Positions 1 to 64,000 of a DNA stretch of 64,000 nt are shown one piece after another; position 1 is the first letter of the stretch, and each line of letters starts with the position of its first letter. Origin of the DNA: an uncultured Myxococcales bacterium (GTDB lineage Bacteria > Myxococcota > Myxococcia > Myxococcales > UBA5297); NCBI GenBank assembly GCA_937910285.1, contig CALEOC010000027.1, forward strand, positions 6,725-70,724, read 5' to 3'. Made by a program: the position numbers and the translations under genes. The notes below the pieces were generated by a model. It saw only the letters and a list, made by a program, of their open reading frames with translations. It was not told the origin of the DNA and ran no database searches.

Positions 1-76
1 GAGCCGGCTCGAGGCTCCCAGAGAAAGGGACGAACGTCCGCCGGAGACAGCGAGAACGGCAGCGCCGCTGCACCGC

Positions 77-430
77 CTACGGGCAGCTCGCCAGGTCCAC
101 AATTCTCACGCGGTCCGAGTTGCGGGACATCGCCAGAAAGCGCCCGTCGTCGCTGCAGGCGAACCTGTCGACCCGGGCTCCCGACTCCGAGCGGCAGCGT
201 GCGCACCGACTGCATCCTGCCGGAGCGAGAGGACCCGCGGCAGGTCGAGCTGCGACGGCGCGGTGTACTGCTGGGTCACGAAGGCGCTTCCATCCGGCAG
301 GAGCGCAAGAGGTGCGAGAGCGCCGCGGTACGGACTGCGGAACGGTTCGGCGTTGAGCAGGTTGCCGCTGCCCGTGTCGAAGAAATCGACGCCAAGCGCC
401 TAGCTCTCCAGCCCGAAGATCCGGTGCGCC
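77..430 (-). pseudogene. degenerate remnant of a beta-propeller-like protein gene
   Basis: Minus-strand translation is protein-like in two different frames: ...VDFFDTGSGNLLNAEPFRSPYRGALAPLALLPDGSAFVTQQYTAPSQLDL..., then ...DRFACSDDGRFLAMSRNSDRVRIVDLASCP*. An in-frame TAG lies at about 400-402. There is no intact ORF. Confidence 0.25.
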
Positions 431-479
431 GAGCACCACTGAAGATCCGCCGAGAAATCCTTCTTTCGCGACTCGTTTC

Positions 480-590
480 GGTTCCGCCCACCCTGAGCCC
501 CACGCGCCTGCTAGCGGCGGAGCGGAGTCGAAGGGCCCGACTTCGGCCGCGCAGGCTCGGCCTGCGCTCCTGCCTGACAGCCACCGGTGG
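480..590. repeat. dispersed REP/MITE-like intergenic element, copy 1 (partial)
   Basis: Contains GAGTCGAAGGGCCCGACTTCGGCC.CGCAGGCTCGGCCT.CGCTC, the same module seen at 28553-28610, 41716-41765, 46395-46440 and 54432-54470. Confidence 0.6.
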
Positions 591-850
591 TCCGCGAGGT
601 TGAGCACGCAGGCCCGGCGCGTCGCTCCCGCGGGGCGCCGGCTCGATGGCCTCTGGAACGTGGGGCCGCGCAGTCGCGAGCAAAGCGCCGTCGTGCCGGT
701 CGTCCTGGCGCCTCAGGGTCCGCAGCCCCGGCGTGCCTCATTGGTTCCGGCGCGGCCCGGTTGGACAAAGGGGGGAACTCCGTCTGATTCACTCGGCCGC
801 AGGGCGCGGCACCGGGTGCGTGCCTGCCCTGTGTCGAGGCCGGTTGCAGG

Positions 851-1300
851 CTGGGCGACTGCTGCAACCCCGCTCGCGCTTGATGCGCCCGGCCTCCGGT
901 ACCAAGTTCGCTCCCGCTGCCAGTCTGGACCGAGCCGGCACCCGCCGGCATGGAGGGCGGCGCGTTGCCTGGGGGAGAGGCCATGGTCGATTACACGTTG
1001 AAAAACATCGAGCGCTGCCAGTGCGGCAAGTGCCCCGTGTATTTGTCGAGCAATTGCGCCAAGGCGAAGAACGCAACCATCGATTGGAGCTCCGGCGAGC
1101 TTCCACCGGCCAAGGCCATCGAGGGGATCTACTGCGCCGGCGCCGTCGGCAAGTCCAGGTGCGACGACCTCGACAAAACCAAGCGGTGTGCGTGTCCGAC
1201 CTGCCCGGTCTGGGAGGACTACGCTCTCCAGGGCACGTACTTCTGCATCGGCGGCGCTGCCGAGTAACGCGGTGCGCGAAAGCGCTCCGCTGCAAGGGCC
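851..1300. repeat. segmental duplication, copy A (intact DUF2769 gene plus flanks)
   Basis: Aligns by eye with 10966-11435 in the same orientation. Example: GGTACCAAGTTCGCTCCCGCTGCCAGTCTGGACCGAGCCGGCACCCGCCGGCATGGAGGGCGGC versus GGTACCAGCTTCGCTCCCGCTGCCAGTCTGAACCGAGCCGGAACCCGCCGGCATGGGGGGCGGC. Similarity continues through the coding part and about 40 bp past the stop. Confidence 0.85.
983..1267 (+). CDS. small cysteine-rich DUF2769-family protein
   Basis: The ORF track gives 950..1267. I prefer the ATG at 983 (MVDYTLKNIERC...), which is preceded by GGGGGAGAGG. It has two CxCxxCP motifs (CQCGKCPVY, CACPTCPVW) and a C-terminal YFCIGG, as in DUF2769 proteins. Confidence 0.7.
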   Translation: MVDYTLKNIERCQCGKCPVYLSSNCAKAKNATIDWSSGELPPAKAIEGIYCAGAVGKSRCDDLDKTKRCACPTCPVWEDYALQGTYFCIGGAAE

Positions 1301-1414
1301 ATCGTCTTGCGCGGCCGGGCCGCTCGCCTTCGGCCCCTCTCGTCCCTCGGGAGGCGGTCAGGGCGAGCGGCATCGAACCGAGGCAGAAGGAGGCTGTTCG
1401 CGACGCCTCCTCAA

Positions 1415-1585
1415 GGGGTGTCGAGAACCCTCCTCGGGCCCGGCCTGGCCCCTCGCCGGTCACTTCGAGCGAAGTCGAGAGGCCCGTTCGTCGGGCGAGC
1501 CTGCGAGCGCCGCCAAATCGAGGGACCGTTCGACTCCGCTCAGGTGAGGGGAACCTGGCGGAGTCGAAGAGGGATTTCTCGACGC
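1415..1585. repeat. dispersed REP/MITE-like intergenic element, copy 2
   Basis: Carries GGTCACTTCGAGCGAAGTCGAGAGG and GAGTCGAAGAGGGATTTCTCGAC modules. Its ends are inverted relative to each other (GTCGAGAACCCTC ... GAGGGATTTCTCGAC). It lies directly downstream of the glucan synthase stop. Confidence 0.6.
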
Positions 1586-1589
1586 ACCT

Positions 1590-4500
1590 TCAGCCCAGGA
1601 ACACCTCGACCCGATGGTCCGCGCGGTCGTCGGAGAGCCGGACGGTCATCGACGGCTGCTCGACTCCGTCGCAGACCACCCGGGTGACCTCCTTGGCCCC
1701 GCGGTTGTGCACGGTGATGTGGTGGAAGGTCTGGCGGTAGCGGTAGTGGATCTTGAAGGACTTCCATCCCTCGGGGATTCGCGGCTGCAGGCTGAGCCGG
1801 TCGGCCTGACGCCTCAGGCCGAGCAGCGACTCGATAAGCAGCCGGTAGACCCAGGCGGCCGAGCCGGTGTACCAGGTCCAGCCGCCGCGCCCGGGGAAGT
1901 CGGGGTTGGCGTAGACGTCGGCGGCCATCACGTACGGCTCGACTTGATAGCGGGCGACTGCCTTGGGGCTGGAGCCCTTGAGCACCGGGTTGATGAGCGA
2001 GAAGAGCTCCCAGGCTCTGGCCGCCTCGCCCACCTCGGCAAAGGCCATCACCGTCCAGGCCGCCGCGTGGGTGTATTGGCCGCCGTTCTCGCGCACTCCG
2101 GGCGGATAGCCCTTGATGTAGCCCGGCTCCAGCTCCGAGGTGGCGAAGGGGGGATCGAAGAGCTGGATCAGCCCCAGGTCGCGGCGCACCAGCCGCGCCT
2201 CGAGCGCCTCGAGCGCCATCCGCACTCGGTAGGGCTCTCCCGCCCGGGAGAGGACCGCCCAGCTCTGGGGCAGGGCGTCGATCTGGCATTCGGGATTGCT
2301 CGCCGAGCCCAAGGGCGAGCCGTCATCGAAGAAGGCGCGCCGGTACCAGGCCCCGTCCCAGCCGTGGTGCTCGATGTTCAGGCGCAGGCGCCCGGCCTCG
2401 TTCTCATAGCGCTCGACCAGCTCGAGATCGCCCTTCAGCTTGGCGATCTCCTTGAAGCGCCGCAGCACGTCGTAGAGGAAGAACGCGAGCCAGACGCTCT
2501 CGCCCCGGCCCCCTATCCCCACCAGGTTCATCCCGTCGTTCCAGTCGCCGCTGCCCATCAGCGGCAACCCGTGCTCGCCGAGCCGCAGCGCGCGCTCTAT
2601 CGCTCGCCGGCAATGCTCGTAGAGGGTCGCCGAGGCCTCCGAGCGCACCGGCAGGTCGTAGTAGCTCTCCTCTTCCGGCTGGAGCGGCCGGCCCTCGAGG
2701 AAGGGGACCTGCTCGTCGAGCACCCCGGTGTCTCCGGTGAGGCGCAGGTAGTGGCTCAGCGCGTAGGGCAGCCACAGCAGGTCGTCGGTGATGCGGGTGC
2801 GCACCCCGCGGCCGGCGGGCGGATGCCACCAGTGCTGCACGTCGCCCTCGGGGAACTGCCGCCCCGCGCAGCGCAAAAGCTGCTCGCGCAGGACCCGCGG
2901 CTCGGCGTGGACCAGGGCCATCGCGTCCTGGAGCTGGTCGCGAAAGCCGTAGGCTCCGCCGGACTGGTAGAAGCCACTGCGTCCCCACAGCCGGCTGGAG
3001 AGCACCTGGTAGATGAGCCAGCCGTTGGCCAACACATCGACCGAGGGCTCGGGGGTCTCCACGTGCACCGCCCCGAGCACCCGGTTCCAGTGCTCCCAGA
3101 CCGCCTCCAGCGCCTTGTGCGCCGCGCCGGTTCCCCGGAAGCGCTCGACCAGGCTGCGCGCGTGCTCGGTGTCCCGGCCGATGCCGTAGACGAAGGCCAC
3201 CTCGCGCTCCTGGCCCGGCTCGAGCGCGACGACCGCCTGCATCGTCGCGCAGGGGTCGAGCCCCCCGCCTACTCGTCCTGACAGCCCCTCGGCGAACATG
3301 GCCGCCGGGGCTGCCGGCGAGCCGTTGCGCCCCAACAGCTCGGTGCGGTCGGCGGTGAACGTGCGCTGCGGCTCGCTCACCTCCAAGAAGGCGACTCGCC
3401 CGGGGAAGTCCGCGTTGAACGGGTTACGGGCGAACAGCGCCCCGGAGCGGGGATCGACCTCGGTCACCACGTGCATGGAGTGGCGCAGCCGCGTGTCCCC
3501 GAGCACCAGGCTCAGCGCCCCGGTGACCGACAGCTTGCGCGCGGCTTCGGAGCGATTGCGCAGCTTGAAGACCATCAGCTTGACCGGCGCGTCGATCGCC
3601 ACGTAGGCCCAGGCCTCGGAGGCTATCCCCGCCTCGAGGTGCTCGAAGACGCTGTAGCCGAAGCCGTGGCGGGTGGTGTAGCTGCCCGAGCCGGGCGCCG
3701 GCTGGGGCAAGGGGGACCAGAAGTGGCCGGTCTCCTCGTCGCGCAGGTAGAAGACCTCCCCGCTGTCCGCGGAGACCGGGTCGTTCTCCCACGGGGTCAG
3801 GCGCATCTCGTGGGCGTTCTCGGCCCAGGTGTAGGCCCCGCCGCTCTCGGTGATCACCGTCCCGAACTCGGGGTTGGCGAGCACGTTGGACCAGGGGGCC
3901 GGGGTGCGGGCGTCGGGGCCGGTGGTGACGATGTATTCCTTGCCGTCCCGGGTAAAGCCGCCCAGCCCGTTGAAGAAGAGCAGGTCCTGGCGTGGCCGCT
4001 CGCGCCGCGGCGCCTCGGGGCGTCGGGCGCGGGTCGGCACCAGCCGGGCAACGGCCGGCTCGCTGCGCTTGCGCCGCTCGACTTGTTCGGCCAGCGTCCC
4101 GGCGGTGTCGCTGAGGACGACCCGGGCCGTCGCCTGCATCAGCAGCTTGTCCTCGTCGGCGATCTGCTCGGCGCGGCGCACGTAGACCCCGCCCGGCCGG
4201 TCGAGCCAGTGGGCGTCGTGCCCGGCGGTGATCAAGGCGAGGATCTTGTCCTGCAGCTCCTCGCGGTAGCCCGACTGGTCCTCGTTCCAGATCACCAGGT
4301 CGATAGCCAGACCCTTGGTGCGCCAATAGGCCTGCATCTTGAGCAGCTCGCGCACCAGCCCAATCCTCGAGGGGTCCCCGACCCGCAAGAGCACGATCGG
4401 CAGGTCCCCGGAGATCCCATAGCCCCAGAGCCCGGACTGGCCGCGGCGGTTGCGGGCGATGATCGCCCCGCTCGCTCGCCGCAGCGGGCTGGCGAAGAGC

Positions 4501-7500
4501 ACCGAGCCGGCCAACCGGCCGAAGAGCTGGGCTTCGGCCTCGGTCGCCCCGAGCTGGCGCAGCAGCACCTGGCTGTGCGTCCAGGCCAGCTCGAAGACCC
4601 GGTCGGCCAAGCGCCGGTCATGGTAGCGCTCGATGAGCGCCAGCGCCGCCTCTCGGGTGTCGGCGGCCCCGGTCACCATGTCGATCTCCACGGTGGCGTG
4701 GGGCTCGACCGCCACCACCCGGCGCAAGGAGACGATGGGATCGAGCACCGCCCCGGCCGCCCCGCCCAGCTCCGGCTCGCGCAGGGCCGCAGGGCTGGCC
4801 AAGCTGCCGCCGCGGCCAACGAAGGCGCGCCGGTCGGTCTCGAACGACGAGCGGCCCGCCTCCTCGCCGTGCACGTTCATCAGGTGGAGCATCCAGGGCG
4901 GGCGCTCTTCAGAGGAGCGTGCCCGGCGGGTGCAAAGCAGCGCCCGCCGCGGGGCGAAGTGCTCGGTCTGTACGAAGAGGTTGCTGAAGGCCGGGTGGGC
5001 CAGGTCGGCCGCGGCAGGGGCGAGGACCACCTCGGCATAGCTCGTCAGCTCCAGGGTGCGCCGGGTGCGGCCGCGATTGGTGATGCTCAGCCTGCGCAGC
5101 TCGATGTCGTCCTCGGGGGAGACGGCGATCTGCATGCGAGTGATCAGGTCCCCCTGCTCGCGACGCAGCTCCACCCGACCCTGGGAGAAGACGGCCTCGT
5201 AGGCGTCGGTCGGAGCCAGCGTCGGCTGATGGCCGGCCGACCAGCAGGCGCCGCTCTCCAGGTCGCGCAGGTAGAGGAAGGTCCCCTGGTGGTCACGGGT
5301 GGCGTCCTCGCGCCAGCGGGTCAGCGCGAGGTCCTTCCAGCGGCTGTAGCCCGCTCCGGCCGCGCTCACCATCACGTGGAGCCGGCCGTTGGAGAGCAGG
5401 TGCACCTCGGGGGTCGGGGTGTGCGGGGTCGAGAAGTGCCTCAGGGCCCGCTCCGAGGCCGGCTCGAACTCCCAGGCCTTGGCCGCTCCTGCCGGGAGCG
5501 TGGAGATAGGCACCGCCTTGGAGGCCCGCTCCTGCAAGAGCAGGTCGGCCGCCTGGAAGACGGGATCGGCGGCGAAGCGCCGCTGCATCGGCCCGTCGGC
5601 CAGCAGGTTGACCAGGGCGAGAAAGCCCATCCCCTGGTGGTGAGCCATGAAAGAGCGGATGACCACTCGCTCCTGCCCGGGAGGCAAGCGCGAGGGGGTG
5701 TAGTCGACCGCCTCGTAAAGCCCATAGCGACCGCGCATCCGCTCTTTTTCCAGACGGCGCAGGTTGGCGCAGGCCAACCCCGGCTCGAAGGGCAAGGCGA
5801 GCAGGGTCGCATAGGGCGTGACCACCAGGTCCTCGGCCAGCCCGCGGCGCAGCCCCAGGCTCGGGGCGCCGAAGGAGCGGTACTGATAGGTGAGCTGAGC
5901 GTCGGTCGCGTTGTAGGCCGACTCGGAGAAGCCCCAGGGCACCCCGCGCTGCTCGCCGTAGGCGACCTGCTGGGCCACCGCGGCCCGGCAGGTCTGCTCG
6001 AGCAGGCTGCCCGGGTGGCAGGGCATCACCAGGGCGGGCATCAGGTACTCGAACATCGAGCCGCCCCAGGAGAGCAGGACTGGCCTGCCCCCGGTGCTCG
6101 TCTGCAGCCTGCCCAGCGCGAACCAGTGGTCTTGCGGGACCGCGCCGTGGGCGACGGCCACGAAGCTTCCCAGCCGTGCCTCGGAGGCCAAGAGGTCGTA
6201 GAAGCTGTTGTCGAGCCGGTTGGCGGTGACGTTGTAGCCGATGGAGAAGAGGTTGCGGCGCTTGTCGAACAGCAGGCTCTGATCGGCCGAGTCGGCCAGC
6301 GTCCTCAGGCGCGAGGCGAGCCCCTCGAGCCTCTCGATTCGCGCGGCGGCCCGCTCGCCTCCCTCCTCCAGCTTGGCGCGCAGTCGAAGCAGCCGGGCGC
6401 GACCCGTCTCGTCGGCCCCCTGGAGCCGCTCCAGCAACGCCCCGAGCTCGTCGGCGAGCCTGGGCGCTTGTCGAGCAAGGCTTCGCAGCGAGGGGGCGTC
6501 GACCATCTTGCGCAGCCGCTCGCGCAGCCTCTCGGCCCCGTTCAGCTCGGCGCCCAGGCTTTGCAGCGGGTCCCTTTCGCCGGGCGCAAAGAGCTCGAGC
6601 CACGGCGCCAGCTCGCCGAGCTCCTGGCCAACCTCGCCCACCTGGCGCTCGAGCGTCTCGTTCCAGCGGCGCAGCTCGGCTGGAGCGCTCGGCCCGAGCG
6701 AGGAGCGCAGCCCCTCGGCCATCGCCGCCAGCCGCTTGAGCAGCTCGCGCTCCTCGGAGAGCGAGAGCGGCGAGGCCTCCATCTCGAGCTGCATCCGCCG
6801 CAGGCGCGCCGCCACGCCCGGCTGTGCCGGGGCCGGCTCGCCCTCGGGGCTGAAGCCGCACCCCTCGGCCTCCTCGAGCGCCACGTCGAGTGTGTCGCCG
6901 AGGCCACCGACGGCCCTGCGGACGACGAGCGGCTCGTCGGCGAGCCCCTCGAGCCCCGCGGCGAGGGTGAGCATGTGGCCGACCAGGTTGCCGCTGTCCA
7001 CCGAGGAGATGTAGTGCGGGGGCAGCGGCTCGAGGGTGCGGGTGTCGTACCAGTTGAAGAAGTGCCCGCGGTAGCGCTCCATGCGCTCCAAGGTGTCGAG
7101 ACAGTCCGAGGTGCGCTCGATGAGCCTGCCGGTCGAAAGGTATCCGAGGTCGTGCGCTCCCAGGTTGGCGAGCAGCGCGAGGCCGATGTTGGTCGGAGAG
7201 GTGCGATAGAAGACCGCCCCGGCCGGCTTCTCCTGGATGCTGTCGGGCGGAAGGTAGTTGCCCTGGGCGTCGACCAGAGTCTCGAAAAAGCCCCAGGTCC
7301 TCCGGGCGAGGTTGTGTAGGAGCCGCTGGTCCTCGGCCGTGGGGAGAACGAGCCGGGGGGGCGTCGGACGGCTGAGCCACCAGGCGAGCAGAGGGGCAAA
7401 CGCCCACGCGACCAAGAGCGGCAGCAGCGGCCAAGGCGTGGGGGCCCCGGGCCAGAAGGCCAGGGCGGCGCCCGCCGCGACTGCCGACAAAGGGGCGGCG

Positions 7501-10349
7501 GCCATCGCGATGTAATAGCCAGCCAGGTCCCTGCGGGCCGACCTCTCGGCCTCGCTGGCAGTGCGCCATTCGAGCAGCCGGCGCCGCGAGAGGTGGACCC
7601 GCCAGCTTGCCCGGGCGATGGCGTCGAGGTTGTTGAGCGCCTCGGCGGGGAGGCAGGCCAGGGCGAGCAGGGCCTGGGCGAGCTGGCGCCAGAGCCCGCT
7701 GCCGAGCTCTCCGAGCTGCATCCTCCAGGGAAGCTCGGAGGGCTTGCGCAGCAGCCGCCCCAGCGCCCCGCAGAGCGCGGGGGCGAGGAGCACCGCGGCA
7801 ACCAGCAGAGCGAGCGTGGCCCCGAGGCTGGGGACCGCCAGCCCGGCGCCGACCAGGCCGAGGAGCGCCACGGGGACCAGGCTGCGCCGCAGGTTGTCGA
7901 AGATCTTCCAGCGGGCGAGCAGGGTGAGCGGGTTGGAGCGCCGCCGCCCGGGGCCCGGCACCCAGGGCAGGAGCCAGGAGGCGATCTGCCAGTCGCCCCG
8001 GAGCCAGCGATGGCGCCGGCTCAGCCCGGCCAGATAGGAGGCGGGAGAGTCCTCGTAGAGCACCACGTCGCTGAGCAGACCCGAGCGAGTAAAGCAGCCC
8101 TCGATGAGGTCGTGGCTCAGGATGCGGTTGTCGGGCAGCCGGTCGCGCAACGCCTCGCGGAAGGTGTCGACGTGGTAGATGCCCTTGCCGACGAAGGAGC
8201 CTTCGCCAAAGAGGTCCTGATAGACGTCGGAGACCTCGCGCGTGTAGGGGTCGACCCCGGCGTCGGCCGAGAAGAGCGCGGCGAACCGCGAGCGCGAGGC
8301 GCTGGGCAGGTCGATACCTACCCGGGGCTGGAGGATCCCGTAACCCTCGACCACCCGGCCCCGCTCGGGATCGAACCGGGCCTGGTTCAGCGGGTGGGCC
8401 ATCGCGCCGATCATCTCCCGCCCCGCGTTCTGGGGCAGGCCGGTGTCGGTGTCCAGGGTGATCACGTACTCCACCCCGCGGAGCAGGTCCGTGCGGCCGA
8501 CGACCGTCTCGAAGCAGCCCTCGGCCTCGCCGCGAAGAAGGGCGTTGAAATCCTCGAGCTTGCCGCGCTTGCGCTCCCGGCCCATCCAGGTGCGCTCGCG
8601 CTCGTTCCACAGTCGCGGGCGATGAAAAAGAAAGAAGCCGTCGCCCTCCTCGGGGCAATGGCGAGCATTGAGCCGCTCGATCCCCTCCTTGGCCAGCCGC
8701 AGCAGCTCGGCGTCGCCCGGCATCGATTTCTCCGGCGCGTCTGCAAAGTCGGTGAGCAGGGCGAAGTGCAGGTGCGGATCACGGTTGGCCAGGAAGCGCA
8801 CCTCGAGCCCTTGCAGAAGCTGCTCGATGCCCCGAGGGCTGGTGAGCATGGTGGGCACCACCACCATGGTTCGCTGCTCGGAGGAGAGCCCGTCCGGGAA
8901 TTGCAGCTTCGGTAGAGGCCGGGGGCCGACGCGCAGCGTGGCCAGCCAGTTGACCAGGACGACCGCGAGCTGGCTTGCGGCCAGCACCACAGCCAGGCCC
9001 AGCCCCGCCAAGGGCAGACCTCGCAGGCCCAGCTCCCAGGCCTTCCAGAGCACCGCAGCGCTGGGCAAGGCGGTCAAGAGCCCTGTCGCCGAGAGGTAGG
9101 CCGCGACTGGGAAGCGGCGGCCGAGGCGCTCCCATCTCATGCGCAGCGTCGGTCGCATTCCGACCGCGCGCTCGAGCTCGGGGCGGCCGCGGTCCACCAA
9201 GAAGTAGCCCACGTGCCCCCGGCGTTCTCCTCCCCCGCGGGCCGCTTGGGCGCGGGCGAGCTGCACCGCCTTGACCGCGATCTCCTGCTCGGGCAGCGGG
9301 CTGCGGTGGGCGATCTCCTCCACCACGTGGCGGTAGAGGTCGCGGGAGACGAAGTCCATGCGGCCGTAGACGCCAGAGGGGTCTCTGCGCAGCGCCCGCT
9401 CGACAGCGCTCATCGACTCCACGAAGTCGCGCCAGTCGCGGGTGGAGAGAAAGCGCAGGCTGGTGATGCTGTTGCCGACCGAGACCTGGTCGGCCGCCTG
9501 GTTCTGGCTCTCCTTCAGGACGAGCTGCTCGACGGTGCGGCCTCGCTCGGAGAGGCTCTGTTCGAGCCAGGCGAGCGGGAAGGCCAGCCCCGGCCCCTGG
9601 TCTTGCAGCCTCCGAAACAGCTCGGCGACAAAGGCGCTGGAGAGCGGGGGGGCGTCCTCGACCATCTCGGCGAGGACCAGCACCCGCCCCTTCATCTCTT
9701 GCTCCGAGACGCCGATGAGCCGGTCGGCCCAGAAGCTCGCGCGCTCCTGGTCCCTGCGCTCGGAGACCACCCGGGCTGCCACCCGGCGCAGGTTCTCCAC
9801 CAGCGCCAGGCGCAACATGATCGGCACGGCCCACAGCTCGCCCAGCTTGAGGGGCGAGACGGCCTGATAGGAGGCGATGAAGGCGCTCAGGCTCTCCAGG
9901 TCGAGCCGGCCGTCGGCGTGGGAGATCATCTCGAGGACCAGGTCGTAGACCCGGGGGTAGCCGGCCAACGGGCCACTGGCGAGCTGTGGCAGCTCGCCGC
10001 TGTAGCTGCGCGGCAGGTGGCGGCGGGCCATGCGAATCTGCTCGAGGACCAGGTAGTGATTGTCGATAAGCCACTCCCCCGCCGGAGCGATGCGCCGCTG
10101 GTTGCGGACCGACTCCTCCAACAGGGCGTGCGTCTCCAGGAGGAAGGCCTCGTTCTCCGTGAGGCGGCCCAGCAGCCTGTCGGGCCCGGGCCGCGCGGCG
10201 AGCTTGTGCCAACCGGCCAGGGCCTGGGCGTGCTCGCGCAGTTGCCCGACGCTGTAGAGCTCGGAGCGAAAAGGCTGCTCCTCGCCGGCGGACGCAGACC
10301 CGCTCAGGGGCCGCGGGGCGCTGCGGAGCCGGGAAAAGGCTGGTGACAT
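1590..10349 (-). CDS. ndvB: cyclic beta-1,2-glucan synthase (NdvB/ChvB/Cgs family; glycosyltransferase + GH94 phosphorylase-like domains)
   Basis: The open frame is 2944 aa. I start at MSPAFSRL (ATG complement at 10347-10349), preceded by AAGGGGAGAAGGGA. The N-terminal third has several hydrophobic segments and a glycosyltransferase core (VITLDTDTGLP). The C-terminal part carries GH94-type motifs (FRDQLQD, SGDWNDGMNLVG). Size and architecture are typical of Cgs/NdvB. Confidence 0.9.
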   Translation of the reverse strand: MSPAFSRLRSAPRPLSGSASAGEEQPFRSELYSVGQLREHAQALAGWHKLAARPGPDRLLGRLTENEAFLLETHALLEESVRNQRRIAPAGEWLIDNHYLVLEQIRMARRHLPRSYSGELPQLASGPLAGYPRVYDLVLEMISHADGRLDLESLSAFIASYQAVSPLKLGELWAVPIMLRLALVENLRRVAARVVSERRDQERASFWADRLIGVSEQEMKGRVLVLAEMVEDAPPLSSAFVAELFRRLQDQGPGLAFPLAWLEQSLSERGRTVEQLVLKESQNQAADQVSVGNSITSLRFLSTRDWRDFVESMSAVERALRRDPSGVYGRMDFVSRDLYRHVVEEIAHRSPLPEQEIAVKAVQLARAQAARGGGERRGHVGYFLVDRGRPELERAVGMRPTLRMRWERLGRRFPVAAYLSATGLLTALPSAAVLWKAWELGLRGLPLAGLGLAVVLAASQLAVVLVNWLATLRVGPRPLPKLQFPDGLSSEQRTMVVVPTMLTSPRGIEQLLQGLEVRFLANRDPHLHFALLTDFADAPEKSMPGDAELLRLAKEGIERLNARHCPEEGDGFFLFHRPRLWNERERTWMGRERKRGKLEDFNALLRGEAEGCFETVVGRTDLLRGVEYVITLDTDTGLPQNAGREMIGAMAHPLNQARFDPERGRVVEGYGILQPRVGIDLPSASRSRFAALFSADAGVDPYTREVSDVYQDLFGEGSFVGKGIYHVDTFREALRDRLPDNRILSHDLIEGCFTRSGLLSDVVLYEDSPASYLAGLSRRHRWLRGDWQIASWLLPWVPGPGRRRSNPLTLLARWKIFDNLRRSLVPVALLGLVGAGLAVPSLGATLALLVAAVLLAPALCGALGRLLRKPSELPWRMQLGELGSGLWRQLAQALLALACLPAEALNNLDAIARASWRVHLSRRRLLEWRTASEAERSARRDLAGYYIAMAAAPLSAVAAGAALAFWPGAPTPWPLLPLLVAWAFAPLLAWWLSRPTPPRLVLPTAEDQRLLHNLARRTWGFFETLVDAQGNYLPPDSIQEKPAGAVFYRTSPTNIGLALLANLGAHDLGYLSTGRLIERTSDCLDTLERMERYRGHFFNWYDTRTLEPLPPHYISSVDSGNLVGHMLTLAAGLEGLADEPLVVRRAVGGLGDTLDVALEEAEGCGFSPEGEPAPAQPGVAARLRRMQLEMEASPLSLSEERELLKRLAAMAEGLRSSLGPSAPAELRRWNETLERQVGEVGQELGELAPWLELFAPGERDPLQSLGAELNGAERLRERLRKMVDAPSLRSLARQAPRLADELGALLERLQGADETGRARLLRLRAKLEEGGERAAARIERLEGLASRLRTLADSADQSLLFDKRRNLFSIGYNVTANRLDNSFYDLLASEARLGSFVAVAHGAVPQDHWFALGRLQTSTGGRPVLLSWGGSMFEYLMPALVMPCHPGSLLEQTCRAAVAQQVAYGEQRGVPWGFSESAYNATDAQLTYQYRSFGAPSLGLRRGLAEDLVVTPYATLLALPFEPGLACANLRRLEKERMRGRYGLYEAVDYTPSRLPPGQERVVIRSFMAHHQGMGFLALVNLLADGPMQRRFAADPVFQAADLLLQERASKAVPISTLPAGAAKAWEFEPASERALRHFSTPHTPTPEVHLLSNGRLHVMVSAAGAGYSRWKDLALTRWREDATRDHQGTFLYLRDLESGACWSAGHQPTLAPTDAYEAVFSQGRVELRREQGDLITRMQIAVSPEDDIELRRLSITNRGRTRRTLELTSYAEVVLAPAAADLAHPAFSNLFVQTEHFAPRRALLCTRRARSSEERPPWMLHLMNVHGEEAGRSSFETDRRAFVGRGGSLASPAALREPELGGAAGAVLDPIVSLRRVVAVEPHATVEIDMVTGAADTREAALALIERYHDRRLADRVFELAWTHSQVLLRQLGATEAEAQLFGRLAGSVLFASPLRRASGAIIARNRRGQSGLWGYGISGDLPIVLLRVGDPSRIGLVRELLKMQAYWRTKGLAIDLVIWNEDQSGYREELQDKILALITAGHDAHWLDRPGGVYVRRAEQIADEDKLLMQATARVVLSDTAGTLAEQVERRKRSEPAVARLVPTRARRPEAPRRERPRQDLLFFNGLGGFTRDGKEYIVTTGPDARTPAPWSNVLANPEFGTVITESGGAYTWAENAHEMRLTPWENDPVSADSGEVFYLRDEETGHFWSPLPQPAPGSGSYTTRHGFGYSVFEHLEAGIASEAWAYVAIDAPVKLMVFKLRNRSEAARKLSVTGALSLVLGDTRLRHSMHVVTEVDPRSGALFARNPFNADFPGRVAFLEVSEPQRTFTADRTELLGRNGSPAAPAAMFAEGLSGRVGGGLDPCATMQAVVALEPGQEREVAFVYGIGRDTEHARSLVERFRGTGAAHKALEAVWEHWNRVLGAVHVETPEPSVDVLANGWLIYQVLSSRLWGRSGFYQSGGAYGFRDQLQDAMALVHAEPRVLREQLLRCAGRQFPEGDVQHWWHPPAGRGVRTRITDDLLWLPYALSHYLRLTGDTGVLDEQVPFLEGRPLQPEEESYYDLPVRSEASATLYEHCRRAIERALRLGEHGLPLMGSGDWNDGMNLVGIGGRGESVWLAFFLYDVLRRFKEIAKLKGDLELVERYENEAGRLRLNIEHHGWDGAWYRRAFFDDGSPLGSASNPECQIDALPQSWAVLSRAGEPYRVRMALEALEARLVRRDLGLIQLFDPPFATSELEPGYIKGYPPGVRENGGQYTHAAAWTVMAFAEVGEAARAWELFSLINPVLKGSSPKAVARYQVEPYVMAADVYANPDFPGRGGWTWYTGSAAWVYRLLIESLLGLRRQADRLSLQPRIPEGWKSFKIHYRYRQTFHHITVHNRGAKEVTRVVCDGVEQPSMTVRLSDDRADHRVEVFLG

Positions 10350-10965
10350 GGGGGTCCCTTCTCCCCTTGGCGCAGGGAATCCGACGGCAGAGGAGGTCCG
10401 CCGGCGCCACCTGGGGATAAGCATTCGAGTCGATGTCGAGGGCGACGACCCGGTTCATTCGGGTGGCCGAAAGGCGACGCCCCCCTCCAGCCAGCGCCAG
10501 GGAGGCGCCGGGCGGCGAGCGAAAGCTCGCGAGCTCTAGCCCCGAAGAAGGACGCGCCCCGCAAAGAGCGGGCGCCTGGGTGTCGTAAGCGACAGCCCTT
10601 ATAGGTCCCAGAGTTCAGGGGTGTCAAGGGCCGGCGGGATAACGGTGGGTGTTTTGGCTTTTCGCAGTGCGGCCCGTGGGTTTCGACGCCGGGGCTCATT
10701 TCGCCCTCACCCAAGCCGGCCGAGCCGGAACCAAGATGAATCCGGGAGATCGGGGCGGCCGGCAGGCCCCAGTCGTCAGACTTCAGGCTGCAGATTCTTG
10801 CCAATCTGGTCAAACTCTGCCGAGTAGGTCCCCAACCCCTTGGGCGCAGCCAGTCATCCCGAGCTTCGCACCGGTCGTCTCGTGGCTGCGGCCTTCCGAC
10901 CCTCGTGCGCGCCGGCCTTTCCCGTCAGCCCGAGCGAGCTCGAGGTCCGCGTCGACCAGGTGAGA

Positions 10966-11435
10966 GCTGGCCGACCGCTGCAAATCCGCTGCGCTTGATT
11001 CGCCTGGCCTCTGGTACCAGCTTCGCTCCCGCTGCCAGTCTGAACCGAGCCGGAACCCGCCGGCATGGGGGGCGGCATTGCCCGGGGGGGAGAGGTCATT
11101 GTCGATTACCCATTGAAATAACTTCGAGCGCTGCCAGTGCGGCAAGTGCCCGGGGTATTTGTCGAGAGCGCTTTGGGCCAAGGCGAAGAACGCAACCATC
11201 GATTGGAATTCCCGGCGAGCTCCCGCCGGCCAAGGTTTATCGAGGGGATCTACTGCGCTGCCACCGTCGGCAAATCCAGGTGCGACGACCTCGACAAGAC
11301 CAAGCGGTGTATGTGTCCGACCTGCCCGGTCTGGGAGGACTACGCTCTGCAGGGCACGTGCTTCTTGCGTCGGCGGCGCTGCCGAGTAACGGGCGTACCG
11401 CGCAAAAGCGCTCGGCGGCAAAGGGCCACCGTCAC
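10966..11435. repeat. segmental duplication, copy B (decayed)
   Basis: Same-orientation paralogue of 851-1300 with scattered substitutions and small indels. Confidence 0.85.
11098..11389 (+). pseudogene. decayed DUF2769-family gene copy
   Basis: The position equivalent to the ATG at 983 reads ATT (11098-11100). An in-frame TAA follows eight codons later (about 11119-11121). The coding remnant is split over two frames (...IEGIYCAATVGKSRCDDLDKTKRCMCPTCPVWEDYALQGTCF... in one, ...GGAAE* in another). Confidence 0.8.
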
Positions 11436-11659
11436 CGCATTCGTCGCGTTCGCGGCTGGCTCTACCGCAGACCCCGCGCGCCGGTCTCGCTCGCCTGGCA
11501 ACGCCCTGCGGCGCGCGGGTCTCGCAGACTCTTCCACGGACCTCGAACCGCATTGTTGCCCGCTGCCGAAAGCGGGCGGCCCTCCATCGCTTCGGCGATC
11601 CGCCGTCCCCGGCTGTCAGCCCCATCGCCTACTATCCTCCGCCGAACCCGGAGGCCCGA

Positions 11660-13018
11660 ATGGCCAAACCCAAGACCCTCTACTCCTGCCAGTCCTGCGG
11701 CCACAAAGAGCCCAAGTGGCTCGGGCGCTGTCCCGACTGCGGCGGCTGGAACACGCTGGTCGAAGAGGTGGAGGAGCGCGAACAGAAGCGCGGCTGGGGC
11801 ACCCTTTCGACCGGCGGCAAGCCGGTGCGCCTGCTCGATGTCACCGCCGATCGCGAGGACCGGATGCTCACCGCCATCGGCGAGCTCGACCGGGTCTTGG
11901 GCGGCGGGGTGGTCGCCGGCGGCCTGGTGCTGCTCGGGGGCGATCCGGGCATCGGCAAGAGCACGCTGCTGCTCGCCGCGCTCGCCAAGCTCTCGCACCA
12001 CGGCTCGGCGCTCTACGTCACCGGCGAGGAGTCGCTGCGCCAGACGCGCATGCGCGCCGAACGCATGGGAATCGACGCCGAGAACCTGCACCTGATGGCC
12101 GAGACCGACGCCGAGAAGGTCATCGCCGCGGCCGGCAAGCTCAAGCCCTGCGCGCTGGCGGTCGACTCCATCCAGACGCTCTTCTTGCCCGAGCTCGGCA
12201 GCGCCCCGGGCACCATCAGCCAGGTGCGCGAGTGCTCCGGGCGCCTGATGGCCTATGCCAAGCGCACCGAGACCCCCACCTTCATCGTCGGCCACGTCAC
12301 CAAGGACGGCGCCATCGCCGGGCCGCGGGTCCTCGAGCACATGGTCGACACCGTCCTCTACTTCGAGGGCGACCGCGGGCATCCCTACCGCGTGCTGCGC
12401 GCCCACAAGAACCGCTTCGGCTCGACCAACGAGATCGGGGTCTTCGAGATGAAGTCGAGCGGGCTGAGCGAGGTGCTCGACCCCTCGGCGCTCTTCCTGG
12501 CCGAGCGGCCCGTCGATGCGTCGGGCTCGGTGGTCACCGCCTCGGTCTCGGGGACCCGGCCGCTGCTCGTCGAATTGCAGGCGCTCGTCGCGCCGACCGG
12601 CTACGGCACCGCGCGGCGCACGACGATGGGGGTCGATCACAACCGGGTCGCGCTGCTCGCCGCGGTGCTCGAGAAGAAGGAGGGCGTCGACCTGGCCGGC
12701 TGCGACCTGTTCGTCAACGTCGCCGGCGGCATCGAGCTCTCCGAGCCGAGCGCCGACCTCGCCATCCTCGCCGCGCTCGTCTCCAGCGTGCGCGACCGGC
12801 CGCTCGACGCGAAGACGATGGTCTTCGGCGAGGTCGGCCTCGCCGGCGAGGTGCGCGCGGTGGCGCAGGTCGAGCCGCGGCTTGTCGAGGCGGCCAAGAT
12901 GGGCTTCAAGCGCGCGGTGCTGCCGGCGGCCAGCGTGCGCAACCTCGAGAGCCCGCCGCTCGCGCTGGTGCCGGTCTCGACGATCGGCGAGGCGCTGCAG
13001 GCGCTGTTCGAGCGGTAG
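11660..13018 (+). CDS. radA: DNA repair protein RadA/Sms
   Basis: N-terminal zinc ribbon (CQSCGHKEPKWLGRCPDCGGWNT), Walker A (GGDPGIGKST), the KNRFG motif and a Lon-like C-terminal domain. Confidence 0.95.
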   Translation: MAKPKTLYSCQSCGHKEPKWLGRCPDCGGWNTLVEEVEEREQKRGWGTLSTGGKPVRLLDVTADREDRMLTAIGELDRVLGGGVVAGGLVLLGGDPGIGKSTLLLAALAKLSHHGSALYVTGEESLRQTRMRAERMGIDAENLHLMAETDAEKVIAAAGKLKPCALAVDSIQTLFLPELGSAPGTISQVRECSGRLMAYAKRTETPTFIVGHVTKDGAIAGPRVLEHMVDTVLYFEGDRGHPYRVLRAHKNRFGSTNEIGVFEMKSSGLSEVLDPSALFLAERPVDASGSVVTASVSGTRPLLVELQALVAPTGYGTARRTTMGVDHNRVALLAAVLEKKEGVDLAGCDLFVNVAGGIELSEPSADLAILAALVSSVRDRPLDAKTMVFGEVGLAGEVRAVAQVEPRLVEAAKMGFKRAVLPAASVRNLESPPLALVPVSTIGEALQALFER

Positions 13019-13022
13019 TCGG
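12904..13022. repeat. 119-bp direct repeat, copy 1 (native 3' end of radA)
   Basis: Matches 16084-16202 except for two adjacent bases (GAGAGCCCG versus GAGAATCCG). Confidence 0.9.
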
Positions 13023-13110
13023 ATTTGCGAGGAGCCTCGGGCGGGCTTGCCGACGCAGAGCGACGGCTTGCCTGTCGCGTCGGTTTCACGCCAGACACGG
13101 TGTCGAAGGG

Positions 13111-13147
13111 GTGACCGGCGGGAGGCAGAGAGCCCTCCGCCGGTCAC
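13111..13147. terminator. strong hairpin between convergent radA and the lipoprotein gene (possible terminator, no U tract)
   Basis: GTGACCGGCGGGAGG-CAGAGAGC-CCTCCGCCGGTCAC gives a stem of about 14 bp with one bulge. No T-rich tail follows. Confidence 0.3.
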
Positions 13148-13268
13148 TCGTATCGTGACCGCGCTTTGCGCAAGACCTGCTGGCAAGACGCCCCAGGCTC
13201 TGGGAGTGCCCACAGAAGGCGCCGCCCCCGCGCCCGCCCATGGCCCCCCCAGCGCAATCGCCAGCGGA

Positions 13269-14297
13269 TCAGTTGCAGGACACCCCTTGGAGCTGGCAGG
13301 TGCCGCTGATGCACGCGGCCGGAGGCATGCAGCTTGGCCCCGAGAGGTCGTTGCACGTTGCGCCATCGGCAGCCGCCGCAACACACGTGCCGCTCGCCTG
13401 GCCTTGGACCATTCGGCAAAACCCGCTGGCCCGGCAGAGCGTGACGCCTCCGGCAATGAAGCCGCAGGGCTGTCCAGCATCGGCGAAGGAGACTGCCTGG
13501 CAGGTGCCTCCGTTGCACAAGAGCCCTGCGGTCGGGTCACAGTCGCTGCTCTGATTACAAGCGCCCCCGGCCCCCGAGGCGGCACTGCACGTACCATTGC
13601 GGCAAGCCAGCGGTGACTTGCACGGCAAGCTGACGCCGCAGGGCGCCCCCGCAGCCCCAGGGCTGACGCACATTCCGTTGGACGCGCACTTGAGCCCGTC
13701 GGCACAGCGCTCGCCATTGGCGCACGAAGAGCCGGCAGGAACCGTCGCCGCGCAAGTCCCGCAGGCCGAGGTCATCCGGCAGGCCCCGCTCTGGCACTGC
13801 TCGTCCGCCCCGCAGACGCTGCCGTTGGGGAGGGTTCCCGCGGGAAAGTCGCAGGCGGCCGGAAGGTTGTCGCTGAAGAGGTCCTGACACGAGAGCCCGG
13901 CAAAGCTCGCGGCGCAGGTGCTCATCTGCTCGGCGAGGAAAGTCACGCCCTTCGCGGAGAAGGTCTCCTCGCAGCCAATCCGATTGCGCGCGCGGCAGGT
14001 GGCTACGTCGCCGTAGTTGATCTGCGCGCTAAATCCCGCGCACCGCTGAAGCAGGTTGCAAACGGCTCCGATGTGGGCATCACAGGCCTGGGCGGGAGAG
14101 ACCGGAGTGACGCAATTCTCGCAGGCACCCCATTCCGAGCCGTCCGAGTTGCAGGTCCGCTCGCCGGTGCCGCCGGTATCGCATTCGCAGGCCTCGGTCG
14201 AACCGGCGGTGCAGACGCTGCCGTCCTTGCTCGAATCCTCACCCGACCCACAACCCCCCAGGAACACCAGCACAAGCACCTTCACCGCTGATTTCAT
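13269..14297 (-). CDS. secreted cysteine-rich repeat lipoprotein
   Basis: It has a lipobox (LVFLGGC). I count 41 Cys in 342 aa, with a reiterated G..C....C..G..C..G.C pattern in the C-terminal half, like myxobacterial/Dickkopf-type Cys-rich repeats. Confidence 0.8.
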   Translation of the reverse strand: MKSAVKVLVLVFLGGCGSGEDSSKDGSVCTAGSTEACECDTGGTGERTCNSDGSEWGACENCVTPVSPAQACDAHIGAVCNLLQRCAGFSAQINYGDVATCRARNRIGCEETFSAKGVTFLAEQMSTCAASFAGLSCQDLFSDNLPAACDFPAGTLPNGSVCGADEQCQSGACRMTSACGTCAATVPAGSSCANGERCADGLKCASNGMCVSPGAAGAPCGVSLPCKSPLACRNGTCSAASGAGGACNQSSDCDPTAGLLCNGGTCQAVSFADAGQPCGFIAGGVTLCRASGFCRMVQGQASGTCVAAAADGATCNDLSGPSCMPPAACISGTCQLQGVSCN

Positions 14298-14758
14298 TGT
14301 GATCCCTCCGTTTGGGAATTAGCAGCACAGAAACAGAAGGCATGCCACGGGCAACAAGCGCCCCGGTACCCTCCGGCCGACGAGTATGGCCGATGGGGCG
14401 GGGCTGCGTCGAGGAGCCAAGCGCTCGCCCTGGCTTACCCAGACTCTCGGCGTCGGCCCCTGCCTGGCCAAGGACCGGGGCTCAGCGGCGGTTCTCCACA
14501 AATCCCGCGACTGCAGCATTGCGGTTAACGCGCGACAGCGCTTCCGTGCTGCGCAGCTTCACCTCGCGAAGGCGGCGCCGCGGCCTGAGCTCGCAAAGAA
14601 GGCGAGCGTGTCTTGCCGCCGGGTGCGGCGCTCGACGGTGCCCGTCATGCCGACCGGGCTCTTGCATCGAGGCAGCCGGGCGCCACCGAACCGGTCCGTT
14701 CGGTATCCCCGGGGCGTCGCTCCGACGCTCGGCACGTCAGACTGCCGAGCCACCCGCG

Positions 14759-15337
14759 CTATTGGAGCCAACTCCACCAGCGCAGGCTGGCGTCCTTGAT
14801 CTTTTCGGACACGTGCTTTCTGGCGAGGCGCTCGAAAGGACGGTATGCGGGCATCCGCTCGTGCACCTCGTAGCTGCCGTGCCATCGCAGGCGGATCACA
14901 TAGCGGCGCTCACCGAGGCGAACGCGCCACCAGTACCTGTGGTTGTTCTTCTTGCGCGTGACCGAGGCGAAGTCGCGCCAGGGAACAAAGGCGCCCCACC
15001 AGTGCCGCTGACCTGGCGTGTCGAGCCGCCGGCGCCTCCCGAAGACCGAGAGCAACATCACGCCCTCGTCGCTGAGGACGAGCCGCTTGGGGATCCAGGC
15101 CGCGAAGACGCCGACCACCGCCACTCCCACGACGGTCCCGAGTGAGATTCGCGCTTTGCCGGTGATCATGAGCGCGAGCGGCAGAAAGGCACCCACGCCG
15201 AATAGAAAGAGCCCTGCCAGCAGCGCGCCGACGTTGGGGGCGACCGAGCCGGCATCGTCTCGCAAGAAGAAGCTCCACAGTGACTGAGCGGAGCTCGGCT
15301 GCTGGGAAAGACGTGTCTTCCTTGACGGACGGGGCAT
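14759..15337 (-). CDS. hypothetical membrane protein
   Basis: I start at the internal ATG (complement 15335-15337, MPRPSRKTRLSQ...). Two clear hydrophobic helices are present (VGALLAGLFLFGVGAFLPLALMI, LGTVVGVAVVGVFAAWI), followed by a basic Trp-rich tail. No family was recognised. Confidence 0.55.
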   Translation of the reverse strand: MPRPSRKTRLSQQPSSAQSLWSFFLRDDAGSVAPNVGALLAGLFLFGVGAFLPLALMITGKARISLGTVVGVAVVGVFAAWIPKRLVLSDEGVMLLSVFGRRRRLDTPGQRHWWGAFVPWRDFASVTRKKNNHRYWWRVRLGERRYVIRLRWHGSYEVHERMPAYRPFERLARKHVSEKIKDASLRWWSWLQ

Positions 15338-15599
15338 CTGGTTCCTGGTTCCTGCCGCGGTTGGCCTGGCGCATTTCTGGGCGTCTGAGTGCAGCAAAAG
15401 AGGGGCAAGTGGCCAGTGCGACAAGGAAAAAGCAGGCGCTCCAGCGACCCTGGCGCCGAGTATGACCGTCTGTGTGGGCCTGCGTCGAGACGCTCGACAC
15501 CAGCCTGTGCGCCCGCCGCGGTGTCGGCGTGCAATTGAGGGCCCCAGGAGATCCTCGCCGCAGGCCAGGCAGCCAACCCGCAGGGAGCTCTCGGCGAGC

Positions 15600-16198
15600 A
15601 GCCGCACGTCAGGGACGCATGCCGCCGGGCGGCGGCGCTTGCCTCTTCCGAACACCTGGCGAAACTCTCCATCCCGGTGGGCGCCTGCGGCAACCTGCCG
15701 CCCGAGCTCGCGGAGAAGGTACTCGCCGACGGCGACGCCGACTTCGTGGCGTTCGGCCGGCCGCTCACCGCCGACCCGGAGATCGGCCGCAAGCTGCGCG
15801 AAGGGCGCCCCGCCGACGTGCGCCCCAGCACCCGCTGCAACCAGCTATGCACCGGCAACGCCTTCTTCGGGAAGGCGCTCGGCTGCGCGGTCAACCCGGA
15901 GGTCGGGTTCGAGGGGACGCGGAAGATCGAACGGGCCGACAAGCCCAAGCAGATCGCGATCATCGGCGCCGGACCGGCCGGCCTCGAGGCCGCTCGGGTG
16001 GCCGCGCTGCGCGGGCACACGGTCGAGGTCTTCGACAAGAACCGCTACCTCGGCGGCGTGCTCTGGCCGGCGGCCACCCCGGTCTTCAAGCGCGCGGTGC
16101 TGCCGGCGGCCAGCGTGCGCAACCTCGAGAATCCGCCGCTCGCGCTGGTGCCGGTCTCGACGATCGGCGAGGCGCTGCAGGCGCTGTTCGAGCGGTAG
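15600..16198 (+). pseudogene. chimeric remnant: middle of a FadH/OYE-type NADH:flavin oxidoreductase fused in frame to a copy of the last 37 codons of radA
   Basis: ...KLSIPVGACGNLPPELAEKVLADGDADFVAFGRPLTADPE... is the end of an OYE TIM barrel. ...QIAIIGAGPAGLEAARVAALRGHTVEVFDKNRYLGG... is a dinucleotide-binding fold. The text then switches abruptly to FKRAVLPAASVRNLENPPLALVPVSTIGEALQALFER*, which is the RadA C-terminus. No N-terminus is present. Confidence 0.8.
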
Positions 16199-16202
16199 TC
16201 GC
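16084..16202. repeat. 119-bp direct repeat, copy 2 (ectopic radA 3' end)
   Basis: See 12904-13022. Confidence 0.9.
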
Positions 16203-16415
16203 TCGAGAGCCTGTCGGCAACTCTACGGCGTATCGCGCGAGGCGGGCGCGCGGTCGTCTCGCCGGCCTGCGTGCGCGGATGAAGCGAGGTTGAGGTCGAC
16301 TTTTCGACGGGGCTTCACGCCGCTCTCGGCCTCGTCGCTCATGTCGACCGCGCGGCCACCCGCGCTGCCCTCCCCGCCCGCTCCGCGTGGCGCGCGAGGG
16401 CTCGTCCACCTCATT

Positions 16416-17447
16416 TCAGCGAGCTCGTGCCCCGGTGCGCTCGGCCCGCGCGAGGATCAGCTCTCCGGCGATGCTGATGGCGATCTCCGCCGGCGTCTCC
16501 GCCTCGATCGCCGTTCCGATGGGGGTGTGAATCCGCGCGATCGCCTCCTGAGGGATGCCCGCCTCGCGGAGCCTGGCGGCGATGGAGGCGCTCTTCGACC
16601 TGCTGCCGATGACCCCGAGGTAGGCGACCTCGGTGCGCAGCACCTGCTGCTGCACCGAAAAGTCGTGGGCGTGCCCCCGAGTCATCACCACCACGTAGTC
16701 GGCGGCGGTCAGGGTGATCGTCTCGGCGATCTTCGCAAAATCGCCCAGCAGCACCGTCTCGGCTCCGGGGAACCGCTCCCGCGAGGCGAACTCCTCGCGG
16801 TCGTCGATGACGACGCAGCGAAACCCGACGTGGGCGAGCACCGGCACCAGCTCCTGGGCGATATGGCCGCCGCCGAAGATCACGACCCGGCCCGCGCGCA
16901 CCAACGGCTCGGAGTAGTAGCGCCTTCCGGCGATCTCCATCTGCACCGCACGGCTCGCCCAGAGCGGGGCGAGCGGCTCCGCGGGCACGGCCAGGCCCGA
17001 GAGGCCTTGGCTGCGGCTGAAGAGGCCCATGTTCCAGGCCGAGGCGTCGGTCAGGTCGGTGACCAGCCAGGCGTCCTCGTCGCGACTGAACCCGGCCACG
17101 ATGGCCTCGACCCGCGCGAGGTTGGCGCTCTCGTTTGCAGCGACGAACTGGAAGTGGACCTTCACCTCGCCGCCGCAGATCATCCCCAGGTCTTCCACCT
17201 CGTTGCGGGCGAGGACGAAACCCTCCAGGCGAGAGCGCTTTTCATCGAGGATCTTCGCGGCGAGCCCCTCGGCGCGGTGCTCGACGGCGCCGCCTCCGAT
17301 GGTTCCGCGCAGCCTTCCCTGCCGGGTCACCAGCATCCTCGCCCCCGCCTCCCGGGGAATCGAGCCGGTGCTGGCGACGACGGTGACGAGCACCGCGTCT
17401 TCGCCGCTCTCCAAGCGCTCCTTCAGCAGGCCAAACATCGCTCTCAT
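16416..17447 (-). CDS. XdhC/CoxI-family molybdoenzyme maturation protein
   Basis: I start at MRAMFGLLKERL (ATG complement 17445-17447). The N-terminal XdhC domain reads VLVTVVASTGSIPREAGARMLV...GTIGGG. The C-terminal Rossmann part reads RVVIFGGGHIAQELVPVL...VVMTRGHAHD. Confidence 0.8.
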   Translation of the reverse strand: MRAMFGLLKERLESGEDAVLVTVVASTGSIPREAGARMLVTRQGRLRGTIGGGAVEHRAEGLAAKILDEKRSRLEGFVLARNEVEDLGMICGGEVKVHFQFVAANESANLARVEAIVAGFSRDEDAWLVTDLTDASAWNMGLFSRSQGLSGLAVPAEPLAPLWASRAVQMEIAGRRYYSEPLVRAGRVVIFGGGHIAQELVPVLAHVGFRCVVIDDREEFASRERFPGAETVLLGDFAKIAETITLTAADYVVVMTRGHAHDFSVQQQVLRTEVAYLGVIGSRSKSASIAARLREAGIPQEAIARIHTPIGTAIEAETPAEIAISIAGELILARAERTGARAR

Positions 17448-17812
17448 CGGACGAGACTCCCGGGTCGTTGGGGGAAAGGGAGGATAGCTCGAACGCGCGC
17501 GGGTCGAGTTGCTCAGAGGATGGAAGGTCGGTGCGGGACCGCCGTCGGTCTTCACCTTGGCTATCAGGTGTCGCTCGCTCTCAAAGGCTCGTCGAAGGCT
17601 TTGGGATAGGCGGACTGGGCCAGGGTTGCTCGGACGGGACTCAAAGCGACTCTGCCGCTCCCTCCTTGCCCCCAAGCCTTGCGGCTCCTGTCCGCAATAA
17701 GGGCTTCGCCGCCTTGCAACACCGGCCAAGCCAAAGCGCGCGCCCTGGTGACTGCCGCCGGCTCAATGGACCTATTTTCGCCTGACGCAGACCCGAACCA
17801 AGGAGAGATGCC

Positions 17813-18440
17813 ATGAGCGGCTTCGAGCACCTGTTGGCCCCGGGGAAGATCGGCAGCCTCGAGCTCCCCAACCGCATCCTGCTGAGCCCGATGGGAACCG
17901 AGATGTGCACCCCCGACGGCAAGTCGACCCCGGCTCCCCCCTCTGCTGCCCGACAGCGTCGCCGGGCTCGACTCGAAGCAGGTGGTCGACGTGCTCGACT
18001 TCCACCTCGGGGCGCCGCTCGGCAAGCGGGTGGTGGTCGCCGGCGGCGGTCTCTCGGGTTGCGACGCCGCGCTCGAGATAGCGGAGAAGGGCCACGAGGT
18101 CACCCTTGTCGAGATGCTCGACGAGATCGCCCGCGACATGCTCATCACCAACCGGATCACGCTGCTGCGCCAGCTTGCCGAGCGCGGGGTCAAGGTGCTC
18201 ACCGGGCGGACCATCACCGCCATCGAGGAGGGGGCGGTGGTCGCCCAAGGCCCCAACGGCCGCGAGGAGATCGCGGCCGACAGCGTAGTCGCGGCCTTCG
18301 GCGTCCTCCCGGCCACCGAGCTGACCGAGGCCCTGAGGCAGCGCTACGGCGCGAGGGTCCACCCGGTCGGCGACTGCGTCAAACCGCGCAAGGTGGGCGA
18401 CGCGGTCAACGACGCCTACGCGCTCGCGCTGACCTTGTGA
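17813..18440 (+). pseudogene. internally deleted FadH/OYE-type flavoenzyme gene (N-terminal ~40 codons joined out of frame to C-terminal ~165 codons)
   Basis: MSGFEHLLAPGKIGSLELPNRILLSPMGTEM... is a typical OYE N-terminus. About 120 nt later a different frame reads ...LLPDSVAGLDSKQVVDVLDFHLGAPLGKRVVVAGGGLSGCDAALEIAEKGHEVTLVE...VHPVGDC..., which is the C-terminal NAD(P)-binding part of 2,4-dienoyl-CoA-reductase-like enzymes. The barrel and FAD domain are missing here. Confidence 0.75.
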
Positions 18441-18936
18441 GGTCGTGCGGCGGGCCGGCCGGGTCGGGCGACCGTTCGCTCGCCCGGCCGGCTTGGCCGA
18501 CACTGGTCGAATCCAAGAGGTACGAGCCGAAGAAGGTACCGCCGTCGTCTCGACGACTCGAGCGCTCCTCGCTCGAGGTTGGCCCGTCCGCGGGGATTTC
18601 GGGCATCCCGACCTCCGCGAGGCATCGCTCGATCTGCCGGAGGAGGGGACAGTCTTCTGCCTTCACGGCTCGGATGTGCAGCGGTGCAGTCTTGCCTCAC
18701 CCGAGTTGGCCTCCGCGGCGATCCCGCCGGAGGCGATCCGTCGGCGCGATCGCGGCAATCGCGAGGGCTGCAGCCGCCAGCGGCCGCACTTCGCGAACCC
18801 GGCCGCCGGCTATCGAGCTGTCACCAACGCCCACGGGGCCCACGCGGCGAGGCTCTCCGCCGGCCCGGCGGTCACATATCGACCGCACCTGCGATTCGCC
18901 CGAGCCTGAGCCGGTGGCGCACAGGGACGGCCCGGC

Positions 18937-19334
18937 CACTCGTCGAGTGCGACAAGCGCGGTGCAGGCGCCCGCCTTCGACTCATCGAGTGGTAGGAAGG
19001 CGTGGTAGGCGCCGGTTCTCGACTCATCGAGTGGCAGGAAGGGGTGGTAGACGCCGGTTTTCGACTCATCGAGTGCTAAGAAGGCCTGGCAGGTGCCGGT
19101 CTTCGACTCATCGAGTGCCGAAAACGTCGCGCAGCCGAAGGTTTTTGACTCATCGAGTGGCGAAGAGGCTGCGGAGGCAGCGAATTTTGACTCATCGAGT
19201 GGCGAAGAGGCGGGTTGGGCAGCGAATTTCGACTCATCGAGTGGCGAAGAGGCGGGTTGGGCACCGACCCTTCACTCGATGAGTCGTGTCGGAGCTCGGA
19301 GCTCCGACACGCCTCGACGAAGCTGGAGCTTCGT
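18937..19334. repeat. 42-bp tandem array (8 units) plus inverted core copy and two palindromes
   Basis: The core GACTCATCGAGTG occurs at 18979, 19021, 19063, 19105, 19147, 19189 and 19231, with a degenerate copy at 18937. A reverse-complement core lies at 19273-19285. Palindromes lie at 19286-19310 and 19317-19334. Confidence 0.9.
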
Positions 19335-19516
19335 TCGTCAGACGAAGCCGGAGCTTCATCCTCCATCCCTTCGCGTACCTGGCTCCAAGTTCGCCCACGG
19401 CAGCCTCTCGCGCGATAGGCCGGAGGACCTGCTGTAACGACACCATCCTCGCGGTGGACGCAAACACGAGCATCCGGCAACGATTTGACGGTGAACAGGA
19501 CTTCGAGGGTTTGCAG

Positions 19517-19723
19517 CTAACGCTGCCAGGGGTTGACAACCTCCAGCCCCGGATAGTCGAAATCCCCGACGTTGCGAGTCGCCAGGCGCAGCTCGTGATG
19601 CACGGCCGTGGCAGCGAGCAGGCTGTCGATGCTTGGCATCGGGCGCCCTGCCTTTGCGAGCAGCCGGCCCCAGCAGTCGGCGACTGCCCTGTCCACCGGC
19701 AGCCGCTCGGCCTCTTGCTTCAT
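19517..19723 (-). pseudogene. 5'-truncated PIN-domain (VapC-like) toxin gene remnant
   Basis: The C-terminal half of a PIN domain is clear (LPVDRAVADCWGRLLAKAGRPMPSIDSLLAATAVHHELRLATRNVGDFDYPGLEVVNPW). No N-terminal acidic (DTN-type) segment is present and no antitoxin ORF lies upstream. Confidence 0.55.
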
Positions 19724-19838
19724 GAGCGGTCGGTTGCCCGCCAACCCCGATGCGCGCCCGCCCCAGCGGTGTGGAAAGCCGCGCCCTCGCGGCGCCGCTC
19801 GTGCAAGACTGGACAGTCGAATCCTCTCGGAGGCTGGC

Positions 19839-20636
19839 ATGGGGTCGTGGCTTCGCGTGCTCATTCGTGCGCCCGTCGCTCTCGCCTTTACGCTCGCGGT
19901 GCATTGGTGCGCGCGGCTCCGCGGCGTCCTCGTCTACTGGCGCTGGTGGAGGCGTCGGCCGACCGACCTCATCTCGCTCTGGGCGCGGGGGCTCGCCTGG
20001 ATCATGGGCGTCCGCGTGCGCTGCCGCAGCCGTCCCGAGGGCCCGATGGGCGATCTCATCGTCGCCAACCACATGGGCTTTCTCGACGTCCCGGCGCTGG
20101 GCTCTCTCTTCCCCGCCGTCTTCGTCATCAAAATGGAGATGCGCCGGGTCCTCTACTTCGGCTCCGCGCTCGCCGCGCAAGGGCACGTCTTCGTCGACCG
20201 CGCGAGCAGCGAGTCGAGGCGCTCGGCTCGCGAGGGCGTGCGCGGCGTCCTCGAGGACGGCGATCGCCTCGTCGTCTTCCCCGAAGGAGGCGCGAGCCCC
20301 GAGGCGCTGCGTCCTCCCTTCAAGCCGTTCTGCTTCCACGAAGCCGCACGGCAGGGAAAGCTCGTGCAGGCCTGCGTCATCGACTACCTGCCCGACCGCA
20401 AGGCGCTGCGCTGGGACACCGGCCGCGGGATGCTGCCGCAGCTCGTCGAGCTGTTGGGCCGCAGGCGCACCGAGATCAGCCTCGAGCTGCTGCCCGCCGA
20501 ACGCATCGCGGACCCGGACTCGGCCGCCCAGCGCTACCACGACTTGATAGAGGGCCGGCTCCTCGAATACGACCGCCTCGCCTCGCGCCCCACAGAAGCC
20601 GCAAAGGACGACCATGCAACCCAACAAGCCGCGTAA
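19839..20636 (+). CDS. lysophospholipid/glycerolipid acyltransferase (PlsC/LPLAT family)
   Basis: I start at MGSWLRVLIR (ATG 19839). It has a hydrophobic N-terminus, the HX4D motif (ANHMGFLD) and FPEGG. Confidence 0.8.
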   Translation: MGSWLRVLIRAPVALAFTLAVHWCARLRGVLVYWRWWRRRPTDLISLWARGLAWIMGVRVRCRSRPEGPMGDLIVANHMGFLDVPALGSLFPAVFVIKMEMRRVLYFGSALAAQGHVFVDRASSESRRSAREGVRGVLEDGDRLVVFPEGGASPEALRPPFKPFCFHEAARQGKLVQACVIDYLPDRKALRWDTGRGMLPQLVELLGRRRTEISLELLPAERIADPDSAAQRYHDLIEGRLLEYDRLASRPTEAAKDDHATQQAA

Positions 20637-22341
20637 GCACCAGCCGGGCCTGGTCACCCGCTTCATGGCCCGCCACCTGGAGACCATCCTCTCCATCCCC
20701 GGCTCCAAGCTCTACCGCAGCTTCGTCGCGGCGGCGCGCGACACCCGGGCGACCCAGGAGCGGCTGCTGCGGGAGATCCTCCACTACGCCGGCGACACCG
20801 CCTTCGGGCGCGAGCACCGCTTCGGCGCGGTCGCGACGCCCGAGCAGTTCCGCGCCGCGGTGCCAGTGCGCGACTACGAAGGGCTGCTCCCCTACATCGA
20901 GCGGCACATCAACGGCGAGGCCGGGGTGCTCTTCCCGGGCAAGCCGCTCATGTACAACCAGACGAGCGGCACCACCGCGAAGGCGAAGCTGCTGCCGGTC
21001 TCGCCCTATGCCTTCGAGCGCACCATCAAGAACCGCGGCAAGCTCTGGCTCTACGGGCTGATGCGCGACTTCCCCGGGGTCTACGCCGGCAAGGACTTCA
21101 CCCTCGTCTCGCCCTCGGTCGAGGGCCACACCCCCGACGGCACCCCGTACGGCAGCCTCTCGGGCCTCGTCTACCAGAATATCCCCGAGTTCATAAAGCT
21201 CGTACACACCATCCCGTACAGCGCGATGACCATCGCCGACCACCGGGCCAAGGTCTACACGCTGTTGCGCTGCGCGCTCGGCGCCAACGTCACCATCATC
21301 CTGACCGGCAACCCGTCGACGGTGCTCAACTTCGTGCGCCGCGCCGACGAGGCGAAGGAAGAGCTCATCCGCGACATCCACGACGGGACGCTCGACCCGA
21401 CGCTCGAGCTCGACCCGGCCATCCGCGCTGAGGTCGAGTCGACCCTCGAGCCGGACCCGGAGCGGGCCGCCGAGCTCGAGCGGCTCGCCGGCTCGGCGCA
21501 GCGTTTCACGCCCGCGCTCTACTGGCCGAACCTGAAGCTCGTCCACACCTGGACCAACGGCAACTGCGGCCTGCTCATCCCGAAGCTGCGCGAGTGGTTC
21601 GCGCCCGAAACCCCGATCCTCGACTTCGGATACATCGCCTCGGAGCTCACTGCCACCGACCTCATCGACAAGCAGTCCGGCGGCTCGATCCTGCAGATCC
21701 AGAACGGCTACTACGAGTTCGCGCACGTCGATGACGGCGACTCGCCCGACCGGCGCTTCCTGCTCGCCGACGAGCTCGAGGTCGGAGAGCGCTACTTCAT
21801 CTACGTCACCACGCTCAGCGGGCTGTACCGCTACGAGATGAACGACGTGCTCGAGGTCGTCGGCCACTTCGACACCGCGCCCGTCGTCCGCTTCCTCTAC
21901 AAGGGCAAGGGCATCACCAGCATCACCGGCGAGAAGCTCTCCGAGGATCAGCTCATCGAGGCGATGGCCATCGCCTCGCGCGAGACCGGCGTCGGGTACG
22001 AGTTCTTCATGGGCTACGCCGACGTCGAGAGGCAGCGCTACAGCCTCTACGTCGAGTTCCCGGCCGACACCAGCCCGGCACGCCGGCGCGAGTTTCAGCT
22101 CGCCGTCGACGAGGCCCTCGCGTGCGTCAACGTCGAGTACCGAGCCAAGAGGGCGAGCGAACGGCTCGCACCGCTCGAGCTGCTGCCGCTGCGCCGGGAT
22201 TCCTTCGAGCGCTATCGCGCCCTGCGCCTCGCCGAGGGCGCTCACGACGGGCAGTTCAAGTGGATGCATCTGTCCGGGCTCGACCACACCCGAGAGCGGA
22301 TGGACCAGCTCGTCGAGGGTTCGATCCGGAAAGCGTCGTGA
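20614..22341 (+). CDS. GH3-family adenylate-forming (acyl acid-amido synthetase-like) protein
   Basis: The N-terminal region resembles bacterial GH3 proteins (TQERLLREILHYAGDTAFGREHRF...FRAAVPVRDYEGLLPYIERHINGE...LMYNQTSGTTAKAKLLPV). Length is 575 aa. It overlaps the acyltransferase stop by 23 nt; an alternative ATG lies at 20665. Confidence 0.8.
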   Translation: MQPNKPRKHQPGLVTRFMARHLETILSIPGSKLYRSFVAAARDTRATQERLLREILHYAGDTAFGREHRFGAVATPEQFRAAVPVRDYEGLLPYIERHINGEAGVLFPGKPLMYNQTSGTTAKAKLLPVSPYAFERTIKNRGKLWLYGLMRDFPGVYAGKDFTLVSPSVEGHTPDGTPYGSLSGLVYQNIPEFIKLVHTIPYSAMTIADHRAKVYTLLRCALGANVTIILTGNPSTVLNFVRRADEAKEELIRDIHDGTLDPTLELDPAIRAEVESTLEPDPERAAELERLAGSAQRFTPALYWPNLKLVHTWTNGNCGLLIPKLREWFAPETPILDFGYIASELTATDLIDKQSGGSILQIQNGYYEFAHVDDGDSPDRRFLLADELEVGERYFIYVTTLSGLYRYEMNDVLEVVGHFDTAPVVRFLYKGKGITSITGEKLSEDQLIEAMAIASRETGVGYEFFMGYADVERQRYSLYVEFPADTSPARRREFQLAVDEALACVNVEYRAKRASERLAPLELLPLRRDSFERYRALRLAEGAHDGQFKWMHLSGLDHTRERMDQLVEGSIRKAS

Positions 22342-23063
22342 CCTTCTGCTCCATCGAGGGCGTCCTGTTCGACCTCGACGGGACGCTCTACGCCCACTCG
22401 AGGCGGCTCAAGCTGCGCATCGTGCTCGCCTGCCTGCGCGACCTCGCGCCCCTCCGCAGGCTGCCTTCGGTGCGGCGCGAGCTCGCCGGCCGCCTCTTCG
22501 AGAGCGAAGCGGCGTTGCTCGAGGAGCACCACCGCCTGCTCGCGGCTCGTTCGGGCGTCTCGCCCGAGCGCGCGCGGCGCTTCTACGAGGAGCGCTTCAT
22601 GCCCGCGTTCGTCGAGGTCTTGCGCCGTCACGCCCGGCCGCGCCCCGGCCTGGTCGAGCAGCTTCGCGAGCTCGCCGCGCGCGGGGTCGCCTGCTGCGTG
22701 CTGTCCGACCACGGCCAGGTCGAGCAGCGGCTCGAGGCGCTGGGGATCGATGCGCGGCTCTTTCGCGCTTGTGCCTCTTCGGCCTCAAGCGGCGCGTTCA
22801 AGCCCGCGCCCGCCTCGTTTCTGCAGATGGCAGAGCGCTGCGGCATTCCCCCGTCGCGCTGGCTCGTCGTCGGAGACCGCCCGGACACCGACGCGGCGGG
22901 CGCCGCGGCGGCCGGCATGGCGTTTCTCGGCGTCTGCGACCGGCCGATCGTTGTGCCGGACTTCCAACCGTGGCCGCGGGTGCTGGAGCGCCTCTCGGAG
23001 ATCGGGCGGCATGTCGGCAAAGACGCCGGAGAGATCACTCCCCGCGCAGCCGCCGAGTCGTAG
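22338..23063 (+). CDS. HAD-superfamily hydrolase
   Basis: The GTG start overlaps the GH3 stop (GTGA). HAD motif I is VLFDLDGTLY. A later VVGDRPDTD motif is also present. Confidence 0.75.
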   Translation: MTFCSIEGVLFDLDGTLYAHSRRLKLRIVLACLRDLAPLRRLPSVRRELAGRLFESEAALLEEHHRLLAARSGVSPERARRFYEERFMPAFVEVLRRHARPRPGLVEQLRELAARGVACCVLSDHGQVEQRLEALGIDARLFRACASSASSGAFKPAPASFLQMAERCGIPPSRWLVVGDRPDTDAAGAAAAGMAFLGVCDRPIVVPDFQPWPRVLERLSEIGRHVGKDAGEITPRAAAES

Positions 23064-23107
23064 TCCGCGAAGTCCGGGGGCGCTCTGCCCGGCGTGAAGG
23101 AAACCCC

Positions 23108-24292
23108 ATGCACCAGTCCTCAGACGCGCAGCCGCCCCCTCCTCCCGGCGCCGGCGCACGTCGCTCTCGACGCCACCTGCTCCACCGCGGGCTGCGCAGC
23201 CGTCCCGGGCGCGCGGCCCTGACGCTCTCCGGAGTCGCCGCCAGCGCCCTGCTCGTCCTGGTGCTGCTCGCCGCCTACCGCGGCCTGGGCGCGAGCGTCG
23301 CCAGCTACACCGGCCAGCCGGACATCGACCTCTGGGTCGGTCCCCAAGGCGTCGACAACCTCATCCGCTCCTCCGCGATGCTCTTGCCCGAGCAGATCTC
23401 GGACGTGCAGGAGATCGAAGGCCTGCGGGCCGAGCCGCTGGTGCGCGGCTTCGTCCCCGTCGAGGGCGCGCCGGACGAGGACGGCAAGCCGCGCTCGATG
23501 CTGCTGCTCGCCATCGGCTACCGCATCCCCGACGGCCTCGGCGGACCTCCGCAGGTCGCCGAGGGCCAGCGACCGGCCGGGCCCCAGGAGGTGGCGCTCG
23601 ACCGCGCCGCGGCGTACCGGCTGGGCCTGAAGGTCGGCGACGAGATGAAGGTCGGCGGGCAGACCGTGAAGCTGGTCGGCCTCACGCGCGAGACCAACCT
23701 GCTCTCGACCCAGCTGCTCTTCTGCGACGTCGCGGCGCTCCAGCAGGCGATGGGCTTGGAGGGGCGCGCCTCCTTCGTCGCCGTCCGCGTCGAGGACGGG
23801 CGCGACCCCAAGGAGGTCGCCCGGCAAATCGAGGAGGAGACGCCCGGCGGCGCGGCCTGGGAGCGGCAGGTCTTCGTCGAGAACAGCGTCCGCGAGATCA
23901 CCACCGGCATCGTCCCGCTGCTCTTCCTCATCGCCGGGCTGGGCGCGGCGATGGCCGCGGTGCTCGTCGCCCTGCTCGTCAACGGGCTCATCGAGGAGCG
24001 GCGGCCGGAGATAGGCGTGCTGCTGGCGATGGGCACATCGGCCTTCGCGGTCGGCGGCGCCGTGCTGTGCCACATCCTCACCCTGGTGATCATCGGCGCG
24101 CTGACCGGCACCGCGCTCGCCCTCGGGCTCGACGCCGCGCTCGACCGCTGGGTGCCGACCATCGAGCTGGCGAGCGCTCCATCCGACTGCCTCGTGGCCG
24201 CGCTGCTCTTCTCCGTCTCGGGCACGCTCGCCGCGCTCTTCCCCGTCGCCATGCTCTCGAGAATCGACCCGCTGGAGGCCTTCCGCTCGTGA
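23108..24292 (+). CDS. ABC transporter permease, FtsX/MacB-like
   Basis: I start at MHQSSDAQ (ATG 23108). It has an N-terminal TM helix, a large extracytoplasmic domain and a C-terminal FtsX-type three-helix bundle ending ...LSRIDPLEAFRS. Confidence 0.75.
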   Translation: MHQSSDAQPPPPPGAGARRSRRHLLHRGLRSRPGRAALTLSGVAASALLVLVLLAAYRGLGASVASYTGQPDIDLWVGPQGVDNLIRSSAMLLPEQISDVQEIEGLRAEPLVRGFVPVEGAPDEDGKPRSMLLLAIGYRIPDGLGGPPQVAEGQRPAGPQEVALDRAAAYRLGLKVGDEMKVGGQTVKLVGLTRETNLLSTQLLFCDVAALQQAMGLEGRASFVAVRVEDGRDPKEVARQIEEETPGGAAWERQVFVENSVREITTGIVPLLFLIAGLGAAMAAVLVALLVNGLIEERRPEIGVLLAMGTSAFAVGGAVLCHILTLVIIGALTGTALALGLDAALDRWVPTIELASAPSDCLVAALLFSVSGTLAALFPVAMLSRIDPLEAFRS

Positions 24293-25008
24293 CTGCCGCG
24301 CTCATCCTGAAGGACGTCTCCAAAGCGAGGGGCTCGGGCCCACAGGCGACGCAGGCGCTCGTCGAGGTCTCGCTGCACATCGAGCCCGGCGAGGTGCTCG
24401 CGCTCCAGGGTCCAAGCGGCGCGGGCAAGACGACGCTGCTGTCGGTGGCCGGCGGGCTGCTCGAAGCGGACGCGGGCGAGGTCGTCCTCGCCGGCCGCCC
24501 GCTCGGCGGCGACCGCGCTGCCGACCGGGCGCACCGGGCGCGCTCGGTGGGGTTCGTCTTCCAGCGCCCGAACCTGCTCTCGCGGCTCACCGTGCGCGAG
24601 AACGTGCTGCTCGCCGCCGCCATGGCGGGGCTCTCGACCGACCAGGCGGAGCGCGAAGCCGCCTCGCTGCTCGACGCGCTCGGGCTTCAAGGCCTCGCCA
24701 GTCGGCTGCCCGACCAGCTCTCCGGCGGCCAGGAGCAGCGCTGCGCGGTGGCGCGGGCGCTCATCCATCGACCGGCGGTCTTGCTCGCCGACGAGCCGAC
24801 CGGCAGCCTCGATTCGAAGTCCGGCGCGCGGGTCGCCGAGCAGCTCCTCTCCATCGCCAAGGAGCGCGGCGCCGCGGTGGTCATCGCGACCCACGACGAC
24901 GGGCTGGCCGCGCGCTGCGAGCGCCGGGTGCGCATCGTCGACGGCCGGCTCGAGGAGGAGCAGCCCCGCCGACCCGAGGAGACGCGGCCGACGGGGACCG
25001 GAGCGTAG
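24289..25008 (+). CDS. ABC transporter ATP-binding protein (LolD/MacB-type)
   Basis: The GTG start overlaps the permease stop (GTGA). Motifs: Walker A GPSGAGKTT, signature LSGGQEQR, Walker B VLLADEPT. Confidence 0.9.
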   Translation: MTAALILKDVSKARGSGPQATQALVEVSLHIEPGEVLALQGPSGAGKTTLLSVAGGLLEADAGEVVLAGRPLGGDRAADRAHRARSVGFVFQRPNLLSRLTVRENVLLAAAMAGLSTDQAEREAASLLDALGLQGLASRLPDQLSGGQEQRCAVARALIHRPAVLLADEPTGSLDSKSGARVAEQLLSIAKERGAAVVIATHDDGLAARCERRVRIVDGRLEEEQPRRPEETRPTGTGA

Positions 25009-25081
25009 CGAGGCCGGATCCGGCCGAGCAGATCCGCCGCGGCTGCCGAAGAGCTGCCGGAAGCGACTGGAGACCTTCCCG

Positions 25082-25396
25082 ATGATCCCTGTCGAAGAGC
25101 TCATCCGTTCGAAGCTCGCGCTTCTCCTCTGGTCGGAGAACGGAGAGGGAGAGGACGAGGCGGCCGTCTTCGTCGGCAAGGTCGTTCGCTCCGGCGAACG
25201 GCTCTCGTTTCAGGGCCAGGACGGGGCCTCGCTCGAGCTCGAGGAGGAGTGGCTGAGCCGCATCAAGCCTGTCGACGCCAAGCTCGCCGACATCCTCATG
25301 AATGCGGACTACTTCCTGCCGCTGTCCGTCGGCCCGCTGCCTCCCGGCCTGTCCGCTTCCGACTTCCTGCGCACCGGCCTGCGCTGGCCCGATTGA
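25082..25396 (+). CDS. hypothetical small acidic protein
   Basis: A 104-aa ORF of ordinary, non-Arg-rich composition lies 73 nt downstream of the ABC ATPase on the same strand. No family was recognised. Confidence 0.5.
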   Translation: MIPVEELIRSKLALLLWSENGEGEDEAAVFVGKVVRSGERLSFQGQDGASLELEEEWLSRIKPVDAKLADILMNADYFLPLSVGPLPPGLSASDFLRTGLRWPD

Positions 25397-25422
25397 CGCG
25401 GACGAAAGCCGAGCCGCGAAGT

Positions 25423-26835
25423 TCACTCCAGCTTCAGCTCGGCCACCAACGCCTGCAGCACCTTCTTCGCGTCGCCGAAGATCATCGAGGCGTTGGGCGC
25501 CTCGAACAGCTCGTTCTTGACCCCCGCGTAGCCCGAGCCGAGCGAGCGCTTCACGATGAAGACCGTCTTGGCGTTGTAGACCTGGACGATGGGCATTCCA
25601 TAGATGGGGCTGTCTTTCCTCGTCTCGGCCGCCGGGTTGACTACGTCGTTGGCGCCGAGCACCAGCGCGACGTCGGTGTCCTTGAGGTCCGGGTTGATCT
25701 GCTCCATCTCGACGAGCTTCTCGTAGGGCACCTCGGCCTCGGCGAGCAGGACGTTCATGTGCCCGGGCATCCGGCCGGCGACCGGGTGGATGGCGAAGCT
25801 GACGCGGGCGCCACGCTGCTCGAGCAGATCGGCGAGCTCGCGGGTGGCGTGCTGCGCCTGGGAGACCGCGAGCCCGTAGCCGGGGACGATGACCACCGAG
25901 CCGGCCGCCTCGAGCACCATCGCCGCCTCCTCGGGCGTCGCCGCGCGCACGTTCTGGTACTCCTCGGTCCCGGTCGGCGCGCCGACCTCGCCACCGAAGC
26001 CTCCGAGCACGACGCTCGGCAACGAGCGGTTCATCGCCTTGCACATGATGCGCGTGAGGATGAGCCCGGCCGCGCCGACGAGCGCGCCGGCGATGATCAG
26101 CAGGAGGTTGCCGACGACGAAGCCGGTCGCCGCGGCGGCGAGGCCCGAGTACGAGTTGAGCAGCGAGACGACGACGGGCATGTCCGCGCCGCCGATGGGG
26201 ACGACCAGCAGAACCCCGAGCACGAGCGAGGCGCAGACCAAGCCGATCAACACCTTCGCGCCGAGCGTCGCTTGCCCGGCCGAGAACGCGAAGAAGCCGA
26301 TAGCCCCAAGGCTGGCGAGGAGGAGCGCGAGCGCGAGCAAATGCAGCCCGGGGAACGAGCGCGGCTTGCCGGAGAGGGCACCGCTCAGCTTGCCGAACGC
26401 GACGAGGCTGCCGGAGAAGGTGAGCGCGCCGATGAGCGCCGAGAGGCCGATCGTCGCCGCCCCGGCGGCATCGGGCGCAGCAACGGCGGGCGGCTCGACG
26501 ATGTCGGACCAGTAGACCGACAGCGCCACCAGCGCCGAGGCCGCGCCGCCGAAGCCGTTGAGCAGCGCGACGAGCTCGGGCATCCCGGTCATCTTCACGC
26601 GGTAGGCGGCGAGCGCTCCGACGGCCGCGCCGACGACGAGGCCGCCGACTATCCAGCGGTAGTCCACCCGGCCAAGCTCGACGAGCGTGCCGACCACCGC
26701 GAGCAGCATCCCGGTCGCGGCGATGGCGTTGCCCCGGCGCGCGGTGCGCACCTTCGAGAGCCGCATCAACCCGAGGATGAAGAGGACCGCCGAGAGCAGG
26801 TAGACGAGCGCGACGACGACCGTCCGGGCGTTCAT
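25423..26835 (-). CDS. pntB: NAD(P) transhydrogenase subunit beta
   Basis: Multi-helix N-terminal membrane domain plus C-terminal dIII (VIVPGYGLAVSQAQH...FAIHPVAGRMPGHMNVLLAEA...LVLGANDVVNP). Confidence 0.95.
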   Translation of the reverse strand: MNARTVVVALVYLLSAVLFILGLMRLSKVRTARRGNAIAATGMLLAVVGTLVELGRVDYRWIVGGLVVGAAVGALAAYRVKMTGMPELVALLNGFGGAASALVALSVYWSDIVEPPAVAAPDAAGAATIGLSALIGALTFSGSLVAFGKLSGALSGKPRSFPGLHLLALALLLASLGAIGFFAFSAGQATLGAKVLIGLVCASLVLGVLLVVPIGGADMPVVVSLLNSYSGLAAAATGFVVGNLLLIIAGALVGAAGLILTRIMCKAMNRSLPSVVLGGFGGEVGAPTGTEEYQNVRAATPEEAAMVLEAAGSVVIVPGYGLAVSQAQHATRELADLLEQRGARVSFAIHPVAGRMPGHMNVLLAEAEVPYEKLVEMEQINPDLKDTDVALVLGANDVVNPAAETRKDSPIYGMPIVQVYNAKTVFIVKRSLGSGYAGVKNELFEAPNASMIFGDAKKVLQALVAELKLE

Positions 26836-27116
26836 CGCTTTCTCCCGAACATGCGCAGCATCCGGTCGGTCACGAGAAAGCCGCCGACGACGTTGACCGT
26901 CGCCAGGGCGATGGCGAGGGCGCCGAGCAGGTTGCCCGTCGACACCTCGGCGGTGCGCGCGCTGAGCAGCGCGCCGACGATGGTGATGCCGCTGATGGCG
27001 TTCGCCCCGGACATCAGCGGGGTGTGCAGCGTAGGCGGGACTTTGGCGATCACCTCGAAGCCGACGAACGCCGCGAGGACGAAGACGTAGAGGCCGACCA
27101 GGTACGGGCCCATCAC
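26832..27116 (-). CDS. pntAB: NAD(P) transhydrogenase subunit alpha, part 2 (membrane)
   Basis: A 94-aa three-helix protein (...HTPLMSGANAISGI...VNVVGGFLVTDRML). It has 4-nt overlaps with both neighbours. Confidence 0.85.
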   Translation of the reverse strand: MMGPYLVGLYVFVLAAFVGFEVIAKVPPTLHTPLMSGANAISGITIVGALLSARTAEVSTGNLLGALAIALATVNVVGGFLVTDRMLRMFGRKR

Positions 27117-28270
27117 TCTGCGCCTCCTTCGAGCAGGGCTGCGACGGCCGCGTTCTTCACCTCGCCGCCGTGCGTCAGCAGCATCGCGGCGACGATGGGG
27201 TCCTCGAGATCCAGGCGCACCTCGCCCTTGCTGGCGACGAGCAGCACGACCTCGAGCACGTTGCGCGCGTAGAGCGCGCTCGCGTCGGCGGCGACCGTCG
27301 CCGGCAGGTTGGTGCGGCCGATGATGAGCACGCCGCCACGCTCGACGTCCTGCCCAGGGACGGTCAGCTCGCAGTTGCCGCCCTGCTCCGCGGCGAGGTC
27401 GACGATCACCGCGCCGGGGCGCATCGCCTCGACCATCTCCGCGGTGATGAGGGTGGGCGCGGGCTTGCCGGGAACCTGGGCGGTGGCGATGGCCGCGTCG
27501 GCCTTGGCGAGGTGCGCCTTCAGGATTTCGCGCTGGCGGCTCAGAAACTCGGCGCTTGCTTGGCGCGCATAGCCACCGGCCGTCTCGGCCTGCTCCAGCT
27601 CCGGCAGCTCGATGAAGCGCGCCCCGAGCGACTGGACCTGCTCCCGGACCGCCGGCCGCACGTCGGAGACCTCGACGACGGCGCCCAGCCGGTGCGCGGT
27701 GGCGACCGCCTGCAGCCCGGCGACGCCGGCTCCGAGCACGACGAAACGGGCAGGCTGCACCGTACCCGCGGCGGTCATCATCAGCGGGAGCTGTTTGTCG
27801 AGGTGGGTGGCGGCGAGCAGGGCGGCCTTATAGCCAGCGAGGCTCGCCTGCGAGGAGAGCGCGTCGATGCGCTGGGCGCGGCTGATGCGCGGGACGAGCT
27901 CCATGGCGAGCGCGCTCACCCCGCGCCGCGCCAAGGTCCGGACCGTCTCGAGAGTGCGGAACGGATCGAGCAGGCCGACGACGACCGCTCCCTCCTGGAG
28001 CAGGCTCGCCTCGTCGCCCAGCTCCTCGCTGTGAAACGGCGAGGAGACTCGAAGCGCGAGGTCCGCGCCAAGGAGAGCGCGCCGCGGGTCGGTCGCCAGC
28101 GCGGCGCCGGCCTCCTCGTAGCGCTGGTCGGGGATGTGCGCGCCCGCCCCCGCGCCCGCCTCGACCACGACCGAGAGCCCTTCTTTGACCATCCGCCTGA
28201 CCGTCTCGGGGGTGGCAGCGACCCGCCTCTCGCCCGGCCGGCGTTCCCGGAGAACGACCACGCTCGACAT
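27113..28270 (-). CDS. pntAA: NAD(P) transhydrogenase subunit alpha, part 1 (dI, alanine dehydrogenase-like)
   Basis: I start at MSSVVVLRERRPGERRVAATPE (ATG complement 28268-28270). The Rossmann motif is VVLGAGVAGLQA. Confidence 0.9.
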   Translation of the reverse strand: MSSVVVLRERRPGERRVAATPETVRRMVKEGLSVVVEAGAGAGAHIPDQRYEEAGAALATDPRRALLGADLALRVSSPFHSEELGDEASLLQEGAVVVGLLDPFRTLETVRTLARRGVSALAMELVPRISRAQRIDALSSQASLAGYKAALLAATHLDKQLPLMMTAAGTVQPARFVVLGAGVAGLQAVATAHRLGAVVEVSDVRPAVREQVQSLGARFIELPELEQAETAGGYARQASAEFLSRQREILKAHLAKADAAIATAQVPGKPAPTLITAEMVEAMRPGAVIVDLAAEQGGNCELTVPGQDVERGGVLIIGRTNLPATVAADASALYARNVLEVVLLVASKGEVRLDLEDPIVAAMLLTHGGEVKNAAVAALLEGGAE

Positions 28271-28424
28271 GCAGAGAAAGTTGGGGCTCGCCCGCGCGGA
28301 TAGAAGGACTGCTGCCCGCCGAGCGCGGACGGGACGGCCCGAGCGGCCAAGAGGCCGTGTAGCGGATGCCCACGCCCCGTCGCGTCCGGAGGGGCGTGGC
28401 AGCGCTCTTCCCGGCCTCGAGGCC

Positions 28425-28640
28425 TGTCGCGAAATCTCCTTGAGCTCGGCCCGGCCTCCCGTCACCTCGAGCGAAGTCGAAGGCTGGACCTCGGCCCGCC
28501 CCCCGCTCGCCTCGAGCGTAAGCCTCCCGAGGAACGAGGGAGGCGAAGTCGAGAGGCCCTTCGACTTCGGCCTCGCAAGCTCGACCTACGCTCGGGCTGA
28601 CCGGTTATCGCTCGAATTCGACACATCTTCACTTCGCCTC
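28425..28640. repeat. dispersed REP/MITE-like intergenic element, copy 3 (most complete, + orientation)
   Basis: Modules in order: CGAAATCTCCTTGAGCTCGGCCCGGCC; GTCACCTCGAGCGAAGTCGAAGG; the hairpin GCCTCCC-GAGGAACGA-GGGAGGC (28522-28544); then CCCTTCGACTTCGGCCTCGCAAGCTCGACCTACGCTCGGGCTGACCGGTTATCGCTCGAA. Confidence 0.75.
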
Positions 28641-28739
28641 CGCCGACAGCGAGGTCCCCGGAAACGGCGCTCACTCCGGGGGGCGGGCCAATGCCCTGTG
28701 AATTGCGGCGGGGCGCTCATTAGATTCGCCTCGCACGAA

Positions 28740-29201
28740 ATGGGGGCGACCGTGGACGACAAAGAAAACAAGGCGGGCAAGCCGAGGGAACCCGAAGGGC
28801 TCGAGTACGGTCTGCAGCGCAAGCTGGTGCTCGTGGTCGACGACGACCCCGACCTTCGGGACTACGTCCGCGAAGTGCTCGAGCTCGCCAACTACCGGGT
28901 GAAGACAGCGCCCAGCGGCGCGCGGGCGCTCCAGGAGCTCGCGCACGAGGCGCCCGACGTGGTGCTGCTCGACATGCGGATGCCGGGGCTGTCGGGCGAG
29001 GAGGTGCTCGAGCTGCTCGCGAAGATCAAAGGCCATCCCCCCATCGTCATCATGACCGCGGCCGAGACCGCGCGTGACCGGGCCCTGGCGCACCGCAACC
29101 CTTACTACCTGGCCAAGCCCTTCGATGCGACCCTGCTCCTGGCGACCATCGAAACCGCGCTCGAAGAGCCAGGCGAGCACGAAAGGGACTTCGACGCCTG
29201 A
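28740..29201 (+). CDS. stand-alone response regulator receiver protein (CheY-like)
   Basis: I start at MGATVDDKE (ATG 28740). Receiver motifs are present: VLVVDDDPD, VVLLDMRMPGLSG, and a conserved Lys in YLAKPF. Confidence 0.85.
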   Translation: MGATVDDKENKAGKPREPEGLEYGLQRKLVLVVDDDPDLRDYVREVLELANYRVKTAPSGARALQELAHEAPDVVLLDMRMPGLSGEEVLELLAKIKGHPPIVIMTAAETARDRALAHRNPYYLAKPFDATLLLATIETALEEPGEHERDFDA

Positions 29202-29508
29202 AAGAAGCGTCGCCCCCTCTCGGCATTCGCTTCCTCTCGGCTTTCGCTTCGATTCGGCTCGCCCCCGAGCCGCTGTTCACGCCGGGCGTCGGCCGAGCTT
29301 GACGGGGCCGAAATCTCGCCCGACCGGGCACTCGACTACCCTCACGCCGATCGGCTCGGCGCGAATGGGGCTTTGCCGACGCATCTTGAGCGGGCTGCCG
29401 AACCAACGGCCGGCGGACCGCCCTCGCCCCTTTCGCTGTCGGGTTTATGGCACAGTACGCGCCCCAAACCGCTTGTGCGCCCCCGCGGGCGCGGGGGTAT
29501 GCGTCCTC

Positions 29509-30411
29509 ATGGCCGAGCTGCTGGCCTTCGTGGGGGTCATGGTGGGCTCGGGCTATGTCCTGCGAACCACCGCGCTGGTGCGCGCGGACATGGCCAAGGA
29601 CCTGAGCACGGCGGTCTTCTACTTCACCCTCCCGCCGCTCATCTTCCTCGAGATCCACCGCGCCGAGCTCTCCTGGTCGCTGCTGATCCTGCCGGCGGTC
29701 GCCTGGGGCGTGGCGCTCGGCGGCTCGCTCGTCGGCCTCGCGCTCTGCCGCGCCTTCAAGCTGCCCAAGGCTCTCGCGGGCGCGCTCGTCATCGTCACCG
29801 TCTTCGGCAACACGACCTTCTTCGGCTACCCGGTGCTCCAGGGCTTCTACGGCAGCCGCGGGCTGACGCTGGCAATCTTCTTCGACCTGCTCGGCGCCTC
29901 GCTGGCTACCAACACCGTCGCGGTCGTCCTCGCGAGCGCGGCCGGTGGAGACGGGAGCATCGACGTCAGGCAGATCGCCCGCAAGCTGCTGCTCTTCCCG
30001 CCGATTTGGGGCCTCGGTCTCGGGCTGGCGCTGCGCGGGGTGGCGCTGCCCTCGCTGCTCGCGGAGATCCTCACCCGCATCGGCAACCTCACCACCCCGC
30101 TCATCATGCTGTCCATCGGGCTGTCGCTTCAGCTCTCGGCGTGGAGACAGGACCTGAAGTGGGTCGCGGTCGCCACGGTCGGCAAGCTGCTCGTGGTGCC
30201 GCTGGCCGTCTTCCTGATCCTGAGCGCCATCGGCCTGCCGTCCGAGCTCCTGCAGGTCTCGGTACTCCAGGCCGCCATGCCGACGATGTTCTTCTCGCTC
30301 ACCCTCGCGTTGCTCTTCGGCCTGAGGCTCCATCTGGTCGTCAACGCGATCATGGTCTCGACGCTGCTCAGCTTCGCGACCTTGCCGCTGTGGCGCTGGA
30401 TCGTGGGCTAA
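29509..30411 (+). CDS. AEC-family (auxin efflux carrier-like) membrane transporter
   Basis: I start at MAELLAFVGV (ATG 29509). About 10 hydrophobic segments are present, with typical AEC text (FGNTTFFGYPV, LQAAMPT). Confidence 0.75.
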   Translation: MAELLAFVGVMVGSGYVLRTTALVRADMAKDLSTAVFYFTLPPLIFLEIHRAELSWSLLILPAVAWGVALGGSLVGLALCRAFKLPKALAGALVIVTVFGNTTFFGYPVLQGFYGSRGLTLAIFFDLLGASLATNTVAVVLASAAGGDGSIDVRQIARKLLLFPPIWGLGLGLALRGVALPSLLAEILTRIGNLTTPLIMLSIGLSLQLSAWRQDLKWVAVATVGKLLVVPLAVFLILSAIGLPSELLQVSVLQAAMPTMFFSLTLALLFGLRLHLVVNAIMVSTLLSFATLPLWRWIVG

Positions 30412-30593
30412 TCACGCTGCCGACCGGAAAATCGCGGGCCGCGGACCCGAGCTCACGCCGCCCCGAAAGCCGGCGGGGAAACACGCATCGGGAACCCGTG
30501 CTCGATCTCCGGCCGGGCGCATTTCCATGCGCCCCTACCAGCGGTCGGCCGGTTCACGCGCACGCTTTGGCTCCGGGCATCGCCCGCCCTGCA

Positions 30594-31097
30594 TCACCCG
30601 TTCGAGCGTCTGCCGATCTGCGTGACCTCGTCGCCGGACTCGGAGGCGATTTCGGTCAGCCGGCAGTCGGCCCACCGCAGGCGGCGGCACAGCTCGCGGT
30701 TGATGTTCTGCACCACGATGACGTAGGCCTTCACGTCCTCGCGATAGAGCCGGTAGAGGTCCATGTTGGCCAGCTCGAGGAGCACCAGCGCCGTCTCGGC
30801 GTGCGCGGTGACCGGCCGCGGCTGCATCTCGATGAGCGTCGTCTCCCCGAAGAAGTCCCCCTCGCGCAACCGCGCCAGTCGCACCCGGTGGCCCGAGCCG
30901 CCGGCGCGCACCACCAGCACCTCGCCCGACTGGATGATGTACATCGAGGCGCCGGTGTCGCCCTCCATGAAGATCGTCGAGCCCTCGGAGTAGCTGCGCA
31001 CCTTGAGCATCTGGCTGATGCGCTCGAGAGCCTCGCCGCTTAGGCCGCCGAAAAACGGCGTATTCATCAGGAAGCTTTTCAGGGACTTGCCATTCAT
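30594..31097 (-). CDS. cyclic nucleotide-binding domain protein
   Basis: cNMP-binding beta-roll motifs (FFGGLSGEALE...GDFFGETTL) in a 167-aa single-domain protein. Confidence 0.8.
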   Translation of the reverse strand: MNGKSLKSFLMNTPFFGGLSGEALERISQMLKVRSYSEGSTIFMEGDTGASMYIIQSGEVLVVRAGGSGHRVRLARLREGDFFGETTLIEMQPRPVTAHAETALVLLELANMDLYRLYREDVKAYVIVVQNINRELCRRLRWADCRLTEIASESGDEVTQIGRRSNG

Positions 31098-31639
31098 CTC
31101 GGATGCTCGTGCAGGGGTGTTCGAGAGCGAACGGATAGCATGTCTGACGCGCCGCGTAAGCAGCGATCACGGCCGCTCATGCGGCGCTCGCTCGCTCGGC
31201 AGCACGCGGCGAGCGGGGGCCTTTGGTGGCCTGATCGGCGGCCTTTTTCGTACCGCTCGGCCCGAGAAGGTCCCTGGCAGGCCCGTGGGGACATTCTTGC
31301 CCTTCAGGCTTGCTTTTCAAATCGGGCCGATGCCTGCTCGCCTCGTCCTGGGCCAATCCTGGCCCTTCCAACAGCCCTCTCGAGACGCCGATTCCCGGCA
31401 TGACCGCTCGCTTTCGCAGCGTTTCTCCCTCTGAAAACGGGCCTCTCGACCCGCCGCCGCACCGAAAGCGGCCAGCGCCACGCCGCTCACCCCGAGCTTG
31501 TTACCGGTCCCTTGGCCGGCTGTGACCCGTGAACGAACAGCCGATTGCCGTAGAACCACCGCGCGCGAGCAAGAGGGGATTGGGAGGAGTCGCAACCGGT
31601 CGATGAGAGGCCTCCTATCGACTCGACGCTTGTGCTCAA

Positions 31640-31780
31640 CCTCGGGGAGCATCGGTGGCCGATAGTTCGGAGCGTAGCCTCCCGAGGAACGAGGGAGGCG
31701 AAGTTGAAGGGGCCGACTTCGCCTGCCCCGAGCCTGCCGAGGGGCTCGGGCTGACCGGTTATCGCCCGAAGAAGCCTTCG
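31640..31780. repeat. dispersed REP/MITE-like intergenic element, copy 4
   Basis: GCCTCCCGAGGAACGAGGGAGGCGAAGTTGAAGG (31677-31710), followed by GGGCTCGGGCTGACCGGTTATCGCCCGAA. Confidence 0.7.
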
Positions 31781-31922
31781 CCCCCTCCCCCACACCTATC
31801 GCTGCCGGACGCCCCATCCAACGTGCCGGACGTGCGTAGTGGACCCGCTCTCGCTCGCGGGCATAGGTTTGTGCCGGACAGCGCCGCGGTCGTCTCCGAC
31901 CTCATGGGGCGGGAAGGGTCCG

Positions 31923-33317
31923 ATGAGCCTGCGCGCATTTTTCGCCTCGAGCCTGGCCGTGCTCGTCGCGCTCGCCCTCGTCGCGGCCGCAAGCCTGGTG
32001 GCGCTCACCACCTTTCTACACACCGCCTCCCGGGACCTTGGCTCCGCCCTGCTGCGCGCGGACGCCGCTGCCCTGCTCGAAACCGCCCTCTACGCTGCCG
32101 AGGCCGACCGGCTTCGTGAGCGAAGCGGCCTGCCGCGGCGCTCGACGGTCGCCGAGGACGACGCGCGCATCTCCCGCTGCCTGGACACCCTGCGCGGGCT
32201 CATCACTTCCGAGCGCGGCAAGAAGCTGATGCGCCAGCTCGAGTCGGTCATAGCCGAATACCAGTCCGAATCGGCCAGGGCCTCGGGCCCGGCAGCGCGC
32301 GAGCTCCGCTTGCAGCGGCTCGACGAAGCCATGGAAATCACCGAGCAAATTCAGGCAGTCAGCCGCGAGCAGGCGGAGGCGACCATGCGCCACGCCAAGC
32401 GGCTCGACGTGCTCTCCAACGACGTTGGTATCGGCGTGGCCGTCCTGCTGCTCGTCGCGGTGGCGATGCTCGTCGTCCTGATGCGTCAGTTCATCTACCG
32501 GCCGCTGGTCGCCATCCGCAGCGCCATCGCGGAGTTTGCCGCCGGAAACCGCCGGGCGCGCGCCCCCGAGACCGGCCCTATCGAGCTCGCCTCGATTGCC
32601 CACACCTTCAACTACGCCGCCGAGCTGGTCGAGCGTCAGCTGGGCTCGATGGCGACCGTCGCCCACGACCTGCGCAACCCCTTGGCGGCGATGAGCACCG
32701 CGCTGGCCGCCGTGCGCGACGACCGGCCGCTGCCCTCCGAGGAACAGGTCCGGCGCCTGGTCGCGCTCGGCCAGCATCAGGTGACTCGCCTCGACCGGAT
32801 GGTCGGCGATCTGCTCGACGTCGCGCGCATCGAGGCCGGTCGGCTCGAGCTCAAGCTGACCGACTGCGATCTGCGCGGCCTTGCCCGCGGGGTGGTCGAG
32901 CTGTTCCGGAGCGAGTCGCCGCGCCACGACCTCGTCTTCCTCGAGCCCGAGACGCCCGTGCAGGTGCGCTGTGACGAGGGCCGTATCGAGCAGGCGCTCG
33001 GCAACCTGGTCAGCAACGCCATCAAGTACTCGCCCGCGGGCGGAAGGGTCACGGTGGGCGTCTTTGCCAGAGGCGACGAGGCGATCTTCGAGGTGACCGA
33101 CCAGGGTGTCGGCATCCCGCCCGAGGAGCGCGAGCGCATCTTCGAGCCGTTTCGCCGCAGCCCCACCTCGCGCGAGGCCGTCCCCGGCACCGGCCTCGGG
33201 CTCTCGATCACCCGGCGCATCGTCGAATCGCACGGCGGGCGCCTCGAGCTCGAGAGCGAACCCGGCAAGGGCTCGACCTTCCGCGCGCGCCTGCCGAAAG
33301 AGTCGCCCGCTGGCTGA
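31923..33317 (+). CDS. sensor histidine kinase (TM-HAMP-HisKA-HATPase)
   Basis: I start at MSLRAFFASSL (ATG 31923). Two TM segments are present. Motifs: H box HDLRNPLAAM, N box NLVSNAIKYS, G1 DQGVGIP, G2 GTGLGLSI. Confidence 0.9.
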   Translation: MSLRAFFASSLAVLVALALVAAASLVALTTFLHTASRDLGSALLRADAAALLETALYAAEADRLRERSGLPRRSTVAEDDARISRCLDTLRGLITSERGKKLMRQLESVIAEYQSESARASGPAARELRLQRLDEAMEITEQIQAVSREQAEATMRHAKRLDVLSNDVGIGVAVLLLVAVAMLVVLMRQFIYRPLVAIRSAIAEFAAGNRRARAPETGPIELASIAHTFNYAAELVERQLGSMATVAHDLRNPLAAMSTALAAVRDDRPLPSEEQVRRLVALGQHQVTRLDRMVGDLLDVARIEAGRLELKLTDCDLRGLARGVVELFRSESPRHDLVFLEPETPVQVRCDEGRIEQALGNLVSNAIKYSPAGGRVTVGVFARGDEAIFEVTDQGVGIPPEERERIFEPFRRSPTSREAVPGTGLGLSITRRIVESHGGRLELESEPGKGSTFRARLPKESPAG

Positions 33318-33320
33318 AGA

Positions 33321-33500
33321 GGAGTCGAAGAATCCTCTTCGACTCCGTCCACTTCCGCTCGCCCTGAGCGTAGCTCCCGACGCGCGAGCGGTGGGAGCCG
33401 AGTCGAAGGGCTCGACTTCGCCTCCCTCGTTCCTCGGGAGGCTTCCGCTCGAGGTGACCGGAGGGGCCGGGCCGAGCTCGAGGAGATTTCTCGGGTTGCC
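33321..33500. repeat. dispersed REP/MITE-like intergenic element, copy 5 (inverted relative to copy 3)
   Basis: It starts with the perfect hairpin GGAGTCGAAGA-ATCC-TCTTCGACTCC (33321-33346), 3 nt after the kinase stop. It contains TCGACTTCGCCTCCCTCGTTCCTCGGGAGGC (33412-33442) and the reverse complement of the copy-3 left end. Confidence 0.75.
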
Positions 33501-33532
33501 GCCCGCCGGCGCGAGGGTAAGGGGCGAGACCG

Positions 33533-35068
33533 CTAGCCGCTGCTCTCCGGGCCATACCTGGCGAGGTATCCGCGCACCCGCACCTTCTTCAGCGTCGCGC
33601 TCGAGCTCATGTAGCGGACCTTGCCGAAGACCGGCCGCTGCGGGCCCCAGGGGCGGTCGTAGCGGCCGAGGATCCAGAAGATGCCGCTGTAGGAGTTCGG
33701 GTCCCGGCCGTCGAGCGCGTACTTGTTGTTCAGCTCGACCATCGTCTCGAGCGCCCGCTCCGGCGTCGGCGACCACTCGAGGATCCGCTTTCCCCACAGG
33801 ATCCTCAGGTAGTTGTGGATTCTGCCCTCGCGCACGAGCTGGCGCTGCGCGGCGTTCCAGAGCTCGTCGCCGGTGCGCGCGCCCTCGAGCTCGTCGAGGC
33901 CGTAGACGACCGGTCGCGGATCGGCGGTGTGCTCGGCGAGGGTCAGGCGAGCCCAGGTCGGCAGGGAGCCGTAGCGCTCGTAGTCCTCGCGAAACGCGCA
34001 GAAGTTGTAGCCGAGCTCGCGCCAGGTCACGAGCTGGTCGAGGAACGCCTCGGCGCTCTCGCTCATGCCCCACCATCCGCGCGCGCCGCCGCTGGTGCGC
34101 GTCGGCAGCCTGTCGACGCTCCACCCCTCGCGCTCGGCGAGCGCCGCGATGACCTCGTGGCTCGAGAGGTGGCCGAAGTGCAGATAGGCCGACAGCCCGC
34201 TCGTCGCCTCGGCGTCCGGATGGTTGTGGTCCACCGCGTAGCGCTCGAGCTGCTGGTCGATGAAGAGGCGCAGCCGCGCGCGCGCCGCCGCGGTCCCGCC
34301 GGGCTGCTCGGACACCGGCGCGATCGAGTGATCGATGGGAAGCGTCGCCAGGCTCCCGCCCGCGAGCAGTCTCGCCGACGCGGGCCTCCACCGGGAGGCG
34401 ATCGCACGGGGAACCGGCCGTGACCGCGGCAGGTTGGCCCGCGCGAGCGGGTTCGCCTTCGGAAGCTCGAGGTGCTGGCGCAGGGTCTTCTGCAGCAGCA
34501 GGCGAAAAGCCCGCGCCTGTCCATACGGCTTGCCGGCGACCCGCAGCGGCAGCAGTCCGTTCGAGTCGATCGCCTCGAGCCGGATCGGCAGCTTGCGCCC
34601 GGCCGCCGCCACCATCCGCGGCAGGAAGAAGTCCGGGAAGTCGTCGGCGACGACGACGCAGGCGCGGTCGGCGAGCGCGGCGAGCAGCCCCTTGCCCTCG
34701 TCGAGCGCCGGCTCGACGTACGGGTAGTAGGTGACGCCCGCCCTCTCGAAGGCCGCGGCGTTCTCGGCCATCCCCTCGAGGACGAAGCGGTGGAACCGGT
34801 CGCATTTCCAGCGGTATCCGGAGCGCAGCGCTTCGAGGACGAGCAGCGGCCGCCCCAGCTCCCGGCACCACTCGACGGCCCGCTGCAGCGCGAAGTTCCA
34901 GCCGGCGCGGCGAAAGGCGGTCATCCAATAGAGGACGAAGTCGCCCTCGCGCCGGACCGGGGCGTCGTTGATCGGGCGGATTCGCGAGGCGGGCACCCGC
35001 TCGGCCACCGGCACGCCGGAATGACGACGGACACCCTCTGCCTTGCTCGTTCGAGTGGTACGGGCCAT
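33533..35068 (-). CDS. class II CPD deoxyribodipyrimidine photolyase
   Basis: I start at MARTTRTSK (ATG complement 35066-35068). Class II-type text is present (FVLYWM...RAGWNFAL, HNYLRILWGKRILEW, NSYSGIFWILGRYDRPWG...FGKVRYM). Confidence 0.9.
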   Translation of the reverse strand: MARTTRTSKAEGVRRHSGVPVAERVPASRIRPINDAPVRREGDFVLYWMTAFRRAGWNFALQRAVEWCRELGRPLLVLEALRSGYRWKCDRFHRFVLEGMAENAAAFERAGVTYYPYVEPALDEGKGLLAALADRACVVVADDFPDFFLPRMVAAAGRKLPIRLEAIDSNGLLPLRVAGKPYGQARAFRLLLQKTLRQHLELPKANPLARANLPRSRPVPRAIASRWRPASARLLAGGSLATLPIDHSIAPVSEQPGGTAAARARLRLFIDQQLERYAVDHNHPDAEATSGLSAYLHFGHLSSHEVIAALAEREGWSVDRLPTRTSGGARGWWGMSESAEAFLDQLVTWRELGYNFCAFREDYERYGSLPTWARLTLAEHTADPRPVVYGLDELEGARTGDELWNAAQRQLVREGRIHNYLRILWGKRILEWSPTPERALETMVELNNKYALDGRDPNSYSGIFWILGRYDRPWGPQRPVFGKVRYMSSSATLKKVRVRGYLARYGPESSG

Positions 35069-35267
35069 CGCGGCTCCTGGCGAAGAGGCGACAGTGGCAC
35101 GGCGCCGGTGAAGCTGCACGAGGCGCCTGCGGGGAGGCTTCCGCCTCCGATCCGCTTTGGGGCTTCCGGCCCGGGTCGCGAGCCACATTCTCCCGGGACT
35201 CTTCCCGGCCCATCGGGGCCGGCTTGGGCGGCGCGCCTACCTCGGCGGCGCCGCAGGAGCCCCTCAG

Positions 35268-37340
35268 ATGAAGACGCTCGGTCTCACCTTCGCGCTCTCG
35301 CTACTCGTCGCTGGCTGCACCGGTCCCGAGGGTCCGCTCGGTCCGGCCGGTCTTGTCGGTCCGCAGGGCCCCGAGGGACAGGCCGGGGAGGAGGGCGAGC
35401 CCGGCGACAAGGGCGAAAAGGGCGACCCGGGCGAGCCCGGCCCCATTACCGACCCGCCGGCGGTCGAAGGGCTCTCGCCGACCTGGGGCTCGGGCCGCAC
35501 GCGAGTGACCATCCGCGGCGCGCGCTTCTCGGCGACACCGCTGGACAACTTCGTCACCTTCGACGGTTACCGCGCCACGGTGCTCGAGGCGAGCGCGGAC
35601 GAGCTGCTCGTCGAGCCGTCGGTCAGCGTCGCCGCCGCGCGGCCTGTGGCGGTGTCGGTCGAGGTGGCCAACCAGGTATCGAACGCCGCGCTGTTCGACC
35701 TGGTGCCGACCGGGACCGCGAGAGCGCTCGACGCGGCCCTGCCGGCCGGCCCGGGCGATGTCGTCGTCGCCAACGGCGAGGTGTTCGTGGCCGGCACCGA
35801 TTACCTCAGTCCGAACGCCGGGTTGTACCGCGTGGAGGCGGGCGGCCGGACGACCCGCGTCGTTGCCGCCGAGCGGGTCGAGCTCCCCGTGGCCGGCATC
35901 GACGCCCCGCTCTTCGACGCGCCGCTGTCGCTCGCCACCGACGGCAACGACGTCTGGTACACCACAGCCTCCGGGCTCGTGCGCCGCTATCGCGCCGAGA
36001 ACAGCTCGGTCTACGACGTCCTCTCCATCCCCCCGCCCGACACCGTCTTCCCCGCGCGCACCGGCATCGCCCGCGACCAGGCCGGCAACCTCTTCATCGC
36101 CGATCGCACCCTCGAAGGCGGCGGCGGGCTGCTCTGGCTCGACTCGGAGGGCGCGCTCGAGACCGTGCCGCTGCCCGGCGCCCTCGCCGTGGCCGCCGAC
36201 GGCGGCGACCTCTTCGTGCTCACCTCGGCCGGCGCGGTCGCGCGGGTCAGCTTTGCGACCGGAAGCGCTGTCGTCACCCCGGACTTCGCGACCGGCGCCA
36301 CGGGGGCGTCCGACCTCGCGGTGATGGACGGCAAGCTGCTCGTCTCGCTGCCCGACGCGACGCTCGCCGCCATCAGCAAGAGCGCGGGCGGCGCCTTCGC
36401 TCCCTACGGCGACCCGGCGGGCTACCTCTACCCGGCCCGCGGTCTGTTCGCCGACGGCGACGCGCTGCTGCTCGCCCAGGCCGACGGCGGCGTGGTCCGG
36501 CGGCTGGCCGCGTCGGCCTCGCCGACCATCGTCGCCGCGGGGCTGCGCCCAGCGCTGGCCACCAGTCGCATCGACGAGACCTTCTACTTCGCGACCGTGG
36601 GCCCCGCCGGCCTGGGCGTCGCGACCCACCTCGACGACTCGGCGCTGGTCGAGGTGCGCGCCGACGGCAGCAGCCAGGTCGTGCTCCAGACCCAGCTCAT
36701 CACCGGCGTCGGCGCCGCACCCGGGGGCGGGCTCGCCTTGGCGCACTGCCGCGAGTCGCTGATCGAATCGTTCGATCCGGCGACGCGGCATCGGGTTCCG
36801 CTGCTGACGGCGGCCGATGGGCTCGCCTGCCCCGCCGGGCTCTTCTTCAGCGCCGACGGGCACCTCGTCTATTCGAACGTCGAGCCCGGGCAGGCCGCCC
36901 CGCGCACGCGGGTCGGGAGGAAGACCCCCTCGGGCAACGACCTGAATTACGTGACCGGCCTTGGGCCCGGCTCGGTCTTCGTGGGCAGCTCGAACCGCCG
37001 GCTGCTCAGCATGGCGCGCGCGCAGCTCGAGCCGGTGGCGCTCCACACCGCCGACGCGACCTACGGAGGCGCGGCGAGCCTCTTCGCACCGGCGACGGCC
37101 ATCGGGATGGCGACCGCGCTGGGCGTCACCTCGAACGAGACCGTCCTCATCACCCGTTTGGGGGGAAGCATCGCCCGCATCGAGACCGCGCTGGGCCAGG
37201 CGATTCCTTGGGGGCGCACGGTGGTCGAGGAGCTGGGCTACACGCGGACATCGGGCCCGTCGTCGATTGGCTTCCGCGAGGACGGCACGTTGGTGGCGGT
37301 CGATGAGCGGCAGGGGGTGGTCGTCGAGGTGGCGCCGTAG
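35268..37340 (+). CDS. lipoprotein with collagen-like G-X-Y tract, IPT/TIG-like domain and beta-propeller-like repeats
   Basis: It has a lipobox (LLVAGC) followed at once by 13-14 uninterrupted G-X-Y triplets (GPEGPLGPAGLVGPQGPEGQAGEEGEPGDKGEKGDPGEPGP, about 35322-35447). An IPT-like segment follows (VEGLSPTWGSGRTRVTIRGARF...VTFDG). Repeated strand-like segments come after it (GNLFIADR, GDLFVLTS...). Confidence 0.75.
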   Translation: MKTLGLTFALSLLVAGCTGPEGPLGPAGLVGPQGPEGQAGEEGEPGDKGEKGDPGEPGPITDPPAVEGLSPTWGSGRTRVTIRGARFSATPLDNFVTFDGYRATVLEASADELLVEPSVSVAAARPVAVSVEVANQVSNAALFDLVPTGTARALDAALPAGPGDVVVANGEVFVAGTDYLSPNAGLYRVEAGGRTTRVVAAERVELPVAGIDAPLFDAPLSLATDGNDVWYTTASGLVRRYRAENSSVYDVLSIPPPDTVFPARTGIARDQAGNLFIADRTLEGGGGLLWLDSEGALETVPLPGALAVAADGGDLFVLTSAGAVARVSFATGSAVVTPDFATGATGASDLAVMDGKLLVSLPDATLAAISKSAGGAFAPYGDPAGYLYPARGLFADGDALLLAQADGGVVRRLAASASPTIVAAGLRPALATSRIDETFYFATVGPAGLGVATHLDDSALVEVRADGSSQVVLQTQLITGVGAAPGGGLALAHCRESLIESFDPATRHRVPLLTAADGLACPAGLFFSADGHLVYSNVEPGQAAPRTRVGRKTPSGNDLNYVTGLGPGSVFVGSSNRRLLSMARAQLEPVALHTADATYGGAASLFAPATAIGMATALGVTSNETVLITRLGGSIARIETALGQAIPWGRTVVEELGYTRTSGPSSIGFREDGTLVAVDERQGVVVEVAP

Positions 37341-37400
37341 GAGGCCGACGACGCCCCACATCCGGCCTGCCTCCGACTGACCTTCGCCGCCTACGGTCCT

Positions 37401-37900
37401 CGTGCTCCCGAGCGCTGAAATCGTCGCCGACTCACGATCCGCGGTGCTCCCGAGCGCCGAAATCGTCGCCGACTCACGGTCCGTGGTGCTCCCGAGCAGT
37501 CGAGATCGTCGCCGCCGACGATCTCTGGTTCGACCGGAGCTCGAGGATCGTCGCGGCCGACGATCTCTGGTTCGACCGGAGCTCGAGCGAACGTGGCTGC
37601 CGACGCTTTTGGTTCCACCGGAGCTCGGGGATCGTCGCCGCCGACGTTTTCGGTTCGACCGGAGTTCAGCCATCGTCGCGGCCGACGATCTCTGGTTCGA
37701 CCGGAGCTCGAGGATCGTCGCCGCTGACGTTTTCGGTTCAACCGGAGCTCGGCGATCGTCGCGGCCGACGATCTCTGGTTCAACCGGAGCTCGGGGATCG
37801 TCGCGGCCGACGTTTTCGGTTCAACCGGAGCTCGGCGATCGTCGCGGCCGACGTTTTCAGTTCGACCGGAGCTTGATGAGTCGCTGACGTTCGGACTCGC
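37401..37900. repeat. 41/42-bp tandem array, about 12 units in three subtypes
   Basis: Units start at 37401, 37443, 37485, 37527, 37569, 37611, 37652, 37694, 37735, 37777, 37818 and 37859. The core is GGTTCGACCGGAGCTCG. Several units carry the dyad GATCGTCG-N4-CGACGATC (for example 37504-37523 and 37546-37565). Confidence 0.9.
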
Positions 37901-38246
37901 GCTCCGTGGACCAGGCACTTTCGCCGGATGGCGACATCGATCCTCTTGCCAGTGACCACGCGCGGCCCCTGTGGAAGCCCCCTCCCCTCGGGCGCGCTGA
38001 CCAGGGCGAGACGAGCAGAAGCCGCGTTCGCGCGCCCGAGGGAGAGGGGGTTTGGGGGTAGGGGTCGGCCGGACCTCGCGCCAGAACGATGCCCGCCTGC
38101 CGCTACGAGTCGCCGCTCGAGCACCAAGCCAGAAGCTCCAGCTTCGTCGTCGTGCGGTGGCGTTTCACGATCGGGAACGGTCGGAACCTCGGCGGGTTCA
38201 CTGACCTGACACCGGATGGACTTTCCCGCCCCGATGACGGGGAGGC

Positions 38247-38684
38247 CTACCCGCGCCTCACGCTCACCGCGCACCTGTCCGACTCGAACAGCGTCTTCTC
38301 GAGGTCGAACTTCGCCTCCGGGTCCATCCCACGGATCATCCCCTCGATGGGATCGAGGCAGTAGATGCGGCACGGGCTCGCCGAGCCCATCCGCTTCGCG
38401 AGCGCGCAGAGCATGCAGCGGCTCGCCTGGGCACCGAACCCGCCCTGCTCCTGGGTGATCTTCCAGTCGGCGCACCCGAACAGCTCGGCGGTCCGGGTGA
38501 ACGCCTCCTCGGGCCGCGTCAGCCCCATCTGGGCCGCGCGCATCTTCCCGCCCGCGAGCTGCTCCTGGCGCTTGGCCTCGGTCACCTGCTCGAGGACGCC
38601 CGCCCGCGCGTAGTGGCGGCCGGCGTCGGCGAGCGCGCCGGCGTAGACTTTGCGAAGGATATCGAGGGTTTCGGCTGGCTGCAT
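38247..38684 (-). CDS. cysteine-motif protein, ATC-hydrolase-like (PF14196-like) family
   Basis: I start at MQPAETLD (ATG complement 38682-38684). The C-terminal pattern RCMLCALAKRMG...PCRIYCLDPIEGMIRGMDPE...SDRCAVSV resembles L-2-amino-thiazoline-4-carboxylate-hydrolase-family proteins. This is assigned from memory of the family pattern only. Confidence 0.5.
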   Translation of the reverse strand: MQPAETLDILRKVYAGALADAGRHYARAGVLEQVTEAKRQEQLAGGKMRAAQMGLTRPEEAFTRTAELFGCADWKITQEQGGFGAQASRCMLCALAKRMGSASPCRIYCLDPIEGMIRGMDPEAKFDLEKTLFESDRCAVSVRRG

Positions 38685-38750
38685 GGGGCTCTCCTTTGGA
38701 TGTTCGGGCCCGCTCTCCGGGCCTGCTGCATCCATGAGTGCCGCGAGCCT

Positions 38751-39464
38751 TCAGGTTGTGACAGCAGCCGCGTCGCTCTCGAGCAGCTCGAGCCAGAAGT
38801 TCTTGGGCGGCAGCACCTGCTCCGACTCCCGGAACAGGCGGGCGAGGCCGGTCGAACGGCGCAGCTTCGCGTACTCTTTGGGCAAATCCACGTCGTCGAC
38901 GTGCCGGCGCATGCGACAGCGGCAGGTTCCCGCCGGGTTGTGCAGCACGCACTGGTCGGCGAGAAACCCGTTGAGCTTGCGGCGCGAGCGGCTGACGTGT
39001 TGGCGCGCCGTCGCCTCCTCGCACTCGAGAACCCGGGCAATCTCCGCGTAGTCGACCTCCGCCATCTCGCGCAGGATGAAGGCGAGCCGCGGCTCGGGCT
39101 CCAGGCACTGGAGCATGCCCGCGAGGCACTTGTCGCACATCGACTTGACCCACAGCCGCTTGTCGAGATCGGCCTGCTCGGGCAGCGGCAGGTCGGGGCC
39201 GCTGAAGTAGGCGCGCAAGAACTCTATCGAATAGCGCCGCTCGTCCCGGGTGTGGCGACGCGCGACGCGCCAGGTGAGCTGGTAGATCCAGGTGGACAGC
39301 TCGGAGCGCCCCTCGAACCGCGGCAGGCTCTCGAGCAGCTCGAGCCAGACCTGCTGGGCCGCTTCGCGGGCGCGCTCCTCGTTGCGCGTCATCCGCCAGC
39401 AGATGGAAGAGACGAGGCGGCCGTATTTGTCGACGAGGTCGCGGTGGTCGGTGGGGGCGGGCAT
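38751..39464 (-). CDS. ECF-type RNA polymerase sigma factor with Cys-rich linker and about 70-aa C-terminal extension
   Basis: I start at MPAPTDHRD (ATG complement 39462-39464). Sigma-2 reads REAAQQVWLELLESLPRFEGRSELSTWIYQLTWR. Sigma-4 reads LAFILREMAEVDYAEIARVLECEEATARQHVSRSRRKL. Extra cysteines occur at CDKCLAGMLQC and CVLHNPAGTCRC. Confidence 0.85.
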   Translation of the reverse strand: MPAPTDHRDLVDKYGRLVSSICWRMTRNEERAREAAQQVWLELLESLPRFEGRSELSTWIYQLTWRVARRHTRDERRYSIEFLRAYFSGPDLPLPEQADLDKRLWVKSMCDKCLAGMLQCLEPEPRLAFILREMAEVDYAEIARVLECEEATARQHVSRSRRKLNGFLADQCVLHNPAGTCRCRMRRHVDDVDLPKEYAKLRRSTGLARLFRESEQVLPPKNFWLELLESDAAAVTT

Positions 39465-40064
39465 CGGCACCTCGGGTAAAGGCCGAACCTTGGGCCCGCA
39501 AGGCATGCACCGGTCACCCGGGGTTTGTCGAGGGGCCGAACGAAGTCGAAGCGGCCGCGGCACGACGGTCTGAGCGCGTAGGGCTTGGGCTCAAGCAGAT
39601 GGCCGGGGGTTGTGCTGGCCGCGGAGCGCGTTGGCCCTCACCCTCCTCTCCCAGACGGCGCGCACTCGGACCGTGCTCGACTCGATCATCGAGGGCGCGC
39701 CTGGGAGAGGCGATCGCCCGTGACGGTGCGAGGACTCGTCGCTTGTTCGAGCACAGCTCGCAAGTGCTGCGGCGCCCCGGGCGTCAACGCGTAGTGCAGT
39801 GCGATCAAGCCGGAATGCGGAAGGCCAGCAGACGCGATCGCCCCTCCCAGGCCCGCGCAACCAAGTTCGCGGCGAGCACCCTCGTGTGCGGGCCGCTGGG
39901 AGGGGAGGGGGCGGGCCAACGGTGCCGGCGACGGCCCCCTTACTCGGATCACACCACCTCAAACCCTATCCGAAGCGGGCTTCGTCGACTGTCCCAACCA
40001 GTGAGTGCCGCAACGAAGAGCGCCCCGACTTCGGGGTGACCGGGGCTCGGGCTTCTGGCGGGGC

Positions 40065-40100
40065 CACGACGCCGACACAAAGGTCGGCGATCCGAACCAG
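40065..40100. repeat. solo copy of the hairpin-containing part of the 69-bp array unit
   Basis: GACGCCGACACAAAGGTCGGCGATCCGAACC compares with GACGGCCGACACAAAGGTCGGCCCTCCGGACC in the array at 47236-47268. The hairpin GCCGAC-ACAAAG-GTCGGC lies at 40071-40088. Confidence 0.6.
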
Positions 40101-40140
40101 TGAGTGGCGGGCCAACGGGTACGGCGAACCGACTGCGCAC

Positions 40141-41112
40141 CTACGGCGGGCACGGCCGCGACGGCTCTCCTGGCGCGAGCAGCGGCTTGTGCGACAGCGC
40201 CTCGCGGAAGCACAAGGTCAACGACGGGTGAATCTCCACCGGATAGTAGGAGAGCTTCGCCTGGCGCAGTCCCGGATCGTCGAGGTCCTCCTCGCGGTTG
40301 ATGAGCTCGAAGCCCTCCTCGAGGATGACCTTTGCCGTCTCCTGGTTGACGACCTGGTAGAGCCCCTTGTAGTCGCGCAGCGCCCGCTCGTAGTGGACCA
40401 CCGCGGTCGTCGGGTTGAGCGTCTCGTAGACGGAGAACGCGACCGGCTTGCCCTCGACGCGCAGCAGCGTGCCCCGCTGGCCGAGGCTCGCAAAGTGCCT
40501 GAGCGTGAAGTCGAGGGTTCGCAGCTCCTGCTCGAGCGTGCCGCGGACGTCGAGCTGCTCGGTGCGGCAGATCTCCTCGAGGAGCGCCCGGCAGTCGGAG
40601 AGATGCTCCGGGCGCAGCGGCTCGACGGTCCACTGGTAGAGCCGGTGCGCCTGCGCGATGAGGTTGCGCTTCTTCGAGAACCGCTTGCCGGCGAGGGTCG
40701 CCAGGTCCTGCGCGCGGTAGACGTAGTTGGCCGCGGCGCGGTTGTCGGTGACCGCGAATGCTTTAGCGAATTCGGGCTCTTCGGCGACGAAGTCGGGGCT
40801 GACGCCGACTACCCGCAGCCGGTAGTCGAGCTCGGCGATGCGCTCGACCAACGCCTCGGACAGCGCGCGCCCGATGGGGCCGACCGGCTGCAAGAGGTTG
40901 GGGGGCGGTTCCCCGTCGCCCTGGTAGCTGATGAGCAGCAGCTCGGGGGTCGGCTGGGCCCAGCCGTAGTGGAAGACGCTGTCCCAGGCCGCCAACGTGG
41001 CGAAGGTGAAGCCCGACAAAGGCTGCGGATGCCGCTCGAGGATGGGCCCGAGCCTCCCGACGTGATCGCGGGCGAGCGGCTCGAAACGAAAGCCTAGAAA
41101 GTCGAAGGCCAT
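40141..41112 (-). CDS. DUF2156 / MprF C-terminal-like (aminoacyl-tRNA-dependent transferase fold) protein
   Basis: The text resembles DUF2156 proteins (FTFATLAAWDSVFHYGWA, KRFSKKRNLIAQ, GKPVAFSVYE...AVVHYERA...KGLYQVVNQE). Its start abuts the stop of the upstream GNAT gene with no gap. Confidence 0.7.
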   Translation of the reverse strand: MAFDFLGFRFEPLARDHVGRLGPILERHPQPLSGFTFATLAAWDSVFHYGWAQPTPELLLISYQGDGEPPPNLLQPVGPIGRALSEALVERIAELDYRLRVVGVSPDFVAEEPEFAKAFAVTDNRAAANYVYRAQDLATLAGKRFSKKRNLIAQAHRLYQWTVEPLRPEHLSDCRALLEEICRTEQLDVRGTLEQELRTLDFTLRHFASLGQRGTLLRVEGKPVAFSVYETLNPTTAVVHYERALRDYKGLYQVVNQETAKVILEEGFELINREEDLDDPGLRQAKLSYYPVEIHPSLTLCFREALSHKPLLAPGEPSRPCPP

Positions 41113-41532
41113 CTAGCCTTGCTTCCCGTAGAGCATCGGGCGGAAGCCCTCGAGCGCGCGAAACCCGAGCGACTCGTAGAAGGCCTGCGTTCCCGGCTCC
41201 GCGACCAGACCGACCCAGCCGATGCCTTGCTGGGAGCAGTACTCGGCGAGCCGCTTGACCAATTCGCGCCCTATCCCGCGCTTGCGCACTTCCTCGAGCA
41301 CCACGACGTCCTGGATGTAGGCATCGCTCACCCCATCCGAGATGGCGCGGCCCATCCCGACGAGACGCCCGTCGCGGCTGCGCGCGACCATAAAGCAGAA
41401 GCTGCCTGTGATCATCCGCGGGATGATCGCCCTCCACTGCTCCGACTCCTGCCACCAGCCGCCGGCTTCGTAGAGCGCGACGATGGCCTCGACCGGCGCC
41501 TCGGAAACGACCTGGTATTCGATCTCGTCCAT
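41113..41532 (-). CDS. GNAT-family N-acetyltransferase
   Basis: I start at MDEIEYQVV (ATG complement 41530-41532). The acetyl-CoA motif is VVVLEEVRKRGIGRELV. A C-terminal FYESLGF is present. Confidence 0.8.
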   Translation of the reverse strand: MDEIEYQVVSEAPVEAIVALYEAGGWWQESEQWRAIIPRMITGSFCFMVARSRDGRLVGMGRAISDGVSDAYIQDVVVLEEVRKRGIGRELVKRLAEYCSQQGIGWVGLVAEPGTQAFYESLGFRALEGFRPMLYGKQG

Positions 41533-41649
41533 GGACTTTTTGGCCCGTAGCGTTGGGGGTTCGCTGCGCGCTTGATAGTCCAACCGCCCGCGGCGATCAC
41601 CCCCCGCGTGCAAAGCGGACCGATCGCGCCACGGGCAAGGACTCGCGCT

Positions 41650-41790
41650 TGAGATTCGTCACGGCGCGGAATGATTCGAGATTTTCGGCGCGGAGCGGGT
41701 CGAAGACGAGAGGCCCGTCGGCCTCGCAAGCTCGGCCTACGCTCGGGCTGACCGGTTATCGCTCGAAGGCTTCCTCGACACGTCTTCTGC
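41650..41790. repeat. dispersed REP/MITE-like intergenic element, copy 6
   Basis: GGCCTCGCAAGCTCGGCCTACGCTCGGGCTGACCGGTTATCGCTCGAAGG (41720-41769), preceded by GAGATTCGTCACGGCGCGGAATGATTCGAGATTTTCGGCGCGGAGCGGGTCGAAGA. Confidence 0.7.
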
Positions 41791-41849
41791 GACGAACCAC
41801 GCGGGTTTCTTGGTAGAAGCGCCCACCTCGCTGTTAGGTTCCGCACCCC

Positions 41850-42794
41850 ATGACCGACCTCGCGATCCACTGCCGGCAGCTCGTCAAGCGCTATGGCACC
41901 GAGGTGCTGGCCGTCGACGGCCTCGACCTCGAGGTGAAGCGCGGCGAGTGCTTCGGGCTGCTCGGGCCCAACGGCGCCGGCAAGACGACCACCGTGGAGA
42001 TCCTCGAAGGCCTGCTCGAGCCGACCGCGGGCGAGGTCGAGGTGCTCGGGATGCACTGGGCGCAGGACGCCGATCGGCTGCGCGAGCGGCTGGGCATCAC
42101 CCTGCAGCAGACCTGGCTCTACGACCGGCTGACCGTCCGCGAGCTGCTCGAGCTGTTCCGCGCCTTCTTCCCCAAGGGCCGCACGGTCGACGAGGTGCTC
42201 GGGCTCGTCTCGCTCGAGGAGAAGCGCAACGCCTGGTTCGAGAAGCTCTCCGGCGGTCAGAAGCAGCGGCTCGCCGTCGCCTGCGCGCTGGTCGGCGACC
42301 CCGAGCTGCTCTTCCTCGACGAGCCGACGACCGGGCTCGACCCCCAGTCGCGCCGCCAGCTCTGGGACGTCGTCTCCGACATGAAGGCCGAGGGGCGCAC
42401 GGTGCTGCTGACGACCCACTACATGGACGAGGCCGAGCGGCTGTGCGACCGGGTCGCGATCATCGACCGCGGCAAGGTCATCGCCCAGGGCACCCCGCGC
42501 GAGCTGATCACCCGGGTCGTCGGCCAGGAGGTCGTGGAGTTCGCCCCGCCCGGCGAGGTCGGGAAGAGCGACGGGCTCGACGAGCCGGCGCTGGTCGCCT
42601 TGCCCGGGGTCCTGGGCGCGCGGCATGTGCCCGACGGCTGGGCCCTGACCGTCGACCGCGCCCACGTCGCCATCCCCGCCCTGCTCGCGCACCTCGAGGC
42701 GAAGGGGCTGCTGCCGCTCGCCCGGCTCTCGACGCACTCGGCGACCCTCGAAGACGTCTTCGTGACCCTGACTGGACGGAACCTGCGTGACTAG
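41850..42794 (+). CDS. ABC-2-type exporter ATP-binding protein
   Basis: Motifs: Walker A GPNGAGKTT, signature LSGGQKQR, Walker B LLFLDEPT. It has a DrrA-like C-terminal domain. Confidence 0.9.
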   Translation: MTDLAIHCRQLVKRYGTEVLAVDGLDLEVKRGECFGLLGPNGAGKTTTVEILEGLLEPTAGEVEVLGMHWAQDADRLRERLGITLQQTWLYDRLTVRELLELFRAFFPKGRTVDEVLGLVSLEEKRNAWFEKLSGGQKQRLAVACALVGDPELLFLDEPTTGLDPQSRRQLWDVVSDMKAEGRTVLLTTHYMDEAERLCDRVAIIDRGKVIAQGTPRELITRVVGQEVVEFAPPGEVGKSDGLDEPALVALPGVLGARHVPDGWALTVDRAHVAIPALLAHLEAKGLLPLARLSTHSATLEDVFVTLTGRNLRD

Positions 42795-43821
42795 CCGCTC
42801 GCCTCTGCTGCTGCTGACCGTCGCCCGGCTCAAGCTCTTCTTTCGCGAGCCGAGCGCGGTCTTCTGGAGCTTTGGCTTCCCCATCCTGCTGTCCATCGCG
42901 CTGGGGATAGCCTTCCGGGACAAGCCGCCCGAGCCGATAGCCGCCGCGGTGCAGGCAGGCCCAGGCGCCGAGCGCGTGGTCGCCTCGCTGGAGGCGAGCG
43001 GCCAGGTCAAGGCGCGGCCCCTCGAGGCCGACGCGGCCAAGAGCGCGCTGCGCACCGGCAAGGTGGCGATAGTCGTCCGCCCCGGGGCGACGCGCACCTA
43101 CGCCTTCGACCCGACGCGGCCCGAGAGCCGGCTGGCGCGCACCGTAGTCGACGACCTGCTGCAGCGCGCCGACGGGCGCGTCGACCCGACCCCGGTCGCC
43201 GAGGCCAAGCTCACCGAGCCCGGCTCGCGCTACATCGACTTCCTGCTCCCCGGGCTCATCGGCCTGAACATCATGTCGAGCGGGATGTGGGGCATCGGCT
43301 ACGTCATCGTCGAGGACCGCACCCGCAAGCTGCTCAAGCGCATGCTCGCCATGCCGATGAAGCGCAGCCACTTCCTGCTCTCCTTCGTCTTCATGCGGGT
43401 GCTCTTCCTGGCCATCGAGCTGCCGGTCTTGATGCTCTTCGGCTGGCTCGCCTTCTCGATCACCATCCGCGGCTCGCTGCTGCTGCTCGGGCTCATCGCG
43501 CTGCTGGGGGCCTTCGCCTTCGCCGGCCTGGGGCTGCTCGTCGCCTCGCGGGCGCGCAACACGCAGACGGTCGGCGGCCTGATGAACCTGGTGATGATGC
43601 CGATGTACGTGCTCTCGGGCGTCTTCTTCTCCTCGGCCAACTTCCCCGAGCCGATGCAGCCGTTCATCAAGGCGCTGCCGCTGACCGCGCTCAACGACGG
43701 GATGCGGGCGGTCATCAACGAGGGCGCCGGGTTCGCCGCGGTGGCGCCGCAGGCAGGCATCCTCGCGGCGACCGCGCTGGTCACCTTCGTCGCGGCGGTG
43801 AAGCTGTTCCGGTGGAGCTGA
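42787..43821 (+). CDS. ABC-2-type exporter permease
   Basis: The GTG start overlaps the ATPase stop by 8 nt. It has an N-terminal TM helix, a large loop and a five-helix ABC-2 membrane domain. Confidence 0.8.
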   Translation: MTSRSPLLLLTVARLKLFFREPSAVFWSFGFPILLSIALGIAFRDKPPEPIAAAVQAGPGAERVVASLEASGQVKARPLEADAAKSALRTGKVAIVVRPGATRTYAFDPTRPESRLARTVVDDLLQRADGRVDPTPVAEAKLTEPGSRYIDFLLPGLIGLNIMSSGMWGIGYVIVEDRTRKLLKRMLAMPMKRSHFLLSFVFMRVLFLAIELPVLMLFGWLAFSITIRGSLLLLGLIALLGAFAFAGLGLLVASRARNTQTVGGLMNLVMMPMYVLSGVFFSSANFPEPMQPFIKALPLTALNDGMRAVINEGAGFAAVAPQAGILAATALVTFVAAVKLFRWS

Positions 43822-43835
43822 CGCGCCGACGGTAG

Positions 43836-43906
43836 GGGCGCATAACAATGCGCCCGGCCCCGCAGGCCCGGTGCACCGTGGTGGAGGGCGGAGCTCCAGC
43901 TCCGCC
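43836..43906. repeat. two small hairpin-repeat families side by side
   Basis: GGGCGCAT-AACA-ATGCGCCC lies at 43836-43855 and GGCGGAGCT-CC-AGCTCCGCC at 43887-43906. Both recur elsewhere (45459-45478, 55449-55468, 55631-55648). Confidence 0.7.
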
Positions 43907-44061
43907 AGAGAGCCGGCTGAAGCGACGGCGCTGATGGAGGGCGGGAGCTCCGGGTCGAGTCCATGAGCGAGGAGCCCGCTTCTATCGCAAGCGTCACGGA
44001 CGAAACAATCGCCACGGCTCTGCTTTGGGGCGGCGCGGGGGCGGGCCACATCGCCCTCGAG

Positions 44062-44187
44062 GCCCTCGGCATCCATCCGAACGCCGTCCCCATCAACCCG
44101 ATAGCCGTCCGGACCAGTCCGAAAGCCGTCCGCATCACCCCGAAGGCCGTCCGCATCGGTCCGAAAGCCGTCCGCATCGGTCCAGCT
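44062..44187. repeat. 21-bp tandem array (5 clear units plus a degenerate one)
   Basis: GCCGTCC recurs at 44083, 44104, 44125, 44146 and 44167, exactly 21 bp apart. The consensus unit is CCGAAAGCCGTCCGCATCGGT. Confidence 0.85.
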
Positions 44188-44268
44188 CCGCCAAAGGGCC
44201 GGCGGTCCCCGCCCCACGCGAGGTCGATGCCCGGCAGCTCATCGGCGGGCATCAACCGAAGGCGCACC

Positions 44269-44787
44269 TCAGGGCGCGGGCGAGGGACCGGCGGTCTCTT
44301 GGGCCTTTCTGAAAGGCCACGCCATCAGCGCTACCCCGAGCATGAGGAGCACGTCGGCGACGTTGAAGATCCCGGTGCGCAGCGACCCGAGCCCGAGCTG
44401 CATGAAGTCGACGACGCGACCCTCGTTGGCGATCCGGTCGATCAGGTTGCCGAAGCCACCGGCGACAATCAGCGCGCCGACGACGAGCCCGCCCCACGAC
44501 AGCTCTTTGCGGAGCAGCAGCGTCAAGAGCCCGGCGACGAGTGCGACACCCACCCCGACGACGAAGAGCCAGAAGCGAAGCTGTGGCCCCAGGCTGTTAC
44601 CCAGGCCCAGGAAAGCCCCGGGGTTCTCCACGTAGACGAGCTTGAACAGCCCACCGAGGAAGATCGACGGACCCTGTCCCAGCAACTCCCGCTGCGCGAG
44701 GTCCTTGGTCGCCTGATCACAGCCGATGAGGGTCAGCAACAGCGGTGCGAGCAGCAACGCGCGAAGGGAACGGGGGACCGGGGCCAT
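44269..44787 (-). CDS. lspA: lipoprotein signal peptidase (signal peptidase II)
   Basis: I start at MAPVPRSLR (ATG complement 44785-44787). Four TM segments are present, with conserved LspA text (GGFGNLIDR, VVDF, FNVADV). Confidence 0.85.
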   Translation of the reverse strand: MAPVPRSLRALLLAPLLLTLIGCDQATKDLAQRELLGQGPSIFLGGLFKLVYVENPGAFLGLGNSLGPQLRFWLFVVGVGVALVAGLLTLLLRKELSWGGLVVGALIVAGGFGNLIDRIANEGRVVDFMQLGLGSLRTGIFNVADVLLMLGVALMAWPFRKAQETAGPSPAP

Positions 44788-44955
44788 GGGAGTCCTCCTG
44801 GTAGGCGTCCGAACAGGTGGCACGACAGTCTATTCCACGCCCGCCGGCGCTTCGGCGGCCGTCACGAAGACCCTCCGAAAGCGGTCGCCGCAGGTCGGGC
44901 CCGGCGCCTCAAACGCCTTGCAGTCGCCCCCGGCCGCCTTCATCCTTCGCGCGCG

Positions 44956-45351
44956 ATGGCGAGCAAGGGACGTCCGTACCGCACGGTTGTCGTCGAAGGC
45001 TTCGAGGTCCTCATCGGACGGGCCAGCGAGGACAACGACTACCTGACCTTCAGGGTGGCCGAGCCGAACGACCTCTGGCTGCACGTCGGCGGCGGCACGC
45101 CGGGCAGCCACGTCGTGGTCCGCAACCCCGAGCGCGTCGAGGTGCCGCAGTCGGTGGTCGAAACCGCCGCGGCCGCGGCCGCCTGGTACTCGAAGGCGCG
45201 CGGCGCCCCGAAGGTCGAGGTCCACGTCTGCCGGGCCGGCAACGTGTCGAAGCCCCGCGGCGCGCCGGCGGGGCTGGTCGAGATCTCCAAGTTCAAGCGG
45301 GTGAAGGTGAAGCCCGCGGCTCCGGCGGGCGCCGAGGACGGGCCGGCCTGA
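44956..45351 (+). CDS. DUF814 / NFACT-R domain protein
   Basis: I start at MASKGRPYRT (ATG 44956). The text IGRASEDNDYLTF...DLWLHVGGGTPGSHVVV...AAAAAAWYSKAR is typical of DUF814. Confidence 0.7.
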   Translation: MASKGRPYRTVVVEGFEVLIGRASEDNDYLTFRVAEPNDLWLHVGGGTPGSHVVVRNPERVEVPQSVVETAAAAAAWYSKARGAPKVEVHVCRAGNVSKPRGAPAGLVEISKFKRVKVKPAAPAGAEDGPA

Positions 45352-45458
45352 AGACGTATCGAAGAGTCCTCTGAGCGATGACCGGAAAACCCGAGCCCCT
45401 CCGACGGGCTCAGCCCGGGCTTCGAGCGGAATCCGAGCGATCGGCCGCAGGTCGGTAG

Positions 45459-45478
45459 GGGCGCATGGCAATGCGCCC
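45459..45478. repeat. hairpin repeat GGGCGCAT-GGCA-ATGCGCCC
   Basis: Same family as 43836-43855 and 55631-55648. Each copy is preceded by (T)AGGG. Confidence 0.65.
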
Positions 45479-45624
45479 GGCGAGGAATCGAGCAGAGGCG
45501 CCCGACTCGAGGGCTCCCGGCCGCCAGCACGAAGGCTGGTGCTTCGGACCTCGTAACAGCCTGCCAGTTCAAGGTCACAGCCGGGAGGGGGCCGGGCCAC
45601 GGCATCGACTATCATGCCGCTCCC

Positions 45625-46368
45625 ATGTCGGGCCCCAGCCTCGTCCTCTCCTCCGGATTTCTCGCCTTCGCCCGCCACGCCGGCGTCGCGCTCGGCCTCG
45701 AGAGGCTCGCGGTCCGACCCTCGCGAATCTGCGGAGTGAGCTCGGGGGCGCTCGTCGGCGCGTTGCTGGCGGCGGGGCACTCCGCTTCGGCGATCTCGGG
45801 CCTCGTCGCCGGGACCACGCCGCGCTCCTACCTCACCCCGCGCTTCCCGTTCGCCGGCGGGAGCCCGGGGCTCTTCTCGCTCGATCCGCTGGTGACGCTG
45901 CTGCGCGAGAAGCTCCCGCCGCGCTTCGAGGACTTGGAGGTCCCGCTGGCGGTCGGCGTCGTCGAGCGCGCGACCGGAGAGCCGCTGCTCCTCGAATCGG
46001 GACCGCTGCCGGAGGCGGTCGCCGCGAGCTGCGCGGTACCGACCCTCTTCGCCCCCCGCGAGATCGACGGCCGGCTGCTGCTCGACGGAGGCGTCGCCGA
46101 TCGCATCTTCCTCGCCCCGCTGCTCGAGCGACATCCCGCCGAGCACGTCGTCGTCCATCTCGTCGCGCCGTCGCGCTACCGCGCCGAGAAGCGCCAGGCG
46201 AGGGTGCGCGCGCAGCTCGAGGCCGCGGCGGCGCAGGCGCGGGTCACGGTGATCGAGACCGGGCGCAGCGAAGCCTCGCTCTGGTCGCTCGGCGATGTCC
46301 CCCGGCAAATCGAGGAAGCGAGCGCGGCGACGGTCGCGGCGTTTCAGACGGAGGGAGCGGCGGACTGA
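45625..46368 (+). CDS. patatin-like phospholipase
   Basis: Nucleophile elbow GVSSGA, catalytic Asp in LLDGGVAD, and a Gly-rich N-terminus (LSSGFLAF). Confidence 0.8.
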   Translation: MSGPSLVLSSGFLAFARHAGVALGLERLAVRPSRICGVSSGALVGALLAAGHSASAISGLVAGTTPRSYLTPRFPFAGGSPGLFSLDPLVTLLREKLPPRFEDLEVPLAVGVVERATGEPLLLESGPLPEAVAASCAVPTLFAPREIDGRLLLDGGVADRIFLAPLLERHPAEHVVVHLVAPSRYRAEKRQARVRAQLEAAAAQARVTVIETGRSEASLWSLGDVPRQIEEASAATVAAFQTEGAAD

Positions 46369-46460
46369 AGATCCCTCGAGAAATCTCTCTTCGCCTCTCG
46401 ACTTCGGCCTCGCAGACCCGGCCTACGCTCGAGGTGAGCGGGGGGGCAGCCGTCATCGAG
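46365..46460. repeat. dispersed REP/MITE-like intergenic element, copy 7
   Basis: CTCGAGAAATCTCTCTTCGCCTCTCGACTTCGGCCTCGCAGACCCGGCCTACGCTCGAGGTGAGCGGGGGG. Confidence 0.65.
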
Positions 46461-46487
46461 TGACGGCCGCGCCGCCGAGGGGCGTGA

Positions 46488-46985
46488 CTAGAAGCGCTCC
46501 CAGTGCAGCACCTCGTTGAGCGGGCGCTTGGTCGAGATCTGGGGTTGGGCGTCGCTGTAGCCGAGCGCGATCATCGAGACGAGCTTGTAGTCGTCGGGCG
46601 CGAACAGCAGGGTCTTGATGGCGTCGGCGTACGGCTTCTTCTCGCCGGCGACCCAGCACGACTGGATGCCCAGGGCCGCGGCCGCGACGAGCATGGTGCC
46701 CGCCGCGAGGCAGCCGTCCTCGAGGTAGTACTTCGTCGGCTTGCTGAAGATGGCGATGCACGCCGGCGCCTCGGCGATGAAGCTGCCGCCGCCCTCGGTC
46801 AGCTCGGCGATGCGGCGACGGGTGGCGGCGTCGGCGACCACCACGAACTCCCACGGCTGTTCGTTGCGGGCGCTGGGCGCGGCGCGGCCGGCGTTGACGA
46901 TCGACTCGAGGTCGGCGCGGGAGAGCGGCTTGGAGGTGAAGCTGCGCGTGCTGTGGCGGGTCGCGATGGCGGTCAGGGCGTCCAT
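46488..46985 (-). CDS. nitroreductase-family protein
   Basis: I start at MDALTAIATRHSTRSF (ATG complement 46983-46985). Typical text is present (AGRAAPSARNEQPWEFVVV, MLVAAAALGIQSCWV). Confidence 0.85.
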   Translation of the reverse strand: MDALTAIATRHSTRSFTSKPLSRADLESIVNAGRAAPSARNEQPWEFVVVADAATRRRIAELTEGGGSFIAEAPACIAIFSKPTKYYLEDGCLAAGTMLVAAAALGIQSCWVAGEKKPYADAIKTLLFAPDDYKLVSMIALGYSDAQPQISTKRPLNEVLHWERF

Positions 46986-47212
46986 GTCTTCTCCGGCAAA
47001 AGGTTTCGGGCTGTGCCCTATCACGGCCTCGCGCGAGATGGGAGCGCGAGCGTCTTCTTGGCCGTGGGCACGGTGCATGGGCGCGCCGGCCGCCGAGACG
47101 GCGGCCCTACCTTCCTCATCGACGCCGGCCCGCCCCTCCTCAACGCGACGCGCCTTTCTGCAACGAGCCTCACATCTGTCACGACCGCGCAGGCCACCGG
47201 GAGGGCGGTGGC

Positions 47213-47450
47213 CCCTTCTCGACGACGGCGCCCTCGCGACGGCCGACACAAAGGTCGGCCCTCCGGACCGAAGACGCCGCGAACCCTTCTCGACGACCGC
47301 GCCCGCGACGGCCGACACGAAGGTCGGCCCTCCGGACCGAAGACGCCGCGAACCCTTCTCGACGACCGCGCCCTCGACGGCCGACACGAAGGTCGGCCCT
47401 CCGGACCGAGCCCCCACGAACCCTTCTCGACGACCCCGCCCGCTGATGGC
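47213..47450. repeat. approximately 69-bp tandem array (about 3.5 units), each unit with a perfect hairpin
   Basis: CCCTTCTCGACGAC occurs at 47213, 47284, 47353 and 47421. The hairpin GGCCGAC-AC(A/G)AAG-GTCGGCC occurs at 47241-47260, 47310-47329 and 47379-47398. Confidence 0.85.
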
Positions 47451-47550
47451 CGGCCCTCCGGCAGCCGATGCGGCGCGCCGGGGCGAGCCCCGAACGAGCG
47501 GCAGATTTGCCTGCAAAATTCGCTCGTTGTGCATTCCGGGAAGCGAGCGG

Positions 47551-48969
47551 ATGATTCGGCGGTTTGCTTGCCCTACCCCAGTGCACTTGTTAGAAGGGCC
47601 ACCTCCTTTGGGCTTGGGATTGGACCCATCTTTGCGACCCTGCGTTCTGCTCCTCGTATTGGCTTTTTCCGGGGCCGCCTTTGGGCAACCGCCCGCCTCC
47701 GCCGCATTCGATCTCGAGGCTTGCCGCAGCAGCGCCCGCGACCAACACCCTCGGCTCGCCGCGGCCCGGGCTCAAGCGGCGGCCGCCGAAGCCCGCAAAG
47801 CCATCGCCTTCTCCGGGTTCCTGCCCAGCCTCTCCGCCGAGGGATCCTTCACCGCCGTCCGCGGCGCCGGCGGCCAAGCCTCTTTGCGACCGGCTGGAAC
47901 CGAGCCGAGCACGAGCCTGCTCGGCGCTCCGGACTACGAGGTCTGGGGCGCGGGGCTCACCCTGCGGCAGACGATTTGGGACTTCGGACGCACGCTCCAC
48001 GCGCACGGCGCGGCCGCCGCCGCGCAACAGGCCGCCGAGCAGGACGAGCGCATCCTGCTCGAGACCCTCGACGTCGAGGCCGAGGCCGCCTTCCGCACCG
48101 CGATGGCCGCCGACCAGCTCGTCGTGGCGATGGAGGAGGCGAGCGCCCGCGCGGCCTCTCACCTCGCGCGCGCCAGCGCTCGGACCGAGGTCGGCCTGCG
48201 CCCCCGCTACGACGTGAGCCGCGCGGAGGTCGAGGTCTCCAACGCGGCCCTCGCGCTCGTCGCCGCGATGAACGCCCGCGAGCTCGCCCGCGCCCAGCTC
48301 GCCAACGCCTGCGGGCTGGCCGAGCTGCCCGCCGACAGGCCCCTCGTCGTGCCCCCGGCCCGCGCGGTTCCGGAGCTGCCCAAGCTCGAGGAGGCGCTCG
48401 CCGACGCGCTCTCCCGCCGCTCGGAGATCGCCGCCGCGCAGGCGCGGGTCGAGGCCGCCGAGCGCGCGCTCTCGGCCTCCCGCGCGCTCCACCTGCCCTC
48501 GCTCGCGGCCACCGGGACCGTCAACTACCGCGGCTCGGACATCCAGGAGCTCGGCGGTGGCTGGAGTGCGCTCGTGCAGCTCAACGTCCCGCTGCTCGCC
48601 GGCGGGGCCGACAGCGCGCGGGTGCGTGAGGCCGAGGCGAACCTCGCCCTGGCGCGCGCCTCGCTCGAGAACACCCGCCGGCTCGTGCGGCTCGACATCG
48701 AGTCGGCCTTCCTCGCGATGCGCGAGGCGGGCGCGCGCATGGCGGCCGCCAAGGCGCTCGAGGTCTCGGCCTCCGAGGGGATGCAGCTCGCCGAGGTGCG
48801 CTACGAGACCGGCGCGGGCGACGCGCTCGAGCTCGCCGACGCGCAGGCGGCCTTCGCCTCTTCCCGCGCCACCACCGTCCGGGCCGCGCTCGACGCCTCG
48901 GTCGCTGCCGCCCGTCTCGAGCGCGCGCTGGGACAGCGCTCGCCCCCCCCGCGAGAGGTGGAACGATGA
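47551..48969 (+). CDS. TolC-like outer membrane efflux protein
   Basis: I start at MIRRFACP (ATG 47551; the exact start is uncertain). A signal-like segment (CVLLLVLAFSGAAFG) and two OEP repeats rich in Ala/Leu/Arg coiled-coil text are present. A 4-nt overlap links it to the next gene. Confidence 0.8.
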   Translation: MIRRFACPTPVHLLEGPPPLGLGLDPSLRPCVLLLVLAFSGAAFGQPPASAAFDLEACRSSARDQHPRLAAARAQAAAAEARKAIAFSGFLPSLSAEGSFTAVRGAGGQASLRPAGTEPSTSLLGAPDYEVWGAGLTLRQTIWDFGRTLHAHGAAAAAQQAAEQDERILLETLDVEAEAAFRTAMAADQLVVAMEEASARAASHLARASARTEVGLRPRYDVSRAEVEVSNAALALVAAMNARELARAQLANACGLAELPADRPLVVPPARAVPELPKLEEALADALSRRSEIAAAQARVEAAERALSASRALHLPSLAATGTVNYRGSDIQELGGGWSALVQLNVPLLAGGADSARVREAEANLALARASLENTRRLVRLDIESAFLAMREAGARMAAAKALEVSASEGMQLAEVRYETGAGDALELADAQAAFASSRATTVRAALDASVAAARLERALGQRSPPPREVER

Positions 48970-50189
48970 ACCACGGTTGGCGTCTGGCCGGCCCTCTCGG
49001 CCTGGCCCTGATCCTCGTTGCCGGCTGCACCGGCGACCAAGGGCAAGCGGTGAGGAAGGGCCCGAGCGGTCCGCTCGCCGTCCGCACCTTCGAGGTCCGC
49101 CCGGAGATGGTCGAGCAGGAGATCGAGCTGACCGGCACCCTCGGCGGGCTGGAGGAGATCCCGGTTTCGGCCGAGGTCGAGGGACGGGTCGAGAAGGTGC
49201 TCGCCGACCTGGGCGACAAGGTGAAGGCCGGCGAGCCCATCGTGCAGATCGCCGCCGCCGAGCTGCGCCTGAAGGCCGAGCAGGCCGAGGCCGACTACCT
49301 GCAAGCCCTCGCCATGCTCGGCGTCGACGAGCAATCCCTCGACCGCTTCGACGCCTCGACCACCGCCGCGGTGCGCCGGGCGCTCGCCGATCTCGAAGAG
49401 GCCCGCCGCAACCTGCAGCGCGGCGAGGAGGTGATGCGCCGCGGTCTGATGGCCCAGGGCGAGCTCGACCTTCTCCAAACCCGGCTCCGCGTCGCCGAGG
49501 CGGCGCACCAGGCCGCGCTCGAGGAGTCCCGCTCTTCCTACGCCACGGCGCGCAGCCGCAAGGCCGCCGCGGGCCTGGCGCGCAAGAAGCTGCAGGACGC
49601 GGCGGTCCGCTCACCGGTCGACGGGGTGGTCGCCAGCCGCCTCGTCTCGGCCGGCGAGTACGTGCGCGCCGCGCAGGCGGTCGCGGTGGTGGTGGTCACC
49701 GACCCGCTCAAGCTCAAGAGCGACGCCCCGGAGCGCTACGCCACTTCGGTCAAGCCGGGGATGGCGGTCACCGTGACCGTCGGCATCCCGGGCGGCGGCG
49801 GGCACGCCGGCAGGCTCTCGCGCGTCGGGCCCGCCGTCTCGGTCAGCTCGCGCACCTTCCCGGTCGAGGCCCTGGTGCCCAACGAGAGCGGCGCCCTCAA
49901 GCCCGGCCTCTTCGCTCGCGCGCGGATAAGCCTCGGCCAGTCCGAGGAGGTCTTCGCCGTGCCCGAGACCGCCATCTCCAGCCTCGCCGGGGTCACCAAG
50001 GTCTTCGTGCTCGAAGGCGAAAAGGCGAGCGAGCGCAAGATCGAGATCCTCCGCAAGCGCGGCAGCGACGCGCTGCTGGTCGGCGAGCTGAAGGGGGGCG
50101 ACCTGGTCATCGTCACCGGCATCGCGCGGCTGCAGGACGGCCTGAAGGTGCGCGTGGACGGCGGGCCGCAGAGCCCCGGGGAGAGCTGA
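48966..50189 (+). CDS. RND efflux periplasmic adaptor (MFP/HlyD family)
   Basis: It has a lipobox-like N-terminus (LILVAGC), lipoyl/hairpin/beta-barrel organisation and the typical text AVRSPVDGVVASR. Confidence 0.85.
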   Translation: MNHGWRLAGPLGLALILVAGCTGDQGQAVRKGPSGPLAVRTFEVRPEMVEQEIELTGTLGGLEEIPVSAEVEGRVEKVLADLGDKVKAGEPIVQIAAAELRLKAEQAEADYLQALAMLGVDEQSLDRFDASTTAAVRRALADLEEARRNLQRGEEVMRRGLMAQGELDLLQTRLRVAEAAHQAALEESRSSYATARSRKAAAGLARKKLQDAAVRSPVDGVVASRLVSAGEYVRAAQAVAVVVVTDPLKLKSDAPERYATSVKPGMAVTVTVGIPGGGGHAGRLSRVGPAVSVSSRTFPVEALVPNESGALKPGLFARARISLGQSEEVFAVPETAISSLAGVTKVFVLEGEKASERKIEILRKRGSDALLVGELKGGDLVIVTGIARLQDGLKVRVDGGPQSPGES

Positions 50190-53100
50190 TGAACCTCCCC
50201 GAGCTGAGCGTCCGCAGGCCGGTCTTCGCCACCATGCTCACGATGTCGCTGGTGGTGCTCGGGGCCTTCTCGTACCTGCAGCTCGGGGTAGACCTGCTGC
50301 CCAACGTCGAGCTGCCCACCGTCACGATCTTCACCACCCTGCCCGGCGCGGGGCCCGAGGAGATCGAGAGCGCCATCACCCAGCCCATCGAGGAGCAGCT
50401 CAACACCATCGCGGGCATCGAGGAGATGCGCTCGATCAACCGCGAGGGCCGCTCGGTCATCATCCTCACCTTCAGCCTCGACCGCCGCCCGGCCGAGGCG
50501 GTCCAGGACGTCCGCGACAAGCTCGCGCTGGTGGCCCGGCGGCTGCCCGAGGAGACCGACCCGCCGGTGGTCAGCACCTACGACTCGGAGTCGACGCCGA
50601 TCTTGGCGGTCGCGCTCTCGGGCAAGCAGTCGCTGCGCGAGCTGACCGAGTTCGCCGAGACCCGCGTCAAGGACCTGCTGTCGACCGCCCCCGGGGTCGG
50701 GCAGGTGACCATCGACGGCGGGCGCCGGCGCGCCATCAACATCTGGCTCGACGGCCCGCGCCTGCAGGCCTACGGCCTGACCGCGGCCGAGGTGAAGCTC
50801 GCGCTTCAGGCGCAGAACGTGGAGATCCCCGGCGGGCGCGTCTCGCGCGAGGACCGCGAGGACATCCTGCGCACGATGGGCCGCGCCGAGGACGTCAAGG
50901 CGTTCGAAGAGTTCGTCGTCGCCACCGCCAAGGAGAGCGGGGCCCCGGTGCTCTTGCGCGACGTGGCGGTGGTCGAGGACGGCACCGAGGAGCCGCGCGG
51001 CTCGGCGCGCCTCAACGGCACCGACGCGGTGGTGCTCGTCGTCCAGAAGCAGAGCGGCGCCAACCTCCTCGCGACCGCCCGCGAGCTGCACCGGCGCCTC
51101 GACGACCTGCGGCCGAGCCTGCCGGCCGGCAGCGAGATGCTGGTGCTGCGCGACTCGGCGGTCTTCGTCGGGCAGAGCGCCAACGAGGCGGGCAAGCACC
51201 TGGTCATGGGCGCCATCCTCGCCGCGCTCTCGGTGCTCCTCTTCATGGGCTCGTGGCGCTCCACGCTCATCGCCGCGGTGGCCATCCCCGCGAGCCTCAT
51301 CGCCACCTTCAGCGCGATGCGCGCCTTCGGCTTCACGCTCAACAACATCACCCTGCTCGCGCTCACCCTGGCCATCGGGGTGGTCATCGACGACGCCATC
51401 GTGGTCGTCGAGAACATCCACCGACACATGACCACCCGGAAGATCTCGGCGGTCCAGGCGGCCATCGAGGGCGCCAAGGAGATCACCCTCGCGGTCACCG
51501 CGACCAGCTTGTCGCTCGTGGTCATCTTCCTGCCGATAGCCTTCATGTCCGGCCAGATCGGCGAGCTCTTCTCCTCCTACGGCATCACCGTGGCGGTCGC
51601 GGTGCTCGTCTCGCTGTTCATCTCGCTCAGCCTCACCCCGATGCTCGCCTCGCGCTTCCTCGGCAAGGAGCGCCACCACCAGCCGACCGGCATCGCCGCC
51701 CTTCCGAACCGGATGATGGCCCTGCTCGACGGCGTCTACGCCCGGCTGGTCGGCTGGTCGCTGCGCCACCGGGCGGTCGTCGCCCTCGCCGCGCTGGCGT
51801 GCGTCGGGGCCACGGTTCCGCTCTTCACCAGCATCGGCAAGGACTTCCTGCCCGAGGACGACCAGAGCGAGTTCGAGATCACCATGAACCTGCCCACCGG
51901 CACCTCGTACCAGGCCGGTGACCGGCTGATGCGCGAGATCGAGCCGCTGGTGGCGGCCCTGCCCGCGGTCAAGGACGTGCTCGCCACCGTCGGCGACACC
52001 CGCGGTACCTCCGGCGTCGCCACCCGCGCCAGCCTCTACGTCGGCCTCGTGCCCATCGCCGAGCGCGAGCAGTCTCAGCAGGAGATCATGGGGCTCGCCC
52101 GCCGCATCTTCGCCCGCTACCCGGACCTGCGCGTCTCCATCCGCGGCATCAACACCGGCAACCTCGGCCGCGGCCACGGCGGCAAGGTGCGGGTGGCCCT
52201 GCGCGGCCCCGATCTCGATCAGCTCGAGGAGTACCTCGGGCGGCTCGTCCCCGCGATGCGCGAAGACCCGGCCTTCGTGGACGTCTCCAGCGACTCGGCC
52301 GACCGGCTGCCCGAGGTGCAGGTCCACCTCGACCGACAGAAGGCCGCCTCGCTCGGGCTCGATCCCCAGGTGGTCGCCGAGACGCTGCGCACCTTGGTCG
52401 GCGGCGAGATAGTCACCTGGTATCGCGAGGGTGACGAGCGCTACGACGTGTGGCTGCGCGCCCGCCTGGAGGACCGCGACGGCATCCCCACCATCTCACG
52501 GCTGCCGCTGCGCACCCGGGACGGCAGCCTCATCCCACTCGAGAACCTCGCCACGCTCGAGGAGAAGGCTGGCGCGACCGTGATCTTGCGCCTCAACGGC
52601 ATGCGGCAGGTCTTCGTCTCGGCCAACCCCGCTCCCGGCGTGCCGCTCGCCGACGCCGTGGCCCGAGGCGAGCAGCTCGTCAGCGAGCTGAACATGGCGC
52701 CCGGCTACGACCTGCTGTTCCTCGGCGACGCGGAGACGATGGCCGAGACCGCGACCGAGTTCATCGCCGCGCTGCTGCTGGCGCTGCTCTTCGTCTACAT
52801 GGTGCTCGCCGCGCAGTTCGAGAGCTTCCTGCACCCGGTGACCATCCTGCTGGCGCTGCCGCTGACGCTGCCGTTCGCGCTGCTCGCGCTGCATCTGACC
52901 GGCGAGACGCTCAACGTCTACTCGATCCTCGGGCTGTTCATGCTGCTGGGGATAGTGAAGAAGAACGGCATCCTGCAGGTGGACTACACCAACACGCTGC
53001 TCGCTCAGGGCCTGGCGCCGCGCGAGGCGATCCTCGAGGCCAACCGCGCGCGCCTGCGACCGATCCTGATGACCACGCTCACCCTGATCGCCGCGATGAC

Positions 53101-53314
53101 CCCGATGACCCTGGGCACCGGCCCGGGCTCGGCCTCGCGCGCCGCGCTCGCCAAGGTGATCGTCGGCGGCCAGGCGCTCGCGCTCTTGATCACCCTGCTC
53201 ATCGTGCCGGTGGCCTACTCGTTCTTCGACGAGGTACAGCGCAAGATCGCCCGGCGCCGCGGGCCGACGGCGCTCGACGAGCCTTCCGACGAGTCGATGC
53301 CCCGGACGGCGTAG
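50189..53314 (+). CDS. RND efflux pump inner-membrane permease (AcrB-like)
   Basis: The ATG overlaps the adaptor stop (TGATG). The N-terminus MNLPELSVRRPVFATMLTM is typical. It has 12-TM architecture and a length of 1041 aa. Confidence 0.95.
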   Translation: MNLPELSVRRPVFATMLTMSLVVLGAFSYLQLGVDLLPNVELPTVTIFTTLPGAGPEEIESAITQPIEEQLNTIAGIEEMRSINREGRSVIILTFSLDRRPAEAVQDVRDKLALVARRLPEETDPPVVSTYDSESTPILAVALSGKQSLRELTEFAETRVKDLLSTAPGVGQVTIDGGRRRAINIWLDGPRLQAYGLTAAEVKLALQAQNVEIPGGRVSREDREDILRTMGRAEDVKAFEEFVVATAKESGAPVLLRDVAVVEDGTEEPRGSARLNGTDAVVLVVQKQSGANLLATARELHRRLDDLRPSLPAGSEMLVLRDSAVFVGQSANEAGKHLVMGAILAALSVLLFMGSWRSTLIAAVAIPASLIATFSAMRAFGFTLNNITLLALTLAIGVVIDDAIVVVENIHRHMTTRKISAVQAAIEGAKEITLAVTATSLSLVVIFLPIAFMSGQIGELFSSYGITVAVAVLVSLFISLSLTPMLASRFLGKERHHQPTGIAALPNRMMALLDGVYARLVGWSLRHRAVVALAALACVGATVPLFTSIGKDFLPEDDQSEFEITMNLPTGTSYQAGDRLMREIEPLVAALPAVKDVLATVGDTRGTSGVATRASLYVGLVPIAEREQSQQEIMGLARRIFARYPDLRVSIRGINTGNLGRGHGGKVRVALRGPDLDQLEEYLGRLVPAMREDPAFVDVSSDSADRLPEVQVHLDRQKAASLGLDPQVVAETLRTLVGGEIVTWYREGDERYDVWLRARLEDRDGIPTISRLPLRTRDGSLIPLENLATLEEKAGATVILRLNGMRQVFVSANPAPGVPLADAVARGEQLVSELNMAPGYDLLFLGDAETMAETATEFIAALLLALLFVYMVLAAQFESFLHPVTILLALPLTLPFALLALHLTGETLNVYSILGLFMLLGIVKKNGILQVDYTNTLLAQGLAPREAILEANRARLRPILMTTLTLIAAMTPMTLGTGPGSASRAALAKVIVGGQALALLITLLIVPVAYSFFDEVQRKIARRRGPTALDEPSDESMPRTA

Positions 53315-53517
53315 GCGCGCGCCGTCCCATCAGCCCCAGCGAATCGAGGGCGCGCCCGTCCGAGAGCGCCTCGCGTCGAAAGTGGTCCGCGGGCGATTCG
53401 GAGAGCCTCTCGGCTCCTGCTCGTCGAACCGGAACACGCGAAAGCCAGGCTCTCCAAGCCCACCTTCGTCCGGGACCGGAGACGAGGTTGCTCGAGCCGG
53501 ATCGGCCGTGGCCGGAC

Positions 53518-54120
53518 CTAACGTCTCGTCCGCCTCGCTACCGCACGGGCGAAATCGCCTTGGAGGTCCTTGCCCCGGTGGAAGCCGCGGCGCTCGACGA
53601 GCTCGAGGGCCAGTCTGGCCTGTTCGAGCTCCTCCTCGCCGCATCGTTCCAGGAGGGAGCGGATGTCGGCTGCGTCCTGCGGCCGGTCCTCGTCGTGCGC
53701 CAGAACCTTGAGCGCGAGGAGGTGGGCGCGCGTCGCAACCGGCACGACAAGACCGGGCAGCAGCTCGAGCGAATCAGCCTGACTGACAACCTCTTGCTCG
53801 ATTCCTGACGAGGCAAAGAGCAGGTCGAGCACCACCCCTCGGGGCCCGCTGCCCGGACAAGCGAGGCGGATGGTCGCGAGCCGTTGCTGTGCTTCCTGCT
53901 CAACCGAGGCGAGGATCCGATAACCGCGCTGCGCGAGAAGGAATGACAGCCGCTCGGCCTCTCGATCGCTCTCCACGGCGACCGCGACGTCGACGTCGCG
54001 GGTGAAACGCGGCTCGCTGCGAGCCGAAACCGCCAGGCCCCCGACGAGCGTCCAAGGCGCAGCTCCGATCTCATCGAGGTCTTCGGCAATCCCGCGGAGC
54101 GCCCTCTCGGCCCGATTCAC
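53518..54120 (-). CDS. nucleotidyltransferase-fold protein (AbiEii/MNT-like, toxin-antitoxin-type)
   Basis: The NTase signature region is LVGGLAVSARSEPRFTRDVDVAV. Length is about 200 aa. A 4-nt overlap links it to a small upstream ORF. Confidence 0.55.
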   Translation of the reverse strand: MNRAERALRGIAEDLDEIGAAPWTLVGGLAVSARSEPRFTRDVDVAVAVESDREAERLSFLLAQRGYRILASVEQEAQQRLATIRLACPGSGPRGVVLDLLFASSGIEQEVVSQADSLELLPGLVVPVATRAHLLALKVLAHDEDRPQDAADIRSLLERCGEEELEQARLALELVERRGFHRGKDLQGDFARAVARRTRR

Positions 54121-54338
54121 GGCAACCGCCCCGGGCGTCCCGGGGCGTCACCGTACTCGGCGCCCGGGCGCTTCTGCAGCCAGGCGACGAGCAGCTCCTC
54201 GATCTCGGCCTCGCTGGCCTCCGGGTGCTCCCGCCGCAGGTTCTGACGCATCATCGCTTCGCCGAGCTCGTACAGATCCATCGTCAGCTCGAAGCGCTCT
54301 CGAATCTCTTGGCGTTCCTGCTCGATCATCGGCGGCAT
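54117..54338 (-). CDS. small helical protein, putative partner (antitoxin-like) of the nucleotidyltransferase
   Basis: I start at MPPMIEQERQEIRERFE (ATG complement 54336-54338). It is 73 aa long, charged and helical in composition, and translationally coupled to the downstream NTase gene. Confidence 0.45.
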   Translation of the reverse strand: MPPMIEQERQEIRERFELTMDLYELGEAMMRQNLRREHPEASEAEIEELLVAWLQKRPGAEYGDAPGRPGRLP

Positions 54339-54369
54339 TGTAGCCGTACGGCCTGCCTGCAAGCGGCCC

Positions 54370-54530
54370 GGTTCAAGGTCGCAGCCGGCAAGACGACCGA
54401 CGAAGGGATCGGGGCGATCCGGCGGGCCCTCGGCTTCGGCCTCGCAGGCTCGGCCTACGCTCGGGCTGAGCGGGGGGAGCCGGGCGCTCGTCGACTGCCC
54501 TGTCAGTTCAAGGTCACAGCCGGGCGGGGC
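54370..54530. repeat. dispersed REP/MITE-like intergenic element, copy 8, flanked by GTTCAAGGTC(G/A)CAGCCGG direct repeats
   Basis: GGCCTCGCAGGCTCGGCCTACGCTCGGGCTGAGCGGGGGG (54439-54478) lies between GGTTCAAGGTCGCAGCCGGC (54370-54389) and AGTTCAAGGTCACAGCCGGG (54505-54524). The latter motif also occurs at about 45564-45583. Confidence 0.65.
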
Positions 54531-55359
54531 CCGGTGCAAAGCTCGGGGTGAGCGGGTGGCGAGTCGGAGGATGCGCTCTCCGTCCTGCCAGGCCGCGGTC
54601 CACGACGACCACGTCTAGTCTGCCGACCGGCCGGGCTCGGCCGCCGAGCTGCAGATTCACCGATTGGCCACCGATGCGGCTCACCTGGCCCAGCGTCGCC
54701 TGGATAGGCACCGACCAGCGTTCGCCCTCGGGGCTCTCCCAATCGACACGGCTCTCCGAGTCGAGCCCGAGGTTCACGCCGTTGGGGGTCGTGTAGGCGA
54801 CCGTTGGGCGGATGACGCTCCGCTGCACCTCCTTGCGGCCCGCGCTCTCGCTCACCGAGCGTAAGTGCTGGACGAGGAGGCTGCCGGTCCATGCTTCGCC
54901 TTGGAAGACGACGGTGCCCGCGCCTCCCAGGCCGAACGCCCCGGCACCGAGGGCCTGCCGGGTGGCCGAAGGGACGAGCATCGCGGGGCCGACCCCCCAC
55001 CGCAGCCACTTCGTTTCGACGGGCGCCAACAACAGCCGCAAGACCGCGTCGCCCAAGCCGTTGATGCGATCGCTCTGCGGGTCGGGTGGAGGCGCCGATT
55101 GGAGCGGGAGAACGCCCCACACGATGAGCTTCAAGCTGCGCCCGAGGTGCAAGGGGAGCTGCGGCTGGGCGGTGAGGCGAATGTCGCTCACACCGGTGTC
55201 GCCGACGCCGAGGTCGACGTCGTGAAAGAGGGCGACTTGCGCCAGGTCGGAGACAGGATCCTAGAGCTGCTCGGCGAGCCTTCCCTCTTCGGGCTCGGAA
55301 GGTGCGGCGGCGACGGCCGGTAGCGCCACGAGAAGAAGGAAGAGCTGCCGGGACGCCAT
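54514..55359 (-). pseudogene. outer-membrane beta-barrel-like protein gene interrupted by an in-frame TAG
   Basis: A signal peptide ORF (MASRQLFLLLVALPAVAAAPSEPEEG..., ATG complement 55357-55359) is in the same frame as the 54514..55191 ORF. The two are separated by a single TAG (complement of 55258-55260). The downstream text alternates in a beta-strand-like way (SDIRLTAQPQLPLHL..., VAYTTPNGVNLGLDSESRVDWE...). The family assignment is tentative. Confidence 0.4.
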
Positions 55360-55448
55360 GCCGAGGAGGCTGCGACCCCTCGTTGATCCCTGCAAGGCTC
55401 CGCCCGGCCGCGCGCGGTCAGACCGGGGCGGCAGAAGTCCGAATGGAC

Positions 55449-55648
55449 GGCGGAGCTCCAGCTCCGCCACCCGCGACTTCGGACCGGCGCCCAGCGTAGG
55501 GGCGAATGGACGGAGGTCTGGGGGCAGAGGCTTGGCGTGGGCTCGCTCGCCCAGGTGAGCGCAGGTCCGGGACGAAGAGGGGTTCTTTCACGCCTCGCCA
55601 CGACCCGCGCGTCGGCTGCTCGTTGAGAGGGGCGCATGGAGATGCGCC
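55449..55648. repeat. second co-occurrence of the two small hairpin families
   Basis: GGCGGAGCT-CC-AGCTCCGCC lies at 55449-55468 and GGCGCAT-GGAG-ATGCGCC at 55631-55648. Confidence 0.65.
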
Positions 55649-55810
55649 GTCCGTCGAGTAGGCGAACAGATGCGCGGCCAGTTCGAGGGTGATCGGCGGC
55701 CGGCACGAAGGCCGGCCCCTCCGGGCGCCCAGACCCCGGCTAACAGACGGCGGGCGCTTGCCGGTGCTCCGGCCTCTCTCCACCTTGGCGCGCAGCGACA
55801 GGGAGGAGAG

Positions 55811-58186
55811 ATGGCGAAGAAGAACGAGCAGAGCGGCTTTCCCACGGTGGTCGACGAGAGCACCTACCCCAAGCCCCCGCACCGCTTCGAGCAGGCGCGA
55901 ATCGGGATGACCTGGGAGAGCTCGCGGCCCGACTACCCGCCGATGCCGCGGGCGCCGGGGCACGCCCCCAACGTGGTCATCGTGCTGCTCGACGACGCGG
56001 GCTACGGGGTGGCGAGCGCCTACGGGGGCCTGGTGCGCACCCCCACCGCCGAGAAGATCGCCCAGCAGGGGCTGCAGTACTGCCAGTTCCACACCACCGC
56101 CATCTGTGCTCCCACGCGCGCGGCGCTGCTCACCGGGCGCAACGCCCACAGCGTCTCCCAGGGCATCGTCGCCGAGTACGCGACCGGCTATCCGGGCTAC
56201 ACGGGGATCATCCCGCGCAGCACCGCCTTGCTCAGCGAGATCCTCTCGCCCAACGGCTACGCCACCGGCTGGTGGGGCAAGAACCACAACGTCCCGGACA
56301 ACTGCATGGGGCCCGCGGGGCCCTTCGACAACTGGCCGCTGCAGCGGGGCTTCGACTATTTCTACGGCTTCCTCGGCGGCGAGACCGACAACTTCTACCC
56401 GGCGCTGGTGCGCGGGAACACCCAGATCGATCCGCCGAAGAAACCCGAGGAGGGCTACCACCTCACCACTGATCTGGCCGACGACTGCATCACCTGGATG
56501 CGCAACCAGAAGGCCATCGCGCCGCAGCGGCCGCTCTTCGTGCACTTTGCGCCGGTCGCCGCCCACGGCCCGCACCAGCCGCCGGCCGAGTGGCGAGGCC
56601 GAAACAAGGGCCGCTTCGACATGGGGTGGGACCGCTACCGCGAGGTGGTCTTCGACAAGCAGCGAGAGCTGGGGGTCATCCCCGAGGGGACCAGGCTCAC
56701 GCCGCGGCCGCCGCAGATCCCCGCCTGGGACGACTTCCCTCCGGAGCAGCAGCGCCTGTTCGCCAGGCAGATGGAGACCTTCGCCGACTTCCACGAGCAC
56801 GCCGACTATGAGATAGGGCGCATGGTCTCCGCGCTCGAGCAGATGGGCGAGTTCGACAACACGCTCTTCATCTACATCCTGGGCGACAACGGCTCGAGCG
56901 CCGAAGGCAGCCTCGTCGGCACGCTCAACGAGACCGCCACCATGAGCGGGCTGGACTACCCGGTCGAGAAGTCGCTCTCGCGGATCGACGAGATGGGCCT
57001 GCCCGGCACCACGCCCCACTACGCGGTGGGCTGGGCGTGGGCCGGCGACGCGCCCTTCCAATGGATGAAGCAGGTCGCCTCGCACTTCGGCGGCACCCGC
57101 AACGGCATGGTCGTCTCCTGGCCCGCGTGGATAGCCGATCGCGGCGCCAAGCGCTTCCAGTTCCACCACGTCGTCGACATCGTGCCGACCATCCTCGAGG
57201 TGGCGGGCATCGCCGAGCCCCACATGATCAACGGGGTCACCCAGAAGCCCCTCGAAGGCACCAGCCTCGCCTACACCTTCGACCGCGAGAACGCCGAGGC
57301 GCCCAGCCGCCACACCACGCAGTACTTCGAGGTGATGGGCAACCGCGCCATCTACCACGACGGCTGGATAGCGAGCTGCCGGCACGGACGGCTGCCCTGG
57401 AAGACCTCGGGAAGCGCCGACTTCGACCAGGACGTGTGGGAGCTCTACGACGTGACCAACGACTACAGCCAGTCGGAGGACCTCGCCCAGAAGCACCCCG
57501 AGAGGCTGCGCAAGCTGCAGGAGCTCTTCTTGGTGGAGGCGGCCAAGTACGACGTGCTTCCCCTGGACGACAGGTTCGTCGAGCGCGCGGACATCACCCT
57601 GCGCCCCAACTTCTTCACCGGTCGCAAGCAGCTCGTGCTGCCGCCCACCCTGCGCTTTCTGCAGGAGGGCGCGGCGCCGAAGTTCAACAACGTCGATCAC
57701 CTGCTCGACCTCATCGCCCACATCCCCGACGGCGGCGCCGAGGGGGTCCTCGTCGCCATGGGGGGCGACGGCGCGGGCTGGTCGCTCTTCGTCGACGGGG
57801 GCAAGCTTCGCTACCACTACAATTTCTGCGACATCGAGCGCTATGACGTGGTGGCCGACGAACCGCTGCCCACCGGGCGGGTCGCCATCCGCCTGGAGTT
57901 TGTCTGCGACGACCCGAAGAGCGTGGGGGCTCCGGCCACGGTGCGCCTGCACCTCAACGGCAAGCAGGTCGCCGAAGGGCGGATCGCCAAGCAGATCCGC
58001 GGCCGCTACGCCTTCGGCGAGTGCCTGGACGTGGGGCGCGACAGCCGTTCGCCGGTCTGGCCGGGCTACCGCAGCCGGCTCCCCTTCGAGTTCACCGGGC
58101 ACATCGAGGGCGTGCGCGTAGAGCTCGGGGAGGCGGCCGAGCGCACCACCGGCGAGCTCATCGAGGAGCACCTGCACTTCGAATAG
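55811..58186 (+). CDS. arylsulfatase (formylglycine-dependent, long ~790-aa type)
   Basis: I start at MAKKNEQSGF (ATG 55811), preceded by GGGAGGAGAG. The metal-site N-terminus is PNVVIVLLDDAGYG. The FGly motif CAPTRAALLTGRN is present. Confidence 0.9.
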   Translation: MAKKNEQSGFPTVVDESTYPKPPHRFEQARIGMTWESSRPDYPPMPRAPGHAPNVVIVLLDDAGYGVASAYGGLVRTPTAEKIAQQGLQYCQFHTTAICAPTRAALLTGRNAHSVSQGIVAEYATGYPGYTGIIPRSTALLSEILSPNGYATGWWGKNHNVPDNCMGPAGPFDNWPLQRGFDYFYGFLGGETDNFYPALVRGNTQIDPPKKPEEGYHLTTDLADDCITWMRNQKAIAPQRPLFVHFAPVAAHGPHQPPAEWRGRNKGRFDMGWDRYREVVFDKQRELGVIPEGTRLTPRPPQIPAWDDFPPEQQRLFARQMETFADFHEHADYEIGRMVSALEQMGEFDNTLFIYILGDNGSSAEGSLVGTLNETATMSGLDYPVEKSLSRIDEMGLPGTTPHYAVGWAWAGDAPFQWMKQVASHFGGTRNGMVVSWPAWIADRGAKRFQFHHVVDIVPTILEVAGIAEPHMINGVTQKPLEGTSLAYTFDRENAEAPSRHTTQYFEVMGNRAIYHDGWIASCRHGRLPWKTSGSADFDQDVWELYDVTNDYSQSEDLAQKHPERLRKLQELFLVEAAKYDVLPLDDRFVERADITLRPNFFTGRKQLVLPPTLRFLQEGAAPKFNNVDHLLDLIAHIPDGGAEGVLVAMGGDGAGWSLFVDGGKLRYHYNFCDIERYDVVADEPLPTGRVAIRLEFVCDDPKSVGAPATVRLHLNGKQVAEGRIAKQIRGRYAFGECLDVGRDSRSPVWPGYRSRLPFEFTGHIEGVRVELGEAAERTTGELIEEHLHFE

Positions 58187-58242
58187 GCCGAGGAGCCGCT
58201 CGCCCGCGGGCGTTGGCGACGGTTGGAAGGAGGTGCTTTTCG

Positions 58243-59121
58243 ATGCGCGAGCTCTTCACGGCGATCGTGCCCTGGGCGACGCTGGTCTACGCGGTGAGCT
58301 CGATGCTCTCGGTGGGCCTCGGCCACTCCTTCTCGAAGATCATCGGCCCGCTCAAGAACTGGCCCTGGATGCTCCTGGCGCTGGCGGCGAACTTCCTGCT
58401 CGCGCCGGCGCTCGCCTATCTGCTTGATCGCGCCTTCGGCCTCGACACCCCGCACGCGGTGGGCCTCTTCTTGATCGGCTCGGCCGCGGGTGCGCCCTTT
58501 CTGCTCAAGCTCACCCAGGCCGCGAGGGGCGACATGGCGCTCGCCGCCTCGCTCTTGGTGCTGCTCCTGCCGCTCACGGTCGTCTTCGTCCCCCTGGTGC
58601 TGCCCACCGTCCTCCCGGAGGCGCAAGTCTCGGCAGGGGCTATCGCGCGGCCACTCGTCTTCTCGATGCTCTTGCCGCTGGCCGCTGGGATGTTGCTGCG
58701 GCCGGTGGCGCCGGGCTTTGCCGCCCGGGCCTCCCGGCCGCTCAGCGACCTGGCGACTGTCGCGCTGGTCGTGCTCTTGGCGTCGATCGTCGTCGCCGAC
58801 TGGCCCGAGCTGATCGGTATCGGCGCGCGCGCCATCCTCGCCGCCTTTGTTTTCATCCTGGGGGCCTTCCTCATCGGGCTGGCGCTCGGGGCCCGGCATC
58901 GCGAAAGGCGCACCGTGCTCGCCTTTGGGACCGCTCAGCGCAACATCGCCGCGGCGACCCTGGTCGCAACCCAGACCTTCGAGACCCTGCCGTCGGTCGT
59001 CGTGATGGTGACCGCCGCCGCGGTGGTGGGGATGCTGCTGCTCTTCCCGCTCGCCTTCGGCTTTCGCTGGCTCGCGGTGCACCCGGGCACAGCGGGCTTC
59101 TTACGCCGCCGACATGCCTAG
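58243..59121 (+). CDS. SBF/BASS-like (bile acid:Na+ symporter family) membrane transporter
   Basis: I start at MRELFTAIVP (ATG 58243), with GGAAGGAGG 9 nt upstream. About 8-9 hydrophobic segments are present. The text GLFLIGSAAGAPF...FGTAQRNIAAA resembles SBF-like carriers. Confidence 0.65.
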   Translation: MRELFTAIVPWATLVYAVSSMLSVGLGHSFSKIIGPLKNWPWMLLALAANFLLAPALAYLLDRAFGLDTPHAVGLFLIGSAAGAPFLLKLTQAARGDMALAASLLVLLLPLTVVFVPLVLPTVLPEAQVSAGAIARPLVFSMLLPLAAGMLLRPVAPGFAARASRPLSDLATVALVVLLASIVVADWPELIGIGARAILAAFVFILGAFLIGLALGARHRERRTVLAFGTAQRNIAAATLVATQTFETLPSVVVMVTAAAVVGMLLLFPLAFGFRWLAVHPGTAGFLRRRHA

Positions 59122-59515
59122 GATTTTGACCGTCTTCTGGTCATTCCGGGCCTGGAGGCGACCAGGGAAAGCCTTTGAATCGAGGCACGCGGGTGAAGGG
59201 CAACGCGGCCAGCTTCGGCCAGTCCAAACCGGCCGCGAAAACGAGCTCTGGCTGCAAGCGCCCGGACTTCGCGTGGTTGCCAGCCCATCGCCTGGAGCTG
59301 CACGAAGAGTGGTGCTCGACCTCGACCCGCCTCGCGCTCCTGAGCTCGGTCAACCTTGTCCAAGCCACTTGGGCGCAGCCCGGTCATCGAGGGAAAGCCT
59401 GCTCGATGAGCGCGATGGCCTCGCAGTCCCGCGCTGCTCAGACCCGAAGTGGGCCCGAAGGACGATGGAGCGGTTTGCCGACTCGATGCCAATTCGCATG
59501 AGGAGTACGCACCCG

Positions 59516-60778
59516 ATGAACAGAATGGACGGACGGGTAGAGAATCCGGGACTCCGGCAGGGCATCCACGTGGTCGCAAAACCGGTAGGCCCTCTCTGCA
59601 ACCTCGACTGCGGATACTGTTTCTACCTCGAGAAACGCTCCTTGTTCGGGACGAACGCCAGTTACCGGATGTCCGACCAAGTCTTATCGGCCCTGATCCA
59701 TAACTACGCGGTCTCCCAGCCCACGCCGACAGCAGAGATCGTCTGGCAGGGAGGCGAACCCACCCTCGCCGGGCTTGATTTCTTCAAGAAAGCCGTCCGG
59801 GAACAGAGGCGGTACGCGAGCCAGAAGACCTTCAAGAACTCCCTGCAGACGAACGGCACAATGCTCACCGACGAGTGGTGCGCCTGGCTGAAGCAAAACC
59901 ATTTCACCGTGGGGATAAGTCTCGATGGGCCGGAGGCCATCCATAATGCCTACCGCGGTGACCGCCGAGGGACCGGCTCATTCAAGAGCGTGTTGCGGGG
60001 GTTGAGGGCCCTTCAAAAGCACGGCGTCGAATACAACGTGCTCGCCTGCGTGGCGAGGGATACCGCGAAGAGGCCGTTGGAGGTCTACTCCTTCCTAAAG
60101 AACGAAGGGGTGGAGTTCATCCAGTTCCTCCCGGTGGTCGAGCGTATTTCCGGCGAGGAGGGCTCGCCGCGAGGCTCGCGTCTGGCCGGCCCTGCGCACT
60201 TGGACGAGGCGGAGAATCAGCAGGTCGCCCCCTGGACCGTCGTTCCCGAAGAATACGCCGATTTCTTGATTGCCATTTGCGAAGACTGGGTCCGGCACGA
60301 CGTGGGCGCGGTCTTCGTCATGAATTTCGAGTGGGCGCTCAACGCCTGGATTGGCAATCCCTCGCCCGTCTGCGTTCACGCGCCGCGATGCGGACGCGCC
60401 GTGGCCGTCGAGCACAACGGCGACGTGTACGCCTGCGACCACTTCGTCTACCCGGAATACTTGCTTGGAAACGTGGCCGACGACTCGCTCGAGCAGATGG
60501 TGGAGCGGTCATTGACAAGGGGCTTCGGCCTCTCGAAGCAGCACTCGTTGCCCGAGCAGTGTCGGGCGTGCCCTGTATTGAGTGGCTGCTGGGGAGGTTG
60601 CCCGAAACAGCGCTTCGCGACGACTGCCTCCGGTGAGCCGGGGCTCGCTTACCTGTGCGCGGGTTACCGCAAGTTCTTCCTCCATATCCGAAAGTATCTC
60701 CAGCCCCTGGCACAGTTGGTGGCGAAGGGGCTTCCAGCTTCGAGAATAATGGATTCAATTCCAAGGTCGGCCGGATAG
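59516..60778 (+). CDS. anaerobic sulfatase-maturating enzyme (radical SAM, SPASM domain)
   Basis: Motifs: KPVGPLCNLDCGYCFY (CX3CX2C), GGEPTL, and C-terminal SPASM cysteines (CVHAPRCG...ACDHF...CRACPVLSGCWGGCPK). The start is uncertain, with upstream in-frame ATGs at 59466 and 59487. A/T-ending codons are visibly more frequent than in neighbouring genes. Confidence 0.9.
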   Translation: MNRMDGRVENPGLRQGIHVVAKPVGPLCNLDCGYCFYLEKRSLFGTNASYRMSDQVLSALIHNYAVSQPTPTAEIVWQGGEPTLAGLDFFKKAVREQRRYASQKTFKNSLQTNGTMLTDEWCAWLKQNHFTVGISLDGPEAIHNAYRGDRRGTGSFKSVLRGLRALQKHGVEYNVLACVARDTAKRPLEVYSFLKNEGVEFIQFLPVVERISGEEGSPRGSRLAGPAHLDEAENQQVAPWTVVPEEYADFLIAICEDWVRHDVGAVFVMNFEWALNAWIGNPSPVCVHAPRCGRAVAVEHNGDVYACDHFVYPEYLLGNVADDSLEQMVERSLTRGFGLSKQHSLPEQCRACPVLSGCWGGCPKQRFATTASGEPGLAYLCAGYRKFFLHIRKYLQPLAQLVAKGLPASRIMDSIPRSAG

Positions 60779-60905
60779 CCTGATTCCAGAACCCCTGAGC
60801 CACCTCACCTCGGTGATGAAACATCCAATGCCCTTGTCGGCGGCGCGGTTGCTCGAACGCCGGGCGAAGCGCGGGTACCAGCGGACCGAACGCCGCGGCC
60901 ACGTT

Positions 60906-61460
60906 TCATCGATTCTTGCTCCCTGCTGCCGCCGGTCGCTGGGAAGGTGAGCAGCCCTGGATTCCCGTCTTCGGCGAGCAGGAGCTGCCGGCGAGCCGCT
61001 CGACGGGCTCTGGACGGGCGAACCCGGTCTCTTGCCTGCGAGTTGGACGCGTCCTCAGGCACAGCTCGGCGCCGAGAGCGCCGACGGCGAGTGGCTCGAG
61101 GAGGAGGAGAACGGGTTCTTGCGCGACTCCGAGGCGCGCGCCGACCTGCTTGGAAGCCAACCCGTCGAGCCCCAGGTCGGGCAACGTGGCGGCGGCGGCG
61201 CTCTCTGCGAGCGCCGCGTCGCAAACCCGGCGGGCTTCGCGGAACGCCTCTGCGGCCTCCTCGAGCGTGCCGTGAGTCGCTCTGAAGCTTTCCAGACTCG
61301 CGGGGAGGCTGCCGGTAACCGTCTGGCCAGGCGCGAAGGCCGCGGCGCCCTGAATCCGCTGGTCGATTCGATATGACCCCGAAACGGTGAGTGCGGCACT
61401 CTCCGGCCGGACCGCAGGCGCCGCCAACCATCCCGCCCCCCGGGAGGGGGTCTTCCTCAC
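60906..61460 (-). CDS. hypothetical protein (weak call)
   Basis: This 184-aa ORF has a partly protein-like middle (HGTLEEAAEAFREARRVCDAALAES...) but Arg/Pro-rich ends. The opposite strand has an equally open frame. No family was recognised. Confidence 0.25.
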   Translation of the reverse strand: MRKTPSRGAGWLAAPAVRPESAALTVSGSYRIDQRIQGAAAFAPGQTVTGSLPASLESFRATHGTLEEAAEAFREARRVCDAALAESAAAATLPDLGLDGLASKQVGARLGVAQEPVLLLLEPLAVGALGAELCLRTRPTRRQETGFARPEPVERLAGSSCSPKTGIQGCSPSQRPAAAGSKNR

Positions 61461-61481
61461 ATCCCCAATGGGAACGGGATC

Positions 61482-61725
61482 CCGGATCTCGGAACGTCAT
61501 TTCTGCGCGCGGAAAAGCCGTTCCGAGGACGGGAATGGCCTTTCCGCCCTGCAGATCGGCGTTCCGAGGACGGGAATGGCCTTCCTGACCCGCAGATCGG
61601 CGTTCCGAGGACGGGAATGGCCTTCCTGACCCCGCAGATCGGCGTTCCGAGGACGGGAACGGCCTTCCTGACCCTGCGGATCGGCGTTCCGAGGACCGAG
61701 CTGGCCTGCCTGGCCTGGCGAGAGA
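61482..61725. repeat. 41/42-bp tandem array (5 units) preceded by a partial inverted core
   Basis: The core CGTTCCGAGGACGGGAA(T/C)GGCC occurs at 61519, 61560, 61601, 61643 and 61685. CCGGATCTCGGAACG at 61482-61496 is a partial reverse complement of the core. Confidence 0.85.
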
Positions 61726-61953
61726 GCCGGTTCGGCGACGCGGATAGGGCTCGTGTGACTTGGCGGCGCACGCGCCGGAGACGGCCGCAGCAGCCAAGCC
61801 CATCGAGCCTGTTGGCTCCAATCGACCGACCGCGAGCCCGAAGCAGGAAGAGCGCCGGACAACCGTAGCGCCGCTAGCTTCTACGCAGGCGAGCTCACGA
61901 CCACCGCGGCCTCGCCGTCAGAGTCCAGCCTTTCCGCGTTCGCAGGCGCCTGA

Positions 61954-64000
61954 TCACTCGGGAGAGATCGCAGCCTGCCCGCCGCCGGCTTCCCTTTGCG
62001 ATGGCGGCTCTTCCTCAACGAGGTCCGGCGGCAGCTCGAATCGCTGCAGCTCGACGCGGTCGTCACGGTCCACGACGAGCGCCACATGCCGCCTCCCGAC
62101 TGCCGCGGCGAGCAGGTTGGTGCCGCACGACTCCTCGTAGCTCACCTCGTAGGTGCCGCCGCCAACTCGCGCCAGCAGAAGACGCCCGTGGTTCCACGCC
62201 GCCACCGCCTCCCCAGGGCCGCGGGCAATCTGCGAGAAGTCGCCCCTCCAGGTCTGCTCCAGAACCTGCGCCCCAGGCTTCAACGGTACGCGCCAGAGCC
62301 AGGTGCGCTCGTCCGAGCTGCTCAGGCAGAGCGCCTCCGCATCGCCCGGGCGCCCGGCGGCACAGCTCAGCGTGAGCGCGGTGCCGACGACCGCGGGCGG
62401 CGCGTCGGCCGCGAGAAGGGACACCGCAAGAGTGCCCTGTCCCATCGCCGCGGAGAGCATGTCGGCGACCTTGGCTGACTCAAAGCCTGCGGACGAAGCC
62501 ACGAATCCTTCCTCCAACCCGACGAAAGCCATCGGGACGAGTCGCTCCTCGCCCTCGGTCGCAAAGGCGAAGCGCCGAGTGTGGAGCCCGGGGCCGTCGA
62601 GCTCGCCTCCGACGGAGAGGAGCTGCTGCTTTGCCCAATCCACGCCGTCGCCACGCCAGCCTGGAGTCGCGGCTGAGAGAGTGCTCAGGCTCGCGGGAAC
62701 CTCGACCGACCAGAGCTCCCGCGTCCCCGAGGGCTCGACCGCCAACAGCCGCACCCGGCGCTCGGCCTCTCCATCCTCGAGAACGAGCGCACGCCCCTCG
62801 GCCGGTAACGCGACGCTCACCGCCTTCACGGAGTGGGTCCAGCCGTCGAAGCTGCCGACGAGGTACTCGTGCTCTTCTTCCTCGGTCGGACAGGGTCCCG
62901 TCGCGAAGAGCGATCCGTCCGGGGAGAGCCTCAGCTCGTAGGCCGGACATTCGAGCGTCGCGCTCCCCGCGAGCTTCAGGCCGATGGCCGAGGTTGGACC
63001 GGCCGCGCGGGGCCCGAAGAACGGGTCCTGAACCCAGAGACCGGAGGTCGCCGGCAGCCCGGCGAACAGCAGCGCGCCCGCCACCGCCGCGGCCGGAAGC
63101 CAGAAGAGCGCGGAGCGGCGAACTGCCCACAGCCCTACCGCGAGCCCCAACAGGTGCAGCGCGCCGGTGAGCCAGTCGTTCGCGGTCAGGTGCGCCGTCA
63201 GCAGCGTTCTGGGCGGCAATATCTCCACGGCCACGGCACCGATGGCGAACGCCGCCGCCGGGACCAGCGCAGCCACGGCCAGGCGCTCCAAAGGCGCCGG
63301 CGATTCGTGCTGCCGCGCGGCACGAATCCCGAGGCCGGCACAGAGCAGGCCGAGGACGATCAACGTCGCGCCGGCCCCGATGCCGATCCCGCTCTCCGAT
63401 TGGCCGGCCAGGCCGAGCAAGCCGACCCCGGCGCCGACGACGCCCAGGCTCGTCTGCGCGAGCGGCCCCGGCTTGAAGAGCGCGGCGAACGCGGGGAGCA
63501 GCACGGCGAGCGGGTTCCCGGCGACGACCGTCGCGAGAAAGGTGAAGGACGCTGCCAGCCGCGCCAGCGCCCGGGTCCCTGCGCCCTCGCTCCGGGCGAG
63601 CTTGCCGTCGAGTGCGTTGAGCGCCTCCTCGGCCCGGCGCGCCTCCTCCGGACTCAGGGCCAGGCGCAGGACCTCGTTGCCGCGCCGCGCGTGAAGCTCG
63701 ATTCGCCCGCGGCGAGAGGCGATGCGCAACTCACTGAGCTCGGAGAGCGCGTAGCTTCGGACGAGCCGCGCGGCCTCCTGAAGCGCGGCCGGCGTGGAGG
63801 CCGTGCCGTCGGGCACCCCTTCCAGCCAGCGAACGCGCTCGGCCTCGAGGACGACGAAGGAGCCCGGGGGGCTGGACGCGAGGACGACGGGCTCGGCCAG
63901 AGCGCGAGGGGCATCGCCGCGCAGCGCCTGAAGCCGCCGCGCGAGGCTCGGGTGCGTGCTCAGGGCCTCGGCCCCCTCCTCCATCCGCCGCGGCACCTGA
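61954..64000 (-). CDS. large membrane protein, 5' end outside the window; N-terminal visible part resembles the end of an M48 (HtpX/Ste24-like) peptidase domain
   Basis: The frame is open to the window edge. The first visible residues ...THPSLARRLQAL... match the conserved C-terminal helix of M48 peptidases. About 8 hydrophobic segments follow, then a soluble domain of about 330 aa of unknown family. Confidence 0.5.
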   Translation of the reverse strand, partial: QVPRRMEEGAEALSTHPSLARRLQALRGDAPRALAEPVVLASSPPGSFVVLEAERVRWLEGVPDGTASTPAALQEAARLVRSYALSELSELRIASRRGRIELHARRGNEVLRLALSPEEARRAEEALNALDGKLARSEGAGTRALARLAASFTFLATVVAGNPLAVLLPAFAALFKPGPLAQTSLGVVGAGVGLLGLAGQSESGIGIGAGATLIVLGLLCAGLGIRAARQHESPAPLERLAVAALVPAAAFAIGAVAVEILPPRTLLTAHLTANDWLTGALHLLGLAVGLWAVRRSALFWLPAAAVAGALLFAGLPATSGLWVQDPFFGPRAAGPTSAIGLKLAGSATLECPAYELRLSPDGSLFATGPCPTEEEEHEYLVGSFDGWTHSVKAVSVALPAEGRALVLEDGEAERRVRLLAVEPSGTRELWSVEVPASLSTLSAATPGWRGDGVDWAKQQLLSVGGELDGPGLHTRRFAFATEGEERLVPMAFVGLEEGFVASSAGFESAKVADMLSAAMGQGTLAVSLLAADAPPAVVGTALTLSCAAGRPGDAEALCLSSSDERTWLWRVPLKPGAQVLEQTWRGDFSQIARGPGEAVAAWNHGRLLLARVGGGTYEVSYEESCGTNLLAAAVGRRHVALVVDRDDRVELQRFELPPDLVEEEPPSQREAGGGQAAISPE

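Follow-up and report, generated by a model that had tools for sequence, protein, structure and literature searches.

The locus and its genes

The stretch of DNA analysed here (the window, 64 kb in length) comes from an uncultured Myxococcales bacterium of fermentation and sludge metagenomes. It has about 70% G+C and is chromosomal, and Pfam scans identified genes for RadA, PntAB, a GH94 cyclic-glucan synthase, LspA, ABC transporters and an ECF sigma factor. No ParA/ParB, replication or Cas genes were found among the window ORFs scanned with Pfam. We focused on an array of short tandem repeats which, as the initial annotation had described, lies between two convergent genes. The features surrounding the array are:

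35268-37340, + strand: upstream gene, a 690-aa predicted lipoprotein with the N-terminus MKTLGLTFALSLLVAGC (start codon checked)
37909-38134, no strand assigned: dispersed multi-copy intergenic element of about 225 nt, abutting the array and separate from it (Logan contigs continue into unlike flanks)
38247-38684, - strand: downstream convergent gene, a 145-aa ATC_hydrolase-family protein, P0001 (Pfam, ORF check)
38751-39563, - strand: ECF sigma factor gene, which precedes the ATC_hydrolase-family gene on this strand (Pfam)

The upstream lipoprotein contains a collagen-like repeat and an IPT/TIG domain (Pfam TIG, Collagen). Its gene has a GC3 of 0.92, and it has orthologues of 690 aa (97% identity) and 650 aa (87% identity). 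The stop codon of this gene is found 38 nt ahead of the first, partial unit of the array (unit 0), and the 906-bp gap between the convergent genes consists of this 38-nt spacer, the array and the dispersed element.

The dispersed element holds a hairpin with 23-nt arms at 37975-38053, and it showed high depth in metatranscriptome contigs. Copies with differing flanks were seen in L134 (directly after a gene stop), L135, L136, L139 and L128 (three times), and the copy in L135 was tandemly duplicated with a 61-bp period. Other repeats were also observed. A REP-like palindrome, GACGAAGCYGGAGCTTC, occurs at 19316-19332 and 19341-19357, downstream of a second tandem array (array A), and in the opposite orientation at 38132-38148, downstream of the array studied here; a related copy is present at L140:6245. 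Counted strand-wise, the pattern GAAGCYSSAGCTTC matched 10 times where 0.53 were expected; the matches fall on five sites, of which the REP-like palindromes make up three. A further dispersed repeat is the 136-nt stretch at 10704-10839, which is 96% identical to L140:96-231 on another contig of the same metagenome. Elsewhere in the window, a small ORF on the - strand (54117-54614) matches the Rv0078B-related antitoxin family (PF18993, E = 2e-21) and, judged by this match, may be part of a toxin-antitoxin module.

Anatomy of the array

We observed a genuine tandem array at 37379-37900, with about 12.5 head-to-tail units of 41-42 bp. Tandem Repeats Finder resolved it into 37384-37514 (period 42, 3.1 copies, 87% matches) and 37504-37873 (period 41, 8.9 copies), the latter also being reported with a period of 83 (4.5 copies, score 540). 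When the sequence was checked unit by unit, the twelve unit starts listed in the initial annotation were all correct, and a partial unit was seen ahead of them. The array contains two types of unit, and the third unit is a hybrid that sets the two types in one register.

37379-37400, + strand: partial unit 0, the tail of a type-1 unit (Tandem Repeats Finder array start 37384; alignment A2)
37401-37484, + strand: units 1 and 2, type 1, 42 bp each, GGTGCTCCCGAGCGCCGAAATCGTCGCCGACTCACGGTCCGT (homologous to the sister-species units)
37485-37526, + strand: unit 3, hybrid, with a type-1 head and a type-2 tail (unit alignment)
37527-37858, + strand: units 4 to 11, eight type-2 units, GGTTCRACCGGAGCTCG-NN-GATCGTCG-CSGC-CGACG, then ATCTCT (42 bp) or TTTTC (41 bp)
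37610-37858, + strand: three 83-bp higher-order repeats, each a 41-bp unit plus a 42/41-bp unit (repeat search, Tandem Repeats Finder)
37859-37900, + strand: unit 12, the degenerate last unit, containing CTTGATGAGTCG (unit alignment)

Allowing up to 3 mismatches, we counted 13 occurrences of the head motif GGTTCRACCGGAGCTCG in the window, where 1.3 would be expected; nine of the 13 were in-register units. Some of the finer rules proposed for the units called for small corrections. The first three units had been given one common head; however, unit 1 begins with CGTGC rather than the claimed GGTGC, and the head of unit 3 reads GAGCA. The exact 17-nt head GGTTCGACCGGAGCTCG, with its overlapping GAGCTC and CTCGAG palindromes, had been assigned to all the remaining units and is indeed present in units 4, 5 and 8, but only in these. 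Successive unit starts in the array were spaced by 42, 42, 41, 42, 41, 42 and 41 bp (repeat search of the array). The described alternation of 42- and 41-bp units is strict in units 6-10 only; unit 11 has the same length as unit 10, 41 bp. Likewise, the rule that a 42-bp unit completes the inverted repeat breaks down at unit 5, which is 42 bp long with a broken dyad.

The 83-bp higher-order period, on the other hand, is real (repeat search; Tandem Repeats Finder). It is due to three dimers (41+42) that are mutually 90-93% identical (75-77 of the 83 positions), and this similarity suggests that the dimers are the latest amplification step in the array.

Tests for coding capacity, RNA families and mobile elements

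We evaluated whether the array could be a coding repeat or a CRISPR-like array. ORFs of 161 aa (+ strand) and 175 aa (- strand) do run across it, and its direct repeats contain dyads. However, the GC3 of these two spanning ORFs is 0.65 and 0.61, in comparison to 0.92-0.95 in the flanking genes, and the mixture of 41- and 42-bp units shifts the frame at every 41-bp unit. The array is thus non-coding, as had been argued from the frame earlier, and a coding repeat is ruled out by GC3 and frame. CRISPR is ruled out as well, since the whole 41-42 bp is repeated, leaving no unique spacers, and no cas genes were seen among the window proteins scanned. Together, the two possibilities retain next to no probability.

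A search of the whole window with Rfam 15 gave no family over the gathering score, and a permissive threshold likewise yielded none, the best sub-threshold match having an E value of 0.72. BLAST against plasmid and phage collections revealed no similarity to the array. Neither the rest of the 64-kb window nor an additional 43 kb or so of this organism contained the unit. A scan of a genome collection with the 17-mer head gave, among the matches listed, single chance matches in unrelated phyla, and a metagenome scan with a 28-nt type-2 pattern gave 0 matches. A search of the literature on myxobacterial intergenic repeats yielded nothing relevant.

The array in the same strain, a sister species and other relatives

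Four independent assemblies of the same strain (L122-L125) matched the window at 37200-38400 with 99.75-99.83% identity and no gaps, the array itself being identical in them. Logan contigs of runs from 2014 to 2025 carried the same array pieces, and the array was identical across those samples. As four independent assemblies match without gaps and the Logan contigs contain the same pieces, the array is not an assembly artefact. Its constancy over the samples from 2014 to 2025 fits neutrality over short times, and also fits constraint. Some other samples differed in having alternative unit junctions (at 37585 in X2, at 37562 in X10).

In a sister species (locus L128), whose flanking proteins are 87-89% identical to those of the window, we found an array in the same slot. 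It consists of 5.5 units of 42 bp, all of type 1 (GGTCCTCCCGAGCACCGAAATCGTCACCGACCATCGATCCCC), and contains neither a type-2 unit nor the GATCGTCG-N4-CGACGATC dyad. The type-1 units of the window and of L128 aligned strongly (z = 25.6; also alignment A2). At one and the same locus, therefore, the number and composition of the units differ, with 12.5 mixed units in the window and 5.5 type-1 units in L128. Since the sister array occupies the same slot with type 1 only, position and period are inherited, and the dyad would be a recent amplification of local origin. The dyad unit appears to be a derived variant amplified in the lineage of the window, or else it may have been lost in the sister lineage. 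In a more distant relative, where the TIG protein is 55% identical, synteny was broken and no array was seen.

The initial annotation had pointed to sister genomes, and to any protein or RNA signal at the locus, as the place where its reading of the array could be refuted. The answer was a divided one: the sister species keeps an array in the slot, but a different one, and RNA is tied only to the first one or two units (see below).

The dyad and the possibility of a protein-binding array

The dyad GATCGTCG-N4-CGACGATC, which had been given considerable weight earlier, was observed to be intact in only 3-4 of the 12 units. It is perfect in units 3, 4 and 9 (10-bp arms in unit 3, 8-bp arms in the other two) and near-perfect in unit 7 (7-bp arms).

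37502-37525, + strand: best dyad, in unit 3, GAGATCGTCG-CCGC-CGACGATCTC, 10-bp arms
37546-37565 and 37754-37773, + strand: perfect 8-bp-arm dyads in type-2 units (inverted-repeat search)
37671-37690, + strand: 7-bp-arm dyad in unit 7 (inverted-repeat search)

One reading of these dyads is an array that acts at the level of DNA, as in sopC, iterons or operators, with a dimer sitting on GATCGTCG-N4-CGACGATC and sites spaced by whole helical turns (41.5 bp being close to four turns). The array does resemble the sopC site of the F plasmid in form (PMC3177203), with three perfect dyads and one near-perfect one. Its GATC density is also the highest in the window, with 12 sites per 500 bp where the mean is 2.1. 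However, eight of the 12 units have a broken dyad or none, and the sister species lacks it in its orthologous array. No further copy of the dyad turned up in about 107 kb of the organism, made up of the 64-kb window and roughly 43 kb of additional sequence. The region is chromosomal, no partition, replication or obvious cognate regulator gene is present nearby, and the array lacks plasmid or phage similarity. We therefore regard a protein-binding array as quite improbable, and judge from the sequences compared that the dyad is likely a by-product of unit evolution rather than a conserved binding site.

Hairpins and terminator-like sites

We also evaluated whether the units act as RNA hairpins. 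In such a scheme the array would be a selected set of tandem terminators or of elements protecting RNA 3' ends, similar to REP/BIME or the pneumococcal BOX, in which the unit hairpins would either halt the + strand transcript or make it more stable, and would shield the convergent genes from each other. The location between convergent genes speaks for this. A search for stems followed by T runs revealed four weak terminator-like sites in the 41-bp units:

37633-37863, + strand: four sites, each a 5-bp stem CGTCG-N4-CGACG followed by TTTTC(G/A)GTTC
37633-37646, 37716-37729, 37799-37812 and 37840-37853, + strand: the four stems (stem and T-run search)

Every T4 run of the array lies on the + strand, which is the strand of the upstream gene, and the four hairpin and T-run sites compare with 0.8 expected in 1.8 kb. 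This comparison rests on loose criteria, however, and the four sites are copies of one unit and not independent. Elsewhere in the window, and in this genome generally, hairpin and T4 sites showed no enrichment (3 against 7.9 expected, and 8 against 6.8 expected), and from this the organism may not rely on intrinsic terminators.

Folding of the individual units gave a similar picture. For 10 of the 12 array units the folding energy was no better than that of shuffled sequences, and the units of array A were likewise unremarkable. The most stable unit hairpin was that of unit 3, at -19.3 kcal/mol (z = -2.6 against shuffles), and in the sister species unit 1 stood out (z = -3.5), so that the gene-proximal units hold the strongest hairpins in both species. 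As the per-unit folding energies were unremarkable except in these two units, selection on the unit hairpins was rejected. The hairpin in the head of the sister units also varies in its 5' arm, without compensation, in five of the six units. The array folded as a whole scored better on the + strand (z = -3.2) than on the - strand (z = -1.1), a score that mainly reflects palindromic repeats pairing with one another.

Transcripts at the locus

RNA was assessed through metatranscriptome contigs, which are assemblies rather than raw reads and stem from a strain 97.5% identical to the window; contigs of this kind break at repeats. In four metatranscriptomes, contigs covered the lipoprotein gene at a depth of 31-58 and ended at 37440-37468, i.e. 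100-125 nt beyond the upstream stop codon and within units 1-2. One of them, L133, ends in ...GGTGCTCCCGAGCACCGAAATCCTGG followed by Illumina adapter, right after the hairpin of unit 2, which is perfect with a 6-7-bp stem. The adapter (AGATCGGAAGAGCACACGTCTG, L133:3913-3934) marks a discrete fragment end, and its presence shows that adapters survive in Logan contigs. This junction indicates that many fragments end at one point just past a small perfect hairpin.

Past units 1-2, the RNA depth was at most 4-19 in the pieces that could be placed and 0 in most bins, a fall of about ten-fold. A 72-nt contig over units 3-5 (37514-37585) had a depth ratio to the gene of 0.08 in RNA, in comparison to 0.55 in the DNA of the same variant strain. 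The contig of the convergent gene stopped at 38208, short of the array. These observations suggest that the first units contain the 3' end of the upstream mRNA and that there is little transcription of the type-2 block; since the contigs are assembled and break at repeats, the drop in depth is suggestive only.

The contig ends within the first units, one of them directly past a perfect hairpin, are in keeping with an array that ends or protects the transcript. They lie upstream of the hairpin and T4 sites, however, at a hairpin that has no T run. The RNA falls before the type-2 units, so those units would seldom be used as terminators. Taking the T runs, the folding and the transcripts together, we consider a selected array of terminators or 3'-end protectors possible but on the whole unlikely, although less so than a protein-binding array.

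The relation to array A and the recurring unit length

The degenerate last unit contains the 9-mer GATGAGTCG, which had been put forward as a link to the inverted terminal core of array A at 19273-19287. The 9-mer is real, but as evidence for a link it is statistically weak, because 0.85 occurrences are expected per window by chance. The string CGGAGCTCG has 5.5 expected occurrences, and circular alignments of the units with those of array A (18938-19287), on both strands, scored no better than shuffles. Homology between the two arrays is thus unsupported.

Array A has features of its own. Its end (19273-19310) carries an inverted copy of its own core (CACTCGATGAGTCG), giving a 14-bp-arm inverted repeat with the last unit, and directly after this end is a perfect 11-bp-arm palindrome, TGTCGGAGCTC-G-GAGCTCCGACA. 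In the sister species the region of array A is rearranged. The distance from radA to the acyltransferase gene there is about 1 kb with one GNAT gene (L141:8939-10000), as against 6.8 kb in the window (13019-19838). The window segment contains an XdhC-family gene, array A and two fragments matching one 703-aa OYE/Pyr_redox gene, which is intact elsewhere in the sister contig (L141:17622-19733). From this comparison the segment 13019-19838 is rearranged, with one gene probably broken.

What several arrays of this lineage have in common is their unit length:

Array A, 18938-19267: period 42
Array under study, 37384-37900: period 41/42
Another array in the window, 61519-61696: period 41/42
Sister-species array, L141:6767-6864: period 41
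Array in the window, 44062-44183: period 21
Sister-species array, L141:6866-6944: period 21

The arrays of period 41-42 or 21 are non-coding, and those other than the array under study have no sequence similarity to it. Control genomes (about 870 kb with about 30 arrays) contained no array with a period of 41-42, and about 62 kb of more distant Myxococcota contained no intergenic arrays. This excess (4 of 10 arrays against 0 of 30) comes from a post hoc comparison of a small sample of 10 arrays. The lineage has in addition arrays of 61, 69, 70 and 89 bp, those of 69-70 bp recurring at 47213-47452 of the window and at L128:1785-1925.

One reading of these data is that the array belongs to a lineage-wide class in which a period of about 41.5 bp (or 21 bp) is set by a shared mechanism or constraint while the sequence is free. 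Four independent and unrelated loci at 41-42 bp, with two more at 21 bp, speak for such a class, as do the control genomes and the more distant relatives. Nevertheless, other periods are present in the same lineage, and unit alignments and folding revealed no motif or structure common to the 41-42-bp arrays. The shared period could also be inherited from a single old satellite, the units of which would by now be too diverged to be recognised as related; within the array under study, type 1 and type 2 are already barely alignable. Given also the post hoc nature and the size of the comparison, membership of such a class is doubtful. It is equally doubtful that, as a broader proposal would have it, the lineage keeps intergenic arrays defined by their length and not their sequence, either because some process selects for length or because a structural DNA-binding protein recognises the spacing, with the studied array as the largest example. 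Should the shared 41-42-bp period hold genome-wide, there would be a real question over what sets the unit length of bacterial minisatellites.

Origin and possible role of the array

The array shows the characteristics of a minisatellite or VNTR, as its units are head-to-tail and non-coding and vary between related genomes at one locus. With moderate confidence we conclude that it is a non-coding minisatellite in the 3' flank of the lipoprotein gene, probably driven by slippage or recombination, which acts at most as a terminator or insulator. What speaks against simple slippage is the recurring 41-42-bp period in unrelated arrays of the lineage, which slippage leaves unexplained.

The array may have arisen when a segment of about 42 bp just past the gene, bearing the small hairpin GGTGCTC-CC-GAGCACC, was tandemly duplicated in an ancestor. 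It would then have grown, shrunk and been homogenised, we infer by replication slippage or unequal recombination. In a variant unit, a few substitutions could have changed ATCGTCGCCGAC...CGATC into the near-perfect palindrome GATCGTCG-N4-CGACGATC, and this type-2 unit would have been amplified in turn, lately as an 83-bp dimer copied three times.

With the upstream mRNA apparently ending within the first one or two units, most of the array would be little-transcribed DNA. A putative role is that of a hairpin at the 3' end of the mRNA, with a row of weak hairpin and T4 sites as back-up stops. Such stops would keep the + strand transcript out of the convergent gene and thereby insulate the gene pair.

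By itself, the array is of little importance. As a VNTR, however, it can serve to mark strains in an uncultured Myxococcales population found repeatedly in fermentation and sludge reactors. The array also offers a clear case in which a perfect palindrome that looks like a binding site would have arisen within a minisatellite and been amplified there, all in the time that two sister species took to diverge.

Comparison with known repeat systems

The closest formal match is the sopC site of the F plasmid, whose 12 direct repeats are 43 bp long and contain one 16-bp inverted repeat apiece (PMC3177203). The array is similar in form, as sopC too has twelve direct repeats of about 43 bp built round an inverted repeat. 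However, sopC adjoins sopAB on a plasmid and has a SopB site in every unit, whereas the array is chromosomal and has no partition genes, and only 3-4 of its 12 units keep an intact dyad, which the sister species lacks. A partition centromere of the sopC type was therefore rejected on gene context, dyad integrity and conservation.

Hairpin-forming repeats at gene 3' ends, often between convergent genes, include the REP/BIME elements of enterobacteria and, in Streptococcus pneumoniae, the BOX elements with tandem 45-bp boxB. The array shares with these its non-coding hairpin units, which lie partly within 3' UTRs, and their varying copy number. However, REP and BOX occur as tens to hundreds of dispersed copies and REPs alternate in orientation, while the array is strictly direct-tandem and at a single locus; since all its units are direct and at one locus, REP/BIME was rejected. 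The dispersed element (37909-38134) and the REP-like palindrome (38132-38145) adjoin the array and are distinct from its units. The array resembles tandem intrinsic terminators in that it repeats, several times over, a GC-rich stem with T residues behind it, in the same strand as the upstream gene; however, its stems are only 5 bp with T4, and the RNA contigs end upstream of the T4 sites.

Mycobacterial MIRUs and other bacterial VNTRs are non-coding tandem intergenic units of 40-100 bp at gene ends that change by slippage or recombination. The array is like them in having intergenic units by gene ends that differ in number and composition between close relatives. It differs in having two unit types and an 83-bp higher-order repeat. 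It differs also in that MIRUs form one family over dozens of loci, whereas its unit occupies one locus in the roughly 107 kb examined. As the other arrays are unrelated in sequence too, a dispersed family of the MIRU type was rejected for these 107 kb. The bacterial intergenic minisatellite is nevertheless a known kind of element, and the array looks like a further case of it and not a new system.
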